This document shows, piece by piece, positions 1 through 64,000 of a stretch of 64,000 bases of DNA. Each line of letters starts with the position of its first letter. Within the stretch, counting starts at the first letter, position 1. The notes beneath the pieces were generated by a model. The model searched no databases and was not told where the DNA came from. It saw nothing but the letters and a program-made list of their open reading frames with translations. Both the position numbers and the translations under genes were made by a program. The DNA is from Bacillota bacterium (lineage in GTDB: Bacteria > Bacillota > Clostridia > Christensenellales > SZUA-584): the NCBI GenBank assembly GCA_023391105.1, contig JAEWBO010000013.1, forward strand, positions 10,433 through 74,432, read 5' to 3'.

Positions 1-228
1 CACAATCTTTTCCTGTGCCTCAGCCACATCGTAGTTGATGTCGTCCATATGCTGTTTAAGCTCGGTGATTTGTTCATCGGTGATATCAAGCCCCATGGCT
101 TTCTCGCATTCAGCGAGCGCCACCCAAAGCCTTCGCCAGGTTTTAAATTTATTATCGTCAGAGAAAACCTCAGCCATATCCCTTGAGGCATATCGTGTAA
201 TCAACGGATTTTCATAAATATTTTTCAT
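1..228 (-). CDS. purB: adenylosuccinate lyase, 5' part only (76 codons; the rest lies left of the window)
   Basis: Reverse translation from the ATG at 226-228 gives MKNIYENPLITRYASRDMAEVFSDDNKFKTWRRLWVALAECEKAMGLDITDEQITELKQHM..., which I recognise as a PurB-type N-terminus. The ORF runs off the left edge, so it is absent from the supplied track. Confidence 0.75.
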   Translation of the reverse strand, partial: MKNIYENPLITRYASRDMAEVFSDDNKFKTWRRLWVALAECEKAMGLDITDEQITELKQHMDDINYDVAEAQEKIV

Positions 229-242
229 TTCTACGCACCTTG

Positions 243-1157
243 TTATTGTTTTAAAAATTTTAATATAAATCCGGCAAAATTGCCATAACTAATTTTCGAA
301 ATGAGGCTGTCGGGATATCGACGGCGCAGCATTGCCTCGGGTATCTTTTGAAGATCGGCTACTGAATCAATTCCTTCTGGCGTCAGCTCTATGCCACAAA
401 AATCAGAGCCAAAGCCGACAACCTCTTCCCCGCCACAATCGAGCACATATTCGATATGATCCAAAATATCATCAATAGTGGCATATCTGCCTCTCAAGAA
501 TTCCGTATAAAAATTGATGCCGATAAACCCATCGCGTTTAATTATTGCTTTGATTTGCTCTTTCTTTAAATTGCGGGATGAGGGATGTAATTCGTATACA
601 CAGGAATGCGTGGCGCATGGCGCATGATTGTAACACTCAAGCGCTTCCCAAAAGCCTTGTTCGTTGATATGCGATACATCAAGCGCGATACCCAGACTAT
701 TGAGCTGTTCTACGGCTTCTATTCCCTTCTTCTTAAGCCCACCCTCGCTGTGACAACCGCTCGCATAAGCGTTCTCACTGTTCCATGTGAGGCTGAATAT
801 CCGAACGCCTTTGTCGTAAGCTTTTGATATCTGATCATTGCGGCAGTCGATGCTTTCGCCGCTCTCGATGGCAAGAACAGCCTTGATTGGATGACTTGTC
901 TTGAAACATGTACCGCTTGTGCAATGAATGATATCATCTGCGTTTTTTTTGATATAAGAATGGAAATACTCGATCTGCTTAAAGCCGGCAGCGAGCTTGT
1001 TTTTTGTCTCAGGTGGCACCCAAACGGCAAATGTTTGCAGCGCGATACCGCCCCTTTTCATACGCTCAATGTCTGCATGGTTAAATAGACGGCCTTCACT
1101 GGCTTCAACCACATGGTAAGCAAGAAAATCCGAATGCGCATCCGCAATTTTGAACAT
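243..1157 (-). CDS. membrane dipeptidase (peptidase M19 family)
   Basis: 304-aa ORF. It has the N-terminal DAHSDF (H-x-D) and HSCVYELHPSSRNL blocks typical of renal-dipeptidase-type enzymes. A GGAGG SD lies just upstream of the ATG. Confidence 0.8.
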   Translation of the reverse strand: MFKIADAHSDFLAYHVVEASEGRLFNHADIERMKRGGIALQTFAVWVPPETKNKLAAGFKQIEYFHSYIKKNADDIIHCTSGTCFKTSHPIKAVLAIESGESIDCRNDQISKAYDKGVRIFSLTWNSENAYASGCHSEGGLKKKGIEAVEQLNSLGIALDVSHINEQGFWEALECYNHAPCATHSCVYELHPSSRNLKKEQIKAIIKRDGFIGINFYTEFLRGRYATIDDILDHIEYVLDCGGEEVVGFGSDFCGIELTPEGIDSVADLQKIPEAMLRRRYPDSLISKISYGNFAGFILKFLKQ

Positions 1158-1255
1158 ATCAAGGCCTCCAAACCAAGTTATCTATAAAAAACCACTCACA
1201 TTTATAGGAACCCAAACTGAAAGAAGAGCCGAAATTCTTCGACTCTTCTGTTTGT

Positions 1256-2809
1256 TTACTTTGCAAAATCGATTGATCTGGTTTCTCTGATTACATTGAC
1301 CTTGATTTGGCCCGGATAGTCCAGATCCTTTTCGATTTTCTTTACGATGTCCTTGGCCATTAAATGCATGCCAGCATCATCCACATCCTCAGGCTTAACC
1401 AATATGCGGACTTCACGTCCCGCCTGTATGGCGTAGCACTTGTCGACGCCCGAGAACGAATTCGCGATTTCTTCCAAAGCTTCTAAGCGTTTTATGTAGT
1501 TTTCGAGAGTTTCTCTTCTTGCACCGGGCCGCGCCGCCGAAATGGCGTCTGCCGACTGAACGAGAACCGCTTCCACGGTCTGCGCTTCGATGTCGCCATG
1601 ATGTGCCTGAATACAATGTATCACATCGTTTGCTTCCCGGTATTTCTTTGCCAGATCGGCACCAATCTGAATGTGAGGCCCTTCAACCTCGTGGTCAACT
1701 GCTTTACCGATGTCATGCAGAAGGCCGCCGCGTTTGGCAAGCTTGACATTGGCTCCAAGCTCTGCCGCCATGACTGCCGACAGATGTGCAACCTCCAACG
1801 AATGCTTAAGTACGTTCTGACCATAGCTCGTGCGGTATTTGAGCCTTCCAAGAAGCTTGACGATTTCGGGGTGCAGATTATGTATGCCGGTATCAAAAGC
1901 GGCCTGCTCTCCCGCGTCACGTATCTCCTTATCCACCTCTTTGCGCGCCTTTTTGACCATTTCTTCAATACGTGCCGGATGGATTCTGCCATCGATGATG
2001 AGCTTTTCCAGCGCGATCCGCGCTATTTCCCTCCTGATGGGGTCAAATCCTGACAGTATGACGGCCTCCGGCGTATCATCGATGATTAAGTCGATCCCTG
2101 TTGCCGTTTCAAGCGCACGGATGTTACGCCCTTCACGGCCAATGATTCTGCCCTTCATTTCATCGTTGGGCAAAGATACAACCGAAACTGTATTTTCCGC
2201 CACGTGGTCAGCCGCATATTTCTGAATGGCGTTGGCTATGATTTCACGGGATTTCTTGTCGGCCTCTTCTTTGGCCTTATACTCGATATCCCGGACATAA
2301 ACCGCCATGTCGCGTCTGGTTTCCTGCTCGACCTTTTCAAGCAGCAGCGATTTGGCTTCGTCGATCGTCATCCCGGAGATTTTCTCCAGCTGGGTGACCT
2401 GATCGGCAAACACCTGATCGATGTCTTCCTTGCGCTTGCTGACTTCCTTAAGCTTTTTGTTGATCTGTTCGTCTTTGGATTCCACGCTTGCCATTTTCTT
2501 ATCAAGCATTTCTTCCCTTTGGGCTAACCTTCTCTCGATTCTTTGGATCTCGCTTCGTCTTTCTTTGGATTCTCTATCGAATTCAGTTCTTAAGGTGTGG
2601 ACCTCTTCTTTGGCTTCCAGTATCGTTTCCTTTTTGACTGCTTCGGCTTTTCTCTGAGCATCAGCCACAAGCTTTTTAACTGATTCTTCTGCCCTGCCTA
2701 CTTTTGCTTCAGCCACGTTTCTTCTGTAAATATAACCAAAAAACGCACCGATGACAATTGTTACAAGAGGCAGAATGACATGCCAAATATCCACTTGAGT
2801 ATGTCGCAC
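1256..2809 (-). CDS. rny: ribonuclease Y
   Basis: N-terminal TM helix, long K/E-rich coiled region, KH motif [12 protein letters not shown] and HD motif LLHDIGK. The true start may be the GTG at 2794 ([10 protein letters not shown]...), downstream of AGAGGAGG. Confidence 0.95.
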
Positions 2810-3037
2810 CTCCTCTATTAAGTTTTTAAAGCAAATATACCCCCATAGCCAATTTCGCTTTGTATACTTGCCGCTTGTTAATGCACTTCAATTATAATCT
2901 TATAATTTGTGTTATAAAATTATACTCTCTGTGCGTATTAGATTGCTAATAAGGAATTATCTATAAAAAGAAAATAATAGTAATATCTCATATTAGAACC
3001 ATAGTCAATTTTATTATCTGCGTAGATTTTTGTCAAG

Positions 3038-3901
3038 TCAGGATATACCTATACCGTCACTTTCTTTGCTCGTATGGCTCTTCTTGAAGGCCAAAACAGC
3101 AAGAAGGAAGCATATTGCAGCGATAATAGGGTAATAAAACTTAAAACCAGCTATCAAAGGCCATAACAGCACGATTACACCGCAGATCACATAACGCTTG
3201 ATTTTGGCTTTACTTAAGGTGGACTGTTTTATTTCTTCAAGCGTCAAAATCGACGCGTTCATCTCGTTTTTTGCACGCTGTTCTGCGTCTTCTTCGTTCG
3301 GCAGCATATCATGCTTCGCTGCAAGCTTTAATACAGAAGACCCCGGTATCAATGTGATGTCTTCTGCCATGCTCTCGCAAAGCTTTCGGGCGTTCTCGCT
3401 GAATTCGCTCAGTGATATAAGAATCAATGGTTCAGTATTCCCGCGCAACACGTCCAGAATATCAGACACATCGATATTTGAACGAGGATGATTATGGAAT
3501 GCATATACTGTAACTGCATCTTTACAGGCTGTGAAGCCTTTATCCCACGGCGCAATATTTTCTATGCCATCCAAGAGCTTATCCATGTAATCTGAAAACT
3601 GGCCGATAGTCATAAACGTCAACGTTTCAAGCAAGTATTTTTCTTTAATACGGTTTAAATCTTCGCTAATAAACCGCTCTGTTCTTTTTCGATTTATCAA
3701 CAGTATCACAAGGCTTACGGCAATTGTGAGAAATATCGAAATGATTATCGAAATCATAAAGGAGCGGCTAAAGTAGAGCAGCACCCAGAACAACATAAAC
3801 GCGATGAGCAACCTGAACATGACAAGATCAATTGTTCGCGCTACGAGTGATCGCCCACCATGCATTTTCTTTCGATAGTATCGCAGCATTCTAGCATCCA
3901 T
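3038..3901 (-). CDS. membrane protein of unknown function with a cytoplasmic Mrr-cat-like (restriction-endonuclease-fold-like) middle domain
   Basis: The ORF track gives 3038..3958. I prefer the ATG at 3901 (MDARMLRYY...) because GAGGAGGAG lies 8 nt upstream. There are two N-terminal and two C-terminal TM helices. Domain similarity is judged only by spacing pattern, so the function is uncertain. Confidence 0.6.
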   Translation of the reverse strand: MDARMLRYYRKKMHGGRSLVARTIDLVMFRLLIAFMLFWVLLYFSRSFMISIIISIFLTIAVSLVILLINRKRTERFISEDLNRIKEKYLLETLTFMTIGQFSDYMDKLLDGIENIAPWDKGFTACKDAVTVYAFHNHPRSNIDVSDILDVLRGNTEPLILISLSEFSENARKLCESMAEDITLIPGSSVLKLAAKHDMLPNEEDAEQRAKNEMNASILTLEEIKQSTLSKAKIKRYVICGVIVLLWPLIAGFKFYYPIIAAICFLLAVLAFKKSHTSKESDGIGIS

Positions 3902-4012
3902 ATCCTTCTCCTCCTCTGTAAACATTGTTGCCACATGATATATATTGTATACTTGCACAACTTGTTATAAATTTTGCGCTAGTGTATAATACTAGATGTG
4001 AAAGGTGCCGGT

Positions 4013-4678
4013 ATGCGCGATTTAACGGAGTTTTCTCAACTTGAAACAGAATATCTGCGAATGAAGCCAAATAGAATCGGCATTTTGGGAGGCACGTTTA
4101 ATCCTATCCATAGCGGTCATCTCAAAATGGCTTATATCGCGTTGTATGAGTTTGGTCTTGGCGAGATTGTCTTTCTGCCGCTTGGTACTCCCCCGCATAA
4201 GCGTGATGATTTTGTTGCGAGTGCACACCATCGTCTCGAAATGATCAAGATTGCGATAGCTGATGAGAAAAGGTTTTCCTTAAGCACACTTGAGACGGAC
4301 AGAAAAGGGTACACATATACAGTTGATACATTGGAACTGCTTTCGTGCAGCCAAACACAAAAATCATATTATTATATTATCGGCGCGGATACGCTGTTTG
4401 AGTTGGAAAAATGGAAAAATTGCGAACGCGTTTTCTCATTGACAGATTTTATTTGTATCTTGCGCCCGGGTCAGGACTTTGCTAAAGTACGTCAATATGC
4501 GGACAGACTCAATGATCGCTTTGGGAATAAAATTCATTTGGCCGATGAATGCGGTCCCAACATCTCATCCTCGCAGATTAGGTCGCAAATGAACGCGAAT
4601 AAGCTTACAGACGGTCTGGTTCCAAGAAAAGTGGCGCAATATATCGTACAACACCGAGTATATAATCAAGAGGTTTAG
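4013..4678 (+). CDS. nadD: nicotinate-nucleotide adenylyltransferase
   Basis: GILGGTFNPIHSGHL nucleotidyltransferase motif. TATAAT at 3985-3990 and AAAGGTG before the ATG at 4013. The track ORF begins at GTG 3998. Confidence 0.9.
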   Translation: MRDLTEFSQLETEYLRMKPNRIGILGGTFNPIHSGHLKMAYIALYEFGLGEIVFLPLGTPPHKRDDFVASAHHRLEMIKIAIADEKRFSLSTLETDRKGYTYTVDTLELLSCSQTQKSYYYIIGADTLFELEKWKNCERVFSLTDFICILRPGQDFAKVRQYADRLNDRFGNKIHLADECGPNISSSQIRSQMNANKLTDGLVPRKVAQYIVQHRVYNQEV

Positions 4679-5254
4679 ATGCTGGACGATCCTACAATTA
4701 TTCGTTACCTAGAAGAGAATATAGACGAAAAGCGGCTCGCGCATTCTCTGGGCACTGCCAGTGAGGCTGTGAAGCTTGCGAAGATATACGGAGCTGATCC
4801 CGAAAAGGCCCGTGTGGCAGGTTTGCTCCATGATGTCGCAAAGGGCAAGTGTCAATATGGATATAAAGTATACGCAGACCAATATGACGTTGTTTTAGAT
4901 GAAATAGAAGCAAGAAACACCGAGCTGATTCATGGAAAGCTTGGGGCTGCCATGGTTAAAGAGCAGCTAGGTATAGATGATAAAGATATACTTTCCGCCA
5001 TACGCTGGCATACGACAGGCCGGGCCGGTATGTCTTTGCTGGAAAAAGTGATTTATCTCGCCGATCTTATAGAACCCGGTCGCGATTTCGAGGGTATTGA
5101 GGCCATCAGACAATTTGCTTATCAGGATATCGATAAGGCGATGCTTATAGCGCTGGATCAAGTCATGTGTTTCGTGCATAGCAAGGGTTTTGCTCTGCAC
5201 CCTAATAGCCTTGAGGCTTATAACTATTTTATTAATAAGGAGGAAAAGAATTAA
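4679..5254 (+). CDS. yqeK: HD-domain bis(5'-nucleosyl)-tetraphosphatase YqeK
   Basis: HSLGT...LLHDVAK HD motif. Its start abuts the nadD stop, matching the conserved nadD-yqeK-rsfS order of Firmicutes. Confidence 0.85.
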   Translation: MLDDPTIIRYLEENIDEKRLAHSLGTASEAVKLAKIYGADPEKARVAGLLHDVAKGKCQYGYKVYADQYDVVLDEIEARNTELIHGKLGAAMVKEQLGIDDKDILSAIRWHTTGRAGMSLLEKVIYLADLIEPGRDFEGIEAIRQFAYQDIDKAMLIALDQVMCFVHSKGFALHPNSLEAYNYFINKEEKN

Positions 5255-5258
5255 TTTG

Positions 5259-5630
5259 ATGCATCAATACAATGACGACGTTGTGGAAATCTCTAAACAA
5301 TTGTTTCTCAAAAAAGCTGAGGATGTGATAGTGCTGCACGTATCACATCTGACAATCGTGGCGGACTACTTTATACTCGCCAGCGGTCGTTCGGACGTTC
5401 ATGTCAGATCCCTCTGCGATGATGTAGAAAAGCTCATGATGGAGAAAGGAAAGCAACGGCTTCGAATAGAAGGCTATCGCGAAGGCCGATGGATCGTGCT
5501 TGATTACGGCGATATATTGATTCATGTTTTTCATAAGCATGAACGTGAATTTTACGGTCTTGAACGTCTTTGGGTGGACGGAGACAATTGTCTAAAAATT
5601 ACGGAGGATGATATCAAACCCAAGGGATAG
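5259..5630 (+). CDS. rsfS: ribosome silencing factor RsfS
   Basis: The ~123-aa product (ADYFILASGRS, WIVLDYGDILIHVF) fits the RsfS/iojap family. The ATG at 5259 follows AAGGAGG. The track ORF starts earlier at 5190, inside yqeK. Confidence 0.85.
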   Translation: MHQYNDDVVEISKQLFLKKAEDVIVLHVSHLTIVADYFILASGRSDVHVRSLCDDVEKLMMEKGKQRLRIEGYREGRWIVLDYGDILIHVFHKHEREFYGLERLWVDGDNCLKITEDDIKPKG

Positions 5631-5659
5631 TGACGTAATTATTCGGTTGATTAAAAGCT

Positions 5660-5693
5660 AAAGGCACAAAGTGTTGAACCGTGTGCCTTTTTA
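5660..5693. terminator. bidirectional rho-independent terminator between rsfS (+) and the NlpC/P60 gene (-)
   Basis: AAAGGCACA / TGTGCCTTT 9-bp stem, followed by T-run on the plus strand and preceded by A-run. Confidence 0.6.
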
Positions 5694-5717
5694 CAATTCC
5701 ATATTCAGTATTTCTTC

Positions 5718-7094
5718 TTAGAATACGCGCCTTGCACAGATGAAGTTTCTTGTCCAATACTTTGAACTCATGATGTTGGAACATATCCGTACCTGGTCGT
5801 CACTGGATCCTGCATCGATCATCTGACCGTCTCCCATATAGATACCCACATGGCCTTTAAAACAAATGATATCTCCTCTGACCATATCAGACATGCTCGT
5901 GACCTTTGGAAGGCTGCAATTTGCCCATCCTTTGGATGTCATATATTTAATGCCATAGCCTGCCGTATTGAGACAGTAATAAACAAAGCCGGAGCAGTCA
6001 AACTCATTGGGGCCCTTCCCCGCTCTTGTATAATTACAGCCTAGCTTAGACTTGGCAATTTCAATGAGCTTATCAACGGATGCCTCATCGGGATTACCCA
6101 CCGCGATGACGCTTCCGCCGCCGGATCCACCGCCGGAGCTGCTGGCGCTGCTGCTAGTCGTTTTGGCGGGTCTTGCATCCTCCGAATATAGTATCTCCCT
6201 TGTGTATTCACCGACATTGCCGTCGGCAGAAAGACCGTTACGGGTTTGAAAGCTCTTAACAGCAGCCTCTGTGTCGGTACCAAAATAGCCGGTATGGCCG
6301 GCCTTAAGGTAATTGAGCGACTGCAATCTCTCCTGCATGGCCACAACGTCGTTACCTCTGTCGCCAAGCTTCACCGTATAAGGGAGTGCTTCTTCCGAAA
6401 ATAAGGCGGTTATTGTTTGTTCGCCAAGCAGCCCGTCTACCTGCAGGTTGTTTTTTCGCTGAAAGAGCTGAAGCGCAAATTTTGTACCATTGCCGTAAAA
6501 GTCTGTCGGCTCATCTGGATCCATAAAATCAAGCTCCATCAGACGCTCCTGTACATCAATAATTCGCGGATCGTGAACACCGGGAACCAGATCGGCTTCA
6601 TCGGGTGCGGTTGTGGGTATGGGAGTCGGCTCCGGCGTTGCAACCGCTGCTGTTTCGGCACCCAAACCTTGGGTATCGACTTCCAAGAGCCCGATTTGTT
6701 GACCACCCTCTTGCGTATCAGCGGAAACATCCTCGCCGTTTTGTGAGACAAGTGTATTTCCGGCAAATGCAATGCCGTTATTCACAGATGCCAAAGCTTC
6801 ATTTTGAGATATGGGCAGCGCGATTGTCAAAACGATTGCAGCAATGATGACAAAGCTACAGCTTGCGATGATAATCTTCTTGTTTTGCCACCATATTTTT
6901 GGTTTTCTACGGGTTCTGCTCCGCATAACCGGCACAGCCACAGAACCACTTGTGGAATAACCCGCCTTTTTATCAGATAAGAATGAATGGGAAGACAATG
7001 CGCGGGTGCGCTTAAGAATTCGTCCAGAAGCCCGCTTCAGGTTGTATATCGTGTTTACGCAATATTCTTTTATATTGGCGAAAATACTCTTCAT
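5718..7094 (-). CDS. cell-wall hydrolase: N-terminal TM anchor, two PG_binding_1-like repeats, C-terminal NlpC/P60 (C40) domain
   Basis: Repeats LQLFQRKNNLQVDGLLGEQT and VKSFQTRNGLSADGNVGEYT. C-terminal FDCSGFVYY...GHVGIYMG catalytic Cys/His blocks. A Ser/Gly linker precedes the catalytic domain. Confidence 0.85.
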   Translation of the reverse strand: MKSIFANIKEYCVNTIYNLKRASGRILKRTRALSSHSFLSDKKAGYSTSGSVAVPVMRSRTRRKPKIWWQNKKIIIASCSFVIIAAIVLTIALPISQNEALASVNNGIAFAGNTLVSQNGEDVSADTQEGGQQIGLLEVDTQGLGAETAAVATPEPTPIPTTAPDEADLVPGVHDPRIIDVQERLMELDFMDPDEPTDFYGNGTKFALQLFQRKNNLQVDGLLGEQTITALFSEEALPYTVKLGDRGNDVVAMQERLQSLNYLKAGHTGYFGTDTEAAVKSFQTRNGLSADGNVGEYTREILYSEDARPAKTTSSSASSSGGGSGGGSVIAVGNPDEASVDKLIEIAKSKLGCNYTRAGKGPNEFDCSGFVYYCLNTAGYGIKYMTSKGWANCSLPKVTSMSDMVRGDIICFKGHVGIYMGDGQMIDAGSSDDQVRICSNIMSSKYWTRNFICARRVF

Positions 7095-7206
7095 AGAAAC
7101 CTCTTAAGCATGCAATATATGTAATGATAACGTAATGTTCCCGTAACTATTTAATAATATTATACGCAAGAATTTAAAATATGCAACCTCTTTTATATAG
7201 TTGTGG

Positions 7207-7872
7207 TTATATTTGGTCACGATATTTTTCCATGAGCTGCTTAAATATCTCAGCTGACGTCGGCGGTGTGTATGTTATGGCGTTTGCACCGGCTTCAATT
7301 GTCCTTTGTATGGACTCAACAGTCGGACCGCCCGTTGCGATGATAGGTACCTCAGGATACTTCTTGCGTATTGATTTGACAATGCTCGGTGATTTGGACG
7401 CACCTGATACGTTGATAATAGACGCACCGCATTTGAGCCTCTCTCCCACATCTTCGGCTTCAGATACCACTGTGATAACGATAGGGATATCGATACGGTC
7501 TTTGAGCTTGAGCAGAACCTCGTTAGAGGTTGGCGCATTGACGACGACGCCGATACCTCCCTGAAACTCAGCGTCCATAGCAAGGTTGACCACACGTTTT
7601 CCCGTAGTGGTTCCACCGCCCACTCCGCAAAATACCGGTATATCCGATACAGTGATGATTGCGTGTGTAATGAGCGGCTGGGGCGTAAACGGATAAACGG
7701 CGATTACCGCGTTGGCATTACAGTTCTTTATCAATGCTACATCAGTTGTAAAAATCAACGATTTAATTGTTTTGCCGAAAATCCGGATCCCACTGACCTC
7801 GTTAATAATTTCGGGTACGCGAACCATATGTTTTCTTAAATTTCCGTGAATCTCGGGAACAAATTGGCTCAT
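7207..7872 (-). CDS. uncharacterised protein, probably a (beta/alpha)8-barrel phosphate-binding-type enzyme
   Basis: 221-aa ORF with a good SD (AAAAGGAGA). Alternating beta/alpha pattern and Gly-rich loops VGGGTTTG and ATGGPT. No specific family recognised. Confidence 0.55.
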   Translation of the reverse strand: MSQFVPEIHGNLRKHMVRVPEIINEVSGIRIFGKTIKSLIFTTDVALIKNCNANAVIAVYPFTPQPLITHAIITVSDIPVFCGVGGGTTTGKRVVNLAMDAEFQGGIGVVVNAPTSNEVLLKLKDRIDIPIVITVVSEAEDVGERLKCGASIINVSGASKSPSIVKSIRKKYPEVPIIATGGPTVESIQRTIEAGANAITYTPPTSAEIFKQLMEKYRDQI

Positions 7873-8526
7873 AAAAAATCTCCTTTTTCAGGGTATACGC
7901 CGTAAAACCACTTGCAATGGTATGTACTTACGAATCATACCTAACTTCCGTTCTATTTATTCATTTGACTGCAGCCAAGACAAATCGTGAAACAGTGATG
8001 AAACAATAATGAATTATTTCCGCTATATGGGTAAGTTATAATTCGATATCTGTAACAATAACCCTTTTTTTATTAATAAAATTGCAAAATTATTTACAAG
8101 TATTGGTGGCTCGTTGATATTCAGCATACATAATCAAGCTATTGGAGGTGGAATCCGCATGAAATATTGTTTTACTTGCCTTTATAGCTTCAATACCATC
8201 ACTGTTGTCTTTCAGAGCTCAATACCAACGCTCAGGTCCGTTGCATTTCGGTAAGCGCTTGCATTATATTGAAAATAGATATATCTTCTGAGGGTAAACA
8301 ATGGTCTGCAACAACAAAATTTAATGTTTACGCACCTATACATCCTGCTCACATCATGGAAAGTGCTGCGAGTGCATCGACTATCACCGAAGGCTGGGTG
8401 AAGTGCCCGGCTGTCTTTACTCAAGACAAGGAGAAAAACATACGATCGCAGAATCGACATGCTCTACAAAGACAGACAAAGCGGTAAAAAATAATTCAAT
8501 AAATAAATATAGAGTATAAATCGAGT

Positions 8527-8560
8527 TGAAACTAAAAGACCGATCCGTACAAACCGGTCT
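8527..8560 (-). terminator. putative terminator of the 8604..8945 gene
   Basis: AGACCG...CGGTCT hairpin, followed on the minus strand by TTTTAGTTTC. Confidence 0.45.
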
Positions 8561-8603
8561 GAGCATGTCATTTGCTTTCTGTTTTTTCGGCAGTATATAT
8601 CTT

Positions 8604-8945
8604 TTAGTATAGCTGCTCCTCAGAGTATTTTTCTCGTGTCATTTTTATCAGCGCTTCGACATCCTGTTTGAACTCGCTGTCAGACTGATCCTCCTTTTTT
8701 ATCAACTCTTCAATCACTTCAAAAGCAAAGCTTGAGCCGTTTTTACCCCACTCACCGCGAAGCTTGGGATGTAAACACCCGCCCATCTGCTGCGCAAAAT
8801 TGAAGCGGTTTAGGCTGCCTGGCATATCTGTCGTGCTGAATAAAAGCCGCTTACCGTTTTGAGTGTTGTGAACGGCATATACACCACCAACAACGCGACG
8901 CGTGGCATATTGCTCTTTGAGCTTTTTTCTTTTTTCATTATCCAT
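8604..8945 (-). CDS. small GIY-YIG-like domain protein
   Basis: 113 aa. GVYAV..NGKRLLFSTT, then a conserved-looking R (LNRF) and E (FEVIEEL), spaced as in GIY-YIG nucleases. Its start overlaps the upstream stop (TAATG). Confidence 0.5.
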   Translation of the reverse strand: MDNEKRKKLKEQYATRRVVGGVYAVHNTQNGKRLLFSTTDMPGSLNRFNFAQQMGGCLHPKLRGEWGKNGSSFAFEVIEELIKKEDQSDSEFKQDVEALIKMTREKYSEEQLY

Positions 8946-9424
8946 TAATAACCCAGCTCCTTTAGCAACCGTGAAAGCGTCGCAAGACGCTCGCCGATCA
9001 ATTCGTCGTTAGTGCTCAATACGTCCGCAAAAAGCTTTATATCCTCTTCAATGAGAGGATTATCCGTGCATACTGATACGGTCATTGCGTCTCCCTGCAA
9101 GCCGATGCGATCGAGCTGTGTATTTTCCGGGTCATAAAGCTTATCGTAGCGGTACGCTTCTCTAAAATGCTGCTTTGCCCTGCAAACGAGAATCGCCAAA
9201 TCAATGACTCGGTGCAATGGCAGTTCTTCGCTCTGCCGTGACCATTTCTCTCCCGTATATCGCCAGACCTTTGCGGATATCTCCACCTTGCCACGATCAT
9301 TCCATTGCGCGAGGCCGAGCGACAGGCCTTTTGTGTCTGAATTGTACGCCCTGTATCCATCAATGTTTTCGTAATTTTCGGATACGATGACCGGTTTGTG
9401 CTTAAGCGTTGTGGGGATTCTCAT
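8945..9424 (-). CDS. hypothetical protein (159 aa), translationally coupled to the GIY-YIG-like gene
   Basis: GGAGG SD 6 nt before the ATG at 9424. No family confidently recognised. Confidence 0.65.
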   Translation of the reverse strand: MRIPTTLKHKPVIVSENYENIDGYRAYNSDTKGLSLGLAQWNDRGKVEISAKVWRYTGEKWSRQSEELPLHRVIDLAILVCRAKQHFREAYRYDKLYDPENTQLDRIGLQGDAMTVSVCTDNPLIEEDIKLFADVLSTNDELIGERLATLSRLLKELGY

Positions 9425-9438
9425 TCCCTGTCCTCCAA

Positions 9439-9463
9439 TTACTAGTTTACTAATTTACTAGTT
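9439..9463. promoter_or_regulatory. candidate operator: two TTACTAGTT direct repeats 16 bp apart, each containing palindromic ACTAGT
   Basis: The sequence ttactagtt-tactaat-ttactagtt lies 3 nt from the SD of the 8945..9424 gene. Confidence 0.3.
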
Positions 9464-9682
9464 ATATTATTAAGACTATAATTTATCTTTTATATAAAGT
9501 CAACAGCTTTTGGGATGATATTTTGAATATGATGATTGACAAAACAACGTTTATAACTTGAGATTACAAAACGGAAATAAAAGTTTTAAGATAATGCCTG
9601 TGAAATGGAACGTTCGTATTAGTGAAATCATTAAGCGAGATTTAATTTGCGACCTAAAAAAATTGCTCGCGGACTTATGGTC

Positions 9683-10903
9683 TCAGCCAACTTTCTGCGC
9701 AAGTCCGGCTTGTATTAGTGACTTACTGCCAAGAAGTATAGCGCTGACGGCCACCATCAATATTCCAGTTCCAACAAGCAGCCACTCAATGGCGACAGTA
9801 TCAGACAGTGGCCCAAAGACGAGCATACCAAGCGGCATCACAGCGCTTGTAATCATGCCAAATAAACCGAATACCCGTCCAAGATACGATTCCTCGACCT
9901 TCTCCTGCAGCAGCACAGTCGCGGGTGTGTGAAACAATGGAATGACAACCCCAGTCACGCCCATCACGGCCAGATAAATCCAAAATATCGGTATGACACC
10001 CATGGCAAACGTACAGATACCAAGTGCAAACCCTGAAAAAACCATTGTGTAGATTCTGTTCTTAAAGCCGCCCCATGCGGCCATCACCAAACCGCCCAGA
10101 ACCATGCCTAAGGAAAAAGCAATCTCAATGGCGCTTAAGTGCCAGACTCCCCCGCTGAAGCTTCTTGTCACCTGCAATGGCGTTAAAAACGCGGCGGGGG
10201 CGGCAAGAAAAAAGAAAATCGCACTAAAGCTCAAGAATTTTATCACAAAACCATGTGATTTGATATAGGACAGGCCGCTGCGAAAATCGGAAAAATATCC
10301 TTCTTGTCTTTTTTGCGTCGCCTTTTCATGCGGCGGCACATGCAGAAAAAAGCTTAGTATACCAATCGCAATCGCGGCGGTTACAACATCGATGAAAAAT
10401 ATAATGTCAAGTGTAGCCACAGCCATAAGAGCTCCGCTCGCCATAGGCGACACAAGTGTGATCACGCTTTGAATGGTGCTGTTTATGGCGTTGACTCGTG
10501 TCAGCTTTTCTTCGGGAACAATTTGCGGAATAAACGCACCCACGGCCGGCTGCTGTATGCCCGTACCCAACGAGCGTACAGCCGATATCAGGAAAAGAAG
10601 CCAGAGCTCATCGTATCCAAGCATAAAGACAATGGCAAGCACAAGCGTGACAGTCGCAATGCCAGCATCCGAGAGAATAATGAGCGTTTTTCTATTGTAA
10701 CGATCTGCCCAGACTCCTGCGAATGGTGACAGAAAAAAGTTCGGTAAAAAACCACAGACAATCGAAAGCGTCATCATCAGCCCCGATTGTGTGGATAGTG
10801 TAATGTGCCAGAGAATCGCATATTGCACAAGTGAGGAACCAAGCAGAGACACCGTCTGACTCGATATAAAAATGGCGGCTTTTTTCTTCCAATCCGAACT
10901 CAT
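9683..10903 (-). CDS. MFS transporter (drug/macrolide-efflux-like)
   Basis: 406 aa with ~12 predicted TM helices. The WADRYNRK loop motif after TM2 is typical of MFS. Confidence 0.85.
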   Translation of the reverse strand: MSSDWKKKAAIFISSQTVSLLGSSLVQYAILWHITLSTQSGLMMTLSIVCGFLPNFFLSPFAGVWADRYNRKTLIILSDAGIATVTLVLAIVFMLGYDELWLLFLISAVRSLGTGIQQPAVGAFIPQIVPEEKLTRVNAINSTIQSVITLVSPMASGALMAVATLDIIFFIDVVTAAIAIGILSFFLHVPPHEKATQKRQEGYFSDFRSGLSYIKSHGFVIKFLSFSAIFFFLAAPAAFLTPLQVTRSFSGGVWHLSAIEIAFSLGMVLGGLVMAAWGGFKNRIYTMVFSGFALGICTFAMGVIPIFWIYLAVMGVTGVVIPLFHTPATVLLQEKVEESYLGRVFGLFGMITSAVMPLGMLVFGPLSDTVAIEWLLVGTGILMVAVSAILLGSKSLIQAGLAQKVG

Positions 10904-10957
10904 ATGTTTCCTATCATCGGTAATATTCGCAGCTAGCTGTAAGACTGTAGCTTATCC

Positions 10958-11332
10958 TTAAACGCATGACGCTTTTAGATCGAATATCTCATTCTGCACC
11001 TTTTTGGTCAACGAGTGCAAAACAAGCTCATACGACTTATCAAGCATGTTTTTCATAACGTCATCAGGAACCGTGCCGCTTAAATCGACAGAGTTCCAAT
11101 GCTGTTTGTTCATATAATAGCCAGGCCTTATATCCTCATACTGGCTGCGCAAAAACTCGCCGAAAGGAGGCTCAAGCTTTACTGTCATGATCGACCGGCC
11201 ATCACTGTCCTGCCCCTGCATGACAAACATCTTGCCGCCAACCTTATACAACAGCGCACCCCATTCCGCCTTGTATTCCTTTTCTGCTCCTTTCTTTGCT
11301 AAGCAGTAATCTTCTATCCAGGCATATTTCAT
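10958..11332 (-). CDS. MmcQ/YjbR family DNA-binding protein
   Basis: 124 aa. The pattern (LEPPFGEFLRSQYEDIRPGYYMNKQHWNSV) matches the YjbR family. Confidence 0.75.
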   Translation of the reverse strand: MKYAWIEDYCLAKKGAEKEYKAEWGALLYKVGGKMFVMQGQDSDGRSIMTVKLEPPFGEFLRSQYEDIRPGYYMNKQHWNSVDLSGTVPDDVMKNMLDKSYELVLHSLTKKVQNEIFDLKASCV

Positions 11333-11347
11333 TCATTTTCCTCCTGC

Positions 11348-11731
11348 TTATTTATTTCTAAGCAGATCTCTGATCTCTGTCAGCAAAACCTCTTCTCCGG
11401 AAGGCTCGCGCGGAGCCAGTGGAGCGGCAGGCTTCTCTTCTTTTTTCTTCTTTAGCTTGTTAAAGATTTTAATAATGATAAAAATACTAACGGCAATAAT
11501 GAAAAAATCTATGATGCTCTGAATAAAGCTGCCATACGCGATCGTCGCATTCCCTACAGCATAGCTCATGTCCTTTAAATCAAGACCGCCGCTTATGATA
11601 CCAATACAAGGCATAATCACATCGTTCACAAGCGACGAAACGATTTTACCGAAAGCGCCGCCGATAATCACACCAACAGCCAAGTCTAAGACATTACCCT
11701 TTGAAATAAACTCCTTGAATTCTTTAATCAT
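11348..11731 (-). CDS. mscL: large-conductance mechanosensitive channel
   Basis: [41 protein letters not shown] is the canonical MscL N-terminus. Confidence 0.92.
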
Positions 11732-11837
11732 GTCGGCTCTCCTTTAATAAAATGCCACAATACAGACGGATGCATTGCGGCTGAAAATATTAAGTGCTAG
11801 TTATATTATCAGATATTCAGATTGATTTCAATTGATT

Positions 11838-13091
11838 TCAGACTGCGATGCTGAAAAAATTCTCATATATGGCAGCTTCTTTTTGCTGGCTTTCATGACA
11901 TAGCTCGATAAACTCATCAAGCCTGCCAATCATCGTATCTACAACTTTTTGGCATATGGCTTTTTCGTCTGCCATGTTTTTCAGAACCCTCACAATCTGC
12001 ATTTGAGACATACCGCTGCGGTAAGGTCTGTCTTCGGTGATGGATGTGAAAATATCCGCAACAGCCATAATGCGTGAGCCAAGAGGGATGCTTTCTTCAC
12101 TCAGCTGAAATGGATATCCTTTACCGTTAAGCTTTTCGTGGTGAAACGATGCCCACTTGTTGATCTCTTCAAAACCGCTAATTGTACTCAACAGCCGGTA
12201 TGTATGGAATGTATGACCTCGTATGATATTGAACTCCTGACGACTGAGTGCAGACGGTTTTTCAAGGACTGAATTCGGAACGGTCAGCTTTCCAAAGTCA
12301 TGAAGATATCCCGCTATGAGCAGCATTTTGCATTCGATTATAGAAAAGCCACTTAACTCGCCAAGCTTTTCGGCAACGGCGGCCACGCCTGCAGAATGTG
12401 TCGCTGTGAAATGGCTCCGAAAATCGATAATGAACGAAATCATCCGTGTCACATCGAGAAGCTCATCGATGTTAAGAGGCATCATCGCAAAAATACGCTG
12501 AGCCGGCAAATAGTCTAGCGGTGAGGATTCCAGCAAACTCAGCCATATATGGTCGGATTTTTTTAAGTTTTCGAGAGCCTTAACTGCCTCAGGCATAAAT
12601 ATGGTATCGGAATTCTGAGCGATGCTATTAATAACGACCGGTACCTGCTCAATAACGCTCTGCTTCGGGTTGAATTTTACACAGACACGGTCTGCAAGAT
12701 GAAGGATATGGCTGCTTATGGGGACTTCCTTTTGAAGAAAGTGTAAGCCTGATCCAAAAGCCCAAGAGACATGATGATGCCTGACAATGTCAGCAATAGT
12801 TGAAAAAGCAGCCGCCTCTTCCAAAAGTTTAGCACTTCGAAACGCATGGCTATTAACGGTGACAGATTCTTCTTCGATGAGCATCAATCTTTCATCGTTA
12901 GATAAAGCGCCGATATCATGAAGCATACCGGCCATCAGCAAATCACGGCAAGCGGCATCATCGAACCCCATTTGTTGACCAATATGGTATGATAAAAATG
13001 CAACCTGCTGATGATGGTTGGAGTATTCTGCCGAGATCAGGTCAACTGCATTGGATATACATAAAAGCATGTCGTATTGGTTAATTAACAA
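11838..13091 (-). CDS. tandem HD / HD-GYP domain protein (putative c-di-GMP phosphodiesterase)
   Basis: The first HD domain (MLHDIGAL, RHHHVSW) lacks GYP. The second is canonical (YLHDFGK, HHEKLNGKGYPF). The start is a TTG. Confidence 0.8.
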   Translation of the reverse strand: MLINQYDMLLCISNAVDLISAEYSNHHQQVAFLSYHIGQQMGFDDAACRDLLMAGMLHDIGALSNDERLMLIEEESVTVNSHAFRSAKLLEEAAAFSTIADIVRHHHVSWAFGSGLHFLQKEVPISSHILHLADRVCVKFNPKQSVIEQVPVVINSIAQNSDTIFMPEAVKALENLKKSDHIWLSLLESSPLDYLPAQRIFAMMPLNIDELLDVTRMISFIIDFRSHFTATHSAGVAAVAEKLGELSGFSIIECKMLLIAGYLHDFGKLTVPNSVLEKPSALSRQEFNIIRGHTFHTYRLLSTISGFEEINKWASFHHEKLNGKGYPFQLSEESIPLGSRIMAVADIFTSITEDRPYRSGMSQMQIVRVLKNMADEKAICQKVVDTMIGRLDEFIELCHESQQKEAAIYENFFSIAV

Positions 13092-13180
13092 ATCTGTTTT
13101 CTCCTCCTAGAAGCAATTCAAACCCTTTTTTATTTACCACGATATCATGAGTTTAATCAGAATATATGATAAATGAGCAA

Positions 13181-13224
13181 AATAAAAAAAGGCTCCCTGT
13201 CAATATCAAAAGACAAAGAGCCTT
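13181..13224 (-). terminator. putative terminator after the TM1266-like gene
   Basis: AAGGCTC...GAGCCTT imperfect hairpin, followed on the minus strand by a T8 run. Confidence 0.5.
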
Positions 13225-13233
13225 AAAATAGTA

Positions 13234-13482
13234 TCAGTCCAAAATCACCATTTGGGCTTTTACACTTGGCAATTCATTCAGCGCTTTTTCAAGCCCCAGC
13301 ATGTCATCCTTTTCACCTGTCAGTTGTAAAATGAGAATGCCTTCCTCGGAACAAACGTTATCTGTTTCATGCAGCCCAAGCCGAACCTTAATGGAACAGC
13401 CAAAATCCGACAGCACCTCCTGAACCTTTGGCGAGTGCTCTCTGCGCCCACCAATCTTAACGACCATAATATGACATGTCAT
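13234..13482 (-). CDS. small ACT-like protein, putative iron-only hydrogenase system regulator (TM1266 family)
   Basis: 82 aa. Its size and the pattern (IMVVK...VQEVLSDFGCSIKVRLGLH...ILILQLTGEKDDMLGLEKALNELPSVK) resemble the TM1266-type ferredoxin-like fold as I recall it. Confidence 0.6.
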   Translation of the reverse strand: MTCHIMVVKIGGRREHSPKVQEVLSDFGCSIKVRLGLHETDNVCSEEGILILQLTGEKDDMLGLEKALNELPSVKAQMVILD

Positions 13483-13554
13483 AGCTTCTTACTCCTTTCT
13501 GTACATAGCTTATTAATACCATGTTTCGTATTATATAATCAAAAAATAATATGC

Positions 13555-14211
13555 TCACGGCTTTTTTTCCAGGGATCTTTTCAAATGTTTAGACAACAGA
13601 GACAAAGATACTGCCATGTTTTCATTTTGGACAAGTATGTGTTCTGGCACCTTAAGATGAACGGGTGCAAAGTTCCAGATCGCTAAGATTTCGCTATTAA
13701 CAAGCCTATCGCATACCTCCTGCGCTGCTGAGTCCGGCACAGTGATAATGCCGATATGGATATGCATACGGTTGCAGAGGTCTTCAAGCTTGTCCATTGT
13801 TAAGACAGGTACTGAACCGATGGTTGAGGAAACAGGCAGTTTGTCAAACGCTGCCACGATTTTTATACCGTAGTCTTCAAACCCTTTGTATGATAACAGC
13901 GCTCTGCCAAGCTGCCCTGTGCCAACGAGCACAGCTTCTTTTGTGTTGTCGTAGCCGAGAAAAGACGAGATGCTTTTGATGAGCTCATTAATGAGAAAAC
14001 CCTTCTTTGGCTTTCCCCCGTTGGTGCTGACAGCCGCAAGGTCTTTGCGCACCTGTACTTCATTTAGCCGCATGGCTTTTGCAATAGTCGGCGACGAAAT
14101 ATAGATCATGTCGTCTTCCTGAAGTGTTTTTAGAAAGTTCAAATAATCAGGAAGTCTCTTAAGCGTCTGTTTTGAAATAACGGAGATTTGACTGGCTGAA
14201 CCGGCCATCAT
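13555..14211 (-). CDS. rex: redox-sensing transcriptional repressor Rex
   Basis: N-terminal winged helix (TLKRLPDYLNFLK..., EVQVRKDL) and Rossmann motif LVGTGQLGRALL. Confidence 0.9.
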   Translation of the reverse strand: MMAGSASQISVISKQTLKRLPDYLNFLKTLQEDDMIYISSPTIAKAMRLNEVQVRKDLAAVSTNGGKPKKGFLINELIKSISSFLGYDNTKEAVLVGTGQLGRALLSYKGFEDYGIKIVAAFDKLPVSSTIGSVPVLTMDKLEDLCNRMHIHIGIITVPDSAAQEVCDRLVNSEILAIWNFAPVHLKVPEHILVQNENMAVSLSLLSKHLKRSLEKKP

Positions 14212-14281
14212 TGCACCTCCACTTCGGTATGCTGATACCGATAATTCTATATTGATATCTAAGAAGTGTCAAGTTAAAGAA

Positions 14282-14317
14282 AAACACAGCAGCCCATAAA
14301 AAACAGCTGCTGTGTTT
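14282..14317 (-). terminator. rho-independent terminator of the chemoreceptor gene
   Basis: Perfect 12-bp stem AAACACAGCAGC/GCTGCTGTGTTT, followed by T-rich tract on the minus strand. Confidence 0.7.
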
Positions 14318-14344
14318 AAAAAATCAGTTTTCGTCCAGCTACGG

Positions 14345-16693
14345 TCAATCGAGATCATCGTGCTTCTGCACATCTGGCAGAGCAAGGATCTCATATCCGC
14401 AGGTAAGACCAGGCACAAGGTCATCACCATTGTTATCTGTTTTCAGTTTAAACTGATTCACTAAGTCTTTGAGTGTTTCTGCTTGGCTGTAAAGCTGTTC
14501 GGCTGCCGCCGCACTTTGTTGAGATGCAGCGGAATTGGTCTGGACAACACCAGACATCTTCTCAACGCCCTGATTAATCTGAGAAATGCCTGTGGCCTGT
14601 TCGATGGATGAAACGGCGATTTCCCCCACCAATGCCGCAGCCTTTTCAACACCTGCAACAATATCCGAAAGCGATGATGCTGTTTCCTCGGCAATTTTTG
14701 TTCCGGCGGCTGTCTCTCTGATTGAACCTTCGATGAGAACCGCGGTTTCCTTTGCCGCCTGCGCGCTTCTGGCGGCAAGATTTCTTACTTCCTCTGCAAC
14801 CACAGCAAAGCCTTTGCCATTTACACCTGCACGTGCAGCTTCCACAGCTGCGTTTAAAGCGAGTATATTGGTTTGAAACGCAATATCGTCAATCACCTTG
14901 ATAATCTTAGATATATTTGAAGCTGTATTGTTGATTTCCTGCATGGCCTTTCGCATATTGTGCATTTGTCCATCGCCGTTTGCTGCACTCCGTTTCGCTT
15001 CCATGACGAGCTCATTGGCTTTGTCGGCATTCTGAGCGTTCTGCTTTGCGGCTTCCGCGATCTGCAAAATCGAGGCTGTCAATTCCTGAATGGATGCGGC
15101 CTGCTCTGCAGCGCCCTGAGATATATTCTGGCTGCCATCTGAAACCTGCCGAGTACCCGAGGCCACCTGTTCCGCGGCGATATTGATTTCAGACAGCACA
15201 TCGCTTAAAGAAAAGGTGATATTATTAATGGAATCCTTAAGCGTTACGAAATTGCCCTTGTAATCCGTAGAGATACCGACATTCAGATTACCTTGCGCAA
15301 CACATTGAAGAAGCTCTGAGATTTCATCGATGTAACTTCTGATAGCGCTGATTGTTTGATTGAGCGCGTTCTTTATAATAGCATGGTCACCCTTATAATC
15401 GTTGATAAGCGTGACGTCAAGGTTGCCCTTTGCCATCTCTTTAAGCACTCCCGCTGCATCGCCAATGGGTATAGTCACCGCGTCGAGTGTATTGTTTATG
15501 CCGTCAATGATCTTTCTGAAGCCGCCCTGATGACGATATGCATCTGCTCTGGCGGACAGGTTTCCATTTAAGGCGGCTTGTGTGAGCATACCGGTATCTT
15601 CGGAAAGGGATTTGATTGATTGCATCATGCTGTCGAAAGATGTTGCCAAAACGCCAATCTCATCTTTTCGCCGATAATTGAAAGTGATATCCGTTTCGCC
15701 GGCAGCTATCTTTGTGGCTTTATCCGCGATAGTCAGCAACGGCTTTCTGATGTTTCGTCTGACAAAGAGAAAAATGGATAATACAGAAATCAGCACAATG
15801 GCGGCAGAAATAGAGACAGTCATGGTCAATGTCTGATAGCGGCTGCTTTCTATATTGGTAAGCGGCATTGCAGCTGCCAGAACTCCGATTGTATTGCCAT
15901 CGTTGTCATTAAGCGAGGCGTATTTAGATAGGTGTGGTATGTTAAATATACTGGTCGTATTCGAGAATTCCTGACCATTGTTGAGAACAACTTCTGCAAT
16001 GTCGGTATCTAGTTTTGTACCGATTGCACGCTGTCCATCTTTTTCAATCGTTGTGACATAACGCGAATCGCCCTGATACAGCGTAAATTCAAGGCCGTGA
16101 TTGCTCTTGAGTTCATCGAGCAGGTTTGTTTTATTGAGTTGAGTGATCGTTACAACGCCGCCTACGATTTCATCGTCTACATTATATGCGGGTACGGCTG
16201 AAGTGCAATATATGCCTAGATTTTCGTCTTGATAAATACCTGATGTTTGTGTCCCCTCCAACGCTTTTTGCAGCGCATTCATTGAATTATAGATGTTTGA
16301 GCCGAGAGCAATTTCTTCGGCGGATGAATAGATGACACTGCCTTTTATGTTGGTTATCACGATAGAATCAAATCCGGTATCCCGATAATCGCCAATAATT
16401 TCTGACACGACCGCAAAACTGCTTAGTTCAATCGCCTTGATTAAATCATAGTTGTCAGAATAAAAATCTGCGCCTTTTTCACAGCTTTGCGTGATACTGT
16501 CAAGATAAGAGCTCAAATTCAAAAAAGCTCTGTCTACTTGATCAGACAGCAAATCATCGGAAAACGCGCTGTTTTGGTACTGTGTGACAAAGACGCAAAT
16601 CGCTACAACCAAAACAAACATTGAGATTACGACAACGAGTATTTTGGCAGAAAGGCTTTTCAGTCCCCCAGCCTTCTTATCTTCTCTTTTCAT
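14345..16693 (-). CDS. methyl-accepting chemotaxis protein with periplasmic Cache-like sensor and repeated HAMP-like segments
   Basis: 782 aa. Two TM helices flank a ~270-aa sensor. The C-terminal part has the highly conserved MCP hairpin [20 protein letters not shown]. Confidence 0.9.
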
Positions 16694-17041
16694 ATTGACA
16701 CCCCTTCTTTTTTATAAAAAATCAAGAATGAAAAAAGGTAATAAATAATCTGCGATCTATTCAAAAAAGTTTTAACAAATTAATCTCCGTACGACTCTTT
16801 ATACATAAAGAGTGATTGTGCCGCTGTATAAAGTCTCTATATCATCTGTTGTGGTTCTGCGAATTATCATTAAATCTGTTCCTCTATCTTTGTTTAGAAA
16901 AGAAACAATAGCTGAGTATACTGTAGGTGTTAAATTGCCTAATTGAACATTAAATGGCTTTTGTCATAATGACAGTCTAGTTAAGTTGCTCTCTTTAGAT
17001 TGCTTTTAGTGCTCGCGTATGATGACGTCTTATTTCATGTC

Positions 17042-17956
17042 TTAAATCGTCCCATTCAATTTGGAAAACACATACCGACCGCTTTTAGAAAGCTGCTCCT
17101 GCGTCCAGTTTCCAAGCGGCGCTCCCGGAGACAGCGCCGCGCTTGTTTCATCCCGGTCGCCAAGGTTCCAGTTGCACCAGCTGATATCATACTGCGCGAG
17201 AAACCGAAGCCAAACATCGCTTTCGTTTAAGAACACCCCGCCGTTTCCATCGGCAGCGCTGGTGCCCCATTCACTTACAAAGATAGGCGCTCCCATCTCG
17301 AGTGCCTTTAGGCATTTGTTGCGGAGTTCAGCACCATGTGTCCCCGCATAAAAGTGCAGCGTATACATAATATTATCAAATTCAAGCGGGTCGGCCGCGC
17401 ATATATCTACGTCCTGACTCCATGTGGGGCATCCTGCGAGAATAACAGAATTTGGTGCATTTTTGCGAATGACTGGTATAACTTTTTGTGCGTAGGGTTT
17501 AACATTTTTTGCCCAAGTGACTTCGGCACCGTTGGGCTCGTTACAAATTTCGTAAAGGACGCCGGGTGCATCTTTGTAATATCTGCTTATGTAATCAAAG
17601 AAAGACTGCGCTTCTTCCACATGAACAAGCGGATCATTATCAAACATAATGTGCCAGTCAATAATAGCATACATGTCCAGCGCCAGCGTATCATCCACTG
17701 CACGGATGACATCCTTAGCAACGGCTCGGTTTGTCAAATATCCGCCTTCATCCGTATACATCGCAACGCGAAAAACATTGGCCCCCGCTTGCTTTGTGGT
17801 ACGGATGGATTCGGTGCGAGCAAACTGTGGATACCACTGCATACCGTGGCTGCTCATGCCGCGGAGCACGACTTTGCGTCCACCCCTGTCTAAAAGGTTA
17901 ATGCCGGAAACATTGAGCTTTCCATGATAAGACACACCATGCCATTCAACACTCAT
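17042..17956 (-). CDS. glycoside hydrolase family 5 endoglucanase-like enzyme, no signal peptide
   Basis: GMSSHGMQWYP, YEICNEPNG (catalytic acid/base NEP) and FVSEWG (nucleophile) blocks. I prefer the ATG at 17956 (MSVEWHG...). The track starts at TTG 18025. Confidence 0.85.
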   Translation of the reverse strand: MSVEWHGVSYHGKLNVSGINLLDRGGRKVVLRGMSSHGMQWYPQFARTESIRTTKQAGANVFRVAMYTDEGGYLTNRAVAKDVIRAVDDTLALDMYAIIDWHIMFDNDPLVHVEEAQSFFDYISRYYKDAPGVLYEICNEPNGAEVTWAKNVKPYAQKVIPVIRKNAPNSVILAGCPTWSQDVDICAADPLEFDNIMYTLHFYAGTHGAELRNKCLKALEMGAPIFVSEWGTSAADGNGGVFLNESDVWLRFLAQYDISWCNWNLGDRDETSAALSPGAPLGNWTQEQLSKSGRYVFSKLNGTI

Positions 17957-18198
17957 AGCAACACCGCCACTTAATCGTTTTCGTAATATATCTATATTAC
18001 CCCATATTGTTGTATAATGCAACAATTTATCATTTATTTATATAATAAATCAATACTATGCGTATATAAACTTACAACTTTTTGGCATATTGAATAATCC
18101 AGCATATTTTTTGCTAAAACGATTTCGCTTTCATTTTCATATATTTTCTCACAAAAAAAGCAGCCTTCATGGCCGCTTATGGAATTATTCATACGTTA

Positions 18199-18750
18199 TT
18201 ATTCTTGCACGGAAACAGATGGCTCGTTAAACTCTGTCTGAGCCAATTGTTCGTATTTTATATTTTCTTTCTGCCCCAGATCATTTGTGTTGATGGAGTT
18301 GCGGTAAACCACAAAACGCGTAAATAAAAATTCTGTCACAAAATTGATTATCATCGTTCCCGCAAGCACAATGTATTCATTCCAGCCAATATTGGTCAGC
18401 TCGTAGCCCCACCATGTGGACAACGGCGTAAACACGATGTAATAGCCAAAAACCTTCATCATAGCAAGAGGAATGTTGGCTGCCGATTTAAAGGTGAACC
18501 TTCTGTTCACGGTAAAATTATAGACAACAGAAAGAGTAAGCGCAAAAAGATAACAAGGCCAATAAGGCAAACCTGCCAATTCATTCAAAAGAGTAAAACT
18601 GCCAAACTGAATGATGCCCGCGGACGCTGAAAAAAGCGTAAATTTGATAAACTGAAGAAAGTTCTGCTTTCTGGATAATTCCATAAAGGATATCCCCCGC
18701 TTCATAGAATCAACACTGATCAATTCATTATATTCCATGCCTGTCCGCAT
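18199..18750 (-). CDS. GtrA-family membrane protein
   Basis: FIKFTLFSASAGIIQFGSF...NRRFTF motifs and 4 TM helices. The true start is possibly the ATG at 18684 (MELSRKQ...). Confidence 0.7.
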   Translation of the reverse strand: MRTGMEYNELISVDSMKRGISFMELSRKQNFLQFIKFTLFSASAGIIQFGSFTLLNELAGLPYWPCYLFALTLSVVYNFTVNRRFTFKSAANIPLAMMKVFGYYIVFTPLSTWWGYELTNIGWNEYIVLAGTMIINFVTEFLFTRFVVYRNSINTNDLGQKENIKYEQLAQTEFNEPSVSVQE

Positions 18751-18815
18751 GTAAACAGAAAGAACGCAGGACGATAGTATATCGAACCTGCGTTCTCGCT
18801 AAACGAATGATCCGG

Positions 18816-19874
18816 CTAGAATACGAGGTTTTCATTAAAAAACGGTATGATGTGTTCTTGCGCACTTTTCGGCGGCACTTCATGCCTGCCCTCAAAGACA
18901 AAGAGCGTGTGATCAATTTCGTTTTTCGAAAGAAGATCAGAAAAATACTGTGTACCTTTGGGTATCCATGTATATGCGTCGTTTGTTCCGTAGCTGAGTC
19001 CGATAGCTCGAAGCGGTATACCCAGCTCCAGATAGGCATCAAGTTTTTCCTTTACATTGCCGAAACCGTCCTCCCATTGTTCAACGATGATATCGTCTTC
19101 CTCGCTTCCATCAAGCTTGGGTATATGTCCAAGGAGCTCAGTATCTGGATCGGGCGAGAAAGCGCGTGCATAATCAGTTAGAAATGAACCGTCACGCCGC
19201 CAAGATTCCATAGCCTCTGTCATGCCGTCCTCCGTTAATAAACCAGGAGACATGGAATATACTGCCCCGAACACATCCGGGTGGCGCAGCGCGAGGTTTA
19301 GCGAACCAAAACCGCCCATTGAGAAACCACAGATTCCGCGGGATTCTGAGCTTTTCTTGGTCCTATAATTGTCATCAATCAGCGGAATAACCTCATCCAT
19401 GATATAATCCTCCCAGTTGCCGGTAACGGGCGAATTGACATAATAGTACAAGTCTCCTTGAACTTCCACAAATATAAATTCATTAGCGCCTGATTCGAAG
19501 GCTTCATCAAATCGGGTGTGATTGCTGCCCATGTAGCCCCCAACGCCTTCTCCATGCCCATGAAGATAATAGACGACAGGATATGCTTTATCACTCGCAT
19601 AATACGATGGCGGTAAATAGATACAAATGGTCTTCTTAGACGGGTTACCAATGATATTATTCTGCAGGCTGACAGAATCCAGCGTTAGTCGGATTTGCCT
19701 CAGTTCGAGGACTGTTGGCGTTGGTTCGGCGGTCGCGGATGGCGTGACGGTGGCCTCTTGAGACGCAGAGGGTGACGGAGATTCTTCCTTGATTACATCC
19801 GGCATAACCGGAGAACATGCAACCATTGCAAGTGTGAGTAAGATAAATACAATGCACAGGATACTTTTTCTCAT
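18816..19874 (-). CDS. lipoprotein alpha/beta-hydrolase (putative esterase family)
   Basis: Lipobox LAMVAC at the N-terminus. The nucleophile elbow GFSMGG and the YYLHGHGEG block also fit. Confidence 0.8.
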   Translation of the reverse strand: MRKSILCIVFILLTLAMVACSPVMPDVIKEESPSPSASQEATVTPSATAEPTPTVLELRQIRLTLDSVSLQNNIIGNPSKKTICIYLPPSYYASDKAYPVVYYLHGHGEGVGGYMGSNHTRFDEAFESGANEFIFVEVQGDLYYYVNSPVTGNWEDYIMDEVIPLIDDNYRTKKSSESRGICGFSMGGFGSLNLALRHPDVFGAVYSMSPGLLTEDGMTEAMESWRRDGSFLTDYARAFSPDPDTELLGHIPKLDGSEEDDIIVEQWEDGFGNVKEKLDAYLELGIPLRAIGLSYGTNDAYTWIPKGTQYFSDLLSKNEIDHTLFVFEGRHEVPPKSAQEHIIPFFNENLVF

Positions 19875-19999
19875 AGATTATCTTTTCCTTTCAGAATTTA
19901 CTAAGTGATTAAAATAGTATATAATACTAATAACAAACATAACGAACATTTATTGCTCATTTTACTAAAGATCAATTTGTAGAGTGGGGAGTTTGAACA

Positions 20000-20890
20000 A
20001 TGCGAAATACGTCGGTTGAGCTTGTGAAGCAAGTGGTGATGCTGATTGAAGATAGCCTCAATGAACCGCTATTGCTGGACAATATTGCATGCAGCGTGTT
20101 TGTTTCTAAGTACCATCTGCACCGCTTATTCAAAACACTGACCGGCAGAACGCTGATGTCTTACGTGAGAGGCCGGCGACTCAGCCGCAGCATCAATGAT
20201 CTTCTCAATACACAAGAAAAGCTTTCGTATATCGCTGAGATGTATGGTTTTAGCTATGAGCAGAGCTATGAACGCGCTTTCAAGAGTCAGTTTGGGATGA
20301 CGCCATCCGCATTCCGAAGTGCACCGATCGAATTGGAAATCGTTCATATGCTTGATACAAGTACGATACGTGATATTGCTAGTGGAATTTTTGTGGCGCC
20401 GCGCTTTCTTGTATTGCCCGATATGATGTTTGCAGGTATCCGTCATAATATCTCATTGCAGCCAAAGCAACCCACTGCCGCTAATGAAGCCGCGCTGCGG
20501 TTTTGTGATAGTGAACGCAAAAGCATACACCATCGAATTAACGAACATTTATATTATGGATTTACTTATGATGTGCATGAACAATCATATCGGTATATGT
20601 CTTGCGTCGAGACAAATCAAATATCTCAGTTGCCCACGCCTTTTGAAAGCTTTGTGCTTCCTTCTCATCTTTATGCAGTGTTCAGGTATGTGGGGTTTCA
20701 TGGCGCTGAGTATCTGTCAGAATACACGCTTGATGAGATATATAATTATATCTCCGTGGATTGGTGCGCAAAAACAGATTATCGAAGAGACAAAGACTAC
20801 ATGTTTGAGCGTGTTGACGCCACTGTATGCAAATCAACCTATTGTGAGATGGATATTTTTCTGCCAGTAGATAACAAACTGAATCAGTAA
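20000..20890 (+). CDS. AraC-family transcriptional regulator with GyrI-like effector domain
   Basis: N-terminal HTH (VSKYHLHRLFK..., YGFSYEQSYERAFKSQFGMTPS) and a C-terminal ~150-aa GyrI-like region. Confidence 0.85.
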   Translation: MRNTSVELVKQVVMLIEDSLNEPLLLDNIACSVFVSKYHLHRLFKTLTGRTLMSYVRGRRLSRSINDLLNTQEKLSYIAEMYGFSYEQSYERAFKSQFGMTPSAFRSAPIELEIVHMLDTSTIRDIASGIFVAPRFLVLPDMMFAGIRHNISLQPKQPTAANEAALRFCDSERKSIHHRINEHLYYGFTYDVHEQSYRYMSCVETNQISQLPTPFESFVLPSHLYAVFRYVGFHGAEYLSEYTLDEIYNYISVDWCAKTDYRRDKDYMFERVDATVCKSTYCEMDIFLPVDNKLNQ

Positions 20891-21011
20891 TCCTTGGTTT
20901 TATATGTTATTATGAATGCTTGGCAGCATTTCTCTTTCGTCGTCTGTTTAAACTTTCGCATATTTTTTATACTAATGGCAAAAGATTAAAAAATATGATG
21001 GGAGAAAAAAG

Positions 21012-21962
21012 ATGACTGTTGGAATACCTAAAGGTCTTTTGTATTCAAAATATCATGTTTTCGCCGAGTCTTTTTTTCGTGCTCTTGGAATGGATATCAT
21101 AACGTCACCGGATACAAATAAAGAAATACTCGATGAAGGTGTAAAATCGTGTGTGGATGACGCTTGCCTGCCGATAAAAGTTTTTCACGGACATGTACAA
21201 TGGCTAAAGGATAAATGCGATTATTTGCTGATGCCGCGTTTATTTAGTCTTGAGAAAAGGAAGTCCCTTTGCCCTATGTTCTGCGGTCTTGTGGAGATGG
21301 TAAAAAGCAGTGTGTCAGAACTTCCTTTGCTTATCGATTCCCCCGTGTATTCTCTTGATAAGAAAAGCTTGCTGGAATGGGCCATGCAATCGGGCAGTTT
21401 CTTGACAAGAGATAAAGAAGCCATTGCAGATGCTTTTGAATGTGCGCTCAAAAAGCAGAAAAATCATATAACAGCACTTAACGATAATGATTACGCACAT
21501 CGTATTGCTCTGATCGGACATACATATAATATCCACGATGCTTTCATTAACATGCATCTGATTAAAAAACTGCACGCGATGGATATTGGTGTGGTAACAG
21601 CGGATAGCGTTGATAAAAATGATATTGCGCTTCAAACAGGCATGCTATACAAAGCTCCGTTCTGGTATTTTGCGCGAGAATACTACGGTGCAGCCATCAG
21701 CCTTTATAAAAACAGACTTGTCGATGGCTTTATTTATGTATCCGCTTTCTCGTGTGGTGTCGATTCAGTCGTTATCGAGCTGATTAAACTGGAAATGGGT
21801 TCTTATCCCTTCATGGTTTTAAAAATTGATGAGCATACCGGAGAAGCCGCAATAGACACGCGCATAGAGGCTTATGCGGACATGCTTAAAAGGAGGGCTC
21901 AAATTGGTTATCACCGTCCCGCGTATGGGCAACATATGCCTTGCCGCCAAAGCGTTTTTTGA
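21012..21962 (+). CDS. acyl-CoA dehydratase activase-related protein (DUF2229-type)
   Basis: The IGIPKGLLYSKYHVFAESFF...CLPIKVFHGH pattern is typical of the uncharacterised CoA-enzyme-activase domain. Confidence 0.75.
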   Translation: MTVGIPKGLLYSKYHVFAESFFRALGMDIITSPDTNKEILDEGVKSCVDDACLPIKVFHGHVQWLKDKCDYLLMPRLFSLEKRKSLCPMFCGLVEMVKSSVSELPLLIDSPVYSLDKKSLLEWAMQSGSFLTRDKEAIADAFECALKKQKNHITALNDNDYAHRIALIGHTYNIHDAFINMHLIKKLHAMDIGVVTADSVDKNDIALQTGMLYKAPFWYFAREYYGAAISLYKNRLVDGFIYVSAFSCGVDSVVIELIKLEMGSYPFMVLKIDEHTGEAAIDTRIEAYADMLKRRAQIGYHRPAYGQHMPCRQSVF

Positions 21963-23001
21963 AGCTGCGCGCATTCCCTATGTGATGCCCGAAATAATTA
22001 ACAAGCAGACGCTGCAAAACGGCGTTGCGCTGTCGCCGGATGAAATATGTCTGCCGTTTAAGATTTTAATGGGCAGCTATACTGACTGTATAAAAAAGGG
22101 CGCGGATACCATACTGATTACAGGAAGCTGCGGCCCGTGCCGTTTTGGAGAATACTGTGAGCTGCAGATGAAGCTGCTTGAAAAGCTCGGCACTCAGGCC
22201 AAAACGATCGTTCTTGATGCCCCAAAAGAGATCGGCAGACAGGAGCTTCTCAGACGAATCGGCTTGATTTCCAAGGCCAGCCCTTTAAGCGCAAAGCAAA
22301 AGCTCCTTGCCCTGCGGCAAGCTTTTCACATATTGTCGCTTGCGGACAGCATTGATGAAAAGGCGCACATGCTGGCCGGATACGAATTGAACAGCGGTGA
22401 ATGCAAGCAATTGATTATGGCATGCCATGAGCAGACAGAGAATTGCCGCAACCCACATGAAATACAGGTTCTTTTGGAGCATTATCTTCAAAAGCTGGGT
22501 AATGTAAAAACGGTTATGAAAAAAAAGCCGCTGCGGGTCGCTCTGATCGGAGAAATATATTCGATGGTTGAGCCTTTTGCGAATCTGTATATCGAAGAAA
22601 AGCTGATGGGCTACGGAGTGAGTTCAAGTCGGCTTATCACACCCAGCTGGTGGCTTAAGGACCTCATTGCCAAACCGCTTAAGCTTAATTCCATAGATAT
22701 CCGGCGCGCTGCCCACGACTATCTGCCTTATAACGCGGGCGGTCATGCGAAGGAATCGATTGGCCATGCCGTGATATGCCAAAGGAATAATTTTGACGGT
22801 GCAATACAGATCTTCCCGCTTGGATGTATGCCTGAAATCGTCGTCAAGGCGATTATGCCTGTTGTTCAACAAGAAAAGGATTTTCCGGTGTTGACATTGG
22901 TCGTGGATGAAATGACGGGTGAAGCCGGATATATGACAAGAATTGAAGCTTTTCTTGATATGCTGGAAGCGAAACGAAGAAAAGGAGAGATATCGGCTTG
23001 A
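21904..23001 (+). CDS. acyl-CoA dehydratase activase-related protein (HgdB/2-hydroxyacyl-CoA-dehydratase-like fold)
   Basis: Start chosen at TTG 21904, after AAAGGAGGG. The alternative is ATG 21925. GSCGPCRFGEY and DEMTGEAGYMTRIEAF blocks. It overlaps the end of the upstream gene. Confidence 0.75.
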   Translation: MVITVPRMGNICLAAKAFFEAARIPYVMPEIINKQTLQNGVALSPDEICLPFKILMGSYTDCIKKGADTILITGSCGPCRFGEYCELQMKLLEKLGTQAKTIVLDAPKEIGRQELLRRIGLISKASPLSAKQKLLALRQAFHILSLADSIDEKAHMLAGYELNSGECKQLIMACHEQTENCRNPHEIQVLLEHYLQKLGNVKTVMKKKPLRVALIGEIYSMVEPFANLYIEEKLMGYGVSSSRLITPSWWLKDLIAKPLKLNSIDIRRAAHDYLPYNAGGHAKESIGHAVICQRNNFDGAIQIFPLGCMPEIVVKAIMPVVQQEKDFPVLTLVVDEMTGEAGYMTRIEAFLDMLEAKRRKGEISA

Positions 23002-24008
23002 ATAAAGAGTTTTGCCTTGGCATCGATGTCGGTTCAGTCAGCACAAACATTGTACTGATCGATACAGACGGCAAGGTGGTTGAGAAGCTGTACTTGCGAA
23101 CGAATGGACGCCCGATTGAGGCCATATGTAAAGGCCTTTCCCTACTTAAAGGCAAACCGGATGAAAGTGCAGTTATCATTGGTGCGGGCACTACGGGCAG
23201 CGGCAGGCAGTTAGCTGGTGCGATGGTGGGCGCAGATGTCATGAAAAACGAAATCACAGCGCATGCTGTGGCCGCTTGTCATGTTGTTCCGGATGTGCGG
23301 ACAATACTGGAAATCGGCGGTCAGGATTCAAAGATCATTCTTGTCAAAGATGGTGTTGTTTGTGATTTTGCTATGAATTCCGTCTGCGCTGCAGGAACAG
23401 GCTCATTTTTGGACAGGCAGGCCTCTCGCCTTGAAATTCCCATAGAAGAGTTTGGCGGTTATGCGCTGCGCTCCAAGTCCCCCGTGCGTATTGCGGGGCG
23501 TTGTGCCGTGTTTGCCGAGTCAGATATGATCAGCAAGCAACAAGCGGGTCACAGCGCTGAGGATATTATTGCGGGACTATGTGAGGCTCTCGTTCGCAAT
23601 TACTTAAACAATCTCGCAAAAGGCAAAGAGATCAGAGGTCCTATATTGTTTCAAGGAGGTGTGGCCGCCAATGTCGGAATCCTTTCGGCATTTGAAAAAG
23701 CACTTGGCAAAAAAGTCATTATTCCGCAGCAATACGATGTGATGGGTGCTTATGGCGCTGCTTTAATTGCCAAAGATGCAGTGCCTGATAAACAAACCTG
23801 TTTTAAGGGCTTTGAGAACTTGAACCGTGAATTCATCACTGAGAGCATCGCCTGCACTGACTGCGCCAATATGTGTGAGGTCGCCAGAGTTATGGCGGAT
23901 GGCGATTGTATTGCCCACTGGGGTGACCGGTGCGGCAAATGGGGCAATAGGATGAACTCATCCATGCAAAATAAAGAGGAAAAGAACAAAGAGTCGGAAG
24001 TATCGTAA
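22998..24008 (+). CDS. BadF/BadG/BcrA/BcrD-type ATPase (CoA-substrate-specific enzyme activase)
   Basis: LGIDVGSVSTN and GGQDSK ATPase motifs. The cluster-bridging Cys motifs are NSVCAAGTGSFLD and GRCAVFAESD. TTG start after GGAGAG. Confidence 0.85.
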   Translation: MNKEFCLGIDVGSVSTNIVLIDTDGKVVEKLYLRTNGRPIEAICKGLSLLKGKPDESAVIIGAGTTGSGRQLAGAMVGADVMKNEITAHAVAACHVVPDVRTILEIGGQDSKIILVKDGVVCDFAMNSVCAAGTGSFLDRQASRLEIPIEEFGGYALRSKSPVRIAGRCAVFAESDMISKQQAGHSAEDIIAGLCEALVRNYLNNLAKGKEIRGPILFQGGVAANVGILSAFEKALGKKVIIPQQYDVMGAYGAALIAKDAVPDKQTCFKGFENLNREFITESIACTDCANMCEVARVMADGDCIAHWGDRCGKWGNRMNSSMQNKEEKNKESEVS

Positions 24009-24108
24009 GCCAATTCTTTTCTTTTGTTAAAGAACAAATATTCAAAGAAACTCATAGTATACATCAGCAAACAATACATGTTTGTTCTCGATGAAAGGAG
24101 TTTTTTTC

Positions 24109-24543
24109 ATGCCAGATGGAATAAATACATCAAGTGATATGGAAATCGCGCAGCGCGGCGGACGTGGCGGTTTCCCGGGCGGTGGTCCGCGTGGCGGCTT
24201 CCCAGGCAGAGGATTCCCGCGCGGTGGTTTTCCCCGCAGGCGGTTTCCCCGGAGATTTCCGGTAAGACGCTTTCCCAGATTCTTTTTCTTCCCAATTGGC
24301 TTCCCGACCGGACGGTGCTTTTTTATAGATCAATTTGGCCGGTGCTGTGACCAATTTGGCCGGTGCTGTGACCGATTTGGCAGGTGTGTCTTCGATAACA
24401 GATTCGCAGATAACCGTGTCGCGTTTGGTCCGCAGTCAGACGGCTGGTTCGGCATACCGGGAAGTTGGGATATGATGCCGGATTATGATGACATGGCGGA
24501 TTATGACATGGACGATATGGACGATATGGACGACTTTAGCTAA
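24109..24543 (+). CDS. extreme low-complexity protein (144 aa): RGG/RFP-repeat basic N-half, DQFGRCC repeats, acidic D/M tail
   Basis: AAAGGAG SD 9 nt before the ATG at 24109, and a strong hairpin terminator 48 nt after the stop. No family recognised. Confidence 0.6.
   Translation: MPDGINTSSDMEIAQRGGRGGFPGGGPRGGFPGRGFPRGGFPRRRFPRRFPVRRFPRFFFFPIGFPTGRCFFIDQFGRCCDQFGRCCDRFGRCVFDNRFADNRVAFGPQSDGWFGIPGSWDMMPDYDDMADYDMDDMDDMDDFS
24328..24390 (+). repeat. three tandem 21-bp units inside the low-complexity gene (encode DQFGRCC / DQFGRCC / DRFGRCV)
   Basis: gatcaatttggccggtgctgt | gaccaatttggccggtgctgt | gaccgatttggcaggtgtgtc, read directly. Confidence 0.9.
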
Positions 24544-24590
24544 GATAGCAGAAATAATTCTCATGCAATATGTCGTATATCGTTTAAAAT

Positions 24591-24616
24591 GGTCACTGGT
24601 AAGTATTCCAGTGACC
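24591..24616. terminator. bidirectional terminator between convergent genes
   Basis: GGTCACTGG/CCAGTGACC 9-bp perfect stem with flanking A/T-rich tracts. Confidence 0.65.
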
Positions 24617-24656
24617 ATTATTCTTGACTCATAAAAGTGGAGCTTAAGGTGAGCGC

Positions 24657-25001
24657 TTAATAGGGTTTTATTGTTTGGTTGACGTCAAGCAATCCGTTTA
24701 AGTAGTCAATGCATTGTGTGACCATGTTGTGGTACCCCTGTGTGGCCTTCATATACGCCTTCACTTCGCTTGCTTCAAGAAAAGCCTTGTTTTCATGAAA
24801 TAGGTTGTTCAAGTGAGAGTTGACCTGATCCTCCGGAAAGTCATGATGCATGATCCTCGCATGTTCTTTCTCGAAGTTCATCATAGCTCTGCCGAGCCTT
24901 GGGTTTTTCATGATAAGCCTGCGCTGCTTGACCACTTCATTAAATTCCAACGTCGCCTTGAGAGCGTTTGCAAGATCCTGCAGTTCTTTTTTGGGTAACA
25001 T
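24657..25001 (-). CDS. YlbF/YmcA-like (UPF0342) helical regulator protein
   Basis: 114-aa all-helical protein whose pattern resembles the YlbF family. This is a weak call. Confidence 0.5.
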   Translation of the reverse strand: MLPKKELQDLANALKATLEFNEVVKQRRLIMKNPRLGRAMMNFEKEHARIMHHDFPEDQVNSHLNNLFHENKAFLEASEVKAYMKATQGYHNMVTQCIDYLNGLLDVNQTIKPY

Positions 25002-25162
25002 ATTATACCCCCTTTATGTTTATTTTATTAACTATTTTATTGATGCGATATTAAAACTGTGCAAATGCGCCATTTTACATGATCTGCAACCAAAAACTTA
25101 AGTTGACGTCTATGATAAGTCTTAAGTTCATATTTATGAATAGAACAAAAAGGAGCCCCTTT

Positions 25163-26287
25163 ATGTACTCTACGCAGGTATCACGGAATAAAATGATTGT
25201 GCTTTATGTGTCGCTGGTTTTTTTTATAATTACCGGCTTATTGCTTTTGACACTATGCCGCGATGAAGCAAGCCCGGCTGTTAATGCTGATAGCGAGGAC
25301 TGGCAAAGGATATTGAATGAGTTATTTGACTTACGTAATGACAGTATCTTAAAACAGGATAAAGAGACACTTGAAGATATTTTTCTCATAAATGAGAAAA
25401 ATGGAAGGTGGGCATATGAATTTGAGGTGCAGAGAGCAAAATATCTAAGCGCATGGTCGGCCAAACAGGGCGTTGAGATAACAAGTATTCACAGCGAAAT
25501 AAAAATAAAAAGCGTAAAACAAGTCGGGCGAGGCTATTCTTTTTATCTTATCTCATCAAATGAATACAAATATGCCTATGTGGATACGCCGAAAACTGAA
25601 AATATATTTCGTTTGGGAGCATATCATTCATTAGACCTGATTCCCAGTGAGGAGGTCGATAATAGCTGGATAATCAGCCGGGAATGGTATGATGATCCGC
25701 TGTTGGATTCAATCAATTTGGATAATGTGACCGAGGAGATGACTGATTATATCATGGCTCATCCTGCTATTGACATATCAGGCATTAGTGATCAGCGCGT
25801 CACGGCGGTCGAATATGCTGATATGTACTGCGGGGCGGCATCAGGCGGTCAAAATAATTATGAGTATAACAGCGAATATACCAATTACAACCCTTTGGGC
25901 GGAGACTGCGCTAATTTTGCGTCTCAGGTTTTACTCGCAGGCGGTTTTAAAAAGAATGGAACCTGGAATTATGCAGGCGGCAAAGGAAGCCGCGCATGGG
26001 TCAATGCGCAAGGTCTCAAGGATTACCTGCTATACAGCGGACGGGCCTCATTGTTGGCGGCAGGCAGCTACAAGGAAATCTATCAGTATGCTTACAGTCT
26101 GCGTCCCGGCGACATTGTGGCATATGTAAAAAAAGGAAAGGTGGCTCATGTGTCTGTGGTCACAGGCGCTGACTCCAAGGGATATCCGCTCGTGAGCTGT
26201 CACAATCTAGACCGTTACCGCGTGCCATGGGATATCGGCTGGAGCGGTGATAATGTGAGGTATTTTCTCCTGAACGTCAGCTATTAA
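25163..26287 (+). CDS. membrane-anchored putative amidase-domain protein (Amidase_6-like)
   Basis: ATG at 25163 after AAAAGGAG. N-terminal TM helix. C-terminal GGDCANFASQVLLAGGF...GDIVAY...HVSVV papain-like Cys/His blocks. Confidence 0.7.
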   Translation: MYSTQVSRNKMIVLYVSLVFFIITGLLLLTLCRDEASPAVNADSEDWQRILNELFDLRNDSILKQDKETLEDIFLINEKNGRWAYEFEVQRAKYLSAWSAKQGVEITSIHSEIKIKSVKQVGRGYSFYLISSNEYKYAYVDTPKTENIFRLGAYHSLDLIPSEEVDNSWIISREWYDDPLLDSINLDNVTEEMTDYIMAHPAIDISGISDQRVTAVEYADMYCGAASGGQNNYEYNSEYTNYNPLGGDCANFASQVLLAGGFKKNGTWNYAGGKGSRAWVNAQGLKDYLLYSGRASLLAAGSYKEIYQYAYSLRPGDIVAYVKKGKVAHVSVVTGADSKGYPLVSCHNLDRYRVPWDIGWSGDNVRYFLLNVSY

Positions 26288-26369
26288 AAATCATCTTTAC
26301 TTGGCATTCGCATATTTAGAGCCAGAATTGAAAAACTAAACCATGATATTATCATACAAGGAGACAGGC

Positions 26370-27314
26370 ATGAGCGAACAGGACAAGCAGTCAAAAGCGT
26401 TATCGGCCCGCTGCGCTTATCAACTCGCAGACGTGGAGAAAACAGCCCCTCAATATATATCCATCAGTCCCAGATGGCTGACAAGATTCCTGGAATGGAA
26501 ACCACTTGAGTCGGGCATATTCCGCCTTAATAAGGTGAGAAATGGTCAAGATCTGCTGGAGACACTGTGCACCCAGTCTAACGGAGAAGACATTCCGGAA
26601 GGCTATATTGATTATGAGCCAGAGCCCCGCGAATACATTCTTAGCTCCGTATCTTCTATTATAAAAATCGAAACACGCGTATCAGATATATACAGTAAGC
26701 CATATGATCAGATCAAGGAACAACTGCGACTTGGCATGGAGAGCATCAAAGAGAAACAGGAAAGCCTCATCATCAACAGCGATGATTATGGGCTGCTCAA
26801 AAACGTAGGCGATGCGCAAAGAATCAAAACGCGCAATGGTTCGCCCACGCCGGATGATCTCGACGATATGATCGCCAAGGTATGGAAGCAGCCGTCTTTC
26901 TTTCTTGCGCACCCCGCTGCCATCGCCGCGTTTGGCCGCGAATGCACACGCCGTGGCGTGCCGCCGGTGGCCGTTAACCTTCATGGCTCCCAGTTCATTA
27001 CATGGCGCGGTATTCCGCTTGTGCCTACGGACAAGCTTTTAATAGACGGACATAGAAAACCGCGCGACTCAAAGGGGAAAACGAATATTTTTCTGATACG
27101 CAGCGGCGAAGCCAATCAGGGTGTTATTGGCTTGTACCAGACAGGGCTGCCCGGAGAACAGTCTCGCGGCCTTTCCGTGCGGTTTATGGGCATCAACAAT
27201 CAGGGAATCGGTTATTACTTGCTGTCTATCTATTGCTCAACGGCCATTTTAACAGATGACGCGATTGCCGTTCTTGAGGACGTCGAAATCGGAAATTATT
27301 ATGATTATCAATAA
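26370..27314 (+). CDS. family 2A encapsulin nanocompartment shell protein (SrpI-like), no cNMP-binding insertion
   Basis: 314 aa from the ATG at 26370 (SD AAGGAG). I recognise these blocks from family 2A shells: ISPRWLTRFLEWKPLESGIFRLNKV, TRVSDIYSKPYDQIKEQLRLGMESIKEKQE, TPDDLDDMIAKVWKQPSFFLAHPAAIAAFGRECTRRGVPP, FITWRGIPLVPTDK, LTDDAIAVLEDVE. A desulfurase follows immediately. Confidence 0.85.
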   Translation: MSEQDKQSKALSARCAYQLADVEKTAPQYISISPRWLTRFLEWKPLESGIFRLNKVRNGQDLLETLCTQSNGEDIPEGYIDYEPEPREYILSSVSSIIKIETRVSDIYSKPYDQIKEQLRLGMESIKEKQESLIINSDDYGLLKNVGDAQRIKTRNGSPTPDDLDDMIAKVWKQPSFFLAHPAAIAAFGRECTRRGVPPVAVNLHGSQFITWRGIPLVPTDKLLIDGHRKPRDSKGKTNIFLIRSGEANQGVIGLYQTGLPGEQSRGLSVRFMGINNQGIGYYLLSIYCSTAILTDDAIAVLEDVEIGNYYDYQ

Positions 27315-28776
27315 TAATCTGTACGACATTGAAAGCGGTACGTTAAACCAGGATAAGCTCATAAAAGAATCGGTCGCTTCGCTGGCAAAAATGTATTTCC
27401 CCGAATTTAATCCGTTGTATTCTCAAACATCCGAACCGTCAATCGAAGCGGCGGATTTATTTGCCGAACGAATTCGCGTTGATTCCCTGCTTAAATTGGA
27501 CAAAGATGATACAGCATTGGATAGTGACGAAGGCTTAGACGGTACGCGAAAAGACTTTCCTATTCTTTCTGAAAAAGTGAACGGACATCCGCTTGTGTGG
27601 TTCGATAACGCCGCGACCACGCAAAAGCCGCAATGCGTGATCGATCGAATCAAGGCGTTTTACGAGCATGAAAACTCGAATGTGCACCGCGGCGCACATT
27701 CGCTTGCCAGAAGAACGACAGATGCTTATGAAGACGCACGCGCGAAAGCTGGCGCTTTTCTCAACGCGTCCACGACTCAAGAGATCGTTTTTGTTCGCGG
27801 CACCACGGAAGCCATCAACCTTGCGGCGCATTCGTATGGTCTCCCCCATCTTCATGATGGCGATGAGGTGCTAATCACACAGCTTGAACACCATGCAAAC
27901 ATCGTACCTTGGCAGATCGTCTGCGCCAAAACAGGCGCAAAGCTAAAGGCGTCGCCGGTTAACGAGTACGGGCAGGTTGATATGGCAGCGTTTGAAAAGT
28001 TGCTCAGCAATAAGACAAAGCTGGTGGCCATCACGCATGTGTCCAATGCCATCGGTACGGTGACACCAGTCGCACAAATGATTCAAATTGCACACCAGTA
28101 TGGCGCCAGAGTGTTTGTAGACGGCGCACAGGCGGTGGCGCATCAAGCTATAGATGTGCAGGTGCTCGATTGTGACTTTTACGCCTTCTCAGGTCATAAG
28201 GTGTTCGGGCCAACCGGTATTGGGGTTCTGTATGCAAAATCAGAGTTGCTTGAAGACATGCCGCCCTATCAGGGCGGCGGCAGTATGATCGAGGATGTCT
28301 CATTGGAGAGCACAAAATACAAAGCCCCTCCCCATCGTTTTGAAGCGGGAACGGGCAATATTGCGGGTGCAATCGGGCTTGGCGCGGCACTTGATTACGT
28401 CAGACACGTGGGGCTTAATCGTATTGAGCAATACGAAAAACGCTTGCTCTTACACGCTTGTGATTCTTTGAAAGGTGTCCCAGGTCTCAAAATAATAGGC
28501 AAGCCGCAAGCGGGAATTGTCTCGTTTTTGCTGAATGGCGTTTCCCCGGAAGAAGTCGGAAAGCATCTCGACCAGCAAGGCATCGCCGTCAGGGCCGGTC
28601 ATCATTGCGCTCAGCCGATCTTGCGGTATCTTGGCTATGAAAGCACCTTGCGCGTATCACTTGCACTTTACAACACACGATCTGAAATTGACCGTCTTGT
28701 AAACGCACTTAAGAATATCGGCAGAGCCACATCATATTGGTCTTTCCCGCCTATTCCTCAAGTAATGCCTGATTGA
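27301..28776 (+). CDS. SufS-type cysteine desulfurase with ~80-aa N-terminal extension (putative encapsulin cargo)
   Basis: The ATG at 27301 overlaps the shell gene end by 14 nt. The core begins at RKDFPIL...WFDNAATTQKP. PLP lysine in FSGHK and catalytic Cys in RAGHHCAQP. Confidence 0.9.
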   Translation: MIINNNLYDIESGTLNQDKLIKESVASLAKMYFPEFNPLYSQTSEPSIEAADLFAERIRVDSLLKLDKDDTALDSDEGLDGTRKDFPILSEKVNGHPLVWFDNAATTQKPQCVIDRIKAFYEHENSNVHRGAHSLARRTTDAYEDARAKAGAFLNASTTQEIVFVRGTTEAINLAAHSYGLPHLHDGDEVLITQLEHHANIVPWQIVCAKTGAKLKASPVNEYGQVDMAAFEKLLSNKTKLVAITHVSNAIGTVTPVAQMIQIAHQYGARVFVDGAQAVAHQAIDVQVLDCDFYAFSGHKVFGPTGIGVLYAKSELLEDMPPYQGGGSMIEDVSLESTKYKAPPHRFEAGTGNIAGAIGLGAALDYVRHVGLNRIEQYEKRLLLHACDSLKGVPGLKIIGKPQAGIVSFLLNGVSPEEVGKHLDQQGIAVRAGHHCAQPILRYLGYESTLRVSLALYNTRSEIDRLVNALKNIGRATSYWSFPPIPQVMPD

Positions 28777-29809
28777 TAAGCTCCGCAACCAGATACTTGG
28801 CTTTAGACCATATCAGCGACTCAAAATCCGCATCATCATGCGGCGCGCTGCCGTTGCCTGTGGGCGTGAGTTCTATGCAAAAGCCGGGGCGCGAGAAGTC
28901 CTGCCGGAACCAGTTTTCGAACCCGGCGGCATATACTGCCGGATCTTCGGATACAGGCATGAGCTCATAGCCTGTCACATCTGCCATTGTCTGCGCGATA
29001 GATGAGCCCGCCGCAATGCTGTCCTGCGTGCCGCTGTCCGCCCAGTAAATCACATCGCCCTTGGTGTGGAAAGAAGCGGTGAGCAAAAAGTCGTTATTCT
29101 TGCAGAGCGTCATTATGGCCTGAACCTCGGGTTCGGTGCCGGGCGCTGTGCCCTTATACATCTCTGAGCTTGGCATATCGGTATTGCTTTGCTTTTCGTC
29201 CCAGTGGCAGGGGTACTGGCGGTTTAAGTCCACGCCGTTTATGTTGGCCTTCCATTCCTCATAGCCAATCTGCAGCATACGCATAGATTTGACCCTCTCT
29301 GGATCCTTCACAGCCTCAACGCCGTTTTGTACGAGATTCACGCCATCAGGATTGACCATCGGCACAATATAAACCGTCACCTCATTAAGCAGCGCTTTTA
29401 TATCATACTCGCCGAAATCTTCTTTTGCGGCATAATGGCGTGCATATTCATCTGTCATCTCCATCAGAAACGTGGCGGTAATATATTCGCGTGCGTGGTG
29501 CGTTCCCGCAAGCATAATTTTCTGTTCACCCTTGCCAATCTTAATAAGCAAAAGCTCACGCCCTTCAACGGATTGTCCGATTGTGTCGGTGGCAATTAAA
29601 TCGGGATATGTGTCTGCCAGCATTTGAGCGTCGCTGAGCATTTGCTCATAACTGTAGGTTTGAGACGGGTTGACAACGTCTGCAAACTCATTGATTTCGT
29701 GTTGCGGAATATCTCCAATATCAACGATCTCAATATCTGGATTCGGTGCAGTGCATGCCGATATGCTTATAACCGCAATGATGATTAATATCAAGAGTGT
29801 TTTTTTCAT
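28751..29809 (-). CDS. lipoprotein M14-family zinc carboxypeptidase (gamma-D-glutamyl-meso-DAP peptidase-like)
   Basis: Lipobox ISISAC. Zinc motif GTHHAREYIT and IVPMVNPDG. Its 3' end overlaps the desulfurase 3' end by 26 bp. Confidence 0.85.
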   Translation of the reverse strand: MKKTLLILIIIAVISISACTAPNPDIEIVDIGDIPQHEINEFADVVNPSQTYSYEQMLSDAQMLADTYPDLIATDTIGQSVEGRELLLIKIGKGEQKIMLAGTHHAREYITATFLMEMTDEYARHYAAKEDFGEYDIKALLNEVTVYIVPMVNPDGVNLVQNGVEAVKDPERVKSMRMLQIGYEEWKANINGVDLNRQYPCHWDEKQSNTDMPSSEMYKGTAPGTEPEVQAIMTLCKNNDFLLTASFHTKGDVIYWADSGTQDSIAAGSSIAQTMADVTGYELMPVSEDPAVYAAGFENWFRQDFSRPGFCIELTPTGNGSAPHDDADFESLIWSKAKYLVAELINQALLEE

Positions 29810-29972
29810 GATATCCCTTTCTGTCTTTCCAAGCTGTTGTAATCAGTATAGCATTTATTATTTGCAATATAGCAAATAAACGTCATATTATATCGAAAGA
29901 TTTAACCTTTTTTATCCCAAAAATAAAAAAGCCTCCAAATTCTTAGATAGGGACTTTGTACAATGGTAAAAC

Positions 29973-30650
29973 TTATGTTTTAAAGATGTAGCCGTAGCCC
30001 CAAACAGTCTCTAAATACTTGTGATATGGTTTTATATTTTCACGGAGCGTCTTGATATGTGTATCCACTGTGCGATCGGTACCGAAGAAATCCTCTCCCC
30101 AGACCTCTCTTAATATCATATCCCGGGAAAAAGCGCGATTGTGGTTTTTGGCAAGAAAAACGAGCAGCTTGTATTCCTTGGGCGTTAATAGTATACCTTC
30201 CCCGTCCACATAGACAATATGTGACACGACATCAATGCACAAACCGTCGAAAATGAGCCGTCGCGGTGTATATTCCTCGTGATGGGCGCTGTGTCGCAGC
30301 AAAACGTGAATGCGGGCCATGAGCACCTTGCACGAATAGGGGCTGTTTAAAAAGTCATCTACGCCAAGCTCGAAGAAAAAAAGCTTTTGCTCTTCGCTTC
30401 CGTTCCTGGACAGTATGATGATTGGCGTTTGTGAGCTTTTCCGAATCTGCCGGCACACATGCCATGCGTCCAGCTCAGGAAGCTCCGCATTCATGACGAT
30501 AATATGATAGTCATGACGCCTGAACATTTTTAGTGCGGCGATACCGTCGGCGGCTTCGTCAACGACAAAGTTCTCAAGTGCTGCGTGTGTTTTTACCGTT
30601 GCTCTCAAATCTGCTGCCGGATCGACGACCAATAAGCAAATCTCACGCAT
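29973..30650 (-). CDS. OmpR-family response regulator with degenerate (pseudo-)receiver domain, no cognate kinase adjacent
   Basis: The winged-helix C-terminus is intact (LTPKEYKLLVFLAKN..., VWGYGYIF). The receiver has N54 where the phospho-Asp is expected (IIVMNAELP) and S where the conserved Lys is expected (FLNSPY). Confidence 0.85.
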   Translation of the reverse strand: MREICLLVVDPAADLRATVKTHAALENFVVDEAADGIAALKMFRRHDYHIIVMNAELPELDAWHVCRQIRKSSQTPIIILSRNGSEEQKLFFFELGVDDFLNSPYSCKVLMARIHVLLRHSAHHEEYTPRRLIFDGLCIDVVSHIVYVDGEGILLTPKEYKLLVFLAKNHNRAFSRDMILREVWGEDFFGTDRTVDTHIKTLRENIKPYHKYLETVWGYGYIFKT

Positions 30651-30962
30651 TTATCGGACCCTTTTTAAATCTGAATCGCTCACGTAGCTTATGAAAATAT
30701 CTCTAGATGTGTGAATGTAATAATTAATATTCTATATCAATCGTATGATAGAAGCAAGTGATGTCAGGTTTTTTATGGAAATGTGATGATTTTGTGAAGG
30801 ATGCGAAGGTTTAGCCAATAATTCAATGCTTTAAAACGGACTTAAAAGATTATAATTGTGAAGTTTCATCATTTTTTCATAACAATGCTTTGATATGATG
30901 CCACTATACCCTGAATACACTTTCACCATTCAGCCTAAATAAATGCGCTTGGAGGTAAAAAA

Positions 30963-31475
30963 ATGAGCACGAAACCTGTCGAAGCCACGTGTGGCTGCTG
31001 CAAGGAATGCAACGATGACAAATTCGCAGCCATTGCCAATGTGATTGATTTGTACAAGGATAAGGAAGGAAGCCTGATTCAGATACTCCATCTTGCGCAG
31101 CAGATTTATGGCTATCTGCCGCTTGATGTTCAGGTGTTCATTGCAGATTCGCTTCATATTCCTCTCTCAGAGATATCCGGTGTGATCACCTTCTACTCGT
31201 TTTTCTCCACAGAGCCAAGAGGACAGCACACCATCCGTGTCTGCCTTGGAACGGCTTGTTACGTAAGAGGCGGTAAAAAAATCGTTGAAAGCCTCAAGGA
31301 AAAGCTGGACGTGGACGTCGGCGGCACCACCATGGACGGCAAATTCACTTTCGAAGTTGCAAGATGCATCGGCGCATGCGGGCTTGCCCCGGCGATGATG
31401 ATAGACGACGTTGTCTACAAGCAGGTCAATGTCAACAAATTGAATGCGATATTGGCTAAATATGATAACGAATAA
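30963..31475 (+). CDS. hydC: [FeFe]-hydrogenase complex subunit, NuoE/HydC-like [2Fe-2S] protein
   Basis: VCLGTACYVRGG...CIGACGLAP thioredoxin-like 2Fe-2S motif. Cys-rich N-terminus CGCCKEC. Confidence 0.85.
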   Translation: MSTKPVEATCGCCKECNDDKFAAIANVIDLYKDKEGSLIQILHLAQQIYGYLPLDVQVFIADSLHIPLSEISGVITFYSFFSTEPRGQHTIRVCLGTACYVRGGKKIVESLKEKLDVDVGGTTMDGKFTFEVARCIGACGLAPAMMIDDVVYKQVNVNKLNAILAKYDNE

Positions 31476-31488
31476 GGAGGTGAACGAA

Positions 31489-34400
31489 ATGAAATCAGGC
31501 AAAATTGAATCAATTGACCAACTCAATGGGATTAAAGAGAAATATAATTCAGATCTGGAAACGTACAAATACAGGATATTCGTCTGTGCAGGCGCAGGCT
31601 GCGTATCATCAAACTGTGCTCTTGTTCGGGATGCTGTCATTAGCGAGATCATAAGCATCGGCATGCAGAATGAGGTTAAGGTGTTTGAAACTGGCTGTAT
31701 GGGAACCTGCGCGGTTGGCCCAGTGATGCTTGTGATGCCGGATAAGGTTTTCTACACCGATCTCAATGAAGAAAAAGCCAGGCAGATCGTCCGTACGCAT
31801 ATTAAAAACGGCCATACGATCGTCCCATATACGTTCTATGACTATTCGCTTGGTAAGCATGTTCCGTGCATCGACGATATTGCATTCTTTAAAAAGCAGG
31901 TTAAAATCGCGCTGCGGAACTGCGGCTCGATGGAATATGCGGATATCGAAGCATATATAGCCCGGGACGGCTATTATGCCGCTTATAAAGCGCTAAAGGA
32001 TATGACGCCGCAAACAATTGTGCAGGAGGTCAAGACATCAGGCATCAAGGGACGCGGCGGTGCGGGCTTCCCCACGGGCATCAAATGGGAAGCGGCTCAG
32101 AAACAGAAAAGTGACAAAAAATATATCGTCTGCAACGCCGACGAAGGCGACCCCGGTGCTTTCATGGACAGAAGCATTATCGAGGGTGATCCCCATACCG
32201 TCATCGAGGGTATGATGATTGGCGGATATGCCATAGGAGCCACGACGGGTTATATCTACGTGCGTGCTGAGTACCCCATCGCAGTAGACAGAATGACGGC
32301 GGCGCTTTATGAGGCAAGAAGCAGAGGTCTGCTCGGGAAAGACATATTCGGAAGCGGTTTTTCGTTTGATATCGAGCTCAGAATCGGTGCGGGCGCTTTT
32401 GTATGCGGCGAAGAAACATCGCTAATGGCATCAATTGAGGGTCATCGCGGAGAACCCAAGCAAAAACCGCCTTTCCCGTTCCAGAAAGGCCTCTTTGGGA
32501 AGCCAACAATCATCAATAATGTGGAGACATATGCCAGCATTGCGATGATCATACTCAACGGCGGCGAGTGGTACACGCAATTCGGGACAGAAAATAGCAA
32601 GGGCACAAAGGTTTTTGCACTTGCAGGTGACGTCATGAACACGGGCATCGTTGAGGTGCCCATCGGTATTCCGCTCGGAGACATAATATTTGAAATCGGC
32701 GGCGGAACCGCCAACAAGAAGAAGTTCAAATCCGCACAAATCGGCGGGCCTTCAGGCGGCTGCATTACGACAGATAACCTCAATGTACCGACGGACTATG
32801 AACCATTAAAAGAGCTTGGCGCGATCATGGGATCGGGAGGGCTTATCGTCATGAACGAGGATGCCTGTATGGTCGATACCGCGCGATTTTTTATGGATTT
32901 CATAAAGGATGAGTCCTGCGGCAAATGCACGGCCTGTCGTATCGGCACCAAGCGCATGCTTGAGATACTCGAGCGCATCACGCGGGGCGAAGGCGAAGAA
33001 GGTGATGTGGAGCTATTAATCGAGCTTGGTGAGACAATCCAGGAGACGGCTATGTGCGGCCTCGGACAGACGGCACCGAATCCTGTGCTCTCAACTATTA
33101 AGTATTTTCGCGAAGAATATGACGAGCATATTAGAAACAAGTATTGCCGCGCGGGTGTGTGCAGCGATCTGTTCATTTCGCCGTGTGAGAACACCTGTCC
33201 CGCTAATGTCAATGTTCCGGGATATATGTCGCTTATCGCCGCAGGGCGGTTCAACGATGCCTACAAATTGATCCGGCAGGAAAACCCCTTCCCTGCCGTT
33301 TGCGGTCGTATCTGCACACGGCCCTGTGAGAGCAAATGCCGCAGGCGCACGGTGGACGAAGCGCTGGCCATTTGCGATCTCAAGAGGTTTGTTGCTGACT
33401 ACGCGATGAATAACAGTAAGAATACGTATCAGACCGATGTTGTGTTCCCGAAAAACGGGAAAAACATCGCAGTCATCGGTGCGGGCGCGTCGGGGCTGAC
33501 ATGCGCATATTATCTCGCGCGTATCGGTTATGACGTGGACGTGTTCGAATCGCATAACACAGCGGGCGGTGTGCTGGCATATGGCATTCCGGAATACCGC
33601 CTCCCCAAGGATGTGCTTGATGATGAAGTCAAGCTTATCGAGCAAACGGGTGTCAAAATTCATCTGAATACTGAGGTGGGCCGTGACATTATGTTTAAAG
33701 AGCTCAAGGCCACATATGACGCGATTTACATCGCAACGGGTACACAACTGCCGCAAAAGATCAATGTGCCTGGAGAAAGCCTGCCAGGCGTTGTGCATGG
33801 CATCAAGTTCTTAAAAAAAGCCAACACGCACGCTCCGATCGAAATGGGTAAAAACGTGGTCGTTATCGGCGGCGGCAACACAGCGATAGACTCCGCAAGG
33901 ACAGCGCTTCGGCTGGGAGCGGATAAGGTCACGATACTCTACAGACGCACCTGCGATTCAATGCCGGCATACGAACAAGAAATACGCGAAGCCGTTGAAG
34001 AAGGCATTGAGCTCATACCGCTTGCTGCACCCGTGCGGTTCATTCCGGGCCCAGATGGTCGGGTGTCAAAAATCGAATGTGTCAGGATGTGCCTTGGAGA
34101 TTTTGATGCCTCTTGCCGCAGGCGCAGCGTTTATGTGGAGGATTCAAACTTCTTCATTGATGCCGACATGGTTATCCCTGCGGTCAGCCAGTTTGCGGAC
34201 TTTCCGTTCATCGGGAAAGACGAAATTGGACTCACACCCTGGGGCACGTTCATACTGCGAAGCGACACGCAGATGACCACGATGGATGGCGTATTTGCAG
34301 GCGGTGACGTCACCCGTGGGCCGGATGAGGTGATACGCGCGATTGCAGACGGCAAAAATGCCGCGATTTCGATCGACAAATATCTTGGCGGTAAAGGACA

Positions 34401-34593
34401 TCTCAATAAGGGTGAGCCAATAGATATTCCCGAAATCACAGATGAAGACGATATTGTGGCTCATGGCCGGTTTGATCTTGAAATACTTGATCCGAAGACG
34501 CGCAAATATTCGTTCGATGAAGTGATTAAGGGTTACCATAAGCTCAACGCGATGGCAGAAGCTATGCGCTGTCTGCATTGTGAAAGGAGGTAG
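31489..34593 (+). CDS. hydB: NuoF/HydB-like flavoprotein fused to a GltD/NfnB-like NADPH-dependent FAD oxidoreductase module
   Basis: ATG at 31489 after AAGGAGG. N-terminal 2Fe-2S domain, GRGGAGFPTG (FMN) and ESCGKCTACRIG (4Fe-4S). From ~33140: CENTCPANV...CGRICTRPCESKC, VIGAGASGLTCAYYL (FAD) and VVIGGGNTAIDSAR (NADPH). Confidence 0.85.
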   Translation: MKSGKIESIDQLNGIKEKYNSDLETYKYRIFVCAGAGCVSSNCALVRDAVISEIISIGMQNEVKVFETGCMGTCAVGPVMLVMPDKVFYTDLNEEKARQIVRTHIKNGHTIVPYTFYDYSLGKHVPCIDDIAFFKKQVKIALRNCGSMEYADIEAYIARDGYYAAYKALKDMTPQTIVQEVKTSGIKGRGGAGFPTGIKWEAAQKQKSDKKYIVCNADEGDPGAFMDRSIIEGDPHTVIEGMMIGGYAIGATTGYIYVRAEYPIAVDRMTAALYEARSRGLLGKDIFGSGFSFDIELRIGAGAFVCGEETSLMASIEGHRGEPKQKPPFPFQKGLFGKPTIINNVETYASIAMIILNGGEWYTQFGTENSKGTKVFALAGDVMNTGIVEVPIGIPLGDIIFEIGGGTANKKKFKSAQIGGPSGGCITTDNLNVPTDYEPLKELGAIMGSGGLIVMNEDACMVDTARFFMDFIKDESCGKCTACRIGTKRMLEILERITRGEGEEGDVELLIELGETIQETAMCGLGQTAPNPVLSTIKYFREEYDEHIRNKYCRAGVCSDLFISPCENTCPANVNVPGYMSLIAAGRFNDAYKLIRQENPFPAVCGRICTRPCESKCRRRTVDEALAICDLKRFVADYAMNNSKNTYQTDVVFPKNGKNIAVIGAGASGLTCAYYLARIGYDVDVFESHNTAGGVLAYGIPEYRLPKDVLDDEVKLIEQTGVKIHLNTEVGRDIMFKELKATYDAIYIATGTQLPQKINVPGESLPGVVHGIKFLKKANTHAPIEMGKNVVVIGGGNTAIDSARTALRLGADKVTILYRRTCDSMPAYEQEIREAVEEGIELIPLAAPVRFIPGPDGRVSKIECVRMCLGDFDASCRRRSVYVEDSNFFIDADMVIPAVSQFADFPFIGKDEIGLTPWGTFILRSDTQMTTMDGVFAGGDVTRGPDEVIRAIADGKNAAISIDKYLGGKGHLNKGEPIDIPEITDEDDIVAHGRFDLEILDPKTRKYSFDEVIKGYHKLNAMAEAMRCLHCERR

Positions 34594-34599
34594 TCATTG

Positions 34600-36624
34600 A
34601 TGATTAATTTGCAGATTAACGGCCGCTTAGTGACTGTTCCCAAGGATTATACCATCATGGATGCAGCCAAAACTGTGGGAATCAAAATACCTGGACTTTG
34701 CCAGATGGACGGTGTTCACCAGTTTGGTTCCTGCCGCATTTGTGTTGTGGAGGTCGAAGGTGCGAAAACCTTGCAGGCGTCTTGCCTGGCGAAGGTCGCC
34801 GAAGGTATGGTTGTGGAGACAAATACGGCAAAGGTGAGAAACGCGCGGCGTGTGCTCTATGAGCTGCTGCTTTCAGATCATGATAAGGACTGCTTAAGCT
34901 GTACGAGAAACCAGAGCTGTGAGCTTCAAGAGCTCGGCAAAATTCTCGGTGTAAGTGAATCGCGTTTCGACGGCGAACATTCGGAATTTAATCTTGACTC
35001 CTCCGTATCCATTACGCGAAATATGTCCAAATGCGTGCTGTGCAGGCGATGTGTCACTGTCTGCAACGAAATTCAGGGAACCGGCATACTCAATGCGCAA
35101 AACCGCGGTTTCCAGACTGTGATAGGCCCCGCGATGGATTTAAAGCTTGGCACCGTCAACTGCGTATTCTGCGGACAGTGTACGGTGGTGTGCCCGGTGG
35201 GTGCGCTTAAAGAAACAGATGCCATCCAACCTGTCTGGAAGGCGCTCAGCGATGAGAAAAAAAGATGTGTGGTACAGGTGGCTCCTGCGATTCGGGTAGC
35301 GATCGGAGAGGAGTTCGGGTATGAACCCGGTGCACGTGTGACGGGTAAGCTGGCGCAGGCTCTTTCTACGCTGGGGTTTGACGATATATTTGATACAAAT
35401 TTCGCCGCTGATCTCACGATTATGGAGGAAGGCACAGAATTTTTGACACGTGTGAAAAGAGCGCTGACCGGCGGTGAAGCCGCATTGCCGATGATTACAT
35501 CGTGCAGCCCCGGTTGGATTAAATACATAGAGCATTCCTACACTGATCTTCTCCCCCATCTCTCCACATGCAAATCGCCGCATACCATGCTGGGTGCGCT
35601 GGTCAAATCGTTCTATGCTGAAAAAATCGGCTATGATCCGAAGGACATGTACGTGGTGTCGGTGATGCCGTGTACCGCCAAGAAGTTTGAGATCAGCCGT
35701 CATGAGATGTGCAATAATGATGTTCCCAATGTGGATGCGGTGCTCACAACAAGAGAGCTTGGGCAAATGGTACGTGAAGCGGGTATTGACTTTGCTTTGC
35801 TGGAGGATCGTGAGTTTGATAATCCGCTTGGAATGTCGACGGGCGCTGCCGATATTTTCGGTGTGACAGGAGGCGTCATGGAAGCCGCATTGCGCACTGT
35901 ATACGAGCTTGTGACGGGGCGCGAACTACCGTTTGACAAGCTGCATGTCGCACCTATTGTGGGGTTAGAGCAAATAAAAACTGCTGAGATAAAGATTGAG
36001 GATACACTGCCGAATTATAAGTTCCTTGAAGGCATTGTCGTCAAGGTAGCCGTGACGAGCGGCCTTTCAGGCGCGAAGATACTCATGGATCAGATTAAAA
36101 ACGGTGAATCGCCCTATCACTTCATCGAAGTGATGGGCTGTCCCAGCGGATGTATCATGGGAGGCGGTCAACCGAGATCAAAAGATGTTGATGTGAGGAA
36201 AAAACGTCTCCAGGGTATTTACGACGAGGATGAAGCAAAGGTCATTCGGAAATCGCATGATAACCCATCCGTTATAAAGCTTTATGAAGAGTACCTTGAA
36301 CTTCCCAACAGCCATGTGTCACACAAGCTGCTGCATACGCATTATGTCAAACGCGGACGGTTTAATGAGTTCCTGGAGGACGAATATGTGAATGAAGAGG
36401 TGATTCCTATGACGCAAAAGAACAAAGCTTCGTCAAATCAGTCGCAAAAAAAAACCGCTCAGGAACGCGCATCCAGACGGGTTCATGAGGACTTAGAGTC
36501 GGTTAGGGTGATGTCTTTAGAGGCTGAGGTCACTCGGCTCAAACAGGAATTATCCGATTCTCAGGAGACTGTCGAGATACTAAAAGATGTGATGAGCGAT
36601 TACGCTAAGAAACCCAAACGATAA
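34600..36624 (+). CDS. hydA: [FeFe]-hydrogenase catalytic subunit (M3-type accessory clusters) with variant L1 motif and C-terminal extension
   Basis: 2Fe-2S N-domain, HDKDCLSCTRNQSC, two CxxCxxCxxxC ferredoxin motifs. H-cluster motifs are L1 TSCSPGW, L2 MPCTAKKFE, L3 EVMGCPSGCIMGGGQP. ATG at 34600 follows GAAAGGAGG. Confidence 0.9.
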   Translation: MINLQINGRLVTVPKDYTIMDAAKTVGIKIPGLCQMDGVHQFGSCRICVVEVEGAKTLQASCLAKVAEGMVVETNTAKVRNARRVLYELLLSDHDKDCLSCTRNQSCELQELGKILGVSESRFDGEHSEFNLDSSVSITRNMSKCVLCRRCVTVCNEIQGTGILNAQNRGFQTVIGPAMDLKLGTVNCVFCGQCTVVCPVGALKETDAIQPVWKALSDEKKRCVVQVAPAIRVAIGEEFGYEPGARVTGKLAQALSTLGFDDIFDTNFAADLTIMEEGTEFLTRVKRALTGGEAALPMITSCSPGWIKYIEHSYTDLLPHLSTCKSPHTMLGALVKSFYAEKIGYDPKDMYVVSVMPCTAKKFEISRHEMCNNDVPNVDAVLTTRELGQMVREAGIDFALLEDREFDNPLGMSTGAADIFGVTGGVMEAALRTVYELVTGRELPFDKLHVAPIVGLEQIKTAEIKIEDTLPNYKFLEGIVVKVAVTSGLSGAKILMDQIKNGESPYHFIEVMGCPSGCIMGGGQPRSKDVDVRKKRLQGIYDEDEAKVIRKSHDNPSVIKLYEEYLELPNSHVSHKLLHTHYVKRGRFNEFLEDEYVNEEVIPMTQKNKASSNQSQKKTAQERASRRVHEDLESVRVMSLEAEVTRLKQELSDSQETVEILKDVMSDYAKKPKR

Positions 36625-36771
36625 ATGAGGGCGGCAAAACTCCAAATGTTATTCAGATCGAGCAAAGCGATAGCGAAGGTTCTCATTCAGTCGAGTATTT
36701 CAAATGTCATACACACCGTCGCTTTGCTCCTCCACATGACGGGTTGGGTTTTTAGGCAAGCTAGAAAGATT

Positions 36772-36812
36772 GCGCCGGCTTTTTACTTGTGTTTCTTATT
36801 GGAAGCCGGCGC
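36772..36812. terminator. hairpin between hydA (+) and the convergent methyltransferase gene (-)
   Basis: GCGCCGGCTT / AAGCCGGCGC 10-bp GC-rich stem with ~21-nt loop. Confidence 0.5.
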
Positions 36813-36844
36813 GCGAGTATTGTCATTTTAGAATTAGTCACGAT

Positions 36845-37456
36845 TTAAACGATGAACGGAATAAACCTTTTTGAGTGCTTCATGTAATCGCGATATTCGT
36901 CCCCGAACTCGTCAAGCATGTCTTTCTCCTCCCGCTTCGCGAGCCGCACATACATAAAAACTATGACAGGAAACAGAATCAGCAAAGGAAGAGTGGCCCA
37001 TTCAATCAGCATCCCCAAAGAGAGCAGGAGCAAGCCGGCGTACTGTGGATGGCGTATGTATCTGTAAATACCTGATCTGACCAGTAGGCCTGTTCCCTTT
37101 TCTTTAGACCAGTAATGCTTATAAATATGATACCAGCCATTGATAATTAGAATCAAAGCAACAACAGCACAACCAATATTGATATACATGCCAAGATGCC
37201 CGACGGAATTAAACAATGTGTGTCCCCATAGCACGCCTTCCGGAAGCGTTTTGCCAACGATCCAAGAGATAATGTACATGCTGAAGGGTATGCCATGCAT
37301 CTCAATTGCAAATGCAATGACAAAGGCGATATAAGTACCGATGGGCTTTTTATCCATCCTCTTGTAAAACGGAATAAAGATAAGAACAATACTATAGACA
37401 ACGATGAAGAAGATGACCCCAAACCAGTTTAAAAAGTGACTTTCCGTGGTTTCCAT
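36845..37456 (-). CDS. isoprenylcysteine carboxyl methyltransferase (ICMT/PEMT)-family membrane methyltransferase
   Basis: RHPQYAGLLL...EEKDMLDEFGDEYRDY C-terminal signature and 5 TM helices. Start at the ATG at 37456 (METTESH). Confidence 0.8.
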   Translation of the reverse strand: METTESHFLNWFGVIFFIVVYSIVLIFIPFYKRMDKKPIGTYIAFVIAFAIEMHGIPFSMYIISWIVGKTLPEGVLWGHTLFNSVGHLGMYINIGCAVVALILIINGWYHIYKHYWSKEKGTGLLVRSGIYRYIRHPQYAGLLLLSLGMLIEWATLPLLILFPVIVFMYVRLAKREEKDMLDEFGDEYRDYMKHSKRFIPFIV

Positions 37457-37561
37457 TAGACTACACCTCACATAATTATGATATGCAGTACGATTTCGTA
37501 CTGCTGAGGTTATAATATCAGTGTAGTCTTAAACCACGATCATTCCCATCTTAAATTTACC

Positions 37562-38959
37562 TTAAATTTTAAGCGTGATGATAAACGAACATCCATTCTT
37601 TATATTATCAAGGCGAATGCTGCCGCCATGCGCTGCAACGATTTTATGAACAATAGCCAAACCAAGGCCGGTTCCTTGTGTGCTTCTTGCGTCATCGCCT
37701 CTGACAAACGGATCGAAAATGTGATCGGTGAGTTTATCGGGAATACCTCCCCCGTTGTCGTTATACGTGATTTGGATTTCATCATCCTGTCTTGATAAAC
37801 CGATAATAATATGTGTGCCCTTAGATGTGTGATGCAACGTATTTGCTGTGAGGTTTTGTATCACACGCTGCATATGCATCACGTCGATATCAGCAAAAAT
37901 TTCTTCTTCAGGAATATGGAACTCATACGTATATCCTGACTGCTCAAGCAGAGGAACAATCTCTCCGATCTGCTGGCGCAAAAACTCGCATACATCCACA
38001 TGTGACATACGAAGCATGAAATCAGGGCTGTCCATCTTGGAAAGCTCGAACATATCAATTATCAGATTGTTTGCTTTCACGCTATTTTGATATATCGTTT
38101 GCAAAAAGGCGCGTTGCTGCTCATTACTAATGTTATTTTCACGAGTCAAAAGCTCAGCATATCCCATTGTGTTGGCAAGCGGTATTTTTAAATCGTGTGA
38201 GATATCCGCAATAAGCTTCTTTCGATTGTTTTCAGACTGTTCCCTCATCGCTGTTTCTTCTTCGATCTGCTGGGCCATGTCGTTGAAAGCGTCTTGGATG
38301 TCTTTGAATTCGTTTTTCAAGTTTAAGTCAATACGCGTTGAATAATGACCGTCTCGGAAGAGCCGCACCCCTTCGCTCAGTTGATGCAAAGGCTTGATTA
38401 TGCCAATGGACGATAATTTTGAATAAATAAAGGTGACGATGATAAGCATCAGCAAGTACAAAAGCACAACAGCGACTATCGCGGTTGTCACACCTTCTGA
38501 ATCTTTGGAGGAATAGTCTGTGTTATGCGCGATTGCGATATCGATACGGACTGACGTTGGAAACGTAATAACCAACCAAAAGTTTTTATTTTCATTATAT
38601 GCGATGTTATAGCTATACGGAGTGCCGATCCGCTGACTTTCTGTGAGGAATTTGGTAAGTTCCGACATCGTTAATTGGTTCTGGTTAATCGTATCTAACC
38701 CTTCGGAATATACGATGTTCCCCTGCCTGTCAATCACCTGAGCGCCGCCCCCGTTCTCTATGACGGGCGTAAAATCGATACGCGCATAGTCGTCCTGCAT
38801 AAGACTTTGAGCCGTAAAATTATTCTTTTTCAGCGTCATCTCAAGCACATTGCCCGCGAACGACAGCAAAAGGAACGCACACAAAGAGAGAATGACAGAG
38901 ATGATAAACATGAGAAAGTAGTTTGCCAAAAATTGATTGGAGATTTTTCTTTTCATCAT
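37562..38959 (-). CDS. sensor histidine kinase (2 TM, HAMP, HisKA, HATPase_c)
   Basis: H-box ISHDLKIPL. N and G boxes NLTANTLHH and GTGLGLAIV. Confidence 0.9.
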   Translation of the reverse strand: MMKRKISNQFLANYFLMFIISVILSLCAFLLLSFAGNVLEMTLKKNNFTAQSLMQDDYARIDFTPVIENGGGAQVIDRQGNIVYSEGLDTINQNQLTMSELTKFLTESQRIGTPYSYNIAYNENKNFWLVITFPTSVRIDIAIAHNTDYSSKDSEGVTTAIVAVVLLYLLMLIIVTFIYSKLSSIGIIKPLHQLSEGVRLFRDGHYSTRIDLNLKNEFKDIQDAFNDMAQQIEEETAMREQSENNRKKLIADISHDLKIPLANTMGYAELLTRENNISNEQQRAFLQTIYQNSVKANNLIIDMFELSKMDSPDFMLRMSHVDVCEFLRQQIGEIVPLLEQSGYTYEFHIPEEEIFADIDVMHMQRVIQNLTANTLHHTSKGTHIIIGLSRQDDEIQITYNDNGGGIPDKLTDHIFDPFVRGDDARSTQGTGLGLAIVHKIVAAHGGSIRLDNIKNGCSFIITLKI

Positions 38960-38970
38960 CGCTCTCCATC

Positions 38971-39648
38971 TTATTGAAACTTATATCCGATACCTCTTAT
39001 TGTTTTGATGTATTGAGGTTTCTTGGGATCAAATTCGATTTTATTTCGAAGACGGCTGATGTGCACCATAATGGTGTTATCGTCATAAAAGACATCTTCC
39101 TCCCAAACAGCGCTGTAAAGCTGCTTCTTGGTATACACACGCCCCGGATTCTCCATCAATAGCTTGATAAGTTTATATTCTTTTGCACCAAGCTCGGCTG
39201 ACTTTCCATTAATGAATACGTCGCAGCTATTAGTGTCCAGCATCAAGGAGCCACAAGTGAGGCGGGATTCGGAATTGGAGCCATAGATGTGGCTGCGCCT
39301 CAATACTGCGCCGATTCTGGCAATCAATTCAATCATATTGAAGGGCTTAACGATGTAATCGTCTGCCCCCAGCCCCAGCCCCAGAACTTTATCCATGTCT
39401 TCCCCGCGGGCAGTCAGGAATATCACAGGCGTATTATTTTCTTCTTCCCGAAGCTTCCTCAATAGATTGAAGCCATCTAGATATGGCATCATCACGTCGA
39501 ATATGGCAAGATGAAACTGTTGAGATTTTAACAAACCCAATGCTTTCAGGCCATCACTTGCCGTGGCGCAGGCATAACCCTCTTGCTCAAGCTGAAACGC
39601 AATAAGTCTTTGAAGGTCTTTATCATCTTCTGCAATCAATATATCCAT
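38971..39648 (-). CDS. OmpR-family response regulator (canonical receiver)
   Basis: AEDD, FDVMMP (phospho-Asp), LTAR and VKPF motifs are all present. The winged helix ends in RGIGYKF. Confidence 0.9.
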   Translation of the reverse strand: MDILIAEDDKDLQRLIAFQLEQEGYACATASDGLKALGLLKSQQFHLAIFDVMMPYLDGFNLLRKLREEENNTPVIFLTARGEDMDKVLGLGLGADDYIVKPFNMIELIARIGAVLRRSHIYGSNSESRLTCGSLMLDTNSCDVFINGKSAELGAKEYKLIKLLMENPGRVYTKKQLYSAVWEEDVFYDDNTIMVHISRLRNKIEFDPKKPQYIKTIRGIGYKFQ

Positions 39649-39707
39649 AATGCCTCCAGTTACCTTATACCGTTGGCATCATTATAGCATAATAGTCATA
39701 AATATGG

Positions 39708-39737
39708 ATAAAAAAACATCTGCGGGTGGCAGATGCT
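39708..39737 (-). terminator. putative terminator after the small basic ORFs
   Basis: CATCTGCC/GGCAGATG hairpin, followed on the minus strand by T7. Confidence 0.5.
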
Positions 39738-39744
39738 TTGGTGA

Positions 39745-39879
39745 TTATTTTGTTTTGTTTACCCCGAAAACGGCTCTGGCGCTTTCGGCCTGCGGATCGT
39801 GCTTGATCTTTTTTGATCTGAACGTACCATCGTCCTTCTTGCCGTTACGCGTGCTTTTCATTTTATTGCTTTTTCCCAT
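39745..39879 (-). CDS. small basic hydrophilic ORF (44 aa), below the track cutoff; possibly a minor spore protein
   Basis: My own translation: MGKSNKMKSTRNGKKDDGTFRSKKIKHDPQAESARAVFGVNKTK. Weak SD (AAAGGGA), with a terminator just downstream. Confidence 0.3.
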   Translation of the reverse strand: MGKSNKMKSTRNGKKDDGTFRSKKIKHDPQAESARAVFGVNKTK

Positions 39880-39893
39880 CGATACACATCCCT

Positions 39894-40040
39894 TTATCTT
39901 TTTGTATTTGGCCCCTGTGCTTGCTTGACTGTATTGTGCTGTTGATTCTGATTCTGCTCAGAAACGCCGTCTTTTTTGCTCCTTAATTCGACCTTGCCGG
40001 CAGAAACCTTAAGAGAGTTCTTATCCTGATGCCTTGTCAA
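39894..40040 (-). CDS. small Q/K-rich ORF (48 aa) if started at TTG 40040
   Basis: GAGGTG SD 6 nt before the TTG. Product: (M)TRHQDKNSLKVSAGKVELRSKKDGVSEQNQNQQHNTVKQAQGPNTKR. The longer track ORF (to 40151) overlaps the upstream flavoprotein gene. Confidence 0.25.
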   Translation of the reverse strand: MTRHQDKNSLKVSAGKVELRSKKDGVSEQNQNQQHNTVKQAQGPNTKR

Positions 40041-40095
40041 TTCTATCACCTCAAGATTAGTATGGAGAATCGGAAGGATTGTATTCAAGTCATCA

Positions 40096-40806
40096 TTAGA
40101 AAGGCTTGTCTCCCGATAACCAACCCTGTGCTTCCCAGTGGTTTCGGTCATGTAAGTTCCATGTATTTTTCTTCATCATGGCTTTCATCGCACTAAATAA
40201 AAAACGTGTGAAAAGAGTTGGGTTTAAGGAATCCATTTTGTTTTTGGCTTTCACAATCTTTCTAGCAAGTATAGCGGTACCCTTTTGAATATCTCCTTTT
40301 TTGCGCTCTGAAATATCATCCCATTTCATAGCGGCTACGGTTTTTTTAAAGGTGAAAACCCGTTTTACTCCCCAACATTTTAAGCTGCTTGTCATTGTTT
40401 TTGTGGTGTGCCCAAGCCCTGTCCCAGCTGTCGTCGTCATTGTGACACCCACCTTAGTAAACATCTTGGGATTGGGACGGTGGCTGAGCCACATAAAACA
40501 AAGATGGTCCAGCAACGTTTTTAGCTGTCCGCTCACGTCAAGCGCGTAAACAGACGAAGTCAGAACAATTAAATCTGCATCCTCCATTGCCTTTACGATT
40601 GGATCGATATATTGTGCATGTGGACATTTATCTTCTCCGTGCAAAAAGCAAGAGAAACAGCCATTGCAAAAATGCGGCATATCCCTGGGTAAAACAAATT
40701 CAGTCGTTTCAACCTGTTCATGCTTTGAAACAGCTTCTAATAAGAGTTCTTTACAATGCCATGTGCTTCCGTGACGACTGGTACCGTTAATCACAACAAC
40801 TTTCAT
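40096..40806 (-). CDS. flavodoxin-fold NAD(P)H-dependent oxidoreductase, iron-sulfur-flavoprotein-like
   Basis: MKVVVINGTSRHGST N-terminus. Compact Cys motif CNGCFSCFLHGEDKC. LIVLTSSVY flavodoxin-like block. Confidence 0.8.
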   Translation of the reverse strand: MKVVVINGTSRHGSTWHCKELLLEAVSKHEQVETTEFVLPRDMPHFCNGCFSCFLHGEDKCPHAQYIDPIVKAMEDADLIVLTSSVYALDVSGQLKTLLDHLCFMWLSHRPNPKMFTKVGVTMTTTAGTGLGHTTKTMTSSLKCWGVKRVFTFKKTVAAMKWDDISERKKGDIQKGTAILARKIVKAKNKMDSLNPTLFTRFLFSAMKAMMKKNTWNLHDRNHWEAQGWLSGDKPF

Positions 40807-40824
40807 ATTATTTACCTCTATAAA

Positions 40825-41466
40825 TTAATGTCTCAGCTTTCTTGTGCTATATATTTGATTAAAATGCTGCACATGCTGAGCGATAAGCTTCTTGGCCTGA
40901 AGGAACCCTTTTTCATCATTGTCAAACTTATAAAAAATGAGAAAAACTGGCGCGAAGAATTCCAACGCAAGCACATAAGGATCTGCCTCGATAATCAAAC
41001 CTTCCTTGATCAAAACGGCGAAAAGCTGTGATTGATATTCCAAACTGCTGTCAAAGGAGATTTCTCGGTAGAGCTTTGCGAGTTCTTTACTGCGAAATTG
41101 CTCAATCGTCAGCATTTTGCGAAGCTTAACGATAATTTCATCACATAAAAAGTATTCGAGTATTTTTATGCTAATATCTTCAAATTGCTCGGGAGACATG
41201 TCCTTGTACATTTTGACTGTTCTTTCATCCACCGCAAAAGTCTTATTGTTATCAAGCATCCGAATTTTATAAAAGAACTCATTCCCTCTGTCGGAATACT
41301 CACGCAAGATATTATCGAAGATATCCTGTTTATTCTTATAATGATTATAGAGCGAGCTTTCCTTAATTCCAACCGCACTAGCTATGTCCCTCACCGATAC
41401 AGTATCGAAGCCTTTTTCAGAAAAAAGGTTTAATGCTTCATAACGTATTCTTTCTTTCGTCGTCAT
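40825..41466 (-). CDS. TetR/AcrR-family transcriptional regulator
   Basis: Start at the ATG at 41466 (MTTKERIRYEALNLFSEKGFDTVSVRDIASAVGIKESSLYNHY is a TetR HTH). The track ORF extends to 41523. Confidence 0.85.
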   Translation of the reverse strand: MTTKERIRYEALNLFSEKGFDTVSVRDIASAVGIKESSLYNHYKNKQDIFDNILREYSDRGNEFFYKIRMLDNNKTFAVDERTVKMYKDMSPEQFEDISIKILEYFLCDEIIVKLRKMLTIEQFRSKELAKLYREISFDSSLEYQSQLFAVLIKEGLIIEADPYVLALEFFAPVFLIFYKFDNDEKGFLQAKKLIAQHVQHFNQIYSTRKLRH

Positions 41467-41491
41467 AATAACCTCATAAGAAATATTAAAA

Positions 41492-41533
41492 ATACTAACA
41501 CTTGTTAGTATTTTAGCTAACAAGTGTTAGTAT
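41492..41533. promoter_or_regulatory. two tandem palindromic operator-like sites CTAACA-N2-TGTTAGTAT, 22 bp apart, upstream of the TetR gene
   Basis: atactaaca-ct-tgttagtat (41492-41511) and ctaaca-ag-tgttagtat (41517-41533), 26-67 bp upstream of the TetR start. Confidence 0.5.
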
Positions 41534-41670
41534 GTCAAGTTTGGATTAATAAATTTTTATGCAATTAATAATTGGTTATTTGGTTCAATAATAACTGTAC
41601 AGCATTTAATTACATGTGTATTTTCCTAAACACGCGGAGAAAATAATGATATAAAAAGGAGGTGAAAAAC

Positions 41671-41871
41671 ATGGCTAACAACAATTCGAATCAGACATTA
41701 GTTCCTCAGTCCAAACAGCTTCTTAACAACATGAAGTATGAAGTGGCAACAGAAGTTGGTGTCAGTCTGAAGCAGGGTTACAACGGCGACATCGCAGCCC
41801 GTGATGCTGGCAGAGTCGGCGGTAATATGGTTAAAAAGATGATCCAGTACGCTGAAAGCAATATGTCTTAA
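41671..41871 (+). CDS. small acid-soluble spore protein, alpha/beta type
   Basis: MANNNSNQTLVPQSKQLLNNMKYEVATEVGV...ARDAGRVGGNMVKKMI is a canonical SASP. AAAGGAGGTG SD. Confidence 0.9.
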   Translation: MANNNSNQTLVPQSKQLLNNMKYEVATEVGVSLKQGYNGDIAARDAGRVGGNMVKKMIQYAESNMS

Positions 41872-41898
41872 AGCCTAAGATCATTAAAGAGTTAATAA

Positions 41899-41930
41899 AA
41901 AAAGAAGGGTGAATCACTCTTCTTTTTTTG
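41899..41930. terminator. bidirectional terminator between SASP (+) and eno (-)
   Basis: AAAGAAGGGTGA/TCACTCTTCTTT stem (1 mismatch) flanked by an A-run and a T-run. Confidence 0.65.
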
Positions 41931-41933
41931 GGT

Positions 41934-43262
<1,329 letters not shown>

Positions 43263-43390
43263 TCAATAAGAGTATTACCCATCGTTTCATTTTAATTCTA
43301 CGATATTGTTGTGAAATAAAACAAGTGATATTCCAAAAAAGATTTATAAATAAAGGATCTCCCAAAGGAGACCCTCTGCTGAAATGGAGG

Positions 43391-43555
43391 TTATGTCCGT
43401 GACCTTTCGGCCATCTCGATTGCCTCACGAACAATGTTACCGCAATTCCTTGATGAAACACTGCCCCATCCTTCGCTTGCTACGATATCTTCAACACCCA
43501 GCCGCTTTGCAATATCATGTTTCAAGGCTTCTGACATTACCTTGTGTCTAGACAT
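43391..43555 (-). CDS. small acid-soluble spore protein, alpha/beta type (54 aa; missed by the 60-aa track cutoff)
   Basis: My translation: MSRHKVMSEALKHDIAKRLGVEDIVASEGWGSVSSRNCGNIVREAIEMAERSRT. GGAGG SD 8 nt upstream. Confidence 0.75.
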   Translation of the reverse strand: MSRHKVMSEALKHDIAKRLGVEDIVASEGWGSVSSRNCGNIVREAIEMAERSRT

Positions 43556-43701
43556 TTTAAATACCTCCCATCCATATTCACGGCAAATTCCGCCGTTAAG
43601 AATAGTATTCCCCGATTTTTTATCACTAAGCTAGCCAACATGAAGCAATAAAGTGCAAATTATTCTATAGAATATTGCCCGGGTACTTTATCTGCGCTTC
43701 T

Positions 43702-44250
43702 CTAAAGAATGAAGAAATAAGAAACAACCGAAGCAAAGACAGAACCGATCACATTAAAAATCATATCAAGGTCAGTATCCTTGAGATTTTTCTGCATTTT
43801 TGTATGCTTTATCTTGTCTAGCACGAACTCTATTATCTCAAATAATGCGCCGATGGCTATTCCAAGCACTAAAACAAATATCGCAGCGTACATTTTGGGA
43901 GTGACTTCTGGGAGCAAAATTTTATCAATCAAAGAGTAAAAGAAAAGCGCGAAAGAAAATGATCCAAATGCATGAAGATATCGGTCAAATTTCTTTGATT
44001 CCATAAACCGATTTTTGTAGTAACCAAAGAACGTCTGGATAAAAATCGAGGTCATCACCAAAACAAGTATCAGCATTGGCACATTGATTCCAAAAATAAG
44101 ATCTGCAAGAACGTAGAGAAAAAACAAAAGCGAACTCGTTAAAGTCGCCTGTAATTGAAGCTTGTTCTTTTGCTTTGCGAACATATATATGATAAAAGCT
44201 TCTATCAACGAATAAGCTATTAAAAAAATGATAAATAGCGTAAGACTCAT
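43702..44250 (-). CDS. polytopic membrane protein of unknown function
   Basis: ~5 TM helices. Start at the ATG at 44250 (MSLTLFII...). Confidence 0.65.
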   Translation of the reverse strand: MSLTLFIIFLIAYSLIEAFIIYMFAKQKNKLQLQATLTSSLLFFLYVLADLIFGINVPMLILVLVMTSIFIQTFFGYYKNRFMESKKFDRYLHAFGSFSFALFFYSLIDKILLPEVTPKMYAAIFVLVLGIAIGALFEIIEFVLDKIKHTKMQKNLKDTDLDMIFNVIGSVFASVVSYFFIL

Positions 44251-44354
44251 CTGCCTGCCTCTCAAAAATCACTATCTATCTATTATTATCATTATTAAGT
44301 AAATTTATAATTCGGTCATAACCATAGTTATAAAAAATGATAATTTAATGTATA

Positions 44355-44387
44355 TAAAAAAGCCGACTCAGTTATATGAAGCCGGCT
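44355..44387 (-). terminator. terminator of tlp
   Basis: AGCCGGCT...AGTCGGCT hairpin, followed on the minus strand by TTTTTT. Confidence 0.55.
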
Positions 44388-44397
44388 CGCAAAGCGT

Positions 44398-44634
44398 CTA
44401 TTCTCCTTTTTTGGCTTTGGCTTCATCGCGTATTTCTGAACGCATACCGTCAAGCGCCTGCCGTCTTCGTTCATTCTTGTCAGAGAGTGTCTTTTTCATT
44501 TTTTCATCAGTTGTTTCGGCGATCATTTCATCGGCCGCCTCCATATTTTGAATCGTATAGTTAATGTTTCTCTGTATGTTCTCCACATTATCTTCGCGAT
44601 TATCTGGGTTCGGACGATTATTGTGTTTTCTCAT
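44398..44634 (-). CDS. tlp: small acid-soluble spore protein Tlp
   Basis: MRKHNNRPNPDNREDNVENIQRNINYTIQNMEAADEMIA...KNERRRQALDGMRSEIRDE matches the Tlp pattern. Confidence 0.8.
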   Translation of the reverse strand: MRKHNNRPNPDNREDNVENIQRNINYTIQNMEAADEMIAETTDEKMKKTLSDKNERRRQALDGMRSEIRDEAKAKKGE

Positions 44635-44708
44635 TTGATTGCTCCTTTTGCACTTTCTTTTATGATTATTATGCAGCAAAGAGCATTTTTCTATGTAGAA
44701 AGCTTGTT

Positions 44709-45131
44709 TTAGGAAATCGACGAAGATAACAATTGCGATTTGTCATAATAAAATTGCATGATATCTCTGCGTGTGACAATGCCGATAAATAGCCCCCTAT
44801 CATCCGTGACGGGTATAAAGTTTTGATTCATGGCCATAAGCAACAGATCCTCAATCGCTGCGTTGACATTAACGGGTTCATTCTGCCGCCCTTTTAATAT
44901 ATCTTTAACAAATAATTGTTCTTTGGCATGGTTATCATAAGCTTTATTATTCAAAATCGCCCATAATAAATCACCTTCACTGAGCGTGCCAGCATAGCTG
45001 CCGTCTCGGTCTATAACAGGAATGGCAGCATAACAGTGGCATTTCATTTTTTCAAGAGCTTGGCGCAACGTGAAATGATCGTAGATATAAACAATATCGC
45101 CTTTTGGTTTCAGAAAAAACAGTATGTTCAT
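44709..45131 (-). CDS. CBS-pair domain protein
   Basis: 140 aa with two CBS repeats (IPVIDRDGSYAGTLSEGDLL and IPVTDDRGLFIGIVTRRDIM). Confidence 0.8.
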   Translation of the reverse strand: MNILFFLKPKGDIVYIYDHFTLRQALEKMKCHCYAAIPVIDRDGSYAGTLSEGDLLWAILNNKAYDNHAKEQLFVKDILKGRQNEPVNVNAAIEDLLLMAMNQNFIPVTDDRGLFIGIVTRRDIMQFYYDKSQLLSSSIS

Positions 45132-45267
45132 GATGCTCCGTTCTCAATTTTACATTAATTAATCTTCCCGTTTCGTTATATCATTTTAAATCACCGGCAT
45201 CAACCCAAATTCGCAATAACATATAAAAGTTCACATTTAAGTTGATTTCACATGGATATTCTAACAA

Positions 45268-45302
45268 CAAAAAACAGCCCGCTAGATTGCAGGCTGCTTT
45301 TG
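45268..45302. terminator. hairpin terminator downstream of the LCP gene
   Basis: CAGCCCGC/GCAGGCTG stem flanked by A7 and T4. Confidence 0.55.
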
Positions 45303-45307
45303 GCCGT

Positions 45308-46324
45308 CTATTGTTCCAAAAAGTTATGTAACTTCTTTATATCTGACTTAAAGTCTTTTGGCTGAACAATATCTTTGGATTTATATGAACCATACTCATA
45401 GTCATCCGGATAGCGAAACTTATCAATTTCGGAAGTTTTCAACCCCATGATAGTGGTGGCAATATCAATCATTTTGCTCGCAGGCTTAATATCTGTACGA
45501 ACATAGCTTGACATCGTATTGATGAGGCCGGGAAGCTGACCGATATTGATGTCTTTTGCCTTTGAAAACAGTTGAGATAAAACGTTCTGCTGGCGTTCAA
45601 TTCTTGCTATGTCTGTCCCAATTTTACGAATTCTCATATAGGCAACGGCTTGCCGTCCGTTTAAATGCTGCATACCCGAATCTTCTACAAGAGAAACACT
45701 GTTATCAGGGTCGTGTCCGTTGATTTCCTGTATGGAACCGTTCATATGTGCCACTTCTGCATTGCTTAATTCAATGTCTACACCGTCAAGCGCATCAATG
45801 ATATCCTCCATGCCGTAGAAATTCACCACAATATAGTAGTCAGGTATTAAACCCAAAGATGATCTCAGTGTTTTTTTTGTCAGGTCAATATTGCCATAGT
45901 TAAACGCAGTATTGATTTTATTGTAGTCATGTCCTTCTATGGGGACAAGCGTGTCTCTCATTATGGAGGCAAGCTTCAGTTTTCCGGTTTCCGTATCTAT
46001 GCGCAGGTACATTAAAACATCTGACAGCCCGGTGAACTTTGTAACATTTCGGTTGTCAACACCGATCAAGAGAATATCGATGTTTCCTTGAGATTTTATA
46101 AGATCATTCACTTCACCGCCGCCGTACGTGACTTCAGGAAATTCTCCCAAATCATCGTCATCTTCTTCGGCGATATCGTTAGGATCGAATCCTAAGTCAC
46201 CTGTTATCTTTTCATAATTTACCCACAAGTAAATCCCGCATCCAATCAACAGCGCTAACAATACACAGAAAATGCTAAGCAGTATCTTAAAAGCTTTTCT
46301 TTTACCCTTTGGCTTTTTATTCAT
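45308..46324 (-). CDS. LytR-CpsA-Psr (LCP) family cell-wall polymer transferase
   Basis: N-terminal TM anchor. NIDILLIGVDNR, SDVLMYLRID and RDTLV blocks. Confidence 0.9.
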   Translation of the reverse strand: MNKKPKGKRKAFKILLSIFCVLLALLIGCGIYLWVNYEKITGDLGFDPNDIAEEDDDDLGEFPEVTYGGGEVNDLIKSQGNIDILLIGVDNRNVTKFTGLSDVLMYLRIDTETGKLKLASIMRDTLVPIEGHDYNKINTAFNYGNIDLTKKTLRSSLGLIPDYYIVVNFYGMEDIIDALDGVDIELSNAEVAHMNGSIQEINGHDPDNSVSLVEDSGMQHLNGRQAVAYMRIRKIGTDIARIERQQNVLSQLFSKAKDINIGQLPGLINTMSSYVRTDIKPASKMIDIATTIMGLKTSEIDKFRYPDDYEYGSYKSKDIVQPKDFKSDIKKLHNFLEQ

Positions 46325-46571
46325 AGATCACACTCATCCTTTATTTTATTATTTCCCCCTCACCAATAATTTCTATACTAATAACTGTTTATAACATATA
46401 ACGATAGAATTCGTCTAGCTTTCCAAGTGTTTAAATTCGTTATCAATTAAAATTTACACTTGACGTTTGTAAGATTATCGTATAACCAAAAAAGTAATTA
46501 TCAAAAATATTTGAGGATGAGATATACATCATACGGGAATAATAAGTCAAAACAAATAGCGGAGGAAACGA

Positions 46572-46844
46572 ATGAAAAAATACCCTGAAGTTTTTAAGAA
46601 ACAAGAAAATAGCTTTGAAGACGACTATGTCTCGCTGGACATCGCTTCAATAACGGAATGCACCGGAATGATCCCAACGCCTCCACTCAATGATGACGAA
46701 GTTGACAATTATGCTGATATCTATTCTGTACCGCAACAAAGCGCTGTGAATGCGAATAATATCGAGACAACATCACAGCAGCGAAAAATAAGCTCTGTTA
46801 AAGGAGACAAAGAAAGTATTTTACCACAAAACAGGCAAGGCTGA
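46572..46844 (+). CDS. hypothetical acidic protein (90 aa)
   Basis: Good SD (GCGGAGGAAACGA-ATG). No family recognised. Confidence 0.5.
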   Translation: MKKYPEVFKKQENSFEDDYVSLDIASITECTGMIPTPPLNDDEVDNYADIYSVPQQSAVNANNIETTSQQRKISSVKGDKESILPQNRQG

Positions 46845-47831
46845 TTATTTCTCAAACCCGTTAGGATGACTGGTGTGCCACCGCCATGCCGACTCAATGA
46901 TCTTACCTATATCATCGTTCTTCGGACTCCAGCCGAGTATCTCTCGGGCCTTGCCGGAGTCGGCCACGAGTCGAGCGGGGTCTCCCTCGCGCCTTGGCGA
47001 CATATCCACTCTGAAATCCTTGCCGGTGATCTCCTTGACCTTGCTGATAACCTCCATCACGGAATAACCGTTACCGCTTCCGAGATTAAAGCTTCCCGAG
47101 TTGCCGCCGTTTTTCAAATAATCCAATGCCAGTATGTGCGCGTCGGCCAAATCGGACACATGAATGTAGTCACGGATACAGGTGCCGTCCGGCGTGTCAT
47201 AATCCTGCCCGAACACCATAATACTTTCCCTCTTGCCCATTGCAGCCTGCAGGATGATAGGAATCAGATGAGATTCGGGATCATGATCTTCTCCTATCAG
47301 CCCGGATTTGTGCGCCCCGGCCGCGTTGAAGTAACGCGGCGCTGCCCATTTTATTCCATAGGCTTCATCACACCATCTGAGCATCTTCTCCACAGTCAGC
47401 TTTGTCTCGCCGTATGGATTCACAGGCTTTTTCTCGCTGTCTTCCTTGATCGGTATTGCCTTGGGAAAACCGTAAACTGCCGCTGTCGAAGAAAAAACGA
47501 TGTTTTTGACATTATGCTTTTTCATACTTTCCAGCATGCAAATGACTGTGTAAACATTGTTGCGGTAGAACGCGAGCGGATCCTTCATGCTAAGACCCAC
47601 CTCAATGTCCGCAGCAAAATGGATGACCGAATCAATATCGCTCTCGGCAAAAACACGATCCATAAAATCAACGTCGCGGATATCGCCGATATACAGCTTG
47701 CCGCCCAGCACAGCCTGCTTGTGTCCTTTAACGAGGCTGTCTACCACGACGACCTCCTGTCCTCTTTGCAGCAGCTCCGCTACCGTATGGCTGCCGATAT
47801 ATCCTGCGCCGCCTGCGACCATTATCGCCAT
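46845..47831 (-). CDS. galE: UDP-glucose 4-epimerase
   Basis: GGAGYIGSH Rossmann motif and YGETK catalytic motif. Confidence 0.95.
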   Translation of the reverse strand: MAIMVAGGAGYIGSHTVAELLQRGQEVVVVDSLVKGHKQAVLGGKLYIGDIRDVDFMDRVFAESDIDSVIHFAADIEVGLSMKDPLAFYRNNVYTVICMLESMKKHNVKNIVFSSTAAVYGFPKAIPIKEDSEKKPVNPYGETKLTVEKMLRWCDEAYGIKWAAPRYFNAAGAHKSGLIGEDHDPESHLIPIILQAAMGKRESIMVFGQDYDTPDGTCIRDYIHVSDLADAHILALDYLKNGGNSGSFNLGSGNGYSVMEVISKVKEITGKDFRVDMSPRREGDPARLVADSGKAREILGWSPKNDDIGKIIESAWRWHTSHPNGFEK

Positions 47832-49000
47832 GCTTCTACCTCCATTGCACCTTGCCCCGCGTCCGATTGATAGAACGTCGGTTCATACCCAACTTGCTTT
47901 AAATACTCTTCTCTAACAATCTGTTTGAACGATTCGACCGAGTCCTTTTTCACAATGCTGATGTTGCAGCCTCCAAAGCCGCCACCGGTCATGCGCGATC
48001 CGATGACGCCGACTATCCTCGTTGCGATATCAAACAACGCATCGAGCTCTTTGCCTGTGGCTTCGTAGTCGTCCCTGATAGATACGTGCGCCTCTTTTAG
48101 CAGAGAACCAAAAGTCATAATATCACCTTGCTGAAGAGATATCAACGATTTAAGCGTCCTCTTTTCTTCGGTTACACAATGCCGCGCGCGCCTGTAAAGT
48201 GTTTCATTATCGAAAAAGCTTTTATATGTTTCCAGCTCCGTAATGCCGATCTCGCAAAGGTGCTTGTACTGGCCGCCGTGCTCATTGATAATCGCAAGCG
48301 CCTGATCGCATTCGCTGCGCCGTTGATTATATTGCGATTCCGTCAGCTTATGCGGCGCATTCGTGTTCGTGATGACAATCGTGTATTCGCCTAGCTCCAG
48401 CGGCACATATTGATAGTCCAATGTATCACAGTTTAAGAATATGGCATGTTTTCTTCTGCCGACCGCGGATATGAACTGGTCCATGATGCCGCAATTCATG
48501 CCCACATACTGATTCTCTGCCCTTTGACACAGCACGGCGATGTCTTCCATCACAGGCTGCTTGGTGCCGCCCAGTTTAGCAAGGCAAAGCGCCGTAGCCA
48601 CTTCGATAGAAGCAGACGATGAAAGCCCCGCTCCGTACGGAACGTTGCCGTGATACAACAGATCACATCCGATTAGCGGATACTCATCCTTCTGCAACAT
48701 GTAAGCCACACCGCACTGATAGTTGCCCCATTTCAGATCCTTGTAATTTAATAGATTGTCCAATCGGGCGGATACGCGATCCGGTAAATCTGTCACCGCC
48801 AAATTAAGCACATCTTGGCAGTTGGGCCGTGCCACAATGATATTCTTCAAATCCAGCGCGACGGGGAAAACGTGCCCGCCATTATAATCGATATGTTCAC
48901 CGATCAGGTTGATCCTGCCGGGCGCTTCGAATATTCGAATACCCTCTTCCGTGCCGCCATATATTTTAGTGAATTCACTTACCAGTTCAGTATATGTCAT
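47822..49000 (-). CDS. galK: galactokinase
   Basis: GRINLIGEHIDYNGG and GAGLSSSAS GHMP-kinase motifs. Confidence 0.95.
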   Translation of the reverse strand: MTYTELVSEFTKIYGGTEEGIRIFEAPGRINLIGEHIDYNGGHVFPVALDLKNIIVARPNCQDVLNLAVTDLPDRVSARLDNLLNYKDLKWGNYQCGVAYMLQKDEYPLIGCDLLYHGNVPYGAGLSSSASIEVATALCLAKLGGTKQPVMEDIAVLCQRAENQYVGMNCGIMDQFISAVGRRKHAIFLNCDTLDYQYVPLELGEYTIVITNTNAPHKLTESQYNQRRSECDQALAIINEHGGQYKHLCEIGITELETYKSFFDNETLYRRARHCVTEEKRTLKSLISLQQGDIMTFGSLLKEAHVSIRDDYEATGKELDALFDIATRIVGVIGSRMTGGGFGGCNISIVKKDSVESFKQIVREEYLKQVGYEPTFYQSDAGQGAMEVEAWR

Positions 49001-49971
49001 ATACCTGACCTCGTTATGTATTTTTGATACGCTTCTCTTAATTCAATCGCTTTTTCTTCAGGCGCTGTGGGGTTGCAGTGTGCGCCGGCTCCCGTTTCGC
49101 TGGAAGCGAGAAACTGCTGCTTGTCTTTAGAACGCATGGGCGGAAAGAACTCAATATGGAAATGAAAGCCCTCGATGTCATCCGTGTTGACAGGTGCGTT
49201 GTACATGCACATCATATACGGAAACGGCATATCAAAGAGATTGTCGTACATACCGACCGTGTTTCTCACAGTTGTTGCGAGAGAAGTTTTCTCCGCATCG
49301 CAGAAATCTGTAATGAACTTTTTATGTGTCTTGGATATGATTTGGGTGCCGTATGCGAACTCCGAAAAGTACGGGATGATAACGCTGAAATGCTCATCTT
49401 CAAATATGATGCGTTTTTGGAATTCTTGTTCGGCTTTTAGCCAATCACAGAAAAGACATTTACCCGTTTCCACGCGATATTTTTTCGCGCTGTCAAACTT
49501 CATCTCAACTTTTTTAGGCATAAAGGGGTAGGCGTAAACTTGGCCATGCGGATGGGGCATGGTGACGCCCACCACCTCTCCGCGATTTTCAAATATCATG
49601 ATGTATTTTGATTTTTCGTATTTTGAAAGCGCTTCAAAACGTTCGCACCAAAGATCGACCAATTTCCTCACATGCTCAATGGAAAGCTCCGGCAGCGTTG
49701 TATTATGCTCGGGCGAGTATAATATTACTTCGCATTTACCATATGACTTGTCCGCCTTGAAAAAATCGTTGGCCACATCATCAGGCTGCGGCGGATCGAT
49801 TGAAAGTGCAGGAAAGTCGTTATCGTACTTAAGCACATCAAATTCATCAGGTACCCTACCCGAGCCGGGACAAAAAGGGCACCAATCTTTTGGCATTTGC
49901 GGTCTGTTCTGCCTTGCTGATGCCACCATGACCCAGTCGTTCTTAAACGGGTTAAATCTAAGTTCTGCCAT
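48997..49971 (-). CDS. galT: galactose-1-phosphate uridylyltransferase (HxHxQ type)
   Basis: CPFCPG zinc motif and the HPHGQVYAYPF active site. It overlaps galK by 4 nt. Confidence 0.95.
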   Translation of the reverse strand: MAELRFNPFKNDWVMVASARQNRPQMPKDWCPFCPGSGRVPDEFDVLKYDNDFPALSIDPPQPDDVANDFFKADKSYGKCEVILYSPEHNTTLPELSIEHVRKLVDLWCERFEALSKYEKSKYIMIFENRGEVVGVTMPHPHGQVYAYPFMPKKVEMKFDSAKKYRVETGKCLFCDWLKAEQEFQKRIIFEDEHFSVIIPYFSEFAYGTQIISKTHKKFITDFCDAEKTSLATTVRNTVGMYDNLFDMPFPYMMCMYNAPVNTDDIEGFHFHIEFFPPMRSKDKQQFLASSETGAGAHCNPTAPEEKAIELREAYQKYITRSGI

Positions 49972-50100
49972 TTCCTGCCTCGTCTTATATAGTTAATGTA
50001 TATACTATCCTAATGGAAAAGATCGTTAAAATCAATATTAAATATTGAGGTTCGTTAAAATACGCAACGATACGTACATAAACAAAAATTGTTTAGAACT

Positions 50101-50589
50101 TCAGAAGTATACATGCTGTGCCTTTAATGTATAACCACATTCTATTATACCAAATGAGTATTGCTTATTACGCCGCTTATTTGTGGGAGAACCAGGATTA
50201 AACAGCAATATCTGATCATGATACGCACAATAAGGCATATGACTGTGGCCAAATATGATGCAATCTATAGATCTATCCTTGAAACACGATATTGCTCTTT
50301 CTAATGTATTACCTTTGCTGCCATGCCCATGAAAAACACCGATGCAAAAGCGGCCAAAGCTTACTGTTTTATTTTCGCCCAAAAGTTTTTTCAGCTCTGG
50401 CGGATCAACATTGCCTGCAACAGCCGTCACAGGAGCCAATGTTTCAAGCTGGCGAATGACGTCAAGGCTTACAATATCACCAGCGTGAATGATATGGTCT
50501 ACATCCTTGAACTTATCAATTAAAAACTCGGGGAGTTCTTTTGCTTTGCTTGGGATATGTGTGTCTGCCAGCACACCAATTTTAACCAT
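50101..50589 (-). CDS. YfcE/MJ0936-family metallophosphoesterase
   Basis: LADTH, GDIVS, GNVD, HGH and GHSH motifs in order. Confidence 0.85.
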   Translation of the reverse strand: MVKIGVLADTHIPSKAKELPEFLIDKFKDVDHIIHAGDIVSLDVIRQLETLAPVTAVAGNVDPPELKKLLGENKTVSFGRFCIGVFHGHGSKGNTLERAISCFKDRSIDCIIFGHSHMPYCAYHDQILLFNPGSPTNKRRNKQYSFGIIECGYTLKAQHVYF

Positions 50590-50591
50590 AA

Positions 50592-51431
50592 TTACAAGAG
50601 CAGGCGTTGAATCTCGTCTGCATCAAAGCCGTATATTTTTCCGCATTTGTTGCATCTCACTTCGATATTTTGATTCTCCTTAAGTGTCCACTGCAGATCG
50701 CTGGCGCCAAGACTAAGCAGCGTTTCCAGAATCATTTCCTTGCTGCAGGTGCACATCAGCCGGACAGGAAACCGTTCCACAACATCAGCATCGGAAAACA
50801 CCGTCTCTACAAGCTTATCTAAAGAAATGTGAGGATCAGTGAACGCCTGCGCGTCAGATTCAATGCGGTTTTCCCATTCGGTCATCAAAGTGCTTTCTGC
50901 AAAAGGCAGGGCTTGAATCAGCACACCGCGGCTAAGCGAAAGCATGGCATTCTGTATGTTTTGAAAATAACGGAATGTCGTCTTGGTTTGTTCACTTTGC
51001 GTGAAGTAGTGCGCCAGATTATTTGAGATGTTGTTGCACTGTATCTCGACAATTCCGGTAAAAATGGTGCCTTGTCCATTATCCCGGATAATTTTCAAAC
51101 ATCCGCTCGTGCCGATCATTGATTTTAAATCAGCAAAATCATTCTCGCGAAGAACATCTGAGGCATAGCCCTGTATGTTACCGTTCGCTTCCGCGCCGCA
51201 AATCAAAAATGCTGAAGCATCTGAAGTTTCAAGTTTTATAGTTATCCGTTTTGCATTTGTCATTATACCGCGCAAGATACAGCAAAACGTCATTACAGTA
51301 TAAAAGACCTCGGAAGCAACGTCACTCTTAAAATGATTGGCTTCAAGTTCATTTAGCAGGAAAGTGTTATCAACTAGATAGATGCGTGCCTGCTTATCTT
51401 TTGTCAGCAGCTTATACAAGAACGTTTCCAA
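50592..51431 (-). CDS. hslO: redox-regulated chaperone Hsp33
   Basis: C-terminal zinc centre CTCS...CNKCG and an Hsp33-type N-domain. Confidence 0.88.
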   Translation of the reverse strand: METFLYKLLTKDKQARIYLVDNTFLLNELEANHFKSDVASEVFYTVMTFCCILRGIMTNAKRITIKLETSDASAFLICGAEANGNIQGYASDVLRENDFADLKSMIGTSGCLKIIRDNGQGTIFTGIVEIQCNNISNNLAHYFTQSEQTKTTFRYFQNIQNAMLSLSRGVLIQALPFAESTLMTEWENRIESDAQAFTDPHISLDKLVETVFSDADVVERFPVRLMCTCSKEMILETLLSLGASDLQWTLKENQNIEVRCNKCGKIYGFDADEIQRLLL

Positions 51432-51465
51432 ACTGTAAATGCCTCCATTTTTATCAATTCACAAA

Positions 51466-52329
51466 TCACGGCTTTTGTTTTCGTATGTACTTTATAACCT
51501 CCATGCCTGCCACGGCTCCTTGATAAACCGCTTTTGCGATCTGCATCTTTCCGCCGGTGCAGTCCCCCGCAGCATAGAGTCCGGGAATATTGGTGGCCAT
51601 ATTTTCATCAACAACGATTTTAAGGCCTTCCGTCTCTGCGCCAAGCTTCTTAGCAAGATCGCTGCTGCCGGCCACACCGATAGCCACAAATACGCCGGCC
51701 ACATTAAGAGCGCTTCCATCTAAAAATTTCACACTGCATAAAGTTTCTTCACCTTCAAAGGATGCTATTTCTGACTCAATAATCTGAACTTCTTTTGGAA
51801 TCTCAGGAATTGCTCGTACTCCGTTTGTCAGCAGCGTCACAGATTTCACGATAGGAAGCAGTTCTATCGCCTCATGGAGTGCGTATTCACAGCATCCAAG
51901 CACAGCGACATCTTTGCCCTTATAGAAAAATGCATCACATGTCGCACAATAGCTGATCCCCTGCCCCTCAAACCGGGTAAACCCTTCGATTTTTGGCGCT
52001 GTTCGATTTGAGCCTGTGGCAATAATCACGCTTTGCCCCCGATATTCATTGTTATTGGTTTTGACAGTGAAGCCCTCCTCATAACCGATATTGACAACCT
52101 GATCGCTTAAGATTTGCGCGCCAAATCTCTGTGCTTGCAAAATGCCGTCAGCAATAAGCTTTTCACCCGAAACCGGTGTCGAAAAACCGTAGTAGTTTTC
52201 AATTTTGTCGGCTTTTGATAAAGCACCGCCGCTCTCACCGATAACCAACGTTTGAAGCCTTGCACGCGATGTATAGATACCGGCTGATATACCCGCCGGT
52301 CCTGTTCCGATAATGATCACATCATGCAT
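51466..52329 (-). CDS. thioredoxin-reductase-like flavoprotein lacking NADPH-binding signatures (FFTR-like candidate)
   Basis: GTGPAG FAD motif and a CATC redox disulfide. The NADPH-site GGGNxA is replaced by GCCEYA, and HRRxxxR is replaced by LTNGVRA. Confidence 0.8.
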   Translation of the reverse strand: MHDVIIIGTGPAGISAGIYTSRARLQTLVIGESGGALSKADKIENYYGFSTPVSGEKLIADGILQAQRFGAQILSDQVVNIGYEEGFTVKTNNNEYRGQSVIIATGSNRTAPKIEGFTRFEGQGISYCATCDAFFYKGKDVAVLGCCEYALHEAIELLPIVKSVTLLTNGVRAIPEIPKEVQIIESEIASFEGEETLCSVKFLDGSALNVAGVFVAIGVAGSSDLAKKLGAETEGLKIVVDENMATNIPGLYAAGDCTGGKMQIAKAVYQGAVAGMEVIKYIRKQKP

Positions 52330-52636
52330 AATTTTACCCCCTATTCGTTTTAGTATTTCCGCCTATTCAACAGTCATGCCTGTGAGATTATTTCTATGAT
52401 AACTCGAACCATGATAACAGACCACCGACTAGCTTAAAAATACAAACGTTTCTTCAAAGTATAGCTTTGTTAAAGGATGTATGCAACAATATGCGGATAT
52501 TTAACCTTCTGCAGATGAAAAAAGAACAGGTTGCTGAAAGTTACCGATATCAATGAACGATCATAAGTAAGACTGCCCCGTTAGCTATACCAACAGGGCG
52601 GCTAATAAATTATATATGATTTTTCTAGCGAAGTAG

Positions 52637-53353
52637 TTATTCTCCTTGAATGCGCTTCAAGTTGCTTATGGCCAGTTCGCCTGCCTGTTTGAGAGTTTCC
52701 GCTGTTTTAGCGGGGTCAGCACAGCTCATTAGAATGACTATACAATGCTCACCTGAAAGTATGCTTATCCCCTGCGCTGAAATGAAAATATCGTCTCCTA
52801 TACGACCCGTCAATGCGGTGTTTGGGTCGGAAAAAAGCTTCTTTAAACCTTCATACAGTGTTTTAGGCGACATTTCCCCGCCACCCTCGCCTCCCGAACT
52901 GCTTTGCTGCCCGGATTCGGAGCTGCCAGATTTTGAGCCGCTGGTTTCACTGGGCTCGCTTGATTGTCCTGATTGTTCTTCACCACCCTGCTTTAAAGCA
53001 CTGTTCTGTATTAAACAGACTTGCAGATAGCTCTTGGAATCTGACTTTTCAGGGGCATAAAAGCACGTGCTCAAGCCTAGCAAAGGATACTTTTCATTCA
53101 CTCCGGCTTTTACAGACTCACCGACAAGTTTGACGGCCTCCTCTTTGGATATCAGTTGCTCTGGTTTTATCTGTTGACTTTGAGAGCTTTCTGAGCCTGA
53201 AGCTTGCATACCTGCTGAGCTGCTGGCCCCGGGCGACTGCGATTTTTCAGGCTGAACTGTAGCGGATGCGCCTTCTGAATTCCCCTGGGAACAGCCCGGT
53301 ATTATTAAAACGAGAATTAAAAATGCTAATATCAGGCATATGGTTTTCTTCAT
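52637..53353 (-). CDS. lipoprotein of unknown function with S/G/Q/E-rich low-complexity linkers
   Basis: Start at the ATG at 53353 (MKKTICLILAFLILVLIIPGCS lipobox) after AAGAGGA. The track ORF extends to 53473. Confidence 0.7.
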   Translation of the reverse strand: MKKTICLILAFLILVLIIPGCSQGNSEGASATVQPEKSQSPGASSSAGMQASGSESSQSQQIKPEQLISKEEAVKLVGESVKAGVNEKYPLLGLSTCFYAPEKSDSKSYLQVCLIQNSALKQGGEEQSGQSSEPSETSGSKSGSSESGQQSSSGGEGGGEMSPKTLYEGLKKLFSDPNTALTGRIGDDIFISAQGISILSGEHCIVILMSCADPAKTAETLKQAGELAISNLKRIQGE

Positions 53354-53680
53354 GTTTTGATCCTCTTTCTTTGACAATCTTAGTCTTAAGTTTGTCACAA
53401 AACCTGAAAAATATACGTTTTCATCCAGTCTGCCGCCATTTACGATTACGACGCAGAACCCATATATTAGCAAACAACAGAGCTTTTGAAATTGGGAAAC
53501 ACAAAGGTAGAGTGCTCTCGTAAAAAAACACTTTTTCGGACAATTTACTAAGCAATTCGTTTCAGACCCTATCCATCCAGCATTTCAGCCACTGCTTAGG
53601 GCTGAGGTTTTTAGCGATGCTTGTTTGTACACGCTTCCGAAGTGCTTTTTTCTTGATTAACATAAGAGTCGTAAATAAAC

Positions 53681-54469
53681 CTAAATCATCCTATTTTTAC
53701 GAAAAACTGCAGTCATAAAACGCCATGATGCCTTTCTGTTTGTCAGCCAAGCGATATGAGCGTCGTTTTTGGTGTTATTGATTATCCTTGGTATGAAAAA
53801 TTTTGCGACCGTTTCAGGCTTATCTCCCAATATATTAAATATCCTTTTAAATTTCTCATCTGCGATGACCTCGGACTGCTCACCGTCCGGCGTTTTTGTG
53901 ATAAAGTCGGTCAGCATCATGCCGGGAGATAATCGTCCTGCTATTACACCAGTACCCTCCAGTTCCTTCGCAAGCCCTTTCATAAAATAGGTTAATGCAC
54001 GCTTGGTCGTACCGTATAATATTGTTTTAATCTGTATCAAGTTGTTAGAGCCCAGACCCTCCATGCTATATATCGCACCATGCCCTTGTTTGATCATCCC
54101 CGCTGCTGCGATCTGCGCACCATATATCAGGCCAGTAATATTAGTTTTAATAACGTCTTCGGTATAGATTTCGTCCGTTTCCCATGAAAACTTGTGCGGC
54201 GTGTTTTGCCCCGCATTATTAATCCAGATATCGATCCTCCCCCACTCTGCCAAAGATGCATCCCAGAGATTTTTCAAACTTGCTTTTTCCTGGACGTTGC
54301 AAGAAATATAGATGTACTTCCCCTCAAAAGGCGATAGTGCTGTGAGGGTCGTTTCCGCCAGCACTTCACCCCTGCCAGACAGCGTGACATTACATCCAGC
54401 CTGCAGAAACTCCCTTGCCATTGAAAAACCAATGCCGCGGGTACTGCCGGTTATCACCACATTTTTCAT
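53681..54469 (-). CDS. short-chain dehydrogenase/reductase (SDR)
   Basis: VVITGSTRGIG cofactor motif, NNAG and YGTTK catalytic motifs. Confidence 0.85.
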   Translation of the reverse strand: MKNVVITGSTRGIGFSMAREFLQAGCNVTLSGRGEVLAETTLTALSPFEGKYIYISCNVQEKASLKNLWDASLAEWGRIDIWINNAGQNTPHKFSWETDEIYTEDVIKTNITGLIYGAQIAAAGMIKQGHGAIYSMEGLGSNNLIQIKTILYGTTKRALTYFMKGLAKELEGTGVIAGRLSPGMMLTDFITKTPDGEQSEVIADEKFKRIFNILGDKPETVAKFFIPRIINNTKNDAHIAWLTNRKASWRFMTAVFRKNRMI

Positions 54470-54642
54470 AAATAGCACTCCTTATTTCATTTGCAAGATC
54501 AGTAACAAATTAATTTACCGTATTATACCACAAAGATCCATACTCCAGATGTTGCAATTGTAATATGCGGGCACGACCTCAATGAGCATTGCAACGTCAT
54601 AGTTTTTTGATAAGATAACTAATAATATTGCAGAGAACGAGC

Positions 54643-54670
54643 AAGGCACTCTAAATGTTTAGAGTGCCTT
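54643..54670. terminator. perfect 13-bp hairpin AAGGCACTCTAAA/TTTAGAGTGCCTT (member of the AAGGCAC hairpin family)
   Basis: Read directly. It lies 36 bp downstream of the PTPS-like gene. Confidence 0.6.
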
Positions 54671-54705
54671 CTTTGTTAAAACGAAGTTTAGAGTATCAAT
54701 TTATA

Positions 54706-55269
54706 CTATTTCTTGTATCCGCATTTGGGGCATACACCATTTTCGTTAAGCGTAATGCCGCATAACGGGCAGCGATCCATAGCCTTTTTGGGCTCGTATT
54801 CTTCTATAGCGCCATTTACTCCGCTTGTAAACGTGATCTTGACAATATTCAGTTTATCCTTAAGCAGATCGTAAACGATTTTAATCATGCCTTCAACGGT
54901 CATTGTTTCTTTCGTAACAACCAATCGGCATTCCGGATATGCTGTTGCAAGCTCCGTTTTGAAAGCCGGACCTTTTTGCTTATTGGTTGGTGCACCGTTC
55001 TTAATGCCTTGTGCTTCGTAAACGTCGAGAATCGCGGGAAGCAAGGGATCGTCTTCCCTTAAAACAAGAGCATGATCGAAGTTCTGCAAAACTTCCCAGG
55101 CGGTTTTTTGGATTTCATTACAGGGGAATACCATATTGACTCCCATGTTAACAGTATCTTCAACCTCAAGTGTCAATATTCCCGTATGCCCGTGCAGATA
55201 CTGTGCTTCGCCCTTGAACCCATAGAACCTGTGTGCATACTGTAAGTCTAGTGTGGTAAAACTCCTCAT
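54706..55269 (-). CDS. 6-pyruvoyl-tetrahydropterin synthase/QueD-family protein with C-terminal zinc-ribbon
   Basis: HRFYGFKGEAQYLHGHTG (HGH zinc site) and a C-terminal CPLCG...CPKCG. Confidence 0.7.
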   Translation of the reverse strand: MRSFTTLDLQYAHRFYGFKGEAQYLHGHTGILTLEVEDTVNMGVNMVFPCNEIQKTAWEVLQNFDHALVLREDDPLLPAILDVYEAQGIKNGAPTNKQKGPAFKTELATAYPECRLVVTKETMTVEGMIKIVYDLLKDKLNIVKITFTSGVNGAIEEYEPKKAMDRCPLCGITLNENGVCPKCGYKK

Positions 55270-55412
55270 ACTTATTCTCCTTGTGTTATATATTTACGGG
55301 TGTTTAATGCTCCCGCATGCGCATTTAGTTGAGCGGAAATAGCTTAGCGCGAGTGAAAAAGTAATGACAACAGCATTTATAATGCTTTGTATACGCTATA
55401 TCAGCCCCCGAA

Positions 55413-55853
55413 TTATTCTTTGTCCAGATTATCGTCACTTTCAGGTTTGCCAATTGATCCTCTCCTTAATGAATCATGTATACATTCATGGCAGGTACCC
55501 TTGAAAATTATATCATGGCCGATAAACTCAAACCCGTGAGTATCCTTAATGTTCTTTTCCAAATCCGCTATTAACTCCATTTCCACATCAAAGACTCGGC
55601 CGCACTTTACGCATATTGCGTGATAATGCTCGTGGCATAGATGGTCGAAACGGTCGGCTCCGCTTGGCATTTGCACTTTACGGATTTCGCCGATATCAGA
55701 CAGAAGGTTCAGATTCCGATATACCGTCCCTTTGCTGATATGGGGGTGTTTCTTCACGATCGTATTGTAGACCTCATCAGCGGTGACATGACACCGTAAC
55801 TCTTTTACCACTTCAAGAACCAAAGATCGCTGAGTGGTGTTGCGCTTATTCAT
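55413..55853 (-). CDS. Fur-family metalloregulator (PerR/Zur-like)
   Basis: TTQRSLVLEVV, HxH block HLCHEHYHAIC and the CxxC pairs CVKCG and CHEC. Start at the ATG at 55853. Confidence 0.85.
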   Translation of the reverse strand: MNKRNTTQRSLVLEVVKELRCHVTADEVYNTIVKKHPHISKGTVYRNLNLLSDIGEIRKVQMPSGADRFDHLCHEHYHAICVKCGRVFDVEMELIADLEKNIKDTHGFEFIGHDIIFKGTCHECIHDSLRRGSIGKPESDDNLDKE

Positions 55854-56000
55854 AATATAATCGCCCTTATTGATACGGAATGCTTTAATAGTATTATATC
55901 TCAATAAGCATATTTTAATCAATAGTACTACGAGAAAAATTTAAGATCCAATCTTTTACACTGCCGCCGACTTGGTAATCGTTTTGCTCTGTGTCCTTGC

Positions 56001-56118
56001 GAAGACCGACGATGTAACAGATTTACCGTGGAATTTAAATCTGGCGTAACGGTAGATGTAAATGTGTAAAGGTAAAAAAGAGAAAGGCACTCTTAGCGAA
56101 AATTACGTAGGGTGCCTT
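56001..56118 (+). repeat. repeat copy A: degenerate gene 3'-end fragment (..FTVEFKSGVTVDVNV*) plus AAGGCAC hairpin
   Basis: About 80% identical over the core to copies at 58111-58183 and 62641-62759. The hairpin at 56084-56118 also serves as a minus-strand terminator (T-run at 56074-56080). Confidence 0.7.
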
Positions 56119-56161
56119 GTTTCACTACATGAGAAATCACGATTTCACATGACCAAGCCTG

Positions 56162-57646
56162 TCAATTCAAAAACCACTTAAGTTTTTTATTAGCCTGCCT
56201 CTGGGTTTTATTGCTCAACTTACCGGTAATAAAGGTTTTTTCTGCAGCGCCCTTCATGCTTGTAAAGGTGACCGTTACAGTTCCGGTTGCCGCATCTAAT
56301 ACCCAATCGGTCTGCACATCCGTATAGGTTTTTCCACTAACGCTGTAGGAACCCACACCCTCTGCAACCGCTTTGCTGCCGCCGATGGTGACCATGTTGA
56401 ACGTAGCTGACATGGTACCTATTCCCTGCTCGTTCAAGGACGCGACCCAAAAGGCCGGGTTGCGCACGATTGCATCGTTACAGATCATATATAAATCACC
56501 ATAGCCCTCAGGTCCCCAAGTGTAAAACTTGATCCATATCTTTCCCTTAAAGAGATACTCTTCAGCACCGGTCTCCGGGTTTTTGGTTACAGGCTGCTCT
56601 ACAAGCTTTGCGCGCAGATGGAGTTGCAGCGGAAGACCCGCCGCGGAGGTAGTAAACAGAATCTCATCGAACTCGATGGTCTGAACGAAATTCTTTCCGG
56701 CACTTTGCTGCGTTCTTTCCCTCTCCATCTTTTCGCTGAGCTCTTTGGATTGCTTAATCAGCCGCTCGTGAGATTCCTTACTGATGACTCCTGCGTTTAT
56801 GTCTGGCGTGGGAATTGCCGCGCCGTACCCTACCGTGGAAAAATGCTCAACTGCGCCCGTAATCATGAAAATATCGCCCAACCTTGTTACCTCTGCCCAT
56901 GCGTATTCCATCTCGCCATTTTCCCCAAAGCTTTTGATAACAACGTCGTCGCCAGGATCATCCTTGGTCAGGAAAGTAATAATTGCATAGTCGTTGAGCG
57001 TAACATGTGTTTCGCCTCCAGATCCGAGCGAAAACCCGCCCTTGAAAAAAACTTCCGGCAAAACGGTCGTTTCTACCGGGGTGACCGTAAACGTCGTATC
57101 CGTATCCACACAGTACTCTGACACTTCGATGATAACCGTAGTTTCGCCGCTCGCAAGCTCCAGCCTGCCGCCCAATGAGGGCTGGTTGCTTCCCGAATTC
57201 CAGTCGGCGGGCAGTTCCGGCGTTTCTTGGGAACCCGAAGTACCTTGCTGCTCCTGCGCATCCTGTTGCGCCTGCGCAGCTGCCAACGCCTCCTCCAGCT
57301 GCCGCTCTAACTCATCCTCATCAATATTCCCGAGTTCATCTTCGGGCGTGACTCCGCTCTGCGCGGAAATATCGATGGCATCGTACTCTCCCCATGGATA
57401 TTCGTAAGTGTCTCCTTCATCCGGAATAGCCGCTTTCACTGTAAATTGCAAGGCGTTGGTCTCATCGTAAGTAAACAATCCCTCCCAGGCATTACCGGAA
57501 TGCGCGCTGTTTTGCTCTACCGGTGCCGTAACCGGCGCATCACTTTGTAGCGTTTGGACAGGGCTGCTTATGCTTTTTTCGGAGCAGCTCATCAGCGTTG
57601 TAATTAAAAAGGTAAGAACTAAGATGTATGCAACTGTTTTCTTCAT
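56162..57646 (-). CDS. lipoprotein of unknown function (494 aa)
   Basis: Lipobox LITTLMSC. An acidic E/D/Q-rich linker is followed by a beta-rich C-terminal region. Confidence 0.75.
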   Translation of the reverse strand: MKKTVAYILVLTFLITTLMSCSEKSISSPVQTLQSDAPVTAPVEQNSAHSGNAWEGLFTYDETNALQFTVKAAIPDEGDTYEYPWGEYDAIDISAQSGVTPEDELGNIDEDELERQLEEALAAAQAQQDAQEQQGTSGSQETPELPADWNSGSNQPSLGGRLELASGETTVIIEVSEYCVDTDTTFTVTPVETTVLPEVFFKGGFSLGSGGETHVTLNDYAIITFLTKDDPGDDVVIKSFGENGEMEYAWAEVTRLGDIFMITGAVEHFSTVGYGAAIPTPDINAGVISKESHERLIKQSKELSEKMERERTQQSAGKNFVQTIEFDEILFTTSAAGLPLQLHLRAKLVEQPVTKNPETGAEEYLFKGKIWIKFYTWGPEGYGDLYMICNDAIVRNPAFWVASLNEQGIGTMSATFNMVTIGGSKAVAEGVGSYSVSGKTYTDVQTDWVLDAATGTVTVTFTSMKGAAEKTFITGKLSNKTQRQANKKLKWFLN

Positions 57647-58110
57647 AAATAGCCTCCTTTAGAACGTTCTACCGTGTCCGGAGATGGCGAATGTTCAATT
57701 GTGTGCACCCTCAGCCTTGCTTATCTTACTTTATACTCTTAAGAGCGAGCCGAGACAACCTATCCCATCAGTAAAACCGCATAAATAACCCATCAATTGG
57801 TAGCTCGGTTAAAATATATCCTACGTCAGTTAGCATGTCAAGGATATCGAGCGATATAATAGGCCGTGCATAGAGTCACGGCCTAGGCTATTTCGCCATA
57901 GGTAAGCATCCCTTTATGTGCAATTATTGCGGGGACACATAAGGTGCGAATTTGGGTGCTCTGATTGAGTGGAGGGTGCAAGATGTTGCAAGAGTTTCAT
58001 GTTGAAATGCCAACCGTGATAAACTCAAAAAGCGCATGGCCGATTGCGCGCATTCCTAAAGAGTACCCCACCGCCCTCGCTGAATACATGAGCAACTTGT
58101 CCGGCGGCCG

Positions 58111-58183
58111 ATTGAAAAAGTCACCGTCTACGAAGACAAATTCAATGGAATTCAAGTCCGGCGTGACGGTGGATGTAGATGAA
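58111..58183 (+). pseudogene. repeat copy B: frameshifted fragment (IEKVTVYEDKF / MEFKSGVTVDVDE) of the same gene 3' end
   Basis: It aligns to copy C with a 1-nt deletion. It is embedded in the 57965..58279 track ORF, which has no SD and no recognisable domain. Confidence 0.55.
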
Positions 58184-58313
58184 CACAGGCAAAAGTATAT
58201 AAGGTTAGAGTTTTTACAGTATCCTGCGACAGGACGGCGCGAACAGCAACCACGCTGGGCGCATGACATTGACCGATAAATGAGCAAAGCGGTTTATATG
58301 AAAAGAGCTTAAA

Positions 58314-58799
58314 TTATAGGTCATCCAAACAAATAATTTTACTGCCTTTACTTTCATAATAGCGCAGCATTTCGTCAATTTTTCTTTTATCATAACTGGT
58401 TACGCAATCTGATAAGACACTAACGCCATAATTTACTTTGCATAAGTTGTAACAGGTTGATTTAACACAAGCAACAGCATCTGCTCCTGCTATGAAGAAA
58501 TCACATATTTCATTTTTACTAATAAAGTCTGTAAATTCTTCACTGCTTAATGCGTTTCCTTTGTATTTTGTAAAAACATTTTTTGATACTATTATCAAGT
58601 CTGAAGCTAATTCAGACCCATATGTATTGGGTTTAAGAGTCCTCGTGCCGGCTGACAAATTTTCATGCCTTATATAAATAACATGAATACTATTATTGAC
58701 TGCCCAATCAATAGCTTTATTGATATTGCCAATTATGTGTTTGTAATTCTTTGTTATGTCATTTTGAATATCGATTATTACTAAGGCTTTTTTCTGCAT
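58314..58799 (-). CDS. isochorismatase-family cysteine hydrolase
   Basis: ALVIIDIQND start. The catalytic Cys is in the GADAVACV context. ATG at 58799 after GGAGGA. Confidence 0.85.
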   Translation of the reverse strand: MQKKALVIIDIQNDITKNYKHIIGNINKAIDWAVNNSIHVIYIRHENLSAGTRTLKPNTYGSELASDLIIVSKNVFTKYKGNALSSEEFTDFISKNEICDFFIAGADAVACVKSTCYNLCKVNYGVSVLSDCVTSYDKRKIDEMLRYYESKGSKIICLDDL

Positions 58800-58919
58800 A
58801 GTGTTTCCTCCTAATAGGTAGATTGATTTGTTTGCCTTTTTACTATACTTTATAATTGTTGCCAACAGTATGGCAACAATCTATAATGATTACAAGGAAT
58901 TTTGGAAGGCCGCTATCAG

Positions 58920-59852
58920 ATGAAAGTTGACAGGCTTGTTAGTATTATTATGATACTCCTTGATAAAAAGCGTATAGGCGCACAGGAGTTAGCCGATATG
59001 TTTGAAGTTTCACCCCGCACAATCTACCGCGACATAGACACTATCAACATGGCGGGTATTCCTGTTCGCGGGGCGTCGGGAGTGGGCGGCGGCTTTGAAA
59101 TCATGCAGAAATACAAGATTGATAGAAAGGTTTTTTCGACTGCCGACCTTTCTGCTATCTTGATGGGGCTTTCCAGTCTTTCCAACATGATACGAGGTGA
59201 TGACCTGGTAAACGCCCTTGCGAAAGTCAAGAGCTTTATCCCCGCCGACAGGGCGAAAGACATTGAATTAAAAGCAAATCAAATACTTATAGATTTAAGT
59301 CCGTGGATGGGCAACAGGAACATACAACCATATTTAGAAATTATCAAAACAGCTTTACAGGAAAGCAAGCTGCTTTCGTTTGAATATGCAGACCGCTACG
59401 GTAATAGAACCGCGCGAACAGCCGAGCCGTATCAGCTTGTATTGAAAAGTAGTCATTGGTATTGGCAAGGGTATCGCCATAAAAGAAATGATTATCGCTT
59501 ATTCAAACTATCCCGCACATCAAACCTACAAATGCAAGAGGAATTTTTTACGCCACGAGATTATCAAAAACCGCAGTTAGATTTTACTGATATTTTGGAA
59601 ACTATGCAAACAAAAATCAAAATACGTATTCATAAATCCGTCATGGAAAGGGTACTTGATTATTGCACTTATGAACACTTTTCGCCAGACGGTGATGAGC
59701 ATTGCATTGTTAGTTTTCCTTTCATAGAGAACGAATACTACTATAATATTCTTTTCAGTTTTGGGGATAAATGCGAGTGTTTAGAGCCGTTACATATCCG
59801 CACGGAAATGAAGCGCAGAATACACGATATAGCAACCATATACGAAAGCTAA
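58920..59852 (+). CDS. YafY-family transcriptional regulator (HTH + WYL domain)
   Basis: MKVDRLVSIIMILLDKKRIGAQELADMFEVSPRTIYRDID is the HTH part. HWYWQGY marks the WYL domain. It is divergent from the isochorismatase gene. Confidence 0.85.
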   Translation: MKVDRLVSIIMILLDKKRIGAQELADMFEVSPRTIYRDIDTINMAGIPVRGASGVGGGFEIMQKYKIDRKVFSTADLSAILMGLSSLSNMIRGDDLVNALAKVKSFIPADRAKDIELKANQILIDLSPWMGNRNIQPYLEIIKTALQESKLLSFEYADRYGNRTARTAEPYQLVLKSSHWYWQGYRHKRNDYRLFKLSRTSNLQMQEEFFTPRDYQKPQLDFTDILETMQTKIKIRIHKSVMERVLDYCTYEHFSPDGDEHCIVSFPFIENEYYYNILFSFGDKCECLEPLHIRTEMKRRIHDIATIYES

Positions 59853-60110
59853 TACATGGAGTAAGACGAAACAGACTGCCCTACCTCTTTAATCCATAGA
59901 GACAGCGGCTGGTGGTATTATTTACATATGCTTATATTCTCTTAATGATACCGAGCACACGGACACCATCCCAGCGGAATATGTCATGCACCACTTGGCC
60001 TGCTCACCGTCAACTAAAAGTTCGCCATCTTTGTTCTTGGTATGGCCTAACCTTTAGCTTATATTATAAACATTATGGGAAGTTCGTATCATCGACTAAT
60101 CTGAACAAAA

Positions 60111-61106
60111 TCAGGACCTCATCCTAGCGCTTTCATCTCCACAAACAGCAAAGAATAGCGTTGCTGCGGCAAACAAAAACCCGACAGCCAAAAACCATGG
60201 ACAAGTGTGGTGCAGCCCCAACGCAACAACCGCAGCGATACAGTACGCATACATGGCTGTCCAGAAGATGAGCATCGGCAAATTCCACTTTGTTACCGGC
60301 GCCATTCTCAATTTTTTACGACAGGTTTGAATCGATATCACGATGACCATCGTTGACCAAAGTGCAATGAAGGCAATACAAGAGAACCAATCGTTTGTAA
60401 TGGCATTGAGGCCCAGCGCGGCAAGGCTGCCAAGCGAGGTAATGATGATGGCGCAAAAAGCGATCAGGAACATCCAGCCGGTCTGCCTGGCGAAATTGTT
60501 TTCATCAACCCGTTCATTTTTACGAAGAATCAGCCAGACCACCGCAGGTGTTTCAATCATATAGCCCAGGAAGTTTACCCATATTACGCTCATAAAAGTG
60601 CTTTGCGTGATTTGGGTGTTGATGGGTTTTCCCGCCCATGTCCAGAACCCTCCGCCAAGACGGATGGCTACCACATCGAGCAGAATGTCCATGGTGACAA
60701 TAAACATCCCGGCTGACAGTGCGGTCAGCACTTTACCGAACCCAAGCTTTTTCGCCAGTTTCATTCCATACACCGTAAGGCCGCCCCACATAAAACCGCC
60801 GAACAGCGGGAACTGCTTTGGCACATGGCCGAGATTCAGCCAGAACTCTGGATTGTAAAAATAAATGTCCGTAGCTGACACCGCCATCAATTCCATTGAA
60901 AAGCCCACCAGTGCTGCCGTGCCGAACGCAAAAATATAGTTATAGTCGTTTTTACGGAATAAATCTACAAGCATAGTTGCCACAATGATGTAGCACATCA
61001 GTTCAAATCCATTTAACCAGTTCAATGTTTTGATCCTTTCAAAACGGTTAATTTGGTATACACTCTTTACGGCATGGGTGTTATAAAACTTTCTTGTATG
61101 GTGCAA
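60111..61106 (-). CDS. polytopic membrane protein of unknown function (~9 TM)
   Basis: 331-aa ORF overlapping the upstream flavoprotein gene by 26 nt. The start is uncertain (alternative ATG at 60998). Confidence 0.65.
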   Translation of the reverse strand: MHHTRKFYNTHAVKSVYQINRFERIKTLNWLNGFELMCYIIVATMLVDLFRKNDYNYIFAFGTAALVGFSMELMAVSATDIYFYNPEFWLNLGHVPKQFPLFGGFMWGGLTVYGMKLAKKLGFGKVLTALSAGMFIVTMDILLDVVAIRLGGGFWTWAGKPINTQITQSTFMSVIWVNFLGYMIETPAVVWLILRKNERVDENNFARQTGWMFLIAFCAIIITSLGSLAALGLNAITNDWFSCIAFIALWSTMVIVISIQTCRKKLRMAPVTKWNLPMLIFWTAMYAYCIAAVVALGLHHTCPWFLAVGFLFAAATLFFAVCGDESARMRS

Positions 61107-62409
61107 TCATCCCTTCGTTCAATTTGTTACCCATTTTAGCTTTTATCTTTGGCGAAGATATAAGGGCACCTACAAGATACATCTTTAATGCGGTTCCGAG
61201 TTTCTTTTGCGGAAAGTCGTAAAGCCCATGTTTTTTATAGAACCGATGATCCGCTTTCATCATACCGCGCATCAGCCAAATCAGGTCCCTGAAAATTTTC
61301 ATTCCGCCAACACCATAGAAATTCTTCGGTTGTATGTACTTATGTGTTATTGCATAATCAAGCCTTTGGGCAAGCCTGTCTATTTCCGCATCCGGATCTG
61401 TTTCATCACTCGCAACCCCGGCAAGAAAATTCACTCCGACCTCACTTCTGCCTTCAATAATCATCTGCAGATTAGACTCTGACGGGTAATTTCCACTAAT
61501 CAGATATCCTGTCGGTTTTCCCATAGTCACTGCTCTATGACCATTACAGAACTGCCTGTCATCATACATCTTAAAAATAGAACCCATGGAATGATCCTTA
61601 ATGGAAAATGCGTAAATGATGGCATCCGCTGTCTGAATTTCGTTGCGCAGGAAATCATCAAAACCATCCTTATAAAAGCATTTACCTGTTGACGCACAAT
61701 TAAAGCAACCTAAACACCCTCCGCTAAAAGGATACTCTGCAATATTAACAATTCGGCTCTTATACTTAAGAACTGCTCTGAACCTGTTAATCATAGCATT
61801 AAGCTGTTTGTCACCCTTACCACAATCTGTAACTATAACTATGTCACCGCTCTTTTCTTCCAGAATGGACGCACATGAACGAACCGGAAGATGCTTTGGA
61901 GCCGCTTGACACTTTGGAAGGGTTTCATATACATCGTGCTCCATACTCCACAACACATATTCAAAAAACTCTTTAGCGGTTTTCTGTCCGTCTTCAGTCA
62001 AGAGATCATCCATATCTGCAGACAATCCCTTAATAAATTTCATCCCCATATCCTGGCAGTTTTCCTGAATATACTTGTGTGCAGTCACATCGTAAAAGTG
62101 CTTGGAAGTGGTAATCTGCGTAGCAAATTTTCCTGACAAATGAATGCCGGATTCTTTTAATAGCTCTATAAACCGATGCAATTGGCTCGGTGCAATAAAG
62201 GTATAAACAGGATAAGAAAAAATAATCATATCCGCACCTGATATTGCTTCAGCTGCAGCTGAAAAATCTTTTTCATAAGATTTAATGCGCTGACCAACAT
62301 TAACAAACTGAAATTTATGCTCAGGATACTTTTTTTCTAAATATATTGAGGTATGCAGCGTAATACTAAATTTACCTTTAGGGCTTCCGTTTAAGACTAG
62401 AACTTTCAT
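61081..62409 (-). CDS. tandem flavodoxin-fold NAD(P)H-oxidoreductase-like protein; second domain has an Isf-type Cys motif
   Basis: ATG at 62409 after GAGGAGG. MKVLVLNGSPKG starts domain 1. GCLGCFNCASTGKC (Cx2Cx2Cx5C) is in domain 2. Confidence 0.75.
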   Translation of the reverse strand: MKVLVLNGSPKGKFSITLHTSIYLEKKYPEHKFQFVNVGQRIKSYEKDFSAAAEAISGADMIIFSYPVYTFIAPSQLHRFIELLKESGIHLSGKFATQITTSKHFYDVTAHKYIQENCQDMGMKFIKGLSADMDDLLTEDGQKTAKEFFEYVLWSMEHDVYETLPKCQAAPKHLPVRSCASILEEKSGDIVIVTDCGKGDKQLNAMINRFRAVLKYKSRIVNIAEYPFSGGCLGCFNCASTGKCFYKDGFDDFLRNEIQTADAIIYAFSIKDHSMGSIFKMYDDRQFCNGHRAVTMGKPTGYLISGNYPSESNLQMIIEGRSEVGVNFLAGVASDETDPDAEIDRLAQRLDYAITHKYIQPKNFYGVGGMKIFRDLIWLMRGMMKADHRFYKKHGLYDFPQKKLGTALKMYLVGALISSPKIKAKMGNKLNEGMIAPYKKVL

Positions 62410-62640
62410 GCTTTTCCTCCTCATGCATCACCTGTTCATTTTATCTCAATAATTTCTTTTGATTAAACTATTTTTCTCTTTATATCATTTGAACATATCA
62501 GGCCCTTTTCATATGCTCACTCATTTAGCCGTGACATCAATACCATGCACCCCACGTGGTTCGAGTTGATGGAATTGATATCTGGGGGCTATTTTTATTA
62601 TATGTGCTCACGGGAACATATCAATAGTTTCTTGTTGTTT

Positions 62641-62759
62641 TGGTCACCGTCTATGAGGACAAATTCACCGTGAAATTCGAATCCTGGGTAACGGTGGATG
62701 TAATGAATAAGATTGAAAAGTAATCAAGGCACTCTATGAAATGATCGTAGGGTGCCTTG
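62641..62759 (+). repeat. repeat copy C: fragment VTVYEDKFTVKFESWVTVDVMNKIEK* plus AAGGCAC hairpin
   Basis: Same module as copy A, in direct orientation 6.6 kb away. The hairpin is at 62725-62759. Confidence 0.7.
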
Positions 62760-62816
62760 CCTCAATATGACTAAACTGAAATCCTTTCGCTTTGCGTTAT
62801 GCCAATTATGCAATAT

Positions 62817-63518
62817 TTAGCCTGCCGGATAATAAACGCCCCCGTGATAGCAGTAATAAGTTTTAGCTTTCATTAATAATACTTTCTCCATAGATCTTGT
62901 CGCCTGTTCAAGGTCCAACGTAAACTGCGGGTTTGCAATTACAGGCTTACCATCCTCCAGCGCAATCACATCACCCGTTATGATAATTGAATCTTTTTCT
63001 ATAAGAAGCGAAATATGGCCTGGGGTATGCCCTGGCGTCGCAAGAATACTGCATCCTTCACACCAATCCATACGATCTCCGTCACTCAAAAAAATGTCTA
63101 CCTCAACCGGCTCGACCCGACGCAGCATATCACAAAACGCCTTACCAAAATCCTGCTGCTCTGGTTGAAGTGTTTTCTGCATTTCTTCTGCTTGGCGCAG
63201 CCGCAACGGTTTTTCCTGAGCAGAAATAAACGGTGCTTCTACAGCAGAAGCATATATTTTTATATTTGGATTTATCCTTTTGAGGGCGGCTGCCGCCCCC
63301 ATATGGTCATGATCATGATGGGTCAGCACAAGGCCGGTTATTTGCTCTGCTGACATTCCGTGTCTTAGAAGCTCCTTTTGAAGGATGGAGAGTGACCCGA
63401 TAAAACCACAATCTACAAGAATTATGTTATGCTTATCCAAAAGCAAGGTTGGATAAACCGAATTTTCGGTATTTCCAAATGGCATAGTTATTGGAAAATT
63501 CAAGATCTTGTACTCCAT
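62817..63518 (-). CDS. MBL-fold metallo-hydrolase
   Basis: THHDHDHMG (HxHxDH) motif, and later TPGHTPGH. Confidence 0.85.
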   Translation of the reverse strand: MEYKILNFPITMPFGNTENSVYPTLLLDKHNIILVDCGFIGSLSILQKELLRHGMSAEQITGLVLTHHDHDHMGAAAALKRINPNIKIYASAVEAPFISAQEKPLRLRQAEEMQKTLQPEQQDFGKAFCDMLRRVEPVEVDIFLSDGDRMDWCEGCSILATPGHTPGHISLLIEKDSIIITGDVIALEDGKPVIANPQFTLDLEQATRSMEKVLLMKAKTYYCYHGGVYYPAG

Positions 63519-63676
63519 AATATTCGGTGTACTCCTCTCATTTTTGATAACAAATGATAAGTGGTCTAAATTGCTTTTAAGTGAATTTTAGGCCCACCAA
63601 GTCTCATATAAAAGGGGTTTATATTAACGTCATCCAACCTGCTCTCTCGCCCTCAGAAAATCAGAAAATTTATTTC

Positions 63677-64000
63677 TTATTGACTCTTCTCAGAGCTGCG
63701 CTTATCGCTAATAGTCTTCATGTGGCATTCATCTATCGTTGATATATCATTTTCCTTCGCCCAATTAACGCAGCCTTGCAATGCCGTTCGTAAAAATACC
63801 CTGGGAACTTTGACAAGCATTTGACACGCCTCTTTTGTAAATTGAACGGATGGATCAATTCGGTTTGCAGCAAACCAAACTGTATCAACGTTCGATTCTT
63901 TTCCTGCAGGGATAGGTTGCGCTATTGGACGTCGAAATTGCGAATACCAGAAATGAGTATTGTCACGATAGCCGTAATCTACAGGGACGTTCGGGAAGCT
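63677..64000 (-). CDS. 3' part of a gene running in from the right edge; the C-terminus resembles a PCP-reductase-like (protochlorophyllide reductase subunit C-terminal-type) domain
   Basis: My translation: ...PVDYGYRDNTHFWYSQFRRP...FTKEACQMLVKVPRVFLRTALQGCVNWAKENDISTIDECHM...*. Stop at 63677-63679. Confidence 0.5.
   Translation of the reverse strand, partial: SFPNVPVDYGYRDNTHFWYSQFRRPIAQPIPAGKESNVDTVWFAANRIDPSVQFTKEACQMLVKVPRVFLRTALQGCVNWAKENDISTIDECHMKTISDKRSSEKSQ

Follow-up and report, generated by a model that had tools for sequence, protein, structure and literature searches.

A trimeric [FeFe]-hydrogenase of Clostridia with a GltD-type module fused to its HydB subunit

Described systems related to the locus

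In canonical HydABC hydrogenases the swinging [2Fe-2S] domain of HydC picks up low-potential electrons at the FMN/B1/C1 site and delivers them to clusters B3/B4, from which they pass to ferredoxin. The enzymes of Acetobacterium woodii and Thermoanaerobacter kivui (PDB 7q4v, 8a5e, 8a6t; PMC10021017) are encoded by a three-gene set that is alike in content and order to the one described here, and share with it the HydC partner, the N-terminal 2Fe-2S domain, the FMN site, cluster B1 and the zinc hinge. However, where they carry the B3/B4 ferredoxin-docking domain, the present locus encodes a ~470-aa FAD/NADP(H) module of GltD type; its HydC also has an extra N-terminal Cys pair and its HydA, in this subclade, a tail of ~84 aa. 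A C-terminal deletion of T. kivui HydB, beginning inside the hinge motif, left low bifurcation activity only (PMC10021017). The role of the HydB zinc-hinge site has been described (PMC12018979). Bfu enzymes can be told from non-bifurcating homologues by their AFM and GGPSG motifs, by a His and three Cys in the hinge (B2/Zn site) and by the 2Fe-2S domain at the N-terminus (PMC12018979).

The Stn/Nfn-Bfu enzymes (NfnABC) of Sporomusa ovata, Caldicellulosiruptor saccharolyticus and Thermococcus sibiricus (8oh5, 9bov, 9n5u; PMC10482914, PMC12018979) have a permuted GltD module in common with the fused operon, and both pair it with a HydBC-type bifurcating core. In Stn/Nfn-Bfu the module is inserted in a NuoG/HydA-like subunit without H-cluster and feeds the mid-potential path, and HydB retains its ferredoxin domain; here, in contrast, the module has taken the place of the ferredoxin domain on HydB and is accompanied by a true HydA as third subunit. 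The classical NfnAB pair (T. maritima 4ylf, P. furiosus 5jca) shares the GltD fold, two [4Fe-4S] clusters, FAD and NADPH with the module (E 2e-104 to 4ylf_B). In NfnB, however, the order is native, with RCLxC at the N-terminus, a Glu ligates a cluster, the FAD bifurcates and NfnA lies adjacent, whereas the module here is permuted and carries Lys.

The fused architecture was already noted in 2018, from annotation alone, in the second trimeric hydrogenase of Vallitalea guaymasensis L81 (peg.3894-3896; PMC6163223), whose authors speculated on a link to glutamate metabolism (PMC6163223). We found no biochemical characterisation of the fused hydrogenase type in the literature.

The fused gene and its neighbours

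The window, by which we mean the whole stretch of 64,000 nucleotides analysed, carries hydB::gltD on the forward strand at 31489..34593 (stop included), where ORF, HMM and ribosome-binding site define a fused flavoprotein subunit of 1034 aa. It starts at ATG 31489, with an AAGGAGG ribosome-binding site 8 nt upstream, and ends with TAG at 34591-34593, in an open reading frame (31444..34593, +) uninterrupted by any stop. An initial annotation made from the sequence had proposed a single gene with this start, stop and length, and the motifs it listed (CENTCP, CGRICTRPCESKC, VIGAGASGLTCAYYL and VVIGGGNTAIDSAR) are all present in the translation. It had also suggested domain annotation by HMM, which recovered NuoF-type and GltD-type domains in one ORF: in the numbering of the 1049-aa translation from 31444, from which 15 is subtracted to obtain positions in the true protein, Pfam places 2Fe-2S_thioredx at 42-117, Complex1_51K at 196-367 (E 2e-47), NADH_4Fe-4S at 478-562 (E 2e-34), Fer4_20 at 569-657 (E 1e-24) and Pyr_redox_2 at 674-970 (E 1e-29). 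The AlphaFold2 model of HydB::GltD has a mean pLDDT of 85 and a pTM of 0.80.

The gene lies between hydC, upstream, and hydA, downstream, on the same strand; both were identified by HMM, in agreement with the proposed [FeFe]-hydrogenase operon. The NuoE/HydC-like product of hydC (30963..31475, +; 170 aa) has a thioredoxin-like [2Fe-2S] domain for cluster C1 (Pfam 2Fe-2S_thioredx, E 3e-50; NCBIfam HoxE/NuoE) and an extra Cys-rich N-terminal stretch, CGCCKEC, of which the N-terminal Cys pair recurs in orthologues; hydC is found directly upstream of the fused gene at every orthologous locus examined. The hydA gene (34600..36624, +) encodes an M3-type [FeFe]-hydrogenase catalytic subunit of 674 aa according to Pfam and NCBIfam (FeFe_hydrog_A6, NF040763, 863 bits against a cut-off of 765), which matches A. 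woodii HydA1 (7q4v_A) with E 6e-183 and TSCSP in both. Its H-cluster motifs are TSCSPGW, MPCTAKKFE and EVMGCPSGCIMGGGQP; defined as L1 TSC[CS]P, L2 MPCxxKxxE and L3 ExMxCxxGCxxGGGQP, all three are intact in 46/46 partner HydAs across ~60% sequence divergence. The Cys-free tail of HydA (nt 36370-36621) occurs in close relatives only. On the opposite strand (29973..30650) a divergent OmpR-family response regulator is encoded, with an atypical receiver domain in which sequence inspection finds Asn at the expected phospho-acceptor Asp. Its orthologues stand ~300 nt upstream, on the opposite strand, at 16 of the 52 loci, and these 16 all belong to the closer subclade; the regulator possibly controls the hydrogenase operon.

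The first 562 residues of the fused protein have the features of a bifurcating-type HydB. Residues 28-562 match A. woodii HydB (7q4v_B) with E 7e-209 and at least 55% identity in the fold alignment, and a fold search gave TM-scores, normalised to the target, of 0.85-0.95 to HydB/NfnB chains. The N-terminal thioredoxin-like [2Fe-2S] domain (B5 site; 31567..31794, +; Pfam 2Fe-2S_thioredx) has Cys33, Cys38, Cys70 and Cys74, invariant in 39 sequences. It is followed by the NuoF-like core with the FMN/NAD(H) site and [4Fe-4S] cluster B1 (32029..33129, +; Pfam Complex1_51K, SLBB and NADH_4Fe-4S), which contains AFM (aa 224-226), CGEE (aa 306-309) and GGPSGGC (aa 419-425). Alignment to HydB chains locates the zinc hinge H547-x5-C553-x4-C558, with C425 as fourth ligand, at 33127..33162 (+). 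AFM (A224-M226), GGPSGGC (G419-C425) and H547/C553/C558 are invariant in the 39 sequences and at 52 loci. The CGEE Glu at the FMN site, to which selectivity for NADH over NADPH is attributed (PMC12018979), is likewise invariant in the 39 aligned sequences; T. kivui HydB has CGES where the fused protein has CGEE.

The hinge is the final stretch in common with canonical HydB, the alignments to 7q4v_B, 7t2r_B, 8a6t_B and 8oh5_B all stopping at residue 562. The GltD module begins seven residues past the last hinge cysteine and occupies the place of the 2x[4Fe-4S] domain. For the C-terminal ferredoxin-like domain (two CX2CX2CX3CP motifs, B3/B4) no Fer4-type Pfam match was obtained in the fused protein, whereas both HydB paralogues of this genome carry it. 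Thus, the earlier view of a canonical HydB running on into a GltD module was right as to the fusion, but the ferredoxin domain is replaced and not extended.

The module opens with a GltD-type helical di-cluster domain, Fer4_20 (33148..33414, +), holding C566, C570, C609, C613, C617 and Lys632 of LKRF; in an alignment to StnC and Nfn-BfuA, K632 falls on StnC K170. Next come an FAD fold (GAGASG, aa 664-669) and an NADP(H) fold (GGGNTAID, aa 794-801; YRR, aa 818-820) at 33463..34353 (+; Pfam Pyr_redox_2, Pyr_redox and NAD_binding_8), which align to 9bov_A, 9n5u_A, 8oh5_C and 4ylf_B. The C-terminal tail (34456..34590, +) corresponds to the N-terminus of classical NfnB, a circular permutation, and ends in R1027-C1028-L-H-C1031: with HMMER, aa 1001-1033 align to residues 11-43 of T. 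maritima NfnB, and the tail through Cys1031 aligns to StnC/Nfn-BfuA up to residue 566. No variation was seen at R1027, C1028 and C1031 in sets of 19 and of 39 sequences, and the Fer4_20 Cys with Lys632 and the FAD and NADP(H) motifs are invariant among orthologues. The terminal RCLHC completes the first [4Fe-4S] site of the module. In all, the module has two [4Fe-4S] sites, ligated by 7 Cys and 1 Lys, together with a fold for FAD and a YRR nucleotide fold of NADPH type. With Stn/Nfn-Bfu it shares the PCxxxCP start, the RCLxC end, the Lys ligand and the YRR NADPH fold (E 2e-123 to 9bov_A; aligned to residues 102-566 of StnC, 8oh5_C). The module is thus of the circularly permuted, Lys-ligated Stn/Nfn-Bfu type and not of the classical NfnB type, so that of the Nfn/Stn resemblance suggested initially the relation to Stn/Nfn modules stands and the likeness to the classical bifurcating NfnB does not. 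The presence of an FMN/NADH site and an FAD/NADPH site in one polypeptide, also part of that annotation, is confirmed by the HMMs, the PDB sequence and fold searches and the motif conservation, and no dinucleotide-binding residue is lost in the alignments.

Distribution, ancestry and classification

The ~1030-aa fused architecture forms at least 120 clusters at 90% identity. We collected 52 intact fused ORFs from 52 species-level genomes, a Vallitaleaceae orthologue (L048) being included in the locus set, with every cofactor motif in each and no stop or frameshift between the halves; the gene order hydC-hydB::gltD-hydA is fixed across ~55 loci. As the same architecture is intact in so many genomes and clusters, an artefact of assembly or a frameshift does not account for it: the fused trimeric [FeFe]-hydrogenase is genuine and widespread. 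Among 300 sampled genomes of class Clostridia it was found in 24 (plus 6 divergent), that is ~8-10%. The architecture is common and was previously noted, hence the present locus is not its first sighting.

A canonical HydB is also present in 22 of the 24 carriers and NfnA in 22 of the 24, and this coexistence in most carriers indicates a distinct, additional function for the fusion. The genome studied here likewise has two canonical ferredoxin-dependent HydABC and a classical NfnAB (contig C1), with seven hydrogenase genes, all intact. In a tree of the NuoF core the main fused clade is monophyletic (SH-aLRT 98) and sister (97) to canonical HydBs with the ferredoxin domain, including this genome's paralogue on contig C14.

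In HydDB (2016) [FeFe] group A2, 'glutamate synthase-linked, putative', is recognised by GltD without NuoF, and group A3, 'bifurcating', by NuoF (PMC5037454). The neighbour of hydA holds both the GltD domain (A2 marker) and the NuoF domain (A3 marker); both being in one gene, the 2016 rule yields A3 (PMC5037454), and a 2026 pipeline that checks GltD domains first would assign A2. The fused type falls between the two groups, and both functional labels are putative for it. Because the classifiers are inconsistent, predictions of physiology for the fused type in metagenome surveys are unreliable.

Electron partners, rival readings and maturation

The product of hydC-hydB::gltD-hydA belongs to the HydABC/Bfu family as a soluble [FeFe]-hydrogenase with three subunits. 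Its most likely function, which we propose on the basis of homology and domain position at somewhat less than an even chance, is to couple H2 to NADH and NADPH without ferredoxin. Low-potential electrons would pass through the GltD clusters and FAD to NADP+ instead of to ferredoxin, and the reaction would be 2 H2 + NAD+ + NADP+ <-> NADH + NADPH + 2 H+. The GGGxxAxD and YRR motifs of the GltD site match those of the NADPH-binding StnC, Nfn-BfuA and NfnB, and the FAD of StnC is a non-bifurcating entry point for NADPH (PMC10482914). At physiological potentials of ~ -380 mV for NADP(H) and ~ -280 mV for NAD(H) (PMC9304861, Table 1), NADP(H) would be the lower-potential partner and NAD(H) the higher. 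By our own Nernst arithmetic for H2 partial pressures, a fermenter could release H2 from NADH and NADPH up to ~100 Pa H2, and in the reverse direction H2 would drive NADPH formation. The enzyme would act beside, and not in place of, the two canonical HydABC and the NfnAB of the same genome. Against obligate coupling, NADPH is a far weaker driver than ferredoxin, so that the energetic gain would be modest.

The small potential gap between NADPH and H2, which makes coupling thermodynamically unnecessary at low H2, favours an uncoupled dual-cofactor hydrogenase, in which the module is a second port and NADH and NADPH each exchange electrons with the H-cluster independently, with no obligatory con- or bifurcation. 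This would be the simplest account of two nucleotide sites on a single iron-sulfur wire, and non-bifurcating NADH-dependent HydAB(C) enzymes are known (PMC7311640, PMC9304861). We consider it unlikely: the N-terminal half retains its 2Fe-2S domain, both the AFM and the GGPSG motif and the His of the hinge, together with a full HydC partner, signature features that characterised non-bifurcating homologues do not have, and the module joins the gated low-potential branch at its hinge, away from the HydA side.

The GltD clusters could, by analogy with NfnB, dock ferredoxin. This would allow a four-partner enzyme with an NfnB-like module, a bifurcating FAD and ferredoxin at the outer [4Fe-4S], in which Nfn-type transhydrogenation is merged with H2 turnover. 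The homology to NfnB noted above, whose clusters bind ferredoxin (PMC10482914), is in its favour, and an Arg near FAD N5, common to NfnB and StnC, makes a bifurcating FAD compatible with the sequence. However, its permuted order and Lys ligand place the module with Stn, NfnB being native-order and Glu-ligated, the FAD of the Stn-type module is non-bifurcating in StnC (PMC10482914), and the fused-gene operon has no NfnA, the genome's NfnAB being on contig C1. Moreover, what is missing is precisely the domain by which Bfu enzymes are known to dock ferredoxin. Since this B3/B4 domain is replaced by the GltD module, the use of ferredoxin, which the initial annotation had thought possible, becomes less likely, and we give the four-partner enzyme a still smaller chance than uncoupled exchange.

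HydE, HydF and HydG constitute the known maturation route required for [FeFe]-hydrogenase activity. In this genome nothing scored above the cut-offs of TIGR03955, TIGR03918 and TIGR03956, tblastn with same-genus HydE and HydG gave no match, and the syntenic site, which lies in mid-contig, lacks the maturase cluster; the assembly being 91% complete, the absence of HydEFG is likely and not proven. HydG was not found in 12/13 genomes of the genus nor in 20/30 fusion carriers, closed or near-closed genomes included. These absences also weigh against the coupled hydrogenase proposed above. It could thus be argued that the complex is not a working hydrogenase, with a HydA carrying iron-sulfur clusters only, and is either a Stn-like NADH:NADP+ oxidoreductase or decaying; StnC offers a precedent of a HydA/NuoG-like subunit without H-cluster (PMC10482914). 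Nevertheless, the strictness of the H-cluster motifs in all 46 HydAs and the integrity of all seven hydrogenase genes would be unexpected without a catalytic cluster, the assembly is merely 91% complete, and active [FeFe]-hydrogenases have been reported in archaea and protists without maturases, for which an alternative maturation was proposed (PMC11216029); we regard this reading as quite improbable. The joining of separate hydB and gltD-like genes by a missed stop or frameshift, a general possibility for metagenome-assembled genomes only, has practically no chance given 52 independent genomes with an uninterrupted frame and the halves codon-to-codon, at least 120 protein clusters of the same length, a first module cluster whose Cys ligands come partly from the junction and partly from the C-terminus, and the lack of the ferredoxin domain that a separate canonical hydB would require.

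Returning to ferredoxin-free coupling, a bolder claim, which we hold as doubtful for the present, is that this is the first Bfu-family enzyme with a pyridine nucleotide ending the gated low-potential branch (confurcation of NADH and NADPH, or H2 bifurcated to NAD+ and NADP+), present in about one tenth of Clostridia species and often matured without HydE/HydF/HydG by a new bacterial H-cluster route. With a defined module that accepts two electrons standing naturally where the domain for ferredoxin docking would be, the gated low-potential branch can be tested cleanly. If confirmed, the HydG-less carriers, closed genomes among them, would bring the puzzle of the 'maturase-less [FeFe]-hydrogenase' from archaea and protists to common bacteria. 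The proposed coupling, if true, would add a direct H2-NADPH link to redox-balance models of gut, rumen and digester Clostridia.

Domain architecture, residue conservation and swap boundary of the fused protein

Translation of the window gives a stop-free frame at 31444..34593 (+), in which hydB::gltD starts at the ATG at 31489, preceded by AAGGAGG at 31475-31481, and ends at the TAG at 34591-34593. These boundaries bear out the 1034 amino acids of the initial annotation, all four of whose quoted motifs are found in the translation. In agreement with its reading, domain annotation by HMM with Pfam and NCBIfam gives a NuoF-type half followed by a GltD-type half. In the numbering of the 1049-aa translation that begins at 31444 (the true protein starts at the ATG at 31489), the Pfam domains are a thioredoxin-like [2Fe-2S] domain (42-117), Complex1_51K (196-367), NADH_4Fe-4S (478-562), Fer4_20 (569-657) and Pyr_redox_2 (674-970), together with SLBB; NCBIfam places NuoF models at 163-563 and GltD/PRK12771/PRK12814 models at 531-1047. 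An assembly artefact, joining what would be separate genes, is excluded for practical purposes: the frame is open with neither stop nor frameshift between the halves, which adjoin codon to codon in about 55 loci with a fixed hydC-hydB::gltD-hydA order.

Residues 28-562 (true-protein numbering) can be aligned over their whole length to HydB chains from bifurcating enzymes of known structure, namely A. woodii 7q4v_B (E 7e-209), A. mobile NiFe-HydB 7t2r_B (E 6e-208), T. kivui 8a6t_B and S. ovata StnB 8oh5_B. Xiao et al. (PMC12018979) listed the features that set Bfu enzymes apart from non-bifurcating NuoF homologues, and all of them are kept: AFM (224-226), GGPSG (419-423), the ligands of the B2/Zn hinge (C425, H547, C553 and C558) and the four Cys of the N-terminal [2Fe-2S] site. 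None of them varies, whether among the 39 aligned orthologues or among the 52 orthologous ORFs. The same authors attribute selectivity for NADH over NADPH to the Glu of the CGEE motif (PMC12018979). This residue, E309, is invariant among the fused orthologues, and T. kivui HydB has Ser in its place. The HydABC of T. kivui is NADP+-dependent.

The match to every HydB chain stops at 'CRAGVCSDLF'. In canonical HydBs, including two paralogues of the source genome, two CX2CX2CX3C motifs come next; here 'PCENTCP', 7 residues past the last hinge Cys, opens a di-cluster domain of the GltD type. Thus the GltD-type module into which HydB had been proposed to continue is present, but the ferredoxin-like end is not extended but replaced, since HydB similarity ends before it. 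Residues 565-1032 find their best PDB matches in the GltD modules of Nfn-BfuA and StnC (9bov_A residues 102-566, E 2e-123; 9n5u_A; 8oh5_C residues 102-566), with classical NfnB (4ylf_B, E 2e-104) behind them. By HMMER, the C-terminal 33 residues (aa 1001-1033, '...LDPKTRKYSFDEVIKGYHKLNAMAEAMRCLHCE') match the N-terminus of T. maritima NfnB (residues 11-43), and the module is therefore circularly permuted with respect to NfnB/GltD, as in StnC. The final RCLHC gives the two Cys completing the first [4Fe-4S] site begun by C566 and C570. Proteins as distant as 33% identity all retain R1027, C1028 and C1031, and nearly all orthologues end 2-4 residues past RCLxC. We considered 'CLHCERR' as a truncated relic and rejected it, as it is the invariant second half of the split cluster motif.

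The cluster ligands of the module are seven invariant Cys and K632 of 'LKRF', which aligns to K170 of StnC, whereas classical NfnB, including that of the source genome, has Glu at this position. No loss of dinucleotide-binding residues was seen: GAGASG (FAD), GGGNTAID and YRR are invariant among the orthologues and match NADPH-binding StnC and NfnB. The AlphaFold2 model of the fused protein is confident (pLDDT 85, pTM 0.80). A PDB fold search with this model returned no chain spanning both halves (best query-normalised TM-score 0.53); the first half is matched by HydB chains and the second by the modules of Nfn-BfuA, StnC and NfnB.

Operon context, distribution and origin

The gene lies between hydC (a NuoE/HydC gene, 30963..31475) and an M3-type hydA (ATG 34600..36624), the latter in the same frame, two codons on (the TAG stop and one codon). 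Read-through into hydA was rejected, as an AAGGAGG belonging to hydA overlaps the stop, its ATG follows 7 nt on and the orthologues end near RCLxC. A scan for promoters and terminators gave no signal above shuffled background. The HydC N-terminus (window 30963-31060) carries a Cys-rich stretch, CGCCKEC, and most orthologous partners of fused HydBs have CxC, CxxC or CC there; the N-terminal region of the two canonical HydC paralogues of the source genome is free of Cys. This stretch may be an extra metal site at the interface with the GltD module. After its small-subunit-like domain, HydA ends in a tail of ~84 aa (window 36370-36621), Cys-free, highly charged and of coiled-coil appearance, which only relatives sharing about 74% identity or more have in common; the rest of the fused clade and A. 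woodii HydA lack it.

An OmpR-family response regulator (window 29973-30650, -) is divergently transcribed upstream of the operon, with no partner kinase adjacent. Comparison by eye with OmpR shows Asn at the expected phospho-acceptor Asp of its receiver domain, the conserved Lys being missing; one orthologue has Glu at the Asp position. Of the 52 loci, 16, all within the close subclade, have an orthologue of it ~300 nt upstream in the opposite orientation, and no other conserved neighbour of the operon was found in the orthologous loci.

A word-indexed search returned about 8000 relatives of the fused protein, whose best 120 clusters are almost all 1030-1034 aa long with an identical domain set, and an exhaustive HMMER search of cluster representatives at 50% identity found full-length fusions down to 34% identity. 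Among GTDB species genomes, the fusion is found in Christensenellales, Saccharofermentanales, Oscillospiraceae, Anaerovoracaceae, Peptostreptococcales, Vallitaleaceae and Clostridium sediminicola, with versions at 44% identity in Dehalococcoidales and Oligoflexia. Even sampling of 300 genomes from the class gives 24 with the main type and 6 with a more divergent one. In a tree of NuoF cores the main fused clade is monophyletic (SH-aLRT 98) and sister (97) to canonical ferredoxin-domain HydBs, including the paralogue on contig C14 of the source genome; one Dehalococcoidales form and one further representative fall elsewhere, so that the fusion may have arisen more than once. In the GltD tree the module falls inside the large permuted PRK12771/PRK12814/StnC family. 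The most parsimonious origin of the fusion is a domain replacement in a HydB of the A. woodii type.

Several other groups were met in these searches. Five loci (L088-L092, from genomes G073, G039, G237, G068 and G157) belong to a second, more divergent fused subclade of Clostridia. Their GltD half is 41-46% identical, the hydC match is separated by an additional ~400-500 nt from the first hydB residue that aligns, and a HydA-like gene (24-26% identity), lying about 2-3 kb 5' of hydC, may encode a sensory hydrogenase. Locus L015 (JBLNCA010000025.1), an operon 85-87% identical to that of the window on a 133-kb contig, comes from a metagenome-assembled genome labelled 'Burkholderiales bacterium' and is most likely mis-binned or mislabelled Clostridia. 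A pattern search found Stn-type loci (L063-L070 and L079), with a hydC-like gene, a ferredoxin-domain hydB-like gene and then a 2Fe-2S-GltD-NuoG-like gene, in Syntrophorhabdales, Elusimicrobia, Bacteroidota, Bipolaricaulota, Myxococcota and one Oscillospiraceae genome; the HydB-like cores of these loci group together as one clade (SH-aLRT 98). Distant relatives (proteins P0126, at L094 5001-7997, P0128, P0130, P0139, P0143, P0147, P0169 and P0200) keep the permuted GltD next to a NuoF half with degenerate FMN/NADH and B1 motifs, some with an extra Cys-rich C-terminal extension. P0126, the one examined, is an orphan gene with no hydC, hydA or hydrogenase neighbours and so was uninformative as a natural experiment.

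Other hydrogenases, NfnAB and the undetected maturases

The source assembly (2.77 Mb, 44 contigs, 91% complete) holds three HydABC operons. Besides the fused one, two are canonical, at C14:30400-35365 (HydB of 596 aa) and C15:6084-10143 (627 aa), both with a ferredoxin-like end domain, and a classical NfnAB is found at C1:23678-25905. The C15 HydB has CGEG instead of CGEE at the nucleotide-selectivity site. Canonical ferredoxin-domain HydB and NfnA are each present in 22 of 24 fusion carriers, the two carriers lacking canonical HydB being incomplete genomes (72% and 83%). This near-universal company argues that the fused enzyme is an addition with its own role rather than a substitute; it does not discriminate between mechanisms. 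In the partner HydA, TSCSP is no defect, as the active A. woodii HydA1 carries it too, and 'group A6' does not mark the fused type, as the canonical HydA paralogue on C14 outscores the partner HydA on that model.

HydG, HydF and HydE were not detectable in the source genome. In the same-genus genome G310, hydE-hydG-hydF-aspA lies directly 3' of a sugar ABC transporter; the orthologous transporter of the source genome (81-83% identity) is located mid-contig in a 190-kb contig, where synteny breaks exactly at the transporter end (syntenic site C11:~179871, outside the window) and the cluster is absent. A tblastn search with HydE, HydG and AspA gave no match anywhere in the source genome. Beyond it the survey covered HydG, by a pre-filtered search with positives and negatives within the same runs. 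HydG was found in only 4 of 21 relatives, all 21 with intact hydrogenase genes, in 1 of 13 genomes of the genus and in 10 of 30 fusion carriers, the negative carriers including one one-contig and two three-contig genomes. A complex lacking a working H-cluster is an unlikely alternative; the three H-cluster motifs are kept in 46 of 46 partner HydAs. The same maturase-less paradox is described for Archaea and some protists, for which an alternative maturation route has been proposed (PMC11216029); we found no description of it in Clostridia in the literature.

Proposed electron path and energetics

The fusion is already seen as an architecture and, going by the literature found, uncharacterised as an enzyme: a full-text search returned a Vallitalea annotation and a HydDB rule only, with no biochemical study, assay or structure, and papers on Thermoanaerobacterium, deep-sea Chloroflexi and Dehalobacteriia concern different enzymes and were rejected as precedents. 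The rule, 'GltD but not NuoF', implicitly covers the fused architecture and places it in group A3 (PMC5037454); a 2026 pipeline would label it A2 instead. The Stn/Nfn-Bfu transhydrogenases have the GltD module in common with the fused enzyme, on another subunit, however, and they lack an H-cluster. Schut et al. (2022) delimited their BfuB set by InterPro domains, IPR017896 among them. If IPR017896 is the 4Fe-4S ferredoxin-type domain, that census may have missed the HydB-GltD fusions.

[quoted passage not shown] A T. kivui HydB variant with that domain deleted from within the hinge motif has only low bifurcating activity (PMC10021017), and the natural replacement begins just past the same hinge. 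From these models, the deletion and the position of the swap, we infer a path in which the GltD clusters would occupy the role of B3/B4, NADP(H), via FAD, would stand in for ferredoxin and NAD(H) would be handled at the FMN site. Coupling of H2, NAD(H) and NADP(H) had been predicted, possibly with ferredoxin, and an Nfn-like enzyme still using ferredoxin is a less likely alternative to this proposed NADH/NADPH coupling, as is an uncoupled hydrogenase with two cofactors.

Nernst arithmetic with physiological potentials of -280 mV for NAD, -380 mV for NADP and -500 mV for ferredoxin (PMC9304861, Table 1) and E0'(H+/H2) = -414 mV gives an equilibrium H2 pressure of about 3 Pa for NADH alone, about 140 Pa for NADH with NADPH and about 0.15 bar for NADH with ferredoxin. 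The pairing of NADH with NADPH would thus provide a much weaker drive than that of ferredoxin, yet one that matters energetically at H2 levels found in methanogenic habitats.
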